64,000 nt of DNA, taken from contig NW_018404085.1 in NCBI RefSeq assembly GCF_002113885.1, positions 217,761 to 281,760 of the forward strand, in the 5' to 3' direction. The translations under genes were made by a program, and so were the position numbers. Source of the DNA: Mizuhopecten yessoensis (Eukaryota). The notes beneath the pieces were generated by a model. That model was not told the origin of the DNA. It was given only the letters and a program-made list of their open reading frames with translations, and made no database searches. Numbering within the stretch: the first letter of the stretch is position 1; each line of letters starts with the position of its first letter. Positions 1-64,000 of this stretch are shown piece after piece.

Positions 1-22
1 GCAGGAGACAGATAGATAGGAA

Positions 23-99
23 GATAGGGGAACATGTATTGTTTGGATGTACAGAAGTACATCCCAGAAGTACATCCAAACAATACATGCTCCCCTATC
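23..99. repeat. 30-bp-arm hairpin (inverted repeat)
   Basis: 23-52 GATAGGGGAACATGTATTGTTTGGATGTAC is the reverse complement of 70-99 with one mismatch; 17-nt spacer. Confidence 0.9.
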
Positions 100-1757
100 A
101 GTGCCAATGTTGTACGTCTACAAACTGATGGCTGGAGCCGAGTTGCAGGTGTAGGGCGTTTGATCTATGTTCCTGTATGAACAGAGACAGTGTGTGGTGT
201 ACATTGTACCTAGTGTTTCAGTTTAAATAGTCCCCTAATTTACATTGTAAACAGAAACATGGCGCCATAGAGAAGTCCCCAAGCAGAAAGAAGAAGTATT
301 GCTAGGACAGACGGAGCAATAAAAGATGTTATGAGGATTTGCACAAAATAGTGCTTCATTATATGTAAACGTTTTAAGTTGTGACTTGATTCTGTAACAA
401 ATGTGTTCACAGAATTAAGGTTTTGTATGAATTGTTATATTTTTTTTGTTTCAGATATTTATGATTCATTTTTTTCCTTTATTGGTCCTATAAGCTTTGA
501 GATTGAGGTACATAAGGTATGGCACTGAAATGCGTGAAGGCTGACCTCTGTGGTATGAAAGCATATTATTGTACAGTTTGTGAAACAACGGTGAATATAT
601 ACTTTAGGAAAAACCATTGTTCTAGGCATACTTTCATTGTGGAAAAGTAATGCCAGTGTAATGTAATGTACATTTGTTCAAATCCATATCATTCTATAAG
701 TTTCAGGCTTTGTGTAAAATCTATCAGTATATATGGAAGTGATTTAAGGGTGTGTGTTGTTACGGATGAAGTATGGATGATAATAGCTATTGGTACAGCA
801 ACTCGTAAAATTCTCCAAGTCGGCCAATGTTCAGAATTCGAAAATAGAATGAAGTAAAGAAAACCGTTTTGTTACAGAAATGTTCATAAATTGTCTACTG
901 TGAGAATTTCCTGTACTTGTGATGTGTGAGTGTGGATCCTGACTGTAAGGTATGCTCATATTGAGTTTGATTCTCTGATCAGCATTCTATGCTAAGTAAA
1001 GTGTGTTCGGAGCGGAACTGTGATTAATGTGTTTTTAACTTTTAAGTTGGAATCTTTTTATTAAAACTTTACTTGTGCAGTATTTGTATAAATTTAAGGT
1101 ATACAAATATGTATACCAAATAAGAATGTGGTATATTTCATTTTGTGTTTAACATTAAGTTACTTTGTAAACGTAGAACAGTATATTTATAATGACAGAG
1201 TAGAATGGGTGTGATTCGTGTAGCTACAGAGACAAACAGTTACTTTAGCAGTCAAAAGTCAGTTAATTACCTCTTAATTACAGTATCTCTCCAAACGCTA
1301 TATATCTTTGATAAGTTAAGTTATTATAGGAAAATGTGTTGTATTCTGATTATTTTAACCAGAACAAACGTCCGGAATAATCCAAAGTTCCACTGAAGGT
1401 TCACACCTTCATGTAAAACACTGGGCAAAATGTGGAGTACTTGACAACATTGAACAGGTGATAGACTACAATGTCTGCCATTGATAACACGACGAAAGCC
1501 GACTTCCATGCTTATATTTGTATGTTACAAAAAGGTTCAAATGTATGAAAAAAAAATAGTAAATATGTTAATATGGGTATTATGTAGGAATTTATTTGAA
1601 TATAATTAATTTGTGTATATGAACAATTCTTCGTAACATTCCCCACACATGCATGTACTAAAATCACACGAAAATTACTCTTTGTGGCACTAGGTTTCAG
1701 TAAGAGGTATACATAAATAGTTTAAAGCAGTGAGTGTGAAGCTCTATATACAGCCTT

Positions 1758-2180
1758 GTTATTAGCCCCTTCAACCGGTACCGGAAGGGACGAAAAATGG
1801 GCGCACAGTCCGTCGGCGTGAGCATAGTATAGCCTCTTCCATACAAATGACATTTTTGTTGTATTAAAGATCATCAGATGGTGGATTGTGGCGATCTGAA
1901 ATAGGGCCTGGTGCCCCTACTTATATAGAGATTTAGAATGATGACCTACCGTTTCAATGCGCCACTTTGTCCAGGCCTTGTACTAAATTTTGTCCGGTTT
2001 ATTAATCACCTACAAATATAAAACGTTTTCATACAAATGCTTCTAAAGAGGAGAAGGAAGTGTCGCCTACTCAAATATGCTTCCATGCCCCATTTACACG
2101 GAGTTTCGGCCTTTTGTTCATTTTTAATAGCGAAGTCTGTCCGGTAGGTTGGAGACTATAGCTTGCTTCCATTTTCCATT
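1758..2180 (+). mobile_element. Degenerate HINE/Helentron-type non-autonomous element
   Basis: 5' TTATTAGCCCCTTCAACCGGTACCGGAAGGGAC...GTCCGTC resembles the 5' end of the element at 18736-19896; the 3' CCGGTAGG..GGAGAC loosely resembles its 3' end. Confidence 0.4.
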
Positions 2181-2973
2181 TGTTTCTTTTAATTGCAACT
2201 CTGAATAACAGTACTGTTACTGTAATGGCTGCAGTCTATCACGGGAGGAGGACTATGGATTGCTCACTCACTTTGCCTTGTTTGGATATTTTAATGACAT
2301 TATGCATTTGGGACGTAATTGAAAGTAAATCGTTTTTAATCGGAGGAATATTTCGCTTAATATAGTGATATAGTGCTCATTTGAAAGTGGCTGTTTACAG
2401 TATTGCATTGGACGGTAACTCTTGTAGAATTTCTTGTTCAAAGAAATTCCGTTAGCTTGGGGGATCCTTTGTAGATGATAGTATTTTGTATTTATTTATT
2501 GTCATATACATACATGTATTCATTATATACTTATAATTAATGCATACCCGCAATATTGTCGCATATGATTGAATTTTTGAATGTTTTCTCCAGATGCTCG
2601 CAGTAATTTCTGTCATCCATTTGCATTGTCTTTTCTTAAAATTGCTACTATAAAAGTAATGGTTCAAAGATATCTATCGTAGTTCTCAGTTTCCATCAAA
2701 GACCCGCTAGCATAATAATTCGGAGTTTGTTTCAATAGAATTTGTCTTTAATTTAAGATGGGATCGGATGATACCTCTCCGTTATTGGTAGGAAGCATGG
2801 TGTCTTTCCGTTTGGATTTGTTTCTCTTCTATTCCCATTAAACTTTTGAGTTCGAAGTTGACAATATGATCAGCATTTTTTTTCAAAATTTATTTATAAC
2901 ATCCACTTCTGTACGTTTTACGTTTCCTCCTCCCTGTTACCGTGTTGAATAAAATTCCTCCGATCATTATACC

Positions 2974-3163
2974 TATTCCGTCTTTGCATATTGCAGAGTT
3001 GTCTTCCCTTGTGAGCAGGTATTGATTGTTACGTCATTGGTTTATGTGAGAAAATTACGTCGTTTTCTCAAAAATTGATGACGTTACTCTCACAAACCAA
3101 TGATGTAATAATCAATACCTGCTCACAAGAGAAGATAATTCTGCAATACGCAAAGACGGAATA
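2974..3163. mobile_element. Palindromic MITE (~190 bp), TA-bounded, Tc1/mariner-like
   Basis: Termini TATTCCGTCTTTGC...GCAAAGACGGAATA; self-complementarity extends over about 80 bp per arm (e.g. CTTGTGAGCAGGTATTGATT / AATCAATACCTGCTCACAAG). Confidence 0.85.
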
Positions 3164-5264
3164 ACACGTTACAGCCCGATTAAATCTACGGTAGTGTGAT
3201 ATATTTGTATGAACAAGTATTAAACGTTAGACTAATCACCAATTCACTTTGTTCTAAAGTCTCTTTTTTTGTGTAAAAATAAATGATTGAGTAACCATTG
3301 CGTACGGTGCGAGGAGACTTGGTCCCATTTCACAAGAAGATATGTAAATAACGATTGACTGCAGATAAAATGAATGGCTGAAAATGTGGAAGAAGCGATT
3401 TCGTGTGTTAGTAACTTATATAAATAGGTTTTAGTGTATACTGTTTGGTTTGTATACCAAACGTGTGTATATGTGTGAAGGAGTAAGTGTTTAAAGATTT
3501 ATCAATCCAGTGAGGATTTTTAATCATATATGTATATATAGTGTACAAAAGAGCGTGTATGGTGTCATACAGTGTAAATATTATGTACAGACAAATGGGT
3601 ATAACTAAAATTAATGTGAACGTAATAAAATATGAATTAAACTAGAACCTGGTCAGTTTTGTTGACTCTTTGACTCGGAATGAACTGATTCAAACTGATT
3701 CCATTGTCGCAATTGTTTAAAACTTATATAAAAGTTCAATTCTGTCATAAGAAAACTAGTTTCGATGACGGTTATTGACACTCTTTATTTCGGATACGAA
3801 CCATTTTTTTATCAGTCGTCAAGTTGTATGATTGTTTCCCTCAAAAACTTCCCAAATTATGCGTTTCATTTTCCTTAGTGTAAAGTGTCCGCCGACAATG
3901 TTTGAACATCAATATGATGGTAGACTCGGATACAACTCTGGCGCTGGTGTGTAACGAAAGATTTTGTTAACCCGGAATCATCCTTGGTAACACTAACGCT
4001 TGTCTTCGTAAAAAATACCAGCAACAATTTGAGACATGCCTTCGGGATGTCGCCATTGTCATTTAAATTGGTATAACTATTATGCTACACTATTATCTAC
4101 ACTATTTTGGGTCATTAAATCTGCTTTCGCCAATATGTCCATCATCCATCCTTTAACAGTTCTTGTTATCGCTGTTTCTCAAAAACTACTGAACGGATAT
4201 TTTCCAAACTTCATATCTATATTCCTGTTCGTCCTTAGTTTAGAACAATATGGCCACCAGACGGCCATATCAATTTCTTAATAGTGATACTTTGTTAATG
4301 CTATTTCTCAATATGTAGTAGACACAATTTTCTCAAATTTTATACGCACGTTCTTTCTATTCCTTTATCCTTATGTGTTTATGTTGAGTTTTAAAAAATG
4401 ATTCGTGGTGTAATGAACGATTATGATATAACCCCACAGGTTTGTATAAATCGATCCGAGGTGGCATAATGTTAAACTTCAACAATGACATTAAAAAGCT
4501 TGCTTTTAGCAATATTCCCAAAAGTTTTGGTTTTGTGATACAATTCTTAGTTATGTGTTACAAGTATCTAAAATTCAATTATAATCCATACGAGTTTCTT
4601 CAAGCTAGTTCAGATATTTTCGTTTAAAATCACAAAAAAAAAGGAAAAAGAAAAAAATTATTGAACTCGTTTCATTAAATTCATATTTAACTCAAATGCA
4701 TGCAAGACCCTGTAAATATAAACAGACAATAATCCATTGAATTGATGCTAATATGCTGCCAATATTGTTGACCATCAAAAGCACACTACTAAATACATAC
4801 AATTAAATCATATAGACGGTACATGCTGGTTTACTCCGGTGATCCTATTTACAACAGTCAAGTATCGCCAATACGTGGTGACGTAGTCCAAACTGTAACT
4901 TGACCACGCAGTTAAACTTTTAGAAACCCGTGTAGAATGGCCAGCATGTTTCGAGCACAGAGGTTCGTTACAAACGTCCAAAACTGTGTTTTAATTGACA
5001 ATTCGATAATCTTATTGAAATACCTATACATTCTATTTATAAACATTTAACAGCATGCAATTTAATCACTCTTCTTTGCTCTGATTATATGATAAGATTA
5101 TTTTCGGTTTTTTTTGTATGCCTTCGGGACAAGAATCACATAACAAAGAAGTGCATATTTCAAATGTCTTTATTTAGAACGACAACGGTTCCTAAGGGAC
5201 CTATATTGCTATATTTATTATATCACTTTGGATGGTGCTTCATGGCGTCTGATTTAGGATGATT

Positions 5265-6972
<1,708 letters not shown>

Positions 6973-8209
6973 CTAAACAGTGCGACACCAAACAAGCAGT
7001 GACGAACGTGTGCAATCCTTGAACTGCAATGTTTATTGAGTATGGCCAATACAATCTTCAGTTTAATTTACATTCAGATTGTATAGAGTAAGAAATCTAC
7101 ATGTTCGCTTAAAGTGATGCGTGAATATATTCAGTTGATCATGGTTCCAATTCAATAATATATTAATGTCGGTATATCGTGTTATAAGTTCGCACACGCA
7201 CTCAGGTAAACATGATAAACATGTATTGAGATTAATATTTCAAGCGAAATGTGGACTTTACCAATCTACAATCTACAATTAGATTACACATGCAAACTTT
7301 CTTTTGTATTTTATGATTTAATCAATAAACATTTATGATAGTTCAGTTGAAAAATGATAATAATGAAAAAAAAATTATCATCCATTTACTCCGTGTCAGT
7401 TTAAGTTTTCTTTTAGTAAAAATATTAGTATAATAACGAATTAATACACATTACATTCACTGGTGAAATGGGGAGTACCCGGAGTAGACTAGACTCTTTT
7501 AGTAAATGATTTACAGCCAAACTCAAAAAAATTAGTTAATTCAAAGACGTTATTTACCGGATAGTCAAGCTAGGCAAACCTATCAACCGTGAAATGTACT
7601 ACAATGTACGTAAGGCCACCGCCATGTCTAAACAGTATCTGTCGAGATATATCGGTGTTACACTTTACCGTTGGACGACGTAGGCATACTATGTAACAGT
7701 TTCAGTGCTTATATACTATTATCCGCATATCGGTGAAAAACCCCATCAGGTGTATACAAGTGTCATATGTGGACAGCTCTGAATCTATGTGTATATTTAC
7801 CTGATTTGAAAGCGAGTGAAACTAGGTCGCACCTCAAGGAGTGATGTAGGGGAAACAACCCTTGATAGATATAGCCTGGCTTCGCTTGTTAGCCACAGGT
7901 GAGTGGATTTAATGACTCCTCTTACCAGGATCCCGCAGGACGAGACAAGGGTTAATAAATATATAAGGACAGTCAAAAACAAACATATAAGCTTTAATCT
8001 CAATTGTTAAAATAGACTGAACTTAATTCATTAATGTAGATTGGATCCACATATGCCCTGGTATAATTTTAGTGAAAAGGTATACATGTATCGTACGATA
8101 GCTAGTGAATGTATAAACATTACTAAGACAGTTACATGTGTTGAAGTCATTATCAAAATTAATAGAATTCTATTGAATATCTCTTGATAGCGTTCTGTGA
8201 ATTTTCTTA

Positions 8210-8425
8210 AGATAACAATTATATAATCTGAAACAATAACGTTCTAATAAATTACTCGTGATAACGTCCCGTTTAATTTGAAATGATAACGTTCTTATAA
8301 ATCACCCATGATAACGTTCCGTTTAATTTGAAATGATAACGTTCTTATAAATAACCTATGGTTACGTTACATTTAATCAATCTGAAATTATAACGTTCTA
8401 TCAAATTACCCAAGATTACGTTCTA
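8210..8425. repeat. Degenerate ~25-bp tandem repeat (GATAACGTTC core)
   Basis: Recurring ATAACGTTC with alternating spacers, giving a ~50-bp dimer. Confidence 0.7.
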
Positions 8426-11159
8426 CTGAATCTTCCAAAACCTGCAGGTTTCAATCATATAATGTGTCATAATGTTGAAACGCTCGAAACGAGTTTAAGG
8501 GTTTGCTCTTCCGGGATTCAAATTACGTTAAAATCTTGCTATGATTTTATTAGATTTAACAAATTAGGATTAATTTTAAAGCAAACCTGCATCTTAAAAA
8601 TGTGTAAAATAAAACACACAAAAAACTCGATACCTGTTGTTTGCAGACATTTTTACATCTTGAGTTTTGTTATCATGGAATTCGGCAGCCATTTTGAATA
8701 TTCCCACCAATGGCAAACTTTCACTTTTTTGACACTAGATTAATCACTGGATGTGTCATTGTGTATCAATTTCTTTTTGAATTTGTCATTCCGAAAGGTT
8801 AAAAAATAACTTGAAATAATGATAATGGCCAAAAAAACATATAAAGAAAAGCACACGGATCCTTATTTGCTTGGCTGTTTTAAGAAGATAAAAGTTTCTT
8901 TTTTCTATAATCCAGTGAATGGGATTAATAAGTCATCAGTTCAATCGTTTAATCTGCAAAAGATGGTGAAAAAAGAGGATTCTTTGTCATATAACCTAAA
9001 TTGTTTTCCTGCAATCGAAAAATTATTTAAACCTTTCGCTGCCACAGTGAAAACCCTGACTTTCTGTCAGGCCAAGACTTCAGCATGGTTTTGAAATGTC
9101 CTATTATGACGTCGTTGTACTATGACGTCAACAATTTATGCGTAGACCCAATTACATTTACTCCGGAAACGTCATGGAAAAATACATTGAATTACTTCTT
9201 ATTTAAACGATCATATAAAACTATTACGATCACCTAGAACCAAACGTAATACCTCTATGAAAGCTTAAATAATTATCTATTACTTTGTATAATTACATGT
9301 AATCCAGCAGTTAGTGCGCATGTTGCTATACCAGCCGATGTTAAGGTATATTGTAGAAACTAGCAGATGTGGAATGTTTTACCTTTCGTGTATGACAACG
9401 AATTAGAATGTGTGTACAATCTGTTGCACACAATCATATATGATGCTCTCTATTTTCTGCAATTTCGAAATCCAAAGGTTACACGCTCAGTACAAAATCG
9501 AGGTCGTTGATTTTGAATACATATTTTCAAAAGAGTTGCGATATTGTTCAGTTGAACGTGAACGAGTCATTTTCTCTATTTCGTACATGTATTCGTCTTC
9601 TAATCACACTCAGATACAGTCGGTATCGCTAATAATTCTAATATAAAGCCTAATTAATTTGTTGGGATGGGTAGGTGGCTGGGGCGGCAAATTTTGTTTA
9701 CGTAATAAATACTGATATGACGTAAATAAAAAAATGTGTAACGCCTTTCATAGCAAATCATAGCAAGCAAAACATTAGACAACGTTCTCCACTAAAGCCA
9801 GAGAGAAACTGAAATTTGGCTAGTGGTACCTATGTAGCGTCCAAATGTCTCAACATGATGCTGCATCATTTTTATTCAATAATATTTACTTACATCTTAT
9901 GAGGAATATGAGACAACCAACAGGTGAGACATTCTTCTTGTAAGTTATCAATGGTTTGATTCAGTTAACATAGCTAAGACAAACAAAACAAAGTACCGAA
10001 TATTTCAGTCGACATTCTATTAACTATTTCACAGTGTTTTTATTGACGTCTTCAAGTTCATAATACAATAACCTTTTCTCAATGATTCTTGCTCGCCGAG
10101 GCACGTATATCTTCGTCAAACTAGGTCATTTTAATTAGTAACTGTTTGAAGCAACTTAGAGAACCACAGCTCCTTTAAAATTGGAAGAATGTTAACAGAA
10201 CTCAGCGTAACTAGCTCAATTTACGTACGTGTCATGGTGAAAATTGGTGCAAAGGTCAGCAGCAAGCACATCTCTTGATTCGATTCTTGATATATATTTG
10301 AATCCGAACGCGCCCCTTGTTACGTTACTAATTATGCACTGGAAACGTTTTCCAGTCTGACTATAGACTTGATCAATCATTTCTGCGAAGTGAAAGAGAC
10401 ATACCTTATGGGACCTTTATGAAAAAAAAGAGATGAAATAGAAAGGGGAAAAAATGACACAGGGTAGGAACGGCCCTCATACCCTTATACTATTGATCTA
10501 GCCAACTTATCTGAACAACAGCATACACTGGCTTAGTCGCGATACAAATAGAATAAAAAAAAAGAATCTAAGGTGAATGTTACTGTGTGTATGAAAATCT
10601 ACTACGGAAAATAGGCTTACATCACTGTTCAAAAAATTGTTGTTTGCTATTGTTTCACCGAAAGCTACAGTATATAAGACAGAAGTTTAGTTGGTTTAAA
10701 AATGATACCAGATAATGTGCATAAGGGATTAGACACCTTGTCCGTGCCATATATGTCCACTGGCCGTATTCAAAGTCATATCTCCGAGGAATTGAAAGTT
10801 CAAATGCATGGCTTACAGCACGAAAGTCAGCGAAGGGTTTCTAATATACTGACCGCACCGTCCATATTTTCACAGAAAGTCCAAGAGAAATAGATAAATA
10901 AATGAAATGTACCCCAACTCTATCACTTGACACCAAAACAGAAAGTGGAGTGGATATCAAATTAGATTATTCAACTGCGTGAAATGCAGGAAACGGTACA
11001 CGCAGTATAGGGAACAAAATCACACCACCAAAGTATATTCTATGGACGGGGAAAGCATGTCATCTTTTTTTAAATACGAGCTTCAAGATCAGGTTCTCAG
11101 CTTTCCATTGGTATACGATATGTGCGTCTGCGATGCCGATAATTTTTTGTACAATGATT

Positions 11160-11996
11160 GAAATTTTAACATAAAACGCCTCACAGAACAAATAGTTTCC
11201 AGATCGTCTCATGTCACATGTATTGATGACGTCATGGACAATGCCGAGCGTGACGTCAAAATTCGTAAATGCCGATCGGCCCATGACAGGACAGGACCAC
11301 TCCCGATTAAAATTTGTCAAAAGTCGGGAAATTCACAAATTTTGAAAATATTTATTTAATCACGACAACAATCAGATATTGTTCAGGATGCGTCCCGATT
11401 CAGCCGTTTCCAGCCGGATTCGTCCCGATTCCTCCGTTCTCAATCCGAATCTAATCCGATTTGTAACTCCGCATGTGGTAAAAAAACGACCGAATGTGTC
11501 CTGACAGCGTCCCGATTCTCCTCCCGAACGCGATCCGACAGAGATCAGACAGTGAACCGACGCATTCGGCAAGATCTGGACGCAATCTGGACTTAATCGG
11601 CTAGAAACGGCAATGAACAATTTCCCCAAACTTGCCCGTTCATCACGACAGCGTCCCGATCCACACGACACCGTCAAGACACCGTCCAGACAACACAGGA
11701 TATTGTTACGATTTTGATCCGATACAGCAGAATCTGTCACGACATAGTCCCGATTGTAATCCGACTAGACAAAATCGGCTGAGTTTCCCGAATGTTACGG
11801 GACGCACCTAACTGTCGGGAGTGCTTGGCCGACCTCTCCGGACTATCCCGATCCGTAGGACTCTGTTACGAACGTATACGACTACGTTCAGACAATGATA
11901 GGACATTCCAGATCATTGAGGATAGTAATCCGACTTTTTCGCTTTTCGTGTCGTAGCGCTGTCTGATCTCAAACGGGAGCCATAATCGGCAATGTG
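11160..11996. mobile_element. GC-rich non-autonomous DNA transposon fragment (possibly PIF/Harbinger-like)
   Basis: Sharp GC/CpG rise with many dispersed CCCGAT/TCGGG motifs; the ORFs are not protein-like; no paired TIRs located. Confidence 0.4.
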
Positions 11997-12164
11997 CATA
12001 AAGAGTTTTAGCTTATTTTACCTCAAGAATACATATCAATTATAAATTAACTTGATTTGTTTAACATCTTCTAGGAAAAAACACTGCAATTTGACATGCC
12101 AAACACAAGAATAAATAAAATGTTATTTTGAATTCAAAGTTTTACCATATTAACCCGTCAAGTT

Positions 12165-12575
12165 TAACAATATAAAAACATGTTTTACAATATAAAAACA
12201 TGTTTTACAATATTAAAACATGTTTTACAATATTAAAACATGTTTTACAATATAAAAACATGTTTTACAATATAAAAACATGTTTTACAATATTAAAACA
12301 TGTTTTACAATATTAAAACATGTTTTACAATATAAAAACATGTTTTACAATATAAAAACATGTTTTACAATATTAAAACATGTTTTACAATATTAAAACA
12401 TGTTTTACAATATAAAAACATGTTTTACAATATAAAAACATGTTTTACAATATTAAAACATGTTTTACAATATTAAAACATGTTTTACAATATAAAAACA
12501 TGTTTTACAATATAAAAACATGTTTTACAATATTAAAACATGTTTTACAATATAAAAACATGTTTTACAATATAA
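12165..12575. repeat. 20-bp minisatellite with 80-bp higher-order pattern
   Basis: Units TATAAAAACATGTTTTACAA (A) and TATTAAAACATGTTTTACAA (B) in the order AABB x4, then AABA; degenerate AAACGTTTT units continue to about 12770. Confidence 0.97.
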
Positions 12576-13029
12576 CTAAATTTTCACAATTCAAACTCAA
12601 GTTTTATAATATAAACAAACGTTTTGCTATACTGGAATATACACAAGTGTTACATTATAACAAACGTTTTATAATATTAGCTCAATTTAAGAAAAGTTTG
12701 ACTATATAAACTTACCTTTTACAAAATAAACAAACGTTTTACTATATATACAAACGTTTTACAATAAAAAGTCACATTATTAAGGTCATTTACACCATAT
12801 CTTAAATTATTGTTACGTTTGGCACAAATCACGCCATACAAATGCGACCAACATATACTGCTGTACGATGTAGTGTAATTGTTTTTGGTAAACTGTACAC
12901 AATACATATCCAGCACACTCACAGGCATACACACATAGGGAGATATTAGCCAGGTGGCATAGGACTAGTAGTTAGCGCCTGATAAGGCAGCTCCTGCGAA
13001 TTCCTCAATATTGGATTGATTATTATATA

Positions 13030-13147
13030 TGCTAAATGTATTGAATGTATAAAATTGTATATCTATGTACTGTAAAGCGCTTTAGAGTGGCTTATGTTAG
13101 CTAGATAGGGCGCTATATCAAATGTTGTATATTTATTTTATTATTTA
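13030..13147 (+). mobile_element. 3' tail of L2/CR1-type LINE (or a SINE sharing it)
   Basis: TGTAAAGCGCTTTAGAG...GGGCGCTATATCAAATG..TATTTATTTTATTATT matches the tail of the LINE at 53327-53400. Confidence 0.65.
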
Positions 13148-13634
13148 CCGGTCTTACACCAAATTGTACAGGTGTAATCACCTGTATGTGTGTTACGTTC
13201 ATCCTTCAGATATCTGTGTGTCCATGAATTAGGACACAATTGTTACCACGGGGAAAAGTTGTCAACTATCAAAACCTTGATTTGCACAAAAGATATATTT
13301 CCAATTTGACAGAAGTAGTTGTACTCGTGTAATTCATTGCATCAAGCCTCTTTGGTTACATATTGTAGAGCCAATTACATCTTTATCATTGACTAGTGTA
13401 ATTATTGATTTGATTCTTGTTGTGTATTGACTGTAGATCGATACGACATCAACAACCCTGTGTATGTTTGTATTGACTATAAATAGATATTACATCAACA
13501 ACCCTGTGTATGTGTTATGATATCTTATCAGTCATACATATTTAACGTCCTTCAACAAACCAAAATACAATTGCGACGATAGTCCCCAGGTTTAGATCTT
13601 CACATTTATAGCCCTTCACACCTGACAACTCGCG

Positions 13635-26533: not shown

Positions 26534-29115
26534 GGATTACGTTTTGTACCAACAACAGACGTATTTTGTCAACAGTAGTGACAGCCAGACAGCAACATAG
26601 TTGTAAATGTCGCAGCTTCCGGCAGGTGTTCAACAAATATAACAAGTCCTCGTCTATGGGTGGGTTTTGATCTAGCTGGAGGGTGAGGTGTTCTGAGAAA
26701 ACAAAATATTCCATCAAAAGTTAATAAATAAGTAAGTATAAACTTTTTTTTATTTAACAACAATAATGAATTATGAAACAAGTTTTTACAACTTATAGTT
26801 ATCACTCTTGTTGGCCCGGATGCTATCGCGCGGGGTATCTCACTGTGGGAGAAAACCGGAGTACCCGGAGAAAACCCACGAAATCGGGCAGGTGACCCCC
26901 ATCCCCCCCCCCCCCCCCCCCCCCTAACCATAAGTTACTGGGGATACTGCCCATTTCTCCTTTATATATTCAAGAAGCTGTTTAACGCAGAATTCCACAA
27001 GGCAAACACTACTCTCGCCGATTCGTCCCAGAAAAACAGAAACAGGTCAAAACACCCATTTGAAAACAAAAAATGTCTGCAAACGTTCTGTCTAATAATG
27101 TTCGCATTACAAGAAATTAATTCTCTATGCATGTAAATTGCATTTTCATAATAATGTTGTTTGAAATCTGCTGAATAATCAAGATTATCGTCAAACAGAC
27201 GTTCCGATGAAAAGGTCGAATAACAGTAACGATAACTAGTTTTCTACTGACAAACATATTACAGGCATTTACGTAACATAGGTAATTTTAACACTGAGTT
27301 TTATAATAAGTAACTTCTTTTCAATAAATCTTCCCGACTTCGTTTTTTCATTCTATTTTAATCAATTTCGGCATACAACTATAAACTTATCCAGCAGTTC
27401 TATTTGAGTTCTATTATTTCTACCATTATTGGCCAAAACAATGTTTATGTCTAAATCTAACAATGTGTCTATAAGAATGACGTCGAAGAAAAATGACACC
27501 TCAATAACATAGACAAATTGAATTGTATCAGTAATAAAATCTCAGAATAGTTTTGCAGTTGTGTACATTTTGTTTTTTAAACTCGACCATTAACGAAGTC
27601 AGAACTCTTTAATGTAAAATTAAAACAGAATCCAATGGGAAAATGGCGTAGGCCTACTGTGAACGATACGTCACTGCATATACGATATCCCAAAACGTTC
27701 CTTATTTTTCTGTCGAACGCAGAACCACCGAGTCTTCTGATGACTGAACGGATGTTTACAGTAGGTACAAGTAACCACTGTCAAATTGAATTACACTTAC
27801 CTGTGCACACGGCACAATATCAAAAATAGCCGGAAGAACTATTAAAAGTTTTAATTTGGAGCTGGGATTAATTTTAGGTTTGTTACTTGTTGCAGACAAT
27901 TTCTCACCATGTACCCATTCTCGGCAAGGCATGCACACAAATTTTCGTTTTTACACCTATTTAATACAATATTTTTTCCAATCTTACTTGTTCAATGGAG
28001 ATATGCGTAAGTCAAGAATTGGTACTTGGCAAGTATTTGTTTGCAACCAGTTATATAGTATACGAACCCAGTGTGTCCGAGTACGTTCTGCCGACGTGTC
28101 TGATCAGAAGTGGAATTTGACCTTGCATGTGATCATGTTGCGCAATCGACGCCCAGGAAACAGCATTCACTTCTGCGACCGGAACACCCTTGACCAATGG
28201 CTGGGTAGGGTCGTATAGTCGTCCCGTTACATATATGTATAAAGTGACCACAGCATGACGACAGTGTTTGCTGAAGTTTTTCCATACTTCGGACGGAATA
28301 ATAAAATTGCTCACATTCTTTTCAATTGAAAGTGTGAGTTTCTGTAATGTGTTGCTGAGGTTTTCAGCAAATGAGTCTAATATACCAGCATTGATGGATC
28401 CATAGTTCACGTATATTTGTGTAAGGCCTGAGAATTTAGACATTACATGTACGTACCGCTTGTGTCGCACAGGTATAATATTTGTCTGGAACAAATCGTC
28501 GGCAGATAACACCTTCAGCGTATTTGCAGCGTACCCACGACCAAGGGACTCAAGTAGGCGACAACCTTCGAGTAATGAAAGTCTACAGGAAACGACAGTG
28601 ACTGTCTCCAGATACCTAAGCCGTCTGAACAATCTACAGAGAGTACCTATGACCTTATTACGAGATATCCAGAAATGCCAACAATGTTCCAATGCTAAGT
28701 GATGCAACACAAACCCAGTAAGTCGTAATTTTGAGTCGTACAGCAGCTGTTTCAAATAAGTTTCGGCTGCCAGCGCCATAACTTTGACCGTCCGATATGT
28801 CGGTTTACCGAAGGAAACTGTTAGTGTCTTAAGATACCGTCCCATGATCTTGATATATTGACATTCACGCCTCGCTTTGTTTTCTGCCTTCAGCCCAATG
28901 AAATGTACCCGTCTGCGTCGCCAAAGAGACGGGGTGTAAAACAGGTCTCGCCATCGCTTGCAGGCACATGCCATTTGTAGTCTTGCATAGTCACAAAGGT
29001 ATTCATAAATATATATTACTAGTACGTCCGGTAAGCTATTCCATCTAGCATTAACGTCGCAATCGCCTTCCAAACTTTCGAGGTGGGGACCCTCTTGTTT
29101 GTCCAGTTCCGCCAT
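26534..29115 (-). CDS. F-box/LRR-like protein (FBXO39/FBXO33-like); 3' end unresolved
   Basis: Exon 29115-28068 has an N-terminal F-box (WNSLPDVLVIYIYEYL...ACACKRWRDLFYTPSLWR) and LRR-like LxxLxL repeats. Phase-1 join to exon 26692-26534 (EHLTLQLD..LLNTCRKLRHLQL, donor GTAAGT). A further exon is possible at 25421-25347. Confidence 0.85.
26745..26905 (-). mobile_element. tRNA-derived SINE (V/Meta-type core), 5'-truncated
   Basis: Minus-strand core GTGGGTTTTCTCCGGGTACTCCGGTTTTCTCCCAC; homologous to 31110-31611. Confidence 0.75.
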
Positions 29116-30249
29116 TACAACCGAGTATTATGACGTATAACGCAATAACGTCATACTCCGCGCAGATAGTTGCGCCTTTTAAATAGTATTACATATATTT
29201 GTACCTTTAGTGGATTTTTCTTTTGAATAATATGTTACTAGAGCTGATTAACCATTAGTGTGCCGCTGTGCCGATATATCGGCCCAACTACATATACCCT
29301 TGAGTGCCGCATTTGGACCGATCGGCCAGCGAGTCAAACCGTCGATTTGTGATGACGTCACAATACATACATTGTTTGATGAGTATTCTACTCATTTAAA
29401 TATTGTATTCAGGGGCTTTTTCTGAGGTCGATATTTTCACGGTTTTGCTGAAATTTGACATATTGCATGAGCATTTTCCGCAGAATCCTATCCCGTTATT
29501 GTCACGATTTTCCGTCCAACAGACTTTGAGATATCATCCATTAATTAGCTGACAGAAATTGTACGCGTCTGTGAAATAAAACCAGAAAGAAATTGATGTT
29601 AAATGTAGAACGAAACCAATAAATATACATTTGAAAACAAAACATATTTCGAAAATAATCTTTGAACTCCTACTACAAGTGGCAGATTGCCGCTTTACTG
29701 TGCTCACAACAAGTCAAAACTTTACACCTTCGGCAAGTCCGAGATTTTTCATCTATTCGGGCACTCATTTCATCTAACGGATAAAGGTTCTCTCTTTCAC
29801 TGAACTTCACTATCTTTTTTTCATAGGAGGGATTCTGACCTCATTGGCCTCGGTCTCAATCCACCTAATGCTTGTTTTACATTATTCCGCTGAATTTGAG
29901 GTGACGAGTATGACATCATCAGAGTTGTGACATCATCTCAAGTTTATAATGGCTGACGTTTACCAACTATGGATAAGAGTTCTTCCAACAGAACCTATAG
30001 ACCACGAGTAATCCGAAAAATATGCCAGAAAGAGATGCTTCAACTATTGGGTATTTCTGTCTTCTGTTTTCGTTGGAGCTGACTATACACAAAAGTATCC
30101 CGCTTGCCCAGACGTTTTGAAAGGTTTCAAGGGAACAAAAAGTATGGGAGTTGCGTCTTAATTTAAAATTGTCCAACATATATATGCATGCCTGCATTAT
30201 GTTGTCAAACAATTCTTTTTTTAAGTCAGAACTAAATAATCAATAAATT

Positions 30250-30620
30250 CGTCTGTAATTGTCACACTGTACAGTCCCGTCCTATTAACCCCATATACTA
30301 TCCCATCCTGTTATCCCCACACTGTACAGTCCCGTCCTGTTATCCCCATACTGTACAGTCCCCAGTCCCGTCCTGTAATTGTCTCACTGTACAGTCTCGT
30401 GATGTAAACGTCACACTCTACTGTCGCGTCCTATTATCCCCACACTGTACAGTCCCGTCATGTTATTCCCACACTCTACTGTTCCGTCCTGTTATCCCCA
30501 CATTGTATAGTCCCGTCCTTTTATCCCACACTCTACTGTTCCGTCCTGTTATCCCCACATTGTACAGTCCCGTCCTGTTATCCCCACACTGTACAGTCCC
30601 GTCCTGTAATTGTCACAATG
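30250..30620. repeat. ~29-bp minisatellite
   Basis: Unit ACTGTACAGTCCCGTCCTGTTATCCCCAC, about 12 degenerate copies. Confidence 0.9.
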
Positions 30621-31109
30621 TTAATAAAGTCTTGGGTAATATCAATATTGCTTTTTGATAGGTAACATTCAAATATGTCGAGTGGAAGCAGTAAATTCGG
30701 AAACATATGTGGATCTATTCAACAAAAATTGAAATGACATAATACTGTTAGAATCTACCCCGTTGCCATAATGATTCTTGCATCGTTTCTCAATACATTC
30801 TGGTCTATGTTGCAATATTTTATTTCTTGATAGTCTACACAGTGAGACCATTTGTTTGAACGTTTTAATCCTGTTTTAATAATCTGACCTCTAACGTTGG
30901 TCCAAATAATTCATATTCATAAAGATCTCACATTTATAGCACTTTACGCCATTAAAATACTTGCGAAATATAATGGTGCAAAACAGTTCTCAACACATTT
31001 GACATTGAATATGGTTGAAGATCATTCGTTCCTGCACGGCTTTCACAAAATATCATCACACTAGGCCTATTGGTTATTCAGAAGGTTTTTCAACGGTTTT
31101 AGTATGTAA

Positions 31110-31611
31110 ACTTCGTTTTATTTCAACGTATATCAATCATTCTTATTGGCCTGGATGTCAGCGCGCTGGGAGTCTTAATGTGGGGAGCTAAAAGGAGTAT
31201 CCGGAGAAAACCCACGTGGTCGGGCAAGTGACCCCATACCTTTTCACGTCCGATCAGCAGGAACGTGTCTAGGATATTTGAAAGAGGGGGCATATAATCA
31301 AAACGTTAGCCGATCGGAGCGAGGCGAAAAAAAAATGGACCTTTTTTTTGCTTAAAAAACTACGGATCACCCATCGGATGGGGGAATCAGTATAAAAAGA
31401 AATCAGAGTATGTGTTTAATTAACGAATATGAGAAATTGCCATATTCAATACAATATTAGCAGATTACGATAGTTTTTTTTTTTTTTTTTTTTTTTGAAA
31501 AAGGGCGTACGCCCATTACGCCCTCACCTGGACCCGCCCCTGATCAGGGAATCGAACCCCGTCCGCCTAGGTGAAAGGCAAGTGCGCTATCCACTGCGCC
31601 ACCTGACCCCC
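31110..31611 (-). mobile_element. tRNA-derived SINE interrupted by a MITE
   Basis: Minus-strand head GGGGGTCAGGTGGCGCAGTGGATAGCG (A box) ... GGGTTCGATTCCC (B box); GGGTTTTCTCCGG core. Confidence 0.8.
31258..31542. mobile_element. MITE nested in the SINE
   Basis: Termini CAGGAACGTGTCTAGG / CCTGGACCCGCCCCTG; ATCAG duplicated at 31253-31257 and 31543-31547; removing it restores the SINE. Confidence 0.75.
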
Positions 31612-31624
31612 CATTTATGGATTT

Positions 31625-32145
31625 AATACTTTTGACTTTGAATTCAAGTGAAGGCCATTCGTTTGAACAAATATGATAACCCATCGTCCTAGTCAAATAT
31701 CATTAGCCTGGTCAATTTGCTTATTCAGAAGAAATGGTAAAAAAATATCACATTTGACTTCAGTGATATTCAATATGGATGGAAATCATTCCTTGTAACA
31801 TAGCTGATAACCCTTCATCCCAGAATCTCACTGACCAAATAACATCACACTATGCCTCTTGGTTATCCAGAGGTTATTTAAATGTTTTAACACATTTGAC
31901 CCCTGTGGCCTTGAATATGGGTGAAGGACAACTGGACAAATATCATTTGAAAATGAATGGAAAAAAGAAGTGAAGTGGAAAGTATACCTCCCGTTCATCT
32001 ACGTTGCATAACTCGCATTATAGTGTAGGTTCCCGATTATCTGCATAGTTTTGATGACTGTAGGACTTGCCAAGACGTCCTACAGATGCACTGACAGAAA
32101 GGACAGACGGTAACAACATTTCCCCTAATTTGACAGGGGAATATT
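31625..32145 (-). mobile_element. Degenerate HINE-type fragment
   Basis: Units such as TTTGACCCCTGTGGCCTTGAATATGGGTGAAGG are the reverse complement of the 43911 element's units; ends in GACAGACGG..TTCCCC..GGGGAA. Confidence 0.6.
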
Positions 32146-32485
32146 ATATATGGTCATCTGGTATTTAAAACTCAATTCAGAATGCACAGATTCATAGATT
32201 TCAAATTTAATAACATTGTATAAATCAAATAAATTAACAACATTTTACAACAAAATAAGATTGCTGCATCCATACACAATGTATATAGTATCTGATTATA
32301 GATCTACACATATAATATCAACTGTCACACTTGATGATATCTCCGTCTCCTAACTCTAGAACTGTGGTCGGGGTCAGAATTCCACTATCTGTTTTTTATA
32401 ACAAAGAGAGAAAGGAGATTGCAAAGGGGGAAAATGGAACATGTCTAGAGAGGTAAATGAGGTAAATGTGGGTATACCACGGAGA

Positions 32486-32488
<3 letters not shown>

Positions 32489-32529
<41 letters not shown>

Positions 32530-33190
32530 NGGGGCATATATAGCCAGGCAGAAGCATGCCTACATGTGGTGAGTAAACCTTCAATGATTGGGTATTCCTA
32601 AAGGAGGAGTATTTCAAGAATGGGAGGAACATGTCTAGAACAAGGAAAGTGTTTAGTGGTGAAGGAGTATGTTAAGTGGGGGAGGAATATGTTTAGAGGG
32701 AGAGGGAAATGTTTGCTTGCAGTGGGAGGAGCATGCCAAGAGAGGGAGGAGTTTGTCTAAATGGGAGGAGCATGTTGAGAGGAATTTGGACCATGCTGTG
32801 AGGGGGAGCATGTTAAGAGGGAGAGGAATGTGTTTAAGGAGGAAGAAGAATGTTTAAAATGGTGAGAGGGTATGCTTTCAAGGGGGTGTAAAGAGTGAGA
32901 GGAGCATGTTTAAAGGGAGGGAAAATGTTTTAGAGGGAGAAGGGCATGTAGTGGAAAGGAGCATATTTTGAAGAGGAGAACTGAGAAGCATACCTAGAGA
33001 AGGTATGTTTTGAGTGGAAAGGGCGAGTTTAGGGGTTTGTATGCTAGAAGGGAGAGAATCTTGTTTTTAGAGGGAGAAACATGCCTGGAGAGGGAAGAAC
33101 ATGTTTTTAGGGAGAGGAGCTTGCTTAGAATGGTAGGAGATGTTCAGAATAGGGAGGAGCATATTTAGAAGGGGTTGGGGCAGGTCTAGA
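32489..33190. repeat. (GT)n followed by a degenerate purine-rich ~21-bp satellite
   Basis: (GT) x about 20, then recurring GGAGGAGCATGTTTAGAGG variants. Confidence 0.8.
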
Positions 33191-34103
33191 TCCAGAATGA
33201 TATAACGCCATCCATTTTATTCTCCTTTTCTTGATTAACTTCCATTTTCTACTTTAGTACACAAATTGTATGTCTCCTGCCTTGAACAGGCCATCTTTTA
33301 CTCCATCTCATCTATATCAAAGTTTACGTCTGCTTCCTCTTTTAACATTCAATTTCTTATTCTATCTTGCATTCCAAGTCTATATCTCCTTCGTCCTTTT
33401 ACATTCAATTTCTAATTCTGTCTCACATTCCAAGTCAATATCTCCTTCTTCCCTCTACAATCAATCTCTTACTTATCTCACATTCCAAGTCTATATCGTC
33501 CTCTTCGCTTTGTATTCCATCTCTTATTCTATTTACTTTATTTACTTTACATTTACTAATTATAGACTTTTGTAGAGGTGGATATGTGGTTATATGGGCC
33601 CGAGAAAATGATATTAACTGAGACAAAGTTAATTTCAATGTTACATTATCAGGTTCATATAACCACAAATTCACTGAAATAAAAGTCGTTTATTGTTATA
33701 TTAGATGCTAAATTACATTTGAAAATTGTACCGAGGAAAGTGTTCACTGATAAGGTGTCTAACAGCAACACCTGTGTATTATCTCCCCTTAGATCATTTG
33801 TCACCTACATCTGACAGTGTCCCTGTGTTCCTTGTGTATTTCTTATCTCTCAACAAAACTTTCAAATGAATATATACTCATTCAGTGTCCCCTCAATAAT
33901 CCTCTCCATGTACATAGACCCACTACATATTTTGATGAAGTTAGTGTACACAAATGTACGGAATTGTTCTAATTATAATATTTTAATGCAAGTTGTCTGT
34001 ATACTGCAGCATCCACCTATGTACTGTACAACCAGACAGCCTCCGTTGATTGCTGCTCTCTGCTCACTGTTCCACAGCCTGATGGGTTTATGATACGGTA
34101 CTG

Positions 34104-37100
34104 TCAGTATTGGGAATGCTCCTTCAGAAGGAAGTACAAGTCAGCAAAAAACACTATGGTACCAAAGATGAGACCCATAATCATTTGCTGAAACACAAAA
34201 AAACATAAAACAGTTTATAAAAATATGTACCATAACAATTCCAAAGACTTACAGAGCAACAACAGATATGGAACATTGAAGAGACAATCACTGAAACACA
34301 CATTCTATACAGGCTAGATTTCAAAAATAGGAGCAAAATGATCCTTGTGTATTTTTACCATTACCATTTTTAAAACATAAATCACTATACTGGGTTATCA
34401 ACAAGAATACTGCCTTCTTGACAAACATACAAAGGAACATATATTTGAGCTGTTGATTATTGAATGAGATTCTTGGGTACAAAGTGTAACCAGCGGTTAA
34501 TGGACAACAGTTTGGTTATGTAGTGGTTTCACAATGAGCGGTGTTAATTTGACAATATTGACAACAGTATGGTTATATAGTTATCCAGTGTTTATTTGAC
34601 TATATTGAGACATCAGTCGTGTGTAAATAGACCTCACTTGGTAACATATTCAAGACAAGACAATGACAGGATTTTCTATACAGACTTCATCACTTTGAAA
34701 ATTGGTTGCAGCACTTCCTGTTATTCAGACTATTTCTGTATCATCTACAGAAGCCAGGAGTTTATCAATGAGACATTTTACATTCTAGTACCTTGTACAG
34801 GAAGTACAAAAGAACAGGTATTTCAAACATACTGAAGATTGTGCTATACATACCGCAACCATGGCATGTTTTGATCCACCGAGGGCTATTTCTGTGGCTT
34901 TGTATCCGAACGCAAACGCTCCTCCTACTGTCACAGCAAAGTTCACCACGGACCAGATCTGGGAGTTCATAGCTTTCACTGAAAACCAATAAATGTTCAG
35001 GTAAAATAAAAAAATAAAAAATGGCAAGACCAATACTTTCAAACAATGAGTAGTTAATGAATAAGAAGATATACAGTGACTTTGTTTAAATCATAGTAGG
35101 AGGAGGGAAAAAACATGTGATCTAATCAATGATACATGGAAACTGTTTTCTACTACAGGTCATGAGATGATTGAAATGACCAAAGAAAATACATATATAG
35201 AATGCAGAAATGTTGCCATTGAAATTAGATTCTATCTAACATTCCAAACATTTACAATGTGTGACAGGGGAAAGAGAAAAAGTAATGGCCAGACCAGGGT
35301 TCAAACCCGTAACCCTCCGAAACCCCCGAAGACACAACTATTTACAACTCAAGTTTGGGTATCCCCTTGCTAAGCGTACTCCTAATGCTTGAAACAAGGG
35401 TTGGCAAGCTCACCAATTTTGTAACAGGAAAATAAGAAAATGTAACGACCAGACCGGGGTTCGAATCCAGAACCCTTCGAACTCTAGACGAACGCTCTAC
35501 CAGCTACCTAGTCACCGACGATCGACCCAGCCCAGTTGCGCTACATATGTATCAATACCTTGTCATTTCAAAATAATGACAGAAAATAAATACTCAGAAA
35601 ATCAAGCTGTGTTTTGAATTCCCTCTTTTGGTACAATACATACCATACTCAAAATGCATCTGAAGTCCTTATGATATTAAATAAGAAAAACAAAGAGATT
35701 TTGAGCAGCTCCCTTACAATTATATCTCTTGAGGGTTTATTAGGGAAATAAATAAAAACACTAGGGATCGGTTCAGAATCTCATTATTTCCTTTCCTACA
35801 TATATATAGCGACTACAAACAGGTGCAGTACATGTCCCTTTAAGTTGTTAATAAGTAGAAATCTGGGAAATATCTGCTGTTTATATACTAAGCATACAAA
35901 ATTCTCACTTGATAGTCCAGCTGATCTGTTCAAATTCAATAAATCAACTCTAATTTGAAAAATCTGCAGCTGTTGTCCTCACTCTCTTGATTATTTTCTT
36001 GAAATTGTTTGTTTTCTTCATAGATTAATCTTACCTTCTGCACCAATATTCATTTTGTCCACACTGTTCTTTTGCTGGAAAAAAAAGGAATTAAATTATT
36101 TTTCTATTTTAAAAGTCTATTTTATATGATCAAATAACAATATTTTTAATATTTTAATATTTAACTGATACTAGTACTTACTGAAAAGAAAAAAAATCAG
36201 ATAATAGTCCTGATTAGCAAAGTTAAGTGAATAAAAATCATGACCAGCAATACATACAGTCAACTTCAACTGTTTCTATTTTGTTAATCACTATGTACAT
36301 GCATGTATTCAAGAGTAAAAATCTTTAACATGTACATGTACTTACAGATTTGTCTACATTTCTTGTCATTTCCCTGTATCTCTTGTTGTCTTGTTCTGCT
36401 TTTAATTTCTGTATTCTTGCTTCCAACTCAGGATTCTTTAAGTAATTCAAAGTGAAAATCAGAGAAACTACATATTTGGAACCAATTTAACATTTGCAGT
36501 AACATTCAAACTTCATCCTCACCTGACATCTATTACAAACAAACTCTGTATATAGATAATACCATTTGTACAGGAGTATTTTGAAACCATAATGTCACTA
36601 TTATAAGGCCTGCATATAGACACAAGGGCTTGAATTATAGTATTCCTCCTGAAACCATGAAATAGCAACAAAACAAAAAGTTATAATATTATTAATAATA
36701 AAAGAAACTAACTTAAACAAATCTGTACTTCATATGTTCTGCACTGTATTGCTGAAGACTGGCAGTTTATTTTAATTCATGGTTGAGGATCAAGCCCTGA
36801 GATTTATCATTTAAATGTAGGATTTATATTGATAAAACACCATTCAATTCCTATAAAACACTTACACGGGGTGGTAACTTGACACATGGCAAACAAATGT
36901 CACTATCTTGTAAAACTTCATGAAGGTAGCGCTGTTTGTGACCTGAAGACAAGAATTGATATATATAGGATATTCTATGATTTCCTGTTGAATATCGTTT
37001 TTATATTTCATAAGTATAACAGATCTTGAAAAATATATAGTATACCAGTATGGAACTAAAAACCAAAAAACAACAGGAAAATGTCTGTGGCTGTTAATTG

Positions 37101-38205
37101 TCAAAAATAATGTGTTGGGACATCACAATATTATGACCACTATATTCTGACATCACAATCAACTTTATATCATCATTGGTGAAAAATCACAAGCTTGAAT
37201 ATCTTCACTTTCACTGTTAATTATCACAGAGACAATTCAAAATCAATCTGAATAATGGATTAATTTTAGATGCATATCTTATATAACACATTCACATTTT
37301 ATCTTAATTGGATTGGGCTGTTCTCCAGCAACCAGGTATAGCTTATTATATAATTAATATATCGGTGAGAATCCTGGTCTGGCTACTGCTGTTTTTGTAT
37401 CAAGTAACATCTGGCACCCTAATAAACATCCCCAAGCAAGATGTTATAGAGGCCAATGTGTCCTCGGGGTAAAAAAGTAACAAAAACTTAATGTAGTTAA
37501 TGGAGAGAGGAGTGTAGTGGAAATTGACTGAATCAATCACCAGCATCTTGGTATACGTAGCTCAATTGATAACTAGAGCTCTGTCTAGAGTTTGGAGGTC
37601 CAAGATTCGAATCCTAGTCTGGCATTTGCATTTTTCCATTCCTATTACATATTTGTTTTATATCGCCAGTTTACAGATGGTGCTAATTATTCTCAACTTC
37701 GAAATAAAGTGAACATTTTCATCTAAAAATTATGTACTCCACATGACAGACTATACAGAGTTCTAACTACAGAGTGTACGGAACGGTAACTCTGTGTGAA
37801 AATTGAAATAAAGTTTCAAAGAATTGCTTCCCCTTGACCATTTTTTTTAACTATGTGTGCCTGCATTTTTTTCATGAACTGGAGTTGAACACCAGAGTTC
37901 ACCACATCCCATAACAATTATATTTGATCAATACTAGAATTACAGTTGATCTTCTTCCTGTAAATTTATATAAACCGTATAAATGCAAACAACTGCAATC
38001 ATGTGATAATGATAATTGTGATGAAACAAGCACCTGCTAGTTTGTTTCTGCTGTGTATATCTCTAATTACTCTAAACGATATACTATTTTGGTCCTTAAA
38101 GTTCTGTATATGAGCTGCGATATCACTTTGGTATGTATCGTCAAATTTTAGGGAATCTTTCAGAAACTCCAGAACCGATTCCGTGAATAACACTGCGGGC
38201 TCCAT
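34104..38205 (-). CDS. TMEM199: V-ATPase assembly factor TMEM199/VMA12, 195 aa, 6 exons
   Basis: Exons 38205-38034, 36942-36866, 36435-36346, 36074-36035, 34978-34854, 34187-34104, GT-AG with consistent phases. Motif YLHEVLQDSDICLP..PPRNPELEARIQKLKAEQDNKRYREMTRNV; two TM helices VVNFAVTVGGAFAFGY and IMGLIFGTIVFFADLYF. Confidence 0.95.
35260..35545 (-). mobile_element. TRIM-like element with tRNA-like terminal direct repeats
   Basis: Two direct repeats (35420-35545 and a deleted copy at 35260-35346) with TG..CA ends and a B box; TTGGTG follows the first repeat. Confidence 0.5.
37300..37649 (+). mobile_element. TRIM-like element, second copy
   Basis: Degenerate repeat ending TAACA, then TCTGGCACCC (PBS-like), then purine tract GGAGAGAGGAG directly before TGTAG...TTACA (37513-37649), which carries A/B boxes. 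Confidence 0.55.
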
Positions 38206-38501
38206 TTCTACTGTTAGGCAAACCGGAAGTAACACCGAACAACCGGAAACTACATGGACAGGTTTAAAACCAAACGGAAAGGGGGTAACGTTTGAATATA
38301 TCAGAAATAAAGTATGAAAATAACAAACCAAATTAAGTTACAGTTACATAAGTTTTTAATCTTATTTTTCAAAATAAGGGTAACAGTTCTATATACTAAT
38401 GTATATTACTCACCTGTAATATTGCTTTTACTCTAGAATCTGAATTTTCCCATAGTAGACGTTTCCAAAACGTACGAGAAAAACAGAAAAAAGATGGCGG
38501 C
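38206..38501. promoter_or_regulatory. Bidirectional promoter of TMEM199/SFSWAP
   Basis: Divergent ATGs 288 bp apart; ETS/GABP-type CCGGAAGT at 38223 and CCGGAAAC at 38243; YY1-type AAGATGGCGGC over the SFSWAP ATG. Confidence 0.75.
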
Positions 38502-41500
38502 TGCCCAGTGGTGGGCACAAGCTAACGAAGAAGAAAACCGTCAAAGTAAAGCACAAGAGGAGCTCTTTGTTTTCGGATATGCTTGTAAGGTGTTCCGGGA
38601 TGATGAGAAGGCTAGTTTTGTGGACCAAGAAAAACACCTGATCCCATGGATGTCCGACGACAGAGTTCTTATTGACAGGTCTGTTCTCCATACAACCTCA
38701 GGAGCCACAAAAAAAGGTTTCGATTTGAGTCGATTTTCGCGCATTGTACTAACAACTGACCTTAGTTTTCAGCTTCGTGGATTTACAGGGAGTATGTGTT
38801 TACTGGTATGCATCGGCAATGACCGTTATGTATGCCAGTATTCAGATGAACTCGAGACGAACCCCCTTCTTCTGACCTTGCCCTTGGTTCGGAGAAAGGA
38901 ACGATGACAGACCAGAGTCTCAGACTGATGGACGATGGTGGAAAGACGTCACACTTCCATTGATAGTCAAACAACTTGATAAGACTTTTTCATGTTCTGT
39001 CATATTTATTGAGAATGTCAGCAGTTGGCGTTCGCTGTTGTCCAGATGTTTTCAGGAATTTGTTTTCAGATGTGTCTACCTTGTATATTGATGATGCGAG
39101 ATGCAACAAGAGTGTCATATCAAACTGTATGAACTGGTATGCCATGTAACAGGTATCAGTATGGAACAACACAAAACAACAAGAATTCCACATATTCAAT
39201 GTGGAAGAAAATAAAAAAAAAACTAGTATGTGTATGTTTAAATGTTCCTCATATTGTGCAATTGAATTGGATGAAACACTCGATGAAATCAAGTTTTTAT
39301 CTGTTTTAAAACACATTGCTCCAATTTGTGACTGCACATATTTCATCAAAATGACTAGTGTTTGATAGCATTAAACAGTGGTCATATTCATCCTTTTTTT
39401 GTATCAAATGAAACGAAATATTGGACTCAAATGTTTATTTGTAATTAATCACTTGCCTGGTACCTAGCTTTTGAAAAGACAAGTATTGTCACTGCTACTG
39501 AATAGTAATGAAAAAATATCTGTACTGAAGTACTACCGTTAAATACTCTTAAAAGTTGGCATACAAATTAAAAAAGCTTTGATGATTCAGTGTAAACCTC
39601 TTAGGTATAATAAAAGTGATAGGTTGTGTTACGATCATGAATCAAAGACTTTATTTTGCTGTTAAAACATAACTTAGTGATGCAGGCTTCTTTTATGAAG
39701 ACAGCTCTTACTCCATGACAAAAACAATGTTATGTATGAAACAACTTTTTCTGGAAATCACTTACCAATCCCATCAATCTAAATATGTAGGTACATTGTA
39801 TGTACTATCAATTCCAGGTTATACCGGGTAGAACTTGTAATTTATATCCAAAGGCAACAGCAAACATGCCAAATTTTCAAAGAAAACAAATCATTGACTT
39901 GTATTGAATAATAAATTTCAGTAATCATAAACTGATCTCCTCTCCAAGATAAAGCTAGTACAAATTTGTTTAAAAAAAATATATTTTGAGGTTATGTTGA
40001 TATCAGTGTTACAAGGATGAATATGTGATTTCAAATTGTAGCAAAACATTGCTTCTGGGGAGTAGCTAGGAAGTGAACACACAACATTGATTGTATCATA
40101 CATGCCAGATCTCTCTGCATGAGGCAAAAGTCTCACGGATTTACACCTCCGATAAAGTCTCAAGGCGTGGGACATGAATTAACGGAAATCCTCAAAACCT
40201 CAGTTTTTTTAATGATCGATTGCGATCGGTGAACCATTTTTCCTGTTGTTGTTTACTCGAAGTCTTAAGGGAATCCACAATGTTTTCAGCGATAAATCAC
40301 GAGAGCGATCATGTGATCGAAGAGCTCTTCTCATAACTTTCGGAAAATTAAGCTGGTTGAAATGGCTGGGTTTTTGAAATTGTGAGTTGATTTCAGTGTC
40401 TTTTACAATAGGCAATTGAAATAAATTAATATTATAGATTTAGTTTGATCCTTTCTTATTGTTGTCATTAATTTCCCTGATACTACAGAATGCCTGACAT
40501 TCTTAGTCTTATCACTGCGCAACGGTCTCGGACCTGTCGGCTTCAACATCAAAATTTTCCCGTGAAGTTGATACCTCACTATATCAGTAGAATTAGCAAA
40601 AACATGTTTTCTGTCATGTTTGTAAGGTTAGTTCATTGCTAGAAACTTTGATTAATACTATGTCCGGCTAAGTGTTTCTTTACAAATATAATTTCACTAC
40701 GAAAGTAAAGAGAACGACCGGTAAAGATGGACAAAGTCTTTGTTCTGAATGCAGAAATATGTAATTTAAAAGTTCAAATGCTAAACACAGTTTCTTCACT
40801 TTCACAGCTGATTATTTCTGTCCTCTTGCATTGTTATCCTGTGAAAAACACCGCGAATAAAAACCTCCCTTATTTTAACCTCAATTCCCTTAAAATTATT
40901 GTAAAACTCACAGATTGGTCTCAAAGAATTCTGGCATGTATGTTATAGTTATTCATTATACCCGTGTCATGTATATACTTCTGAGTTTCATCATACAAGC
41001 AACAAGCTTTGCACAGCCATTTATTCAGTTTCAAAAAATTAAAAGCATGATCTTTCAGTTGTTTCTATATTGAGTGTTTATTGATATAAATATAATGGGA
41101 CATTGTATCCCTTGTACATCAAATTCAATCAAATGTTTTGGAAAGCATACAATGAAATATTCTGATTCTTTAAACTACAATGTGTTGATGTGCTTTGCCT
41201 CTATTTTAAATTTTGATACATATGTATAAAATTTAAATACTGAGGTTGCATACACTGATTTAAAGAATAAGCAGTAGTGCAAAAAATGTCCTTTCTCAAT
41301 AATCTAAGCAATATTTCAATCACTTAATGCTGTGTATTGTTAGTATGATGTGGTTTCTATAGTGAAATGGCTGTCTCACTATATGTGCTGTTATTTAATT
41401 GAGTTTATGTTGTGTGACATTTCTGCATTACTCCTTTTCCTCCCTGTGATTAATATGGTTTTGTGCATCAGAAATATTCAGCTGAAATGTAGTCGTCCTG

Positions 41501-44500
41501 ATAAAGGGGGTACATTGATATTGATTATGATGTATATTGTCAGTATGACTTAACATAAACAGTTGGAAAAATTCAAAATTATCTGATAACCTATTTCTAC
41601 TTTTGAAAAAAGATCACAAGGTTATACACAGTAATTTACAACAAAAAATGCATATTTGTCAGCATATATATTATCATTTTGTGACTACAAAGTACGAAAG
41701 TTACGAGTTTTTGAAGATTTTTTCTCATTTAAAGTGGATTCAGAAACTATTTTTCAATCAAACATGCTGCTCAAATCACTTTCCAACTGAAATATGCTTG
41801 TTATAGCTGCAGATGAATACTTTTGATGTGCATTCATGTTTTCATAATATTCACCAAATGTGCCCCTTTATCTAGTTAAACAAATTCTGCTTCCTGCATG
41901 TAAATAGTCTTCTGTTATGCTTGCTCCTACCTGTCCAGGATCACCCAAGCTTTCTTTGTACTGTGTACTTGTTAATATAGGGTGTTTGCAGTGCTTGGGG
42001 AACCATGAGCCTGTCCTTACTGTGTTTTTGTCTGCCGACAGGTATGATGGACGAGGTCACTTGTTTGACCTTTCAGCATATGATGCCAGCAATATTAAGG
42101 ACACAGAACAAACACTGACTGAAGATGAAGAACAGATTGAGAAGCTGTGTGATGAGGAGCGTTTCCTGGAGCTGCGGACAGACCTGGCTGAGAAGACCAT
42201 GTATGAAGGTAGGGGGTTAAAAGTTAGATTCCAATGTTGGAGCTGCAGTAGCTTCTACACTGGACTCGTCAGTAAATAAATGGTATATTTATACTATTTC
42301 AAGTTAAAGTTCATTTTGATGTCTCTTTTGCCAATAAAAGGTCTATTAGAATGTTTAAATCTTTTAGCTGTTGCAAACACATAAAACCTCTGACAAACTT
42401 AGTAGAAAGCAATGAAAGCATATTTGATACATAATTATTATTGATAAACAAACTAGCTAGAACTGACAAACTAGCTTGAACTGACAAACTAAACTGACAA
42501 ACTAGCTAGAACTGACAAACTAAACTGACAAACTAGCTAGAACTGACAAACTAGATAGAACTAACAAACTAAACTGACAAACTAGCTAGAACTGACAAAC
42601 TAAACTGACAAACTAGCTAGAACTGACAAACTAGATAGAACTAACAAACTAAACTGACAAACTAGCTAGAACTGACAAACTAAACTGACAAACTAGCTAG
42701 AACTGACAAACTAGATAGAACTAACAAACTAAACTGACAAACTAGCTAGAACTGACAAACTAAACTGACAAACTAGCTAGAACTGACAAACTAGATAGAA
42801 CTAACAAACTAAACTGACAAACTAGCTAGAACTGACAAACTAAACTGACAAACTAGCTAGAACTGACAAACTAGATAGAACTAACAAACTAAACTGACAA
42901 ACTAGCTAGAACTGACAAACTAAACTGACAAACTAGCTAGAACTGACAAACTAGCTAGAACTGACAAACTATGACAAACTAGCTAGAACTGTTAACACAA
43001 TGTATTGTTTGTGATGCAGAAATATTAAATAGTCTATAAAAACACTACTTTTAATACCATACAAATCTTAATGTACACAATTTTCTAAATATGTTATGTT
43101 TTCAAATCTTGTGAAGCTTTGGCCATTATTCTTTTTCCAAAATGTCTAGAAAATTCACTGATAGCCACCAGTTAACTGTAACTGATGTTTTTTACAGAGG
43201 AGGAGTGGAAGCGTTACTACCTGTCCCTGTCCGAGGGATACAATGCTGTCGGCTTCAGCTATGACTATGCTCAGCAAATGGCAGCTGAGCAACAGCCAGA
43301 GGTCAAAATTGGTGAGAAGATGCCTCTCATTGTACTTCTAAGTGAAAAACTTGTGCATTGTAATGTTAAGACATAGAAACAGGTCAGTTTCAAGATGTGT
43401 AGCAAAGGAGAAAATCACGCCTAATATTGCTCTTTTTTATCATTACCAGGTATATCTGATTATGTTTTCTTTATATGAACACCACTGTAAAAACAAGTCA
43501 GACATTATATATATTTTTTCAAAGAATTTAAGTTCTAGAATTATAAATATATGATATTGTGATTTGTTTGCACAGAAGCAGTAGAAGATAAACCATTTGT
43601 TGTTGCCCCAGAGTTACATGTACCTCCTGAAATCAATGTGGTAAGTTTATCATAATAAACATTCAGAATAAACAGCATAACTGTTTATAATCAAACCAAA
43701 ATAACATTTTAATGAATTGAATTAATCAATACAGTTTGTGCATTGTGATCTTTGCCTCTTGATGATGATATGAAACAATAAAGGAATAGAATTAATATCA
43801 TAGAATTGCATGGTCTGAAAAAAATGTGGAAAATCATCTGTGAACTGTGTTCAGATTTCTTTCGTGCTGCATCAGTGTGAAATTAGCCTAACCGTCAAAG
43901 CCCAAGGCTGTTTTTAGCTCACCTGGCCCGAAGGGCCAAGTGAGCTTATGGCATGGTGCGGCGTCCGTCGTCCGTCCGGCGTCACCTTTTTACTTTAAAC
44001 AACTTCTTCTCAGTAACCAAAAGGCCTAGGGTGAGGATATTTGGCCAGAAGCATGCTTTGATGAAGGGCTACCAAGTTTGTTCAAATAAATGACCTTGGT
44101 TTATATTCAAGGTCACAGGGGTCAAATATGTTAAAAACCTTTCAACAACGTCTTCTGAATAACTGAAAGGCCTAGGGTGATGTCATTTGGCCAGTAACAT
44201 GCTGTGATGAAGGGCTACCAAGTTTGTTCAAATAAATTACCTTGATTTATATTCAAGGTCACAGGGGTCAAATATGTTAAAAACCTTTCAACAACTTCTT
44301 CTGAATAACTGAAAGGCCTAGGGTGATGTCATTTGGCCAGTAACATGCTGTGATGAAGGGCTACCAAGTTTGTTCAAATAAATGACCTTCATCCATTTTC
44401 AAGGTCACATGGGTCAAATATGTTAAAATCTTTATACAACTTCTTCTGAATAACCAAGAGGCATAGGATGATGATATTTTGCTAGTAGCATGCTGGGATG

Positions 44501-47500
44501 AAGGGCTACCAAGTTTGTTCGAATAAATGACCTTGACTTATATTCAAGGTCACAGAGGGCAAATATGTTTAAAACATTTAAACAACTTCTTCTGAATAAC
44601 CAATAGGCCTAGGGGGATGATATTTGGCCAGTAACATGCTTGGATGAAGGGCTACCAAGTTTGTTCAAATAAATGACCTTGGTTTATATTCAAGGTCACA
44701 GGGGTCAAATATGTTAAAAACCTTTCAACAACGTCTTCTGAATAACTGAAAGGCCTAGGGTGATGTCATTTGGCCAGTAACATGCTGTGATGAAGGGCTA
44801 CCAAGTTTGTTCAAATAAATTACCTTGATTTATATTCAAGGTCACAGGGGTCAAATATGTTTAAAACCTTTAAACAACTTCTTCTGAATAACCAATAGGC
44901 CTAGGGTGATGATATTTTGCTAGTAGCATGCTGGGATGAAGAGCTACAAAAGTTTGTTCAAATAAATGACCTTCATCTTTTTTCAAGGTCACAGGGGTCA
45001 AATATGTTTTTAACCTTTAAACAACTTCTTCTGAATAACCAAGAGGCCTAGTATAATGCTAGTAACATGCTGGAATGAAGGACTACCAAGTTTGTTCAAA
45101 TGAATGACCTTGACATATATATATTCAAGGTCACAGGGGTCAAATATGTTTAAAACCATTGAATGACTTCTTCTTAACAAGCAAAAGGCCAAGAGTGATG
45201 ATATTTGGCCATTAACATGCTGGGATGAAGGACTACCAAGTGAATGACCTTCACCCATATTCAAGGTCACAGTGGTCAATATATGTTTAAATCTTTAAAT
45301 CATTTGTTCTGCATAACCAAAAGGTCCAGTGTAATGATATTTTGCCAGATGCATGCTGTGTTCGAAGACTATAAACTCTGTTCAACCTAATGTCCATGTT
45401 CGACATTCAACGCCACAGGCGTCATAAAAAATTATGTTTAAATCTTTAAATAGGTTCTTAGGAATCAAACACTGATATTCTGTCTGTAGATGTATTTTAG
45501 TCCACTTTTTAAGATTACAAGTGTGAGATTAATACCAGGTGAGCGATGCAGGCCCATTGGGCCTCTTGTTTGTGCAAATCTAGTCCAGCTATGTTTATGA
45601 AATTGTATAATGAAGTCTTGTCATACTAATAAATGTATAAAAATGCAACATTGCAGTTTCATTGTGTATGTTAAGATATGTATAACTTTATTACCGTAAA
45701 AACCCATGTAATTTGCGCACCTGTGTAGTTTGCGCATGTACTTTTTGAGGCTGAAAATCGGGAAAAAAGCTTCTACTCGAATATTTTGCGCACCCAAAAA
45801 ATCTGGAAAAAAAAAGATGTTCATGGTCTATGAATAATTTTTTTTAAATATATTTCTATGATTTTTTTTCATTGATGTAAAATGATATTTAAAACCAAGA
45901 AGAAACTACGTAAAATGTGTATTTTGTTGCTTGTTTTCTTTGAATTATCTGATCACACATGACACACACGTGTGCACATATCGGCATACATCAATTCATT
46001 TTAGCAATATTTTACATAAAACATTTACTTGCTTACAAAAACATATCAATTAATAAGTAATTCGATGTTTAGTAACCGCTGATGCATATCTCCTGGTGAA
46101 GGACATAATTAGATACCTTTTATTGATCATAATTACGATCAGTGAAATGGGCTCGATTATGGCGGCTTGGGTTACGTCACTTCAAACCAGGTCATGTCAC
46201 AGTTCAGTTTGGCCACGGAAATAGATTATTTAAGTCCGTGGTTTGGCGATATTTTTTACAAATTACAATGCAGTAATTAGCTATCACTATCTCTGTGATT
46301 ACCCGTTAACAATAGCTCTACTAATTGAAATGATTTGCAGTCGCGATCGACGGACCGTGTTGTTGTTTTTTTCACTCACCAACACGTGGCGTGAATTACG
46401 AAGCCCTACTGCATTGTCATAACAACAGACTGATTTGACTGATAAGGGATTATAAAAAATATGTTTATACTAGAAGCGTGGACAATCAATACATCCTCTT
46501 CAAATCTACTCCAAGGAAAAATATAGTTAACGCAGACTATTTTTACAATGTTTCATTTAATAAATATTGAAATAATTCACGAGGTTATTATCAATCACGT
46601 GTTTACGTAATGTTAGACGTAATGAATCTACATTTTCGTAATAGTATGGGGAAACGCACTGGGGAAACGCACCGAGATGTCGAAACGTAATGTCGTAAGT
46701 TGATCTGGCATAGGAATTTGGCTAAACTTTTTTTGTTAACGGTTACCTATTTAATAATACTTTTCACATAAACTCGCATAACAACACATTATGTATCTTT
46801 TATTAATGCTTGACATAAACAAATTTGTTGACCGTCATTTGTCTTAGAGTTCCGTTTACCAAGGGAAATAATCCAAGATGGCGATCTCCCAGAATCGTCG
46901 ATCTTTTCCTGAAAAAAACTTGAAATTTTCTATACCTGTGTATTTTACGCACCCCCCACTTTGGGTATTAAATTTCTGAAAAAAAAGTGTTTGGGTATTA
47001 AATTTCTGAAAAAAAAGTGCGCAAATTACATGGGTTTTTACTGTATATTGTTGTATGTCATGCATGCGTATGTATAATAGACAAAAATCCTTTTATAGCT
47101 ATCATCATTGGCTTTCAGTTGACCCTTGACATGTAGTAATTTCAGAATTCAAATAACATTTCCCTTGGAATTTTGAGAGTTAAACACTTGTCAAGTAAAC
47201 CTGAGTGTCATAACACATTTTGGGGAGTAAAACATCTACCTCGAAAGCTCCTGAGTGACATTCTATTCTTTCCTTGTAGCCAGAATTAGAGAAACAGAAT
47301 GCTATTATAGAGAAGACTGCTAAGTTCATAGCAGAACATGGAGCTCAGATGGAAATCATTATAAAAACAAAACAGTCCAACAATGCACAGTTTGAATTCA
47401 TGCATTTTGAGAACACGCTGAACCCATATTACAAACACATGGTGAAGATGATAAAGTCAGGGAAGTATCGACCTAAGGCTGAGGAGATACAGGAGGACCT

Positions 47501-50500
47501 TGACAGCAGTAAGTTATTTAATGTTTGTACATATCTACTCTGATAAAGCTTTACCAGCTAGTTAGGATAAGCATAGGAGCGACAACAGCTCCTTCTTAAA
47601 TAATATTTGCTAAGAAATCTGTTAAAAATTCTGTCATGAGTGGTATGTACTGCTTCTTTAATTGCAGCTCAGATCTCAATTAGAACAAAATTGCTTTTAT
47701 TAAATGTTTAATATATCCTACCAGAGACTGTTTACATTCAGTCTGTCAACCAATCCATACATCCTTTTGATGGGAAGACGGGAGTAGATAGTATTTGCTA
47801 CATCTCACTGTCCATGCAGACTGTGCATGGTTTATAATACATATCTCAGCCAATTTTTCATGAATGGGCATCAAACTTTATACAACGGCACATTATGGGA
47901 AAGTTGTATTTCATTTCCTAAAGCAAAGTTTCTGAATATTGCAGGTAGAATAGTTGTATACCATCTTAACTTTGCAAGTGACATACAATTACACCTGGAC
48001 TGAAATTGATTTGATCTGCTGTATCACTGAGAGTCAATAACTCATTGAGTTGATGCATTGCAGGTTACGAAGAGGAACATCCAGACGGATACCTCCATCC
48101 AAGCCTCATGATCCAACGTGCCTCTCCCACCCCTGACCTTAAACCTATTAAGATGCCAACCGGGAGCATCCATGACACTCCCTATGGACAGCTCATCAAG
48201 TCACTTAAACGGTCCAACAAGCAGCATGACAAAGCAAGGCAAGTTCACACACAGGATCACTCTTCTCTTTAGAGTTCACACTGAGGACAACTAAGGATTT
48301 TTGTAATTGATTTCCTACTAATGTGATAACCATTATCACATCTAATGGCTGTGTAATAGCCCAGTAATCTTTACTGCCTTAATGATAACAATTTATTCTT
48401 TATGGTTGTGATGATTCAAAGCATATTTGGTTTACTTAAGCTGTGTAAAATTATGTTTTCTGATGAAAAGAACTGGTTGTTTTAGCAATGACAGCGGAGC
48501 AGACCGACAGCCCCACACAGAAGCGTCAGCCATACAGCCACCCCCACTGCCTCCTTACATGTCTCTACCAGAGTATGGCACTTCCAACTCAAGTTTGCCC
48601 CTCCCGCCGGGGCTGGAGCCTGTCACTCTCCCGTCCGCACACCAGCCCCCACCCCCACCCCCAGGGACAGATGTGGATGGTAACATCTACCTCAGCCAGG
48701 ACAGTCCGGCCAGTGAAGACAGCTCCTCAAGGTAATGTTATATGTATGGACTGTTTTGTTTTAGATTAAAAAGTGCCCATGTCTACAATAGGAATTTAAG
48801 ATCACCTTTAAATATACAGTCATCATGTTGACTAAAACGTTTAGATGCTACTGAAGATTCTTGCTTAAAGCAAAATTCTTTGCAAAAAATTGTATCAAAC
48901 TCAGTCTTTAACAAATTATGAACAGACTTCCTCCGGCACACATACACACATGCACCCATACACAACACACATGGAGGCACGTCCTTAAGTGACCTTAGCT
49001 GTTTATAACATTAAACCCCATACAACAAATCAGCCCTGTTGTTTATTATAATCATGTTCTCATATATTCATATACATTATTGGATATTTAATTTATACAA
49101 TGATTGTGTATGTTGTGTTAACAGGGATTCCTTTAGCATACCTGGTGCTCCACAGATTGTTCCACCCCCACCTGACCTTCAGCCTGTCATAGACAGAATG
49201 GCAATGTATGTTGCCAAGAATGGGGTGGAGTTTGAAATTGTTGTGAAAAGTAAAAACGATCCTAGATTTGCATTCTTGGAATCCTACCATGTCCATTTCC
49301 CATACTACAACTTCAAGAAAAATATCCATATCACAGTAAGTAATCAGTTTTTTTCTACTGTACACTGTAAGAGACCTCTCATATATATATGCCTGTGTTA
49401 GATACATACACGTACACTTGTATCAAAATACATAGATTTAAACACATATTAAAGTACCTATTAATATTCCTCCCTGGAAGAAAATGAACTAATATATAAA
49501 CATCTGTTTTGAAATTATATTATGTAAACCTGTTGCACAATACCTTTATCCATACCAGATCTTTCATTTTGTCATCTGCTTGACAGGAGACAGCCAAAGA
49601 GAAGAGGCGCTTGGAAAAGGAACGGCCTAAAGGGGTGAGCTTCAGCATCAAAGGCAAGCCTCGGGAACAGGAAAGTGCTTCATTGGAAAAACGTCAGGTG
49701 TTTGATAATGATAGCAGTGATGAAGAAGGTATGGAACCTTAATGTCCAAAAATAAACTTAAAATGTTCTATTCTTTCAATTAAAAAGTATTGAAAGTGAA
49801 AAACTCAGTTTCAAATTGTTAAAGAAGAGCTCTTTTTCAGGAAAAGCAGAATATCAGATCCACTTTAACTGTAAAAAGGACATGAATTTGCAAGTGAAGG
49901 CAGTGAGAGTATGGATAGAAAGCTTTAATGTGTTTTAAAATAACAGATCAAAAGATGACATATGCTTGTCTGCAGGTGATCGGGACAAGCTATACAAGTC
50001 AGACTTATCAGGGACATCCACACCTGTTGATGCAGATTTCATGTTGATGGAAAATACAAGACCAGATACTTCAAGGTCAGATACTTCAAGGTCAGATTAT
50101 TCAAGGGCAGAACAGCCTCGGGCGGAATATTCTAGGGCAGAGAACAAAGTTGATCGGGCAGAGTTGATCGAGAAGTTAGAACGAAAACAGGGTGAGTATA
50201 CAAAAGAGGTGATTCTTTGCTCTTGATCAAACTTTATACATTTCACCACATAGGGGGAGTACTTTTATAATCTCAATGAATGTGTAATGGGTAGTTTTAT
50301 AATCTTTACGAATGGTAAGCATAAGTGAAATACAGAACTACCAAAGCATTCATTTCAAAAGTTGTTGAAGTGTAACTGTTAAAAGAAGGTTTAAGATAAT
50401 TGATGAAAAAAGATGTTGCTTGAGGCCTTTTTTATGTTTTGAAGATATAAGTGGCTTACTGGTCGATCTCAACTTGTTATAAATGTATAGCCCATTAAGG

Positions 50501-53500
50501 TATGTATACATGTGTTTTGTTGTTTGAAGTAGTCATTTGGACGGAAAGAAGTGTCATTAATGTGATATATAACAGATATATAGTCTTTTGAAACCTGTAG
50601 AAGATAAGCTGGATGTTAATAACTGTTAATAATTGATGTTTTAGTGTGAGGGTAAGATTAAATTGTGTTAACCTTTTTTAATGTTTGTAATATTCAATTT
50701 CATTTGTACAAACTTTTGTATCCTTTAAATATGAAATATATTATTATTATCAAGATCTACTTGATATATTAGTAGCTGTTGATAATGTCCTCAAATTAAA
50801 ATAATAAGTTTAAAGTTATTAGGAAAGAAAAAACTGCAATGTCTTTTATGTTGTGAAACATATTTAAATCTGGATAATTTCCCAGGTGACATTGTAAGTT
50901 GGCTTGTATTGTAGCTGAGGAGCGTTTGAAGGACCGTATGGCAGCTGCAGCACGTGAGAAGCTAGTCCAGGCTAACAAAGAGAAACAGATGCAGGCCGAA
51001 AGGAAGCGCAAGGCAGCCATGTTTATCAACATGCTTAAATCTACCAATGTAACCACTTCCACCACCTCAGCAGCTGATGATCAGCGTGACATGGAGGAAT
51101 CAGGTGAGCAGGAAATTAACAAAATATATCTTCTTTGAATTGAGGTAGATCAGCTGAATGTGTGTTAATATATGTTACTGGTTTGAAGATATGAATGGAA
51201 GAAAACTGAACACAAGCATTGTTTGACTTTAGAAGTATTATTTTTCTAAAGGTACATTCTACTGTTATGTAAGGGCTCCACATACGAAATGCAGGTGCCC
51301 TATAGTAATTAGTGTCCATAGATCTCTCTGTCTGTACGTTCGCACTTTCATTTCCCGAAATAATATTATAATTCTAAGTTCGAATTTTACATGGCGATTA
51401 ACTTTGATAAGAAATGTGCAAAAGGGTTGTAAAAGGTCAAGGTCATTAATACTTAAAAATAGACTGTTTGGGATATTCCTTTCTTGGAATCCAAAAGACT
51501 GATTTTTAGGCTTATGCCATGGTGTGGCGTCCGTCATCCGTCCGGCGTCAACGTAAACAACTTCTCCTGAATAACTAAGAGGCCCAGGCTGATGAAATTT
51601 GGCCAGTAGCATGCTTGGACAAAGGGCTTCCAAGTTTAATCAAATGAACGACCTTAGCCCATATTCAAGGTCACAGGGGTCACTTGTCTTAAAAACCTTT
51701 AAACAACTTCTTCTGTACATATAACCAACAGGTCCAGGGTGATGATATTTGGTCAGAAGGATGTTGGGATGAAAGGCTACCATGTTTGTTCAAGGTCACA
51801 GGGGTCAAATATGTTGAAATCTTATAAACGACCTCTTCTGAATAACTAAAGCCTACAGGGTTATTGCTTGTTCATGTGAATGACCTTGACACACTTTCAT
51901 GGTCACATTTTGTCCATAGTGCATAAATCTTCTCAAGTAAAAGTCATTTTCTCAATAAACAAAATGTATAGGGTGGTTTTATTTGGCAAGTTGCACCTGG
52001 GATGCAGGGCTATTTATAGTTCATGTCTAGGTTTGACTTTCAAGGTCACAGGGGTAAATTTGTTTTAATCGTTTAACAGATTCTTCGGAATTACTTTAAG
52101 TCAAGACACTGATATTTTGCCTGTAGCTTTATTTAAGCTTTACTTTCAAGGTTACAATTGTGAGATTAATACCAGGTGCGCGATGTAGGCCCATTGGGCC
52201 ACTTGTTTTGACAAGGTGATACACTGTAATATGAAGATGTGCCAAAAGGGCTTAAAAAGTTTCTTATGACAAGATCACTGTTTATCAAAACAAAAAGGAG
52301 AGAGGGGGTATTGTCAGACACATGACAAGGCTCTTGTTGACCTGTCAGTGTTCTAGTTAGTGTCTGTTTTGATATGGGGAAATATTTGCATTCAACAGGG
52401 TCAACAGGTACACCTATAGGCAGCCGTTCACAAACACCTATTACTCAGGAGGAAGACCGACTCAGCGACTACTCGGACCGGTCCTCAAAGTCATCTAAAA
52501 AGTCTCGAGAAAGAGGCTCATCTCCACCCTCAAGGTCACGCAAGTCACCAAGCCCGCCATCTAGATCAAAGTCTCCCAGGAGGAAACGCTCCCCAATACC
52601 ACTAAGTGCTTATGTTAAAAGTAGAAGGTAAACATCAAGTGTTTCCTAAAGACAAGGCCACTGTATCTCCGCCGAGTAATTGTGGGCTACAGTTTATGAA
52701 GTGCCCTATATATTTTGTAAAATTACTCTAAAGTGCTTGACAACATATGGATTATAGTATTAGTTATAATTGTTTTAAAAAAAAACAAGCTTACAATTAC
52801 CATTATACATTAAGCAAGAAGATACCAAATAAGAACACCAAACAGTGCATAATTATCTAAATTAAATGTTAATTGATCATCCAGTGACTGACTTCAAATC
52901 TTCTAATTTTTAAAGGTCATCATCAAAGTCACCTCACCGAAGACCTATACTAAGGACACAAAGTCCTCCCAGGAAAGACAGATCAAAGTCGCCAAGATAC
53001 AGGGTAAATCCTTCTTTATCTCCTGGAAGGTCAAAATCAGTGAAGAGGTCACGATCACCATCACCTTCTAAAAGCTCCTCAAAATCCAGTAGAAGGTCAC
53101 CAACACACAGTGTCAGAAAATCAAAAAAGAAGAAGAGGTCTCGTTCTAGGTAGGTGTGATCCAGAATATAGTCCACTGACCGCGAAGTTAAAAACCTTGT
53201 CTAGGTAATGGTGTATCATATAGATCTACAATAGTCCTAAGTCTTTTAAAAAACGCTTTTTCAGAATAAATTGTATGGGATTGATGGGAAACCATTTTTC
53301 AGAGCCCAAACGACACTTAGAATATTAATAATAATAATAATATACAGCATTTATATAGCGCCCTATATAATTTGTAAAATTACTCTAAGGCGCTTTACAA
53401 CATATGGATAATAGTAATGGTTATAATTGTGAAAACAAACAACAAAGGCTTGCAATCACTTTCATACATTTAACAAGCAATGTGCACATAATTGAACAAA

Positions 53501-56426
53501 TAAAAGGGTGGTATTTACATGACGTCTTTGCAAAGATTNNNNNNNNNNNNNNNNNNNNNNNNNNNNNNNNNNNNNNNNNNNNNNNNNNNNNNNNNNNNNN
53601 NNNNNNNNNNNNNNNNNNNNNNNNNNNNNNNNNNNNNNNNNNNNNNNNNNNNNNNNNNNNNNNNNNNNNNNNNNNNNNNNNNNNNNNNNNNNNNNNNNNN
53701 NNNNNNNNNNNNNNNNNNNNNNNNNNNNNNNNNNNNNNNNNNNNNNNNNNNNNNNNNNNNNNNNNNNNNNNNNNNNNNNNNNNNNNNNNNNNNNNNNNNN
53801 NNNNNNNNNNNNNNNNNNNNNNNNNNNNNNNNNNNNNNNNNNNNNNNNNNNNNNNNNNNNNNNNNNNNNNNNNNNNNNNNNNNNNNNNNNNNNNNNNNNN
53901 NNNNNNNNNNNNNNNNNNNNNNNNNNNNNNNNNNNNNNNNNNNNNNNNNNNNNNNNNNNNNNNNNNNNNNNNNNNNNNNNNNNNNNNNNNNNNNNNNNNN
54001 NNNNNNNNNNNNNNNNNNNNNNNNNNNNNNNNNNNNNNNNNNNNNNNNNNNNNNNNNNNNNNNNNNNNNNNNNNNNNNNNNNNNNNNNNNNNNNNNNNNN
54101 NNNNNNNNNNNNNNNNNNNNNNNNNNNNNNNNNNNNNNNNNNNNNNNNNNNNNNNNNNNNNNNNNNNNNNNNNNNNNNNNNNNNNNNNNNNNNNNNNNNN
54201 NNNNNNNNNNNNNNNNNNNNGCGTTCATCCAGATACTGATATCTGTCAGACAAGCTTCCAGACTTTCTGAGACTGTATTCCAACTGTCCTGTGGTTTTAT
54301 GACCATGTAAATTTGTGTGTCATCAGCATAGCAATGATAGCGAAGGCTATGGCGACGACAAATCTCTCCAATCGGTTTGGAGTACATACAATATTTTCGT
54401 GGTCCTAACACCGACCCTCGAGGAACCCCAAAATCTAGTACTTTGTCATGTGAGGTGGCAGATCCGATGGCAACACACTGTCCTCGTTCACTCAGGTATG
54501 ACTGTATCCAGCATAGTGCAGTATCGGTCACTCCATTATTCCATACGTTTATAAAGTATGCCATGGTCGATGATGTCAAATGCAGCTGACAAGTCCAGCA
54601 TGACAAGCACCGCTCTGCACTTGTTATCCAATGCAGAAGCTATATCACTATGTTCACGTAGGAGGGCCGTCTCAGTAGAGTGTCCCATGCGGTAGGCTGA
54701 TTGCATGTTGTCATGAAGACTGTTTGCATGGAGATGAACTTCAAAACGCCGGGACACAACCTTCTCCAAGATCTTAGACAGAAAAGGCAGATTTGAAACT
54801 GGGCGGTAGTTTTTCAACTCCTCCTTGAATATTGAAACTGTTTAGTATGTTAAATGTTTACAGATTTGAAGTTAACCCACCACTGTTAAGTATGTTAAAT
54901 GGTTACAAATTTGAAGTTAACTGAGACTACATTTAATTTTACACACTTTTGCAATTTTTAGGAAAATGTGTCTATCAGAATCACTTTGTTATTACATTAA
55001 GATACCAATAGATTCAGTGTTTTCCAGCAGGGACACACAGTCTGACACCTGATGGTTGTTAATTACAGGTCTCCGCGTCACAAGTCATCAAGCAGTAAGA
55101 GAGTGGGAGATGTGATTGGTCCCGTCCAGATCTGTGATCTAACCATTAAACAGGAACCAGGGTTGTTACAGTCAGCTACAGATATCACAGACAACATAGA
55201 CAAGGCCAAAACATACTCATATACAGACTTTTCTAACTTGTGAGTAGTCTTGGTAAACCCTTGCTGGATTGACAGGGTAGAGCAGCTTTAGCGGTTTATC
55301 AGTAATTTGACAATGTGATGGGCTTGTATGACAACTTGTGTTTAGAATTTCTCTTCTTCCTAATGTAAAAGCACTCTGTTAAATGATTGTTGTATTCATC
55401 ATGGTTCTCTTTTTAAATATTCATCAAATTAATCTTTCAAATATTATTGAAATTTTAAAAAAAGGAACAAAAATGTAAAATTATTTGACTATTATATGGT
55501 CTCTGAATATTTCAGTCCAGCTGTAGTCACTGGCTGAACATCAACAATGGCTATGTTTGCAGATGGTCGATTTACTGACATTATTGTTAAGAAATAAAAA
55601 ATATATATTCTGTTTGTAAATTATCTATAAAGAATATAATCAACATGAAAGAAATAATAAACCAATTAAATATTATGAAATTCATGCACATATTTACAGA
55701 CCCCCCTTGCCTGACTGTCTGCCCCCAGAGCCCCCGTCAGACTCGAGGGCACCCCTCCCTCCACTACCTCCATTACCACCGGACTCTGATAGTAACAGCT
55801 GTAGTTTACCAGGAGATTCCAAGGGCGAGGAGAAGACTGTATCCAATGTAAGCTTTTATAATAATCCACTTATCAAAAAAGCTTCAACAAGACACAAATT
55901 TAAATCTGTTTAATCAAATAAATTTGGATATTTAATGATTATATTTTGTTAATGTTAATGTTAATATTTTTTTTTATATATATCTGCCAGGTTGTAAGCT
56001 GGACAATGAATGTTGGTTTATTATTGTAATAATATTTATAGGTACACATTTGAATGAAAAGACAACTCTCAATTTGATTTTCAAAAGGGTTCTTTCGACA
56101 TTGCCCTAATCTTGTTTCTAATAAGGTGTATATATCATGGTTAACTGTAAATGTGACCTACTCCCTTGTTATGTGTCCCGGGTAGTGGCCGCCTTCTGAA
56201 GGGTCAGATAAGTGTCTACTTCCTGAATGGTCAGATAAGTGTCTACTTCCTGAAGGGTCAGATAAGTGTCTACTGCACCCTGTGTTGGCACACTACATTT
56301 CATTCTTACCAATTTTCTACCAAAGTGTGTCTCTTCTGTTTCAAGTACATGTTGAACCGTGTCAGAGCGATCATAAAGGCATCACGACAAGCCATTCTAC
56401 AAGAGGAAGGATTTGATGATCCCTAA
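38494..56426 (+). CDS. SFSWAP: Splicing factor suppressor of white-apricot homolog, ~933 aa, 16 exons
   Basis: Exons 38494-38678, 42042-42208, 43198-43311, 43576-43640, 47280-47508, 48064-48238, 48486-48731, 49125-49335, 49587-49728, 49976-50191, 50915-51103, 52399-52627, 52916-53149, 55069-55239, 55700-55847, 56346-56426; all phases consistent. DRY_EERY domain ([40 protein letters not shown]), two SURP domains ([18 protein letters not shown]; [13 protein letters not shown]), [13 protein letters not shown] domain, C-terminal VRAIIKASR. Confidence 0.95.
40265..40893. mobile_element. Possible TTAA-flanked non-autonomous DNA element (Kolobok-like)
   Basis: Termini TTAAGGGAAT ... ATTCCCTTAA; CpG-enriched interior. 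The TIR is very short. Confidence 0.35.
42450..42990. repeat. Composite 18/13-bp minisatellite with an exact 80-bp higher-order unit
   Basis: Subunits ACTAGCTAGAACTGACAA, ACTAAACTGACAA and ACTAGATAGAACTAACAA; the 80-mer restarts at 42501, 42581, 42661, 42741, 42821 and 42901. Confidence 0.95.
43911..45571 (+). mobile_element. HINE/Helentron-type element with ~146-bp internal satellite
   Basis: 5' TTTTTAGCTCACCTGGCCCGAAGGGCCAAGTGAGCT plus (CGTC)n; about 10 units containing TGACCTTG..TCAAGGTCA; 3' CCAGGTGAGC subTIR, GGCCCATTGGGCC hairpin, then CTTGTTT. Confidence 0.9.
45694..47043. mobile_element. Non-autonomous Tc1/mariner-pogo element, 1350 bp
   Basis: 27-bp TIRs CCGTAAAAACCCATGTAATTTGCGCAC / GTGCGCAAATTACATGGGTTTTTACTG; TA on both sides; no transposase ORF. 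Confidence 0.9.
51503..52209 (+). mobile_element. Second copy of the 43911 HINE family, with fewer units
   Basis: Same CATGGTG.GGCGTCCGTC head, same unit sequence and same 3' end TACCAGGTG.GCGATG.AGGCCCATTGGGCC.CTTGTTT. Confidence 0.88.
52690..52860 (-). mobile_element. Short decayed L2/CR1 3' tail
   Basis: GCCCTATATATTTTGTAAAATTACTCTAAAGTGCTTGACAACATATGGAT matches 53360-53410. Confidence 0.75.
53327..54826 (-). mobile_element. 5'-truncated L2/CR1-clade LINE with RT remnant
   Basis: [59 protein letters not shown]; frameshift near 54540; (TTA)n tail; GAATATT duplicated at 53320 and 54827; partly in an N gap. Confidence 0.93.
56195..56275. repeat. 29-bp tandem repeat x3
   Basis: CTGAAGGGTCAGATAAGTGTCTACTTC core. 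Confidence 0.85.
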
Positions 56427-56489
56427 GATACACTTTACGTTGGTGCTGTTACATCTAAACTGGAGGGTGACGATCTAGACACCACGCTG

Positions 56490-56662
56490 TTATTCTGTTT
56501 CTCCACAAACAGCATAATGCCCATGAAGGAATGTTAAGGCTACCGATGCCACAACCTTATTCTGTTTCTCCACAAGGTGCCCAGTGCCCAGAAGGAATGT
56601 TAAGGCTACCGATGCCACAACATTATTGTTTCTCCACAAGGTGCCCAGTGCCCAGAAGGAAT
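56490..56662. repeat. ~60-bp tandem repeat in the SFSWAP 3' UTR
   Basis: GTTTCTCCACAA..GCCCA..AAGGAATGTTAAGGCTACCGATGCCACAAC, about 3 copies. Confidence 0.85.
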
Positions 56663-58103
56663 ATGTAATCCACAAAGACTATTGTAAAAGTATTGATCCC
56701 TCTTGTTTTGTACTGTGTAAGATTTATTTATTTGCACCATCTTTTTAATTTCGAACTTAAAAGTATGATATTTCATGTGGCGGTTATATTAAAACTTTTC
56801 ACTAATTTATGATGTAACTTCATCCATTCTATGGAAAATACAGTTGACAAATACCCAACAACATCTAATTTCATACAGTGCTACATGTGGTGATCATTTA
56901 AACAGAGGCATGAATGGTATCAGGTATATAACAGGGTTGGACGGTTTTGTTTGGGTGTCCAAAGGACTAGTTGAATAGAATATTTATTAGTTCTCGGTGT
57001 TAATAGAGATTTTAGTGATGAAAGTATTTTTAAGCTAGAAAGAGAGAGGGCTGTAGGGGACACCAAAAACTCTTACTGTAGTTAAGCATGGCAAAGCCCT
57101 GGGTCATTGTGGTAAACAAATTTCATGTATTTTCAGCTGTTTAGAAAGGGATATTGTTTTTGGTCAATCTATCAGTCAATGATATTCTGATAAGATATTT
57201 TTCACAAGTCCAAAGGACTAATTGGGTAAGTAGATACTTACTAGTAAACTTTATCATGAGTTTACCTATTTTCACAGCTGGGCTGCTTGGCAGTCTACCA
57301 TCTATACTTTCATTGTTCCTGTATCAGGATTCAGTTGAAATGAACGCTTTATTGTTGTCTAAATTATATGGTTCTCCATTGTGTGAGATCATGACCTTTC
57401 AAAGTGTTACAAACTTTTTATTTGCAACACTTTTCCCTATTTAATGTCATATTGTTTAAGTTCAAGCATGATATGTATTCACGATATGTATTCACGAGTG
57501 TCAATTTTACATCTCTCTATGTAAATTTTGCTGGTAACATGTACTGAGGGTAGGTTCACATATCTGCATCAGTGTATGTATTGACAATTTTAACAGGAGG
57601 AAAATAATGTTACTTTAATATACTTAAAAAGCACCTTAAACCAATATTTAGCTTCAAACACCTTCTATATGTGTTATGAGGTTATCAGACATGGTTCGTT
57701 TTGATTGCCTTTTAATGCTCCCAGCCATGTCGGAATTATTTGTATTTATAACTTAACACGCTGGGTTTGATGTTCTGTGGTGTAGCTCTATCTAGTTAAA
57801 GCATTCACTTGTATACATTCCAATATGGTAGATAGCAGAGATGTCCTATTTTTCACATGAATGGTAGAGGTAACCAAGACATACATTTGATATATATATA
57901 GTGTACATGTATCCGTCTTTTGATATATATAGCATATCTTATTTTCATCCAGTTTGAGTTCACCAAGACTTTACAACTTGTACATGAGATGAATCATTTA
58001 GGATATATGAGCAAGAAAATTTCATGTTACAGTGCAGCTCTGTATAGCTTTGTTCAGTTTATTGCGATTAGTTGTGTTCTAGTTTCCTGTAAAAATAATG
58101 TCG

Positions 58104-58483
58104 TTCATGGAATGTATACATCGTTCAAATGAAGACATTTTAGTCTAGTCATAGATACTAGAACTAGGGAAAAAAGAACAGAATGTTTAAAATATTTTTC
58201 ATGGAATGTATACATCGTTCAAATGAAGACATTTTAGTCTAGTCATAGATACTAGAACTAGGGAAAAAAGAACAGAATGTTTAAAATATTTTTCATGGAA
58301 TGTATACATCGTTCAAATGAAGACATTTTAGTCTAGTCATAGATACTAGAACTAGGGAAAAAAGAACAGAATGTTTAAAATATTTTTCATGGAATGTATA
58401 CATCGTTCAAATGAAGACATTTTAGTCTAGTCATAGATACTAGAACTAGGGAAAAAAGAACAGAATGTTTAAAATATTTTTCA
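58104..58483. repeat. Perfect 94-bp tandem repeat x4
   Basis: CATGGAATGTATACATCG... restarts at 58106, 58200, 58294 and 58388. Confidence 0.95.
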
Positions 58484-59728
58484 CTTGTGTTCACCCAGAT
58501 GTATTCACATTTTGTCGTTGTTATCTCTAAGACTGTGTTCATGAATCTTGAAGGAGATGTCGATTACTAGGACCCAGTTGTTTAAGTAGTACTAGGGTAC
58601 ATTCGCATATCCGGTTGAAATGGTTGAACCGGTTGAAACTGTAAAGAAACGACAGGTACAGATCTGGGCCGAGGCTGACCTCAGGATTGAGCGGTCCAGA
58701 CGTACCTGACCAAAACTAAAATGCTGACTATTGCCATAATATTTTCATGACTATGGAAAATTATAGTGAAAATTGTTAGTAAAAAGACTTGAAAACACTT
58801 CAATACAGTTTAAGATAGTTGTGAAATATTGCATTTAGAAAATTTGAGATGATGGCACTTAAGAAGAACAGGGTCAGGGTATACTTTTACTACAGTTAAG
58901 TTTATATTTTATCATAAACTGACAATGTAGACTTTGTTGCTGTAAATATTCGTGTTTTTTTTTACTGTTTTGATCATGTACCCATTGTCTTCCCCGCCTG
59001 GAAATAGGCTTTTACTGAGGTTTCCCTGCCTGTCATTGATGTTGTGTGTTCATCAACAGTGTCATTCTTGTGTTAAATGTGATTCCTGGTACATTTCATA
59101 TGAATCAATATATTTTCTGCAGTCTTTTTGACATACAGGGTTTTTGATCTTTGGTAGATTAATGCATCCATTGACAGGTACTTTCTCAGTTATATTTTCA
59201 AATGTAAGAGGACAGCATGATTAATGAAGAGTTGATTTAGTATGTCTGAATAAGTCTTTATGTCATACAAGTGTGTCTGAATATCTTATGTATTTTGTAT
59301 GAATGCTGTTGTGGTTATCAGTAAAAAGGCTGTCTCTTTTGTGTTGTGTTTCAAACATCCGATATATATTGTACACTGTATAACTGATACACAAACTGCT
59401 TGCCATTTTCACCTCACAGAGATAACACTTATCCATTATTTCCATCACATACCTGATGATATGGGCACTTAGTTGTACTTATACATAGCCCAATACATAT
59501 AACTACTGCACTAAAACTAGTGAACACTCTGTCCTTTTTTCTGGGGAGAGTGTCCCATGTCATCTCCATAATTCGCCAACTTACAGAAGTTTGAAAGGTT
59601 TAGCAACCATTCTGATATTACTAAACACCCAAGTTGATTATTGGGCTGAATACAGTATTTATATAACTTAGAGAAACATGCAGTTGCACAAGGGCTATGA
59701 AGCTGAATACAATAAAACATTTCTTTAC

Positions 59729-60172
59729 AACAGAGAGACTTAAGGATTCTTCTCCCACTGCATGCAAAATGTAAGAGAACTCCATAGTAGTTTTTTCCTA
59801 TAAACGGTAAATATATAACTTAAGCACTACAGGGCCATGAAACTTCTGTTTACATGGCACCTGTTCGTTTGCTTGGTCAAGTCAAATGTAAACATTGAAA
59901 ACAGTATTGGCTTTAAGTATCTTCAAAATTATTTTCCAAATCATTGACAAAATATTATTTCATTATTAATTTGTAAACGGAACAAGAAATAAGGCTTGAG
60001 CATGGGAACAATTTCATGAATATGGACCCGGAAGTCTAGGGTTCAACTCCTGTTGTATCTTTTAACTTTTTCATAAAAGGTATGGTTTTCTTTTCAGAAA
60101 CAATTAATACAATATACAATGAATGGTTACAGTTTTTGGCAGTGGTAAAGGAATCCTTAACTTCTCTCTGTT
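59729..60172. mobile_element. MITE with ~33-bp imperfect TIRs
   Basis: AACAGAGAGACTTAAGGATTCTTCTCCCACTGC vs GCAGTGGTAAAGGAATCCTTAACTTCTCTCTGTT. Confidence 0.65.
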
Positions 60173-61247
60173 ACAACAAGCATCTAACTCTGTGAACAGA
60201 TCAAGCATACTAGAGATAGTGTGGACCAAACTAAACTTAAGCGATTAAGCTTTTTGATGGCCCTCAGCTATATAAAATGTTGCTCTCTCCTACAGTGTAG
60301 ATTTTTTGTACCAGCTGTACACATACATGTTTACATAGAAATACTACTTAATGTACTGAACTTAACAAAATAGAAATAATTGTTTATTGTTAAGGAATAC
60401 TCGTTTAAACGTTTTCTGTGGAAGATGCCAACAATATTAGTTATTGTAGACTGAGAGACATAACACTGGACTAGTTTGGAGTGGAACATGAAATAATAGT
60501 TGTGTGATGAATGTGTACAAGCACTAGCCTAGTATAGTAGTATACACAATAATAGATATGTCAGGTGTGTAAGGTGTTTTTGTATAGCTTTGATAGTTAT
60601 GCTACTTGTATAAAGTGGATTTGGAATGAAAGAAGCTGTATGAATCCTCTTTGAGTTTTTGTAGCAGTGCTTGAAGAATATTTGGAATGGATGCTAGTTA
60701 AATGTGTGCGAGCGTTTGTGTCCGTAGTGCACAGTTCCCTATCTAGGACAGCCCCAGTTTCTGGCATTATGTAACAATGGTGCTTCGTAAATATTGACCT
60801 TTTGTAATAAAGATGGAAAGAAAACATACCACAATTGTTATTGTCTTTGTTGCTAACTTAATTATCTTGATTACGAAATGTTGATTTTTTTTGGTGCTGA
60901 ATAAGAGAAAAAGAATTGTATATAGGAAATTTCGAAGTATTGAATAGAAATACATTTGGCAAAATACTTAACAATCAAATGATCATCTTTCATGGTACAT
61001 TTTACGAGATCACTTAATCTAGGAAAAATGAGATGATATGACAAAAGACAACAGCTGTAATATTGGTAGTTAATTTAATTTGACAGACATTTACATAATT
61101 TTAATATTCAATTTTTTCTTGCAGCACATTGATTGTGACATGTTGTCTTTGGTAGTGTACAAAAATATGATAATCACAGATAGCAAATAATTCTTAGTCT
61201 TAATCAAGGGTTACATTATGTAGGATGTTTTGATGGATTGCATAATG

Positions 61248-63711
61248 CTATGTAGAATGTCGAAGCCTGGAGTAGACGACATGAGCCACCCCAGACACCA
61301 AGGCATGGTTAGCAAACTCCAGTATATGCTGCACCAGAGGGTAGGCTGGTGATGAACTGTCACTTGTGCAAATCTTCTTTACCGGAGGACTATAGTCGTG
61401 ATCACTACCCCTATGTCCACGCGGGGAAGCTCTGCTAGTCCAGCTCACAACCAGCTCCTTCATACAACTGGGGAACACAAGGTCAATGATGCTCTCAGCT
61501 GGAGGCAAGTTGTCAATACAGTTTATATGCCCTTGTTTGAAGTCCTCCACCCTTTGAGAAATCTTAGGCTCAAACTTGTGGAATTCTTGACCCAACCACT
61601 GACTGACAATGTGTAAAAACGTGTTCCTTTGTGAGGAATTTCCCCAGGTGTCATATGCATTGTGGGTGCTTCCCCCTGTCCCTAACATATCTAGGTACTC
61701 TTGAATTAACTGAAATGGAAATCCTTGATTTTCCTCCAGATGTATTTCTTGCATTAATAATTGGAGTACAATACGAAACCTTTTTACAACAGGAAAGAGG
61801 TCAAGATTGTGGTAATCAGGTTGCATTTGAACAAGGTATTTTATTAAAGTCTCTAGAACACGAACACATTCCTTCATCACATCTGTTCTTGAACACTGTT
61901 TTGAATAAGGTTTTTCCTGACAGTTTGTTTTGGAGCATTTTCCATGAAACTTTGTTCCATCTTTTGTACAAAATAAACAGGAGGGAGTAAGAACAGCCAA
62001 TGTTTCCATGGTGATATCTGTCTGAGGGGAGGAGTTTCTAAGTGTTGCAGCTTTAGAATTAGTTTTCAGATAGTCTTGAACTATTGAGACATATTGATCA
62101 GTCTGAACACCCACAGAAACCTTTGTAACAGTCCGGGGCACTGTGTCGATCTGTGTTGCCTTACTACAGCAGAGTGGCTTGTGCAGTAAGCTCCTTTCCA
62201 ACCCAGATGTTTGACATGTTCCCCAAATTGTTTCACCATCTTCATTCACTGTTGATTGAAATGATGGACAGTTTATCAAGCCACATGAGTGACAGAGGTG
62301 AACACTGTCGTCTACAAGGCGATTCTGTCCTCCGATCTCCTGTGCACCCTCTTCTCTAGTTTTGAAAGAATTGCAGGGATGGACTTTGTCAGCTGTTAGG
62401 AGTTCTTTTCCTTCCAACACCTGTATATTGTCCTCACTTTTAGAATCGTGACTAAGGACATTGTTAGTTGCAAGGGGTGTCTGTCCTACTGTCACATTGG
62501 TATTCTCTTGAGTGTTGGTTGTGTGCAAACCATTTACAACATTATCCAGCAGTAAATTCCCATTAATTTGGTCATGTTTTGCCACAGAGTTATCAGGGAT
62601 TGTGTTTTCATCCCTTGAATGAAGACCACTACAACTGTTCCTGTTGTGCTTAACCAGCTCTATGACAACCTCTCCATCTGTCAAGGGAAACAACTCCTGT
62701 TCTTCATCTAGGCGGTGCGAATGTTCACTACCCATATTTGGCAACAATTTGTGGTCCTCCTGTACAACAGAGCTAGGATTGTTGTGGAGAACATGAATGT
62801 TCAGTGTAACACTGAGACTATCTGGAAGATTGTCGTCGTGATATCTACAGAGCCAAATATCCTGCAATGAAAGAAAAGTAAAAAACCTCAATGGTACATT
62901 ATATAAACAACAACAAAAATTGGACTTATTACTAATGATTGAAGGTAGAGTGTCCCAGTGCTCTGTGCTGTATTTCAAACAAAGTAGAGTTCCAATTCCT
63001 TCAGCATTTTTCTTACTTGGAGTTGCCCGTAATGCTAGCCCATTTATTATAGAAGAAAAAACAATAGAATACTGAAGGGTCAACACAACCAAACTCAAAC
63101 TCAAAATCAATAAAACTAGGGCATATTATGAGCAAAGGAAAGAGTTACATGGGGAACCTTGAAAAAGTACAAGGCAGGGTGTCCCAGCTAAGAGCAATAC
63201 ATATGAAAAATATAAGTACTTTAATTTCCATTTTCACAAAAATGTGTTTGCTCCACTAGGAATACATGTGTTTGACAGAGCTTATCATTTCTAACTTCTG
63301 CACAGTCATTCATGATATTTGTTATATAGGGTAAACAGTATTTTTTTAAATGGTGAGGCCCCTGAAATTAATAAAACATTTGATAGGAACCAAGGTTATA
63401 GCTGAAATGTCTACTGGGAGCAAAGGCGTCTTGATTGTTTTTATTGGGAACAGATGTTGCTCAATTTTTTCACTGGGAACACAATTAATGTGGCTGGATT
63501 ATACAAAGGGAACAAAGGTGGCTAGATAACAAAGGATGATGGATTTTTGACATTCCACAATTTAATTTAAGAATGAAGATGAATACCTTAAGTTTTGACA
63601 GGCAGTCTCTTTGTACACTTTTTTCCTGGTATTCAAACACCACCTGGAACACACCGCGGATGTTGTAGAACCATACCGTAGTGCTGTGACTCACTCCAAG
63701 TACACGGAAGT
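61248..63711 (-). CDS. Uncharacterised protein, last two exons; 5' end outside the window
   Basis: Exon 63711-63587 (CCCACAG|, DFRVLGVSHSTTVWFY..LSKLK|GTATTC) joins in phase 0 to a 1.6-kb terminal exon 62861-61248 (TTGCAG|DIWLCRY...YPLVQHILEFANHALVSGVAHVVYSRLRHST*). The first ~83 aa of the listed ORF are intronic. Confidence 0.85.
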
Positions 63712-64000
63712 CTGTGGGAGGAAACATGGGAGACTAAGTCATTTGTTTGTTAAATTGATCATTTGTCATTTACTAATCTATTTGGTTGAATTGCTGGTCT
63801 TTCACCTGGCTGGTGATTTAGTTACTAGTTTGTTAATTTATTACAGCAACTTCATTGTCCAACATACTTATTTGTTCATTTAATATAGTTAATTGGTGGA
63901 GATAAGTTACTTGTTGTGCGACTTAATTAATTGGTTGTTTAACTTAGCAACAGTTTTTTTTAACACAGTTACTTAGTGGCATGCTAATTGCTACACAGTT

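Follow-up and report, generated by a model that had tools for sequence, protein, structure and literature searches.

The first 100-160 bases of intron 1 in the SFSWAP gene of Mizuhopecten yessoensis have about an even chance of being a retention switch based on a decoy acceptor that occupies the weak donor of exon 1, likely under feedback by SFSWAP itself. Within the window (the whole stretch of DNA analysed, 64,000 nt), intron 1 (38679..42041, + strand; 3,363 nt) remains in a large fraction of the RNA-type contigs, its donor departs from the consensus in a conserved manner, a motif and an acceptor just downstream are conserved, and the cryptic sites were not seen used in contigs, which drop rare forms. 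The motif, the branch site and the acceptor are conserved as nucleotides and not as protein. Because the first 100 letters of the intron recur in distant molluscs, they are likely to be the brake by which SFSWAP limits its own production.

The host gene is a true SFSWAP, a single-copy locus, and the feature lies at the start of its intron 1. Coding exon 1 (38494..38678, + strand; ATG at 38494) encodes the first part of the DRY_EERY domain (PF09750, E 2.5e-12), the N-terminal domain of the SFSWAP/su(w[a]) family, which is matched by exons 1 and 2 together. The two SURP modules of the family are matched by two later exons (PF01805, regions 47280 and 49125), and the RS-rich part is encoded by exons at 52399-53149. 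These RS-rich exons are contained in P0127, a 933-aa database protein with an exon 1 identical to that of the window, which maps letter for letter onto 16 exons from 38494 to 56423 and which, among named proteins, is best matched by the SFSWAP proteins of Mytilus, Haliotis and Patella. RNA-type contigs over exon 1 start at 38445-38515. Exon 2 (42042..42208, + strand; 167 nt) begins with GTATGA, and in each of the four runs examined it is spliced to exon 3 (43198). A second DRY_EERY gene, which we take to be CLASRP-like because of its FDVRAHLD motif, is present on another contig. No homologous loci were found in the prokaryote genomes and viral contigs searched.

Evidence of retention was sought with a query of exon 1, intron 1 and exon 2, of which the exons are only about one tenth. 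Fourteen runs from nine studies contain 90-99% of the sampled query words, and four of them, one per study (X1-X4), were examined as contigs; the RNA type of these runs is a guess, none being on record as RNA, and their RNA status is based on spliced joints. All four possess both a GT..AG joint of exon 1 to exon 2 that skips 3,363 nt and contigs that pass through all of intron 1, with an intron contig unbroken from 38651 to 40115, 40306, 40896 and 40306, respectively. The depths of intron contig and spliced joint are 14.6/20.2, 59.7/55.9, 15.8/55.5 and 53.9/37.1 in X1-X4, each contig having one depth, which is a poor measure; the ratios obtained at the two intron ends, 5' and 3', are in agreement (0.42/0.40, 0.52/0.46, 0.22/0.23 and 0.59/0.52). 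The retained share of intron 1 is roughly 20-60%, as estimated from contigs of runs that were found because they contain the intron. First-intron retention in steady-state RNA, the mark of an autoregulated SFSWAP intron, is present in the contigs of these selected runs. In none of the four runs was there cover upstream of 38445 or over the opening 230 nt of intron 2, an observation given no weight as evidence.

An ordinary intron with chance motifs, covered by reads from DNA or unprocessed RNA, is a most improbable source of these observations. Such a source would suit runs of guessed type that were chosen for containing the intron, but in 4/4 runs the contigs that hold exon 2 go on to exon 3 with intron 2 spliced out, which indicates spliced RNA, and the conservation of the intron start in three reading frames is far above shuffles. 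An earlier note on this DNA had proposed a feedback switch in the form of a decoy or poison micro-exon in intron 1; the retention that it presupposed is found in RNA-type contigs from all four studies, and the segment in question is conserved in other molluscs and in more distant animals.

The authentic donor of exon 1 (CAG/GTCTGT, 38676..38684, + strand) is weak because of a feature that is shared by many animals. The +3 position of animal donors is nearly always a purine, as it is in 14 of 14 other introns of this SFSWAP gene, and the exon 1 donor is alone among the gene's 15 donors in having a pyrimidine there. Its score is 4.2, compared to 6.7-10.3 for the 13 other GT donors, on which the matrix was trained, inflating their scores. 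The weak donor was correctly placed at the end of exon 1 (38678) by the earlier note, which overlooked the deep conservation of its weakness. Gene callers extend exon 1 into the intron, and so database proteins contain translated intron starts: an exon-1-only query revealed a +3 pyrimidine in 102 of 120 read-through proteins among the matches listed, a redundant set, in which D-R is followed by S in 67 cases, by L or F in 35, and by Y, C, R or a stop in 18. R-S-V (GTCNGT) was seen in termite-like, wasp-like and mollusc-like proteins, as well as in some that are presumably vertebrate-like. Among metagenome DNA loci, 51 of 52 were cut at the exon end (the match of L046 being too short), yielding 39 distinct starts, four of them without an intron; C or T occupies +3 in 29 of the 35 remaining distinct intron starts, most rows of which belong to two clades.

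The best-conserved part of the intron start, also overlooked by the earlier note, is the motif AAGGTTTCGATT-TGAG-TCGATT (38714..38735, + strand; intron +36 to +57), with nucleotide conservation both in read-through tails and in DNA. The peptides KGFD, KVSI and RFRF of different tails correspond to the three frames of AAGGTTTCGATT. By back-translation, 22 of 62 long tails are compatible with AAGGTKTCGAT, against a mean of 0.26 in shuffles; 12 of the 22 are near-identical oyster-like proteins, and 20 have it at +26 to +38. Compatibility signifies that the motif can be encoded, nothing more. Among 50%-identity representatives, 10 of 74 fit the motif, compared to 0.47 in shuffles, and seven of these ten fit it in frames other than that of the query, i.e., not favoured by the query. 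After tails were collapsed at 90%, AGGTKTCGAT was found in 21 of 60 S-V tails, in all three frames, against 0.43 in shuffles (maximum 2), the set being partly from searches seeded with such tails and its homologues not independent; it was found in none of 24 other tails. The carriers of the motif include oyster-like proteins (80-84% identity with Saccostrea), mussel-like ones (97% with Mytilus) and gastropod-like ones (89-90% with Candidula and Elysia), plus many unplaceable proteins. KTCGATTKT alone is not above background (14 of 62 tails versus 8.1 in shuffles), so the insect and vertebrate copies are leads only. The sole amniote-like match (P0203/P0259) may be due to chance.

In DNA, AAAGGT together with two sense-strand copies of TCGATT within the first 75 nt is present in the window and in three of 33 DNA loci (L002, L011 and L017). 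Alignment of the window with L017 and with L002 was matched in score by 0 of 300 nulls in each case, and the L002 match covers the motif, the branch site and the AG; alignment with L011 was not significant (23 of 300 nulls). The two-part motif pattern has a single match in its own genome. A stem between the two TCGA copies is possible, as their core is self-complementary, and with four near-invariant copies covariation is not countable. The motif is missing from the other 30 DNA loci, which include termite-like loci and a large worm-like group and which still keep a weak donor, suggesting that the donor alone may suffice.

The location of the motif, less than 300 nt from the transcript start in a CpG-rich stretch (observed/expected 0.89, versus 0.33-0.47 further on), would also fit a promoter-near DNA element, and the TCGAT core presumably resembles that of DRE/BEAF. 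Alternatively, a cluster of GTATG, which occurs eight times in intron +1..+560 versus 0.74 expected (a stretch picked after looking), might provide U1 protection against early polyadenylation at the eight AATAAA/ATTAAA hexamers of intron 1, with retention as a by-product of a weak first donor. Either role is decidedly unlikely, because all eight copies of TCGATT in the four DNA sequences are in the sense orientation, and the distance from the donor to the motif is held at +26 to +53, after which the branch site and the AG follow.

TACTAAC, the branch-site consensus (38747-38753), and another branch-like sequence, ACTGAC (38755-38760), together occupy 38747..38760 on the + strand and align with L002 and L017. 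TACTAAC has no other copy on the + strand of the window and three on the - strand. It had been called a perfect branch point, and it is where the earlier note put it, but the exact form is not kept in relatives: the equivalents in three relatives with DNA are TTTAAC, CTTAAT and CCTAAC. The cryptic acceptor that follows (...TTTTCAG, 38761..38772, + strand; intron +94) was not seen used. It has a short pyrimidine tract and a score of 6.2 at 38772, by a crude matrix made from the gene's own sites, in which a second AG at 38788 scores 11.9 and the real acceptors score 5.1-12.4. The candidate decoy micro-exon region (38773..38835, + strand) contains this second AG and donors at 38792, 38806 and 38830.

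Within the 64-kb window, a branch-like CTRAY, TTTCAG and a donor within 40 nt are found together only here, on either strand. A branch-like pentamer 14-32 nt before a TTTCAG at +85..+116 is compatible with 10 of 42 tails, versus 2.0 in shuffles (maximum 6). By these tails and by DNA alignment with L002 (that with L011 being not significant), the cryptic acceptor is conserved, as expected of a decoy exon, and it lies in a retained intron of more than 1 kb (3,363 nt), as decoy exons do. The cryptic donors are less conserved than the motif and the acceptor, and the exact exon length is not kept: the donors are evident in P0021, P0051 is compatible with them, L017 has them weakly, and those of L002 and L011 differ. 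The end of the P0021 tail, ...HISG..RTGSMCVYW, accommodates the acceptor and both donors (as 21- and 37-nt equivalents), and GGGAGTATG fits two long tails only (P0021 and P0051). In L017, the motif and CTAAC are present, the next AG is near +111, and a donor cluster is near +430, with CAGGGAGTATG at +426, 320 nt further in, a match that is not significant alone (21 of 300 nulls). A possible cryptic exon of 29-31 nt is shared by L002 and L011 (3 of 300 nulls). Exon length, frame and read-through tail all vary, which argues that none of them is under protein selection. The 137-aa read-through protein was rejected as a product of the locus, because homologous tails differ in length and frame.

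Genuine splicing of the micro-exon 38773-38791, with removal of the product by nonsense-mediated decay, is an unlikely explanation. All positions given by the earlier note for such an exon are accurate (TTTTCAG ending at 38772, GGA/GTATGT at 38792, CTG/GTATGC at 38806 and the start of exon 2 at 42042), and so are its predicted products: a 19-nt form that encounters a stop in GTA TGA at the start of exon 2, a 33-nt form that adds 11 codons, and a read-through product of 137 aa with its stop at 38905. The 19-nt form and the retention of the acceptor and both donors by P0021 are in keeping with a poison exon, as is a stop-creating cassette event in C. elegans swp-1 that is NMD-sensitive and shifts strongly in NMD mutants (PMC2265522, in the part covered), and degraded forms would be expected to be rare in contigs. 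However, the claim that every outcome disrupts the domain fails. The stronger-scoring AG at 38788 and the third donor, 38830, permit in-frame forms of 3, 33 and 57 nt, so that inclusion does not always give an early stop; the 3-nt exon (AG at 38788 with donor 38792) adds a single Glu, and the 57-nt form uses donor 38830. Moreover, two of the three donors are predicted to be paired, and retention alone explains the non-spliced RNA that was seen. The contigs of the four runs, which drop rare forms, have no joint or listed loose end at 38773, 38791 or 38805 (all but 11 loose ends and 41 pieces being listed), and no spliced use of acceptor 38773 or donors 38792 and 38806 in any of the four, which is evidence against the poison reading, although rare forms are lost from contigs and low-level inclusion may still occur. 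Among 320 database proteins, no short insert of the predicted type was found between DR and YDG, and three have other inserts. The decoy part of the earlier note's reading survives, since decoys are rarely spliced (PMC12017769 and PMC6097662, in the parts covered), while the spliced poison exon was not seen in contigs.

A possible alternative, though on balance a doubtful one, is that the weak donor and the AAGGUUUCGAUU/UCGAUU motif constitute a donor silencer to which an adaptor protein recruits SFSWAP, the branch-like site and AG being secondary, or ACUAAC being what we assume to be a site for STAR-family proteins (QKI/HOW). Conservation is much stronger for the motif (21 of 60 versus 0.43) than for the branch site and acceptor (10 of 42 versus 2.0), the weak donor is maintained in lineages that do not have the remaining parts, and L017 keeps the motif and CTAAC with its next AG and donor cluster displaced. 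Against a silencer, several mollusc-like tails, read in different frames, preserve the arrangement and spacing of the branch site, pyrimidines and TTTCAG, and the branch site and AG align in DNA with L002, for which a silencer-only model has no need.

The decoy reading is compatible with a predicted stem-loop (38801..38840, + strand; a 16-bp stem of 13+3 bp with two G-U pairs), which ranks first among 43 windows over the first 1.5 kb (z -3.9). Donors 38806 and 38830 make up the arms of this predicted stem and have unpaired probabilities of 0.0 and 0.14, respectively. At the same offset, L011 has a strong but unrelated stem (z -6.1), and none was found there in L002 or L017. A second cluster resembling a cryptic exon (39040..39165, + strand) has acceptors at 39055 and 39069 and donors at 39127, 39137, 39146, 39153 and 39159; it has no significant match in L002, L011 or L017 (69, 79 and 269 of 300 nulls, respectively) and no spliced joint in the contigs of the four runs. 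Seven Rfam matches with E values of up to 5 fell in 38600-42100; each was under the gathering score, and none covered 38714-38840.

In the proposed retention switch, U1 at the weak donor and SF1, U2AF and U2 at the proximal branch site, 70 nt from the donor, would assemble across only 94 nt and stall, keeping the donor away from the true acceptor 3.3 kb on. The stall may be aided by the motif and by the stem, which would hide the downstream donors and make true inclusion of the micro-exon unlikely. SFSWAP may stabilise the stall through its second SURP domain and SF1, as human data suggest, so that more SFSWAP would yield more retained, non-productive RNA. Feedback by SFSWAP on intron 1 is likely in M. 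yessoensis by analogy with fly and human. A more specific proposal, which is speculative and rather doubtful, is that AAGGUUUCGAUU...UCGAUU, the donor with a pyrimidine at +3 and the proximal branch site together are the RNA address of SFSWAP, read through SF1 or another adaptor, where a spliceosome would be frozen on a 94-nt mini-intron; the decoy would then be a lone acceptor and not an exon, and the element would have been kept for more than 500 million years in bivalves, gastropods and beyond.

That retention of intron 1 serves as feedback for SFSWAP was known before, so the surprise is limited; decoy exons were known as well, and the new part is the donor-proximal element. No description of such an element or of a mollusc SFSWAP intron was found in the literature searched (the 1987 and 1994 papers on fly and worm being outside its scope), nor was there any match in a literature search for UCGAUU together with splicing; PMC3245913 contributed nothing of relevance. 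SFSWAP is an essential global splicing repressor, and how it finds its targets, its own first intron included, is stated as an open question in the part of PMC12017769 covered. At this locus, the candidate parts form a compact comparative set (the +3 position of the donor, the motif of 22 nt, the branch site, the acceptor and the stem), of which the donor-proximal element makes RNA recognition by SFSWAP testable and could be used as bait for the missing adaptor. The decoy mechanism, which has been described in vertebrate cells in those parts of the literature covered, would extend to molluscs.

Several regulatory systems of splicing-factor genes resemble this locus in part. According to the covered part of PMC12017769, SFSWAP promotes intron retention widely, possesses no RNA-binding domain and may act through SF1, and su(w[a]) of Drosophila autoregulates via its first two introns (cited therein). 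SFSWAP's second SURP domain binds SF1 in vitro in pull-downs; this binding was not seen by co-immunoprecipitation (PMC4666396, in part). Retention of human SFSWAP intron 1 is 0.079 in control cells versus 0.021 after SFSWAP knockdown, with a probability of change of 0.86 (PMC12017769, supplementary file 6, in part). The gene of M. yessoensis belongs to the same family, and its first intron is likewise retained in steady-state RNA. As in human SFSWAP, the intron interrupts the D-R-Y codons and is followed by an exon 2 of similar length (170 nt in human, 167 nt here). Unlike the fly gene, as cited in the covered part of PMC12017769, retention was seen here for intron 1 only; unlike human cells (8%), the retained share looks higher (a rough 20-60%); and unlike the fly and human su(w[a])/SFSWAP literature covered, a candidate cis-element is defined here by conservation.

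Poison cassettes, including that of C. elegans swp-1 (PMC2265522, in part), resemble this locus in that they occur in splicing-factor genes and that one predicted form here has an early stop, whereas several forms here are in frame and spliced inclusion was not seen in contigs. Decoy exons are described as short and conserved, often with several competing splice sites, and rarely spliced (PMC6097662, in part). Like the decoys of SF3B1 intron 4, OGT intron 4 and ARGLU1 (PMC6097662 and PMC12017769, in the parts covered), the candidate described here is located in a retained intron of more than 1 kb in a splicing-factor gene, and has a conserved cryptic acceptor and several weak donors; those decoys are rarely or not spliced, and no spliced use of the cryptic sites was seen here in contigs, which drop rare forms. 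Like the SF3B1 decoys (29-56 nt), the candidate is short. Unlike those of SF3B1, OGT and ARGLU1, its cryptic acceptor is 94 nt from the authentic donor, its length and frame are not conserved, a predicted stem would hide its donors, the motif upstream is more conserved than the exon, and the host is an invertebrate. For human SFSWAP, the first 4 million characters of supplementary file 16 of PMC12017769 hold no row, and supplementary file 7 (in part) lists a candidate decoy cassette in intron 1, chr12:131713517-131713653 (137 nt), separated from the donor by about 2,070 nt and from the acceptor by 417 nt, as one row among 2,398. That cassette is about 2 kb into the intron, whereas the element described here adjoins the donor, and their positions are not homologous; nevertheless, as far as the covered part of that file goes, the two candidates share the same gene, the same intron and the same proposed role.

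Intron 1 of SFSWAP contains a second cluster of cryptic splice sites (39040-39165), with acceptors at 39045, 39055 and 39069 and five GTA donors between 39127 and 39159; judged from the sequence, this cluster is a possible second decoy exon of 57-103 nt. The seven letters GACAGGT are identical at each end of the intron (38672-38684 and 42035-42047), and a donor-like CAG/GTATGA is re-formed at the start of exon 2 once exons 1 and 2 are spliced. Use of this predicted donor would skip the 167-nt exon 2 and shift the frame. The Arg-Tyr codons alone may be the source of both the identity and the re-formed site. Also within intron 1, a short interspersed repeat (40800-40945) is covered by many unrelated contigs in all four of the sequencing runs aligned to the window.

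Candidate cryptic exons were also found in two homologous loci from metagenomes. L011 has, at 1220-1285 (intron +101 to +165), a cryptic acceptor, a 7-nt exon and a consensus donor, CAG/GTGAG, directly followed by a strong stem (z -6.1). This stem and the predicted stem of the window have identical offsets, although their sequences are unrelated. L002, at +255 to +295 of its intron, and L011, at +284 to +330, have in common a cryptic exon candidate of 29-31 nt (TTTCAG ... G/GTAAA); 3 of 300 null scores were as high.

Other introns of SFSWAP carry a tandem array of 6.8 copies, 98% alike, of an 80-bp unit (42448-42991, intron 2), a tandem array of 9.4 copies of a 146-bp unit (43993-45358, intron 4), and minus-strand reverse-transcriptase-like fragments, presumably LINE-type and partly under N (53515-54841, intron 13). 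Intron 6 is of the GC-AG type (AAG/GCAAGT; 48239-48485), and downstream of SFSWAP lies an open frame of 625 codons that belongs to another gene (61248-63125, minus strand).

No intron interrupts the D-R-Y position in five homologous loci (L019, L024, L026, L027 and L030), which reflects either intron loss or transcript-derived contigs. A second DRY_EERY gene (L056, G000:C1369:827571-827657), which we take to be CLASRP-like, lacks an intron at the D-R position.

The oyster-like database protein P0031 is an exon 1 read-through product, and the same product is found on 849 contigs of public runs, which may be RNA or DNA; this is a possible sign that intron 1 is commonly retained in that oyster-like species as well. 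Conserved right after the donor, and able to encode TCGATT, part of the conserved intron 1 motif, are the moth-like tails FDxFFTIRLL (P0085, P0095, P0120, P0123 and P0124) and the other insect-like tails LGFRLHLV (P0087 and P0093); these translated intron starts possibly represent an insect version of the intron 1 element.
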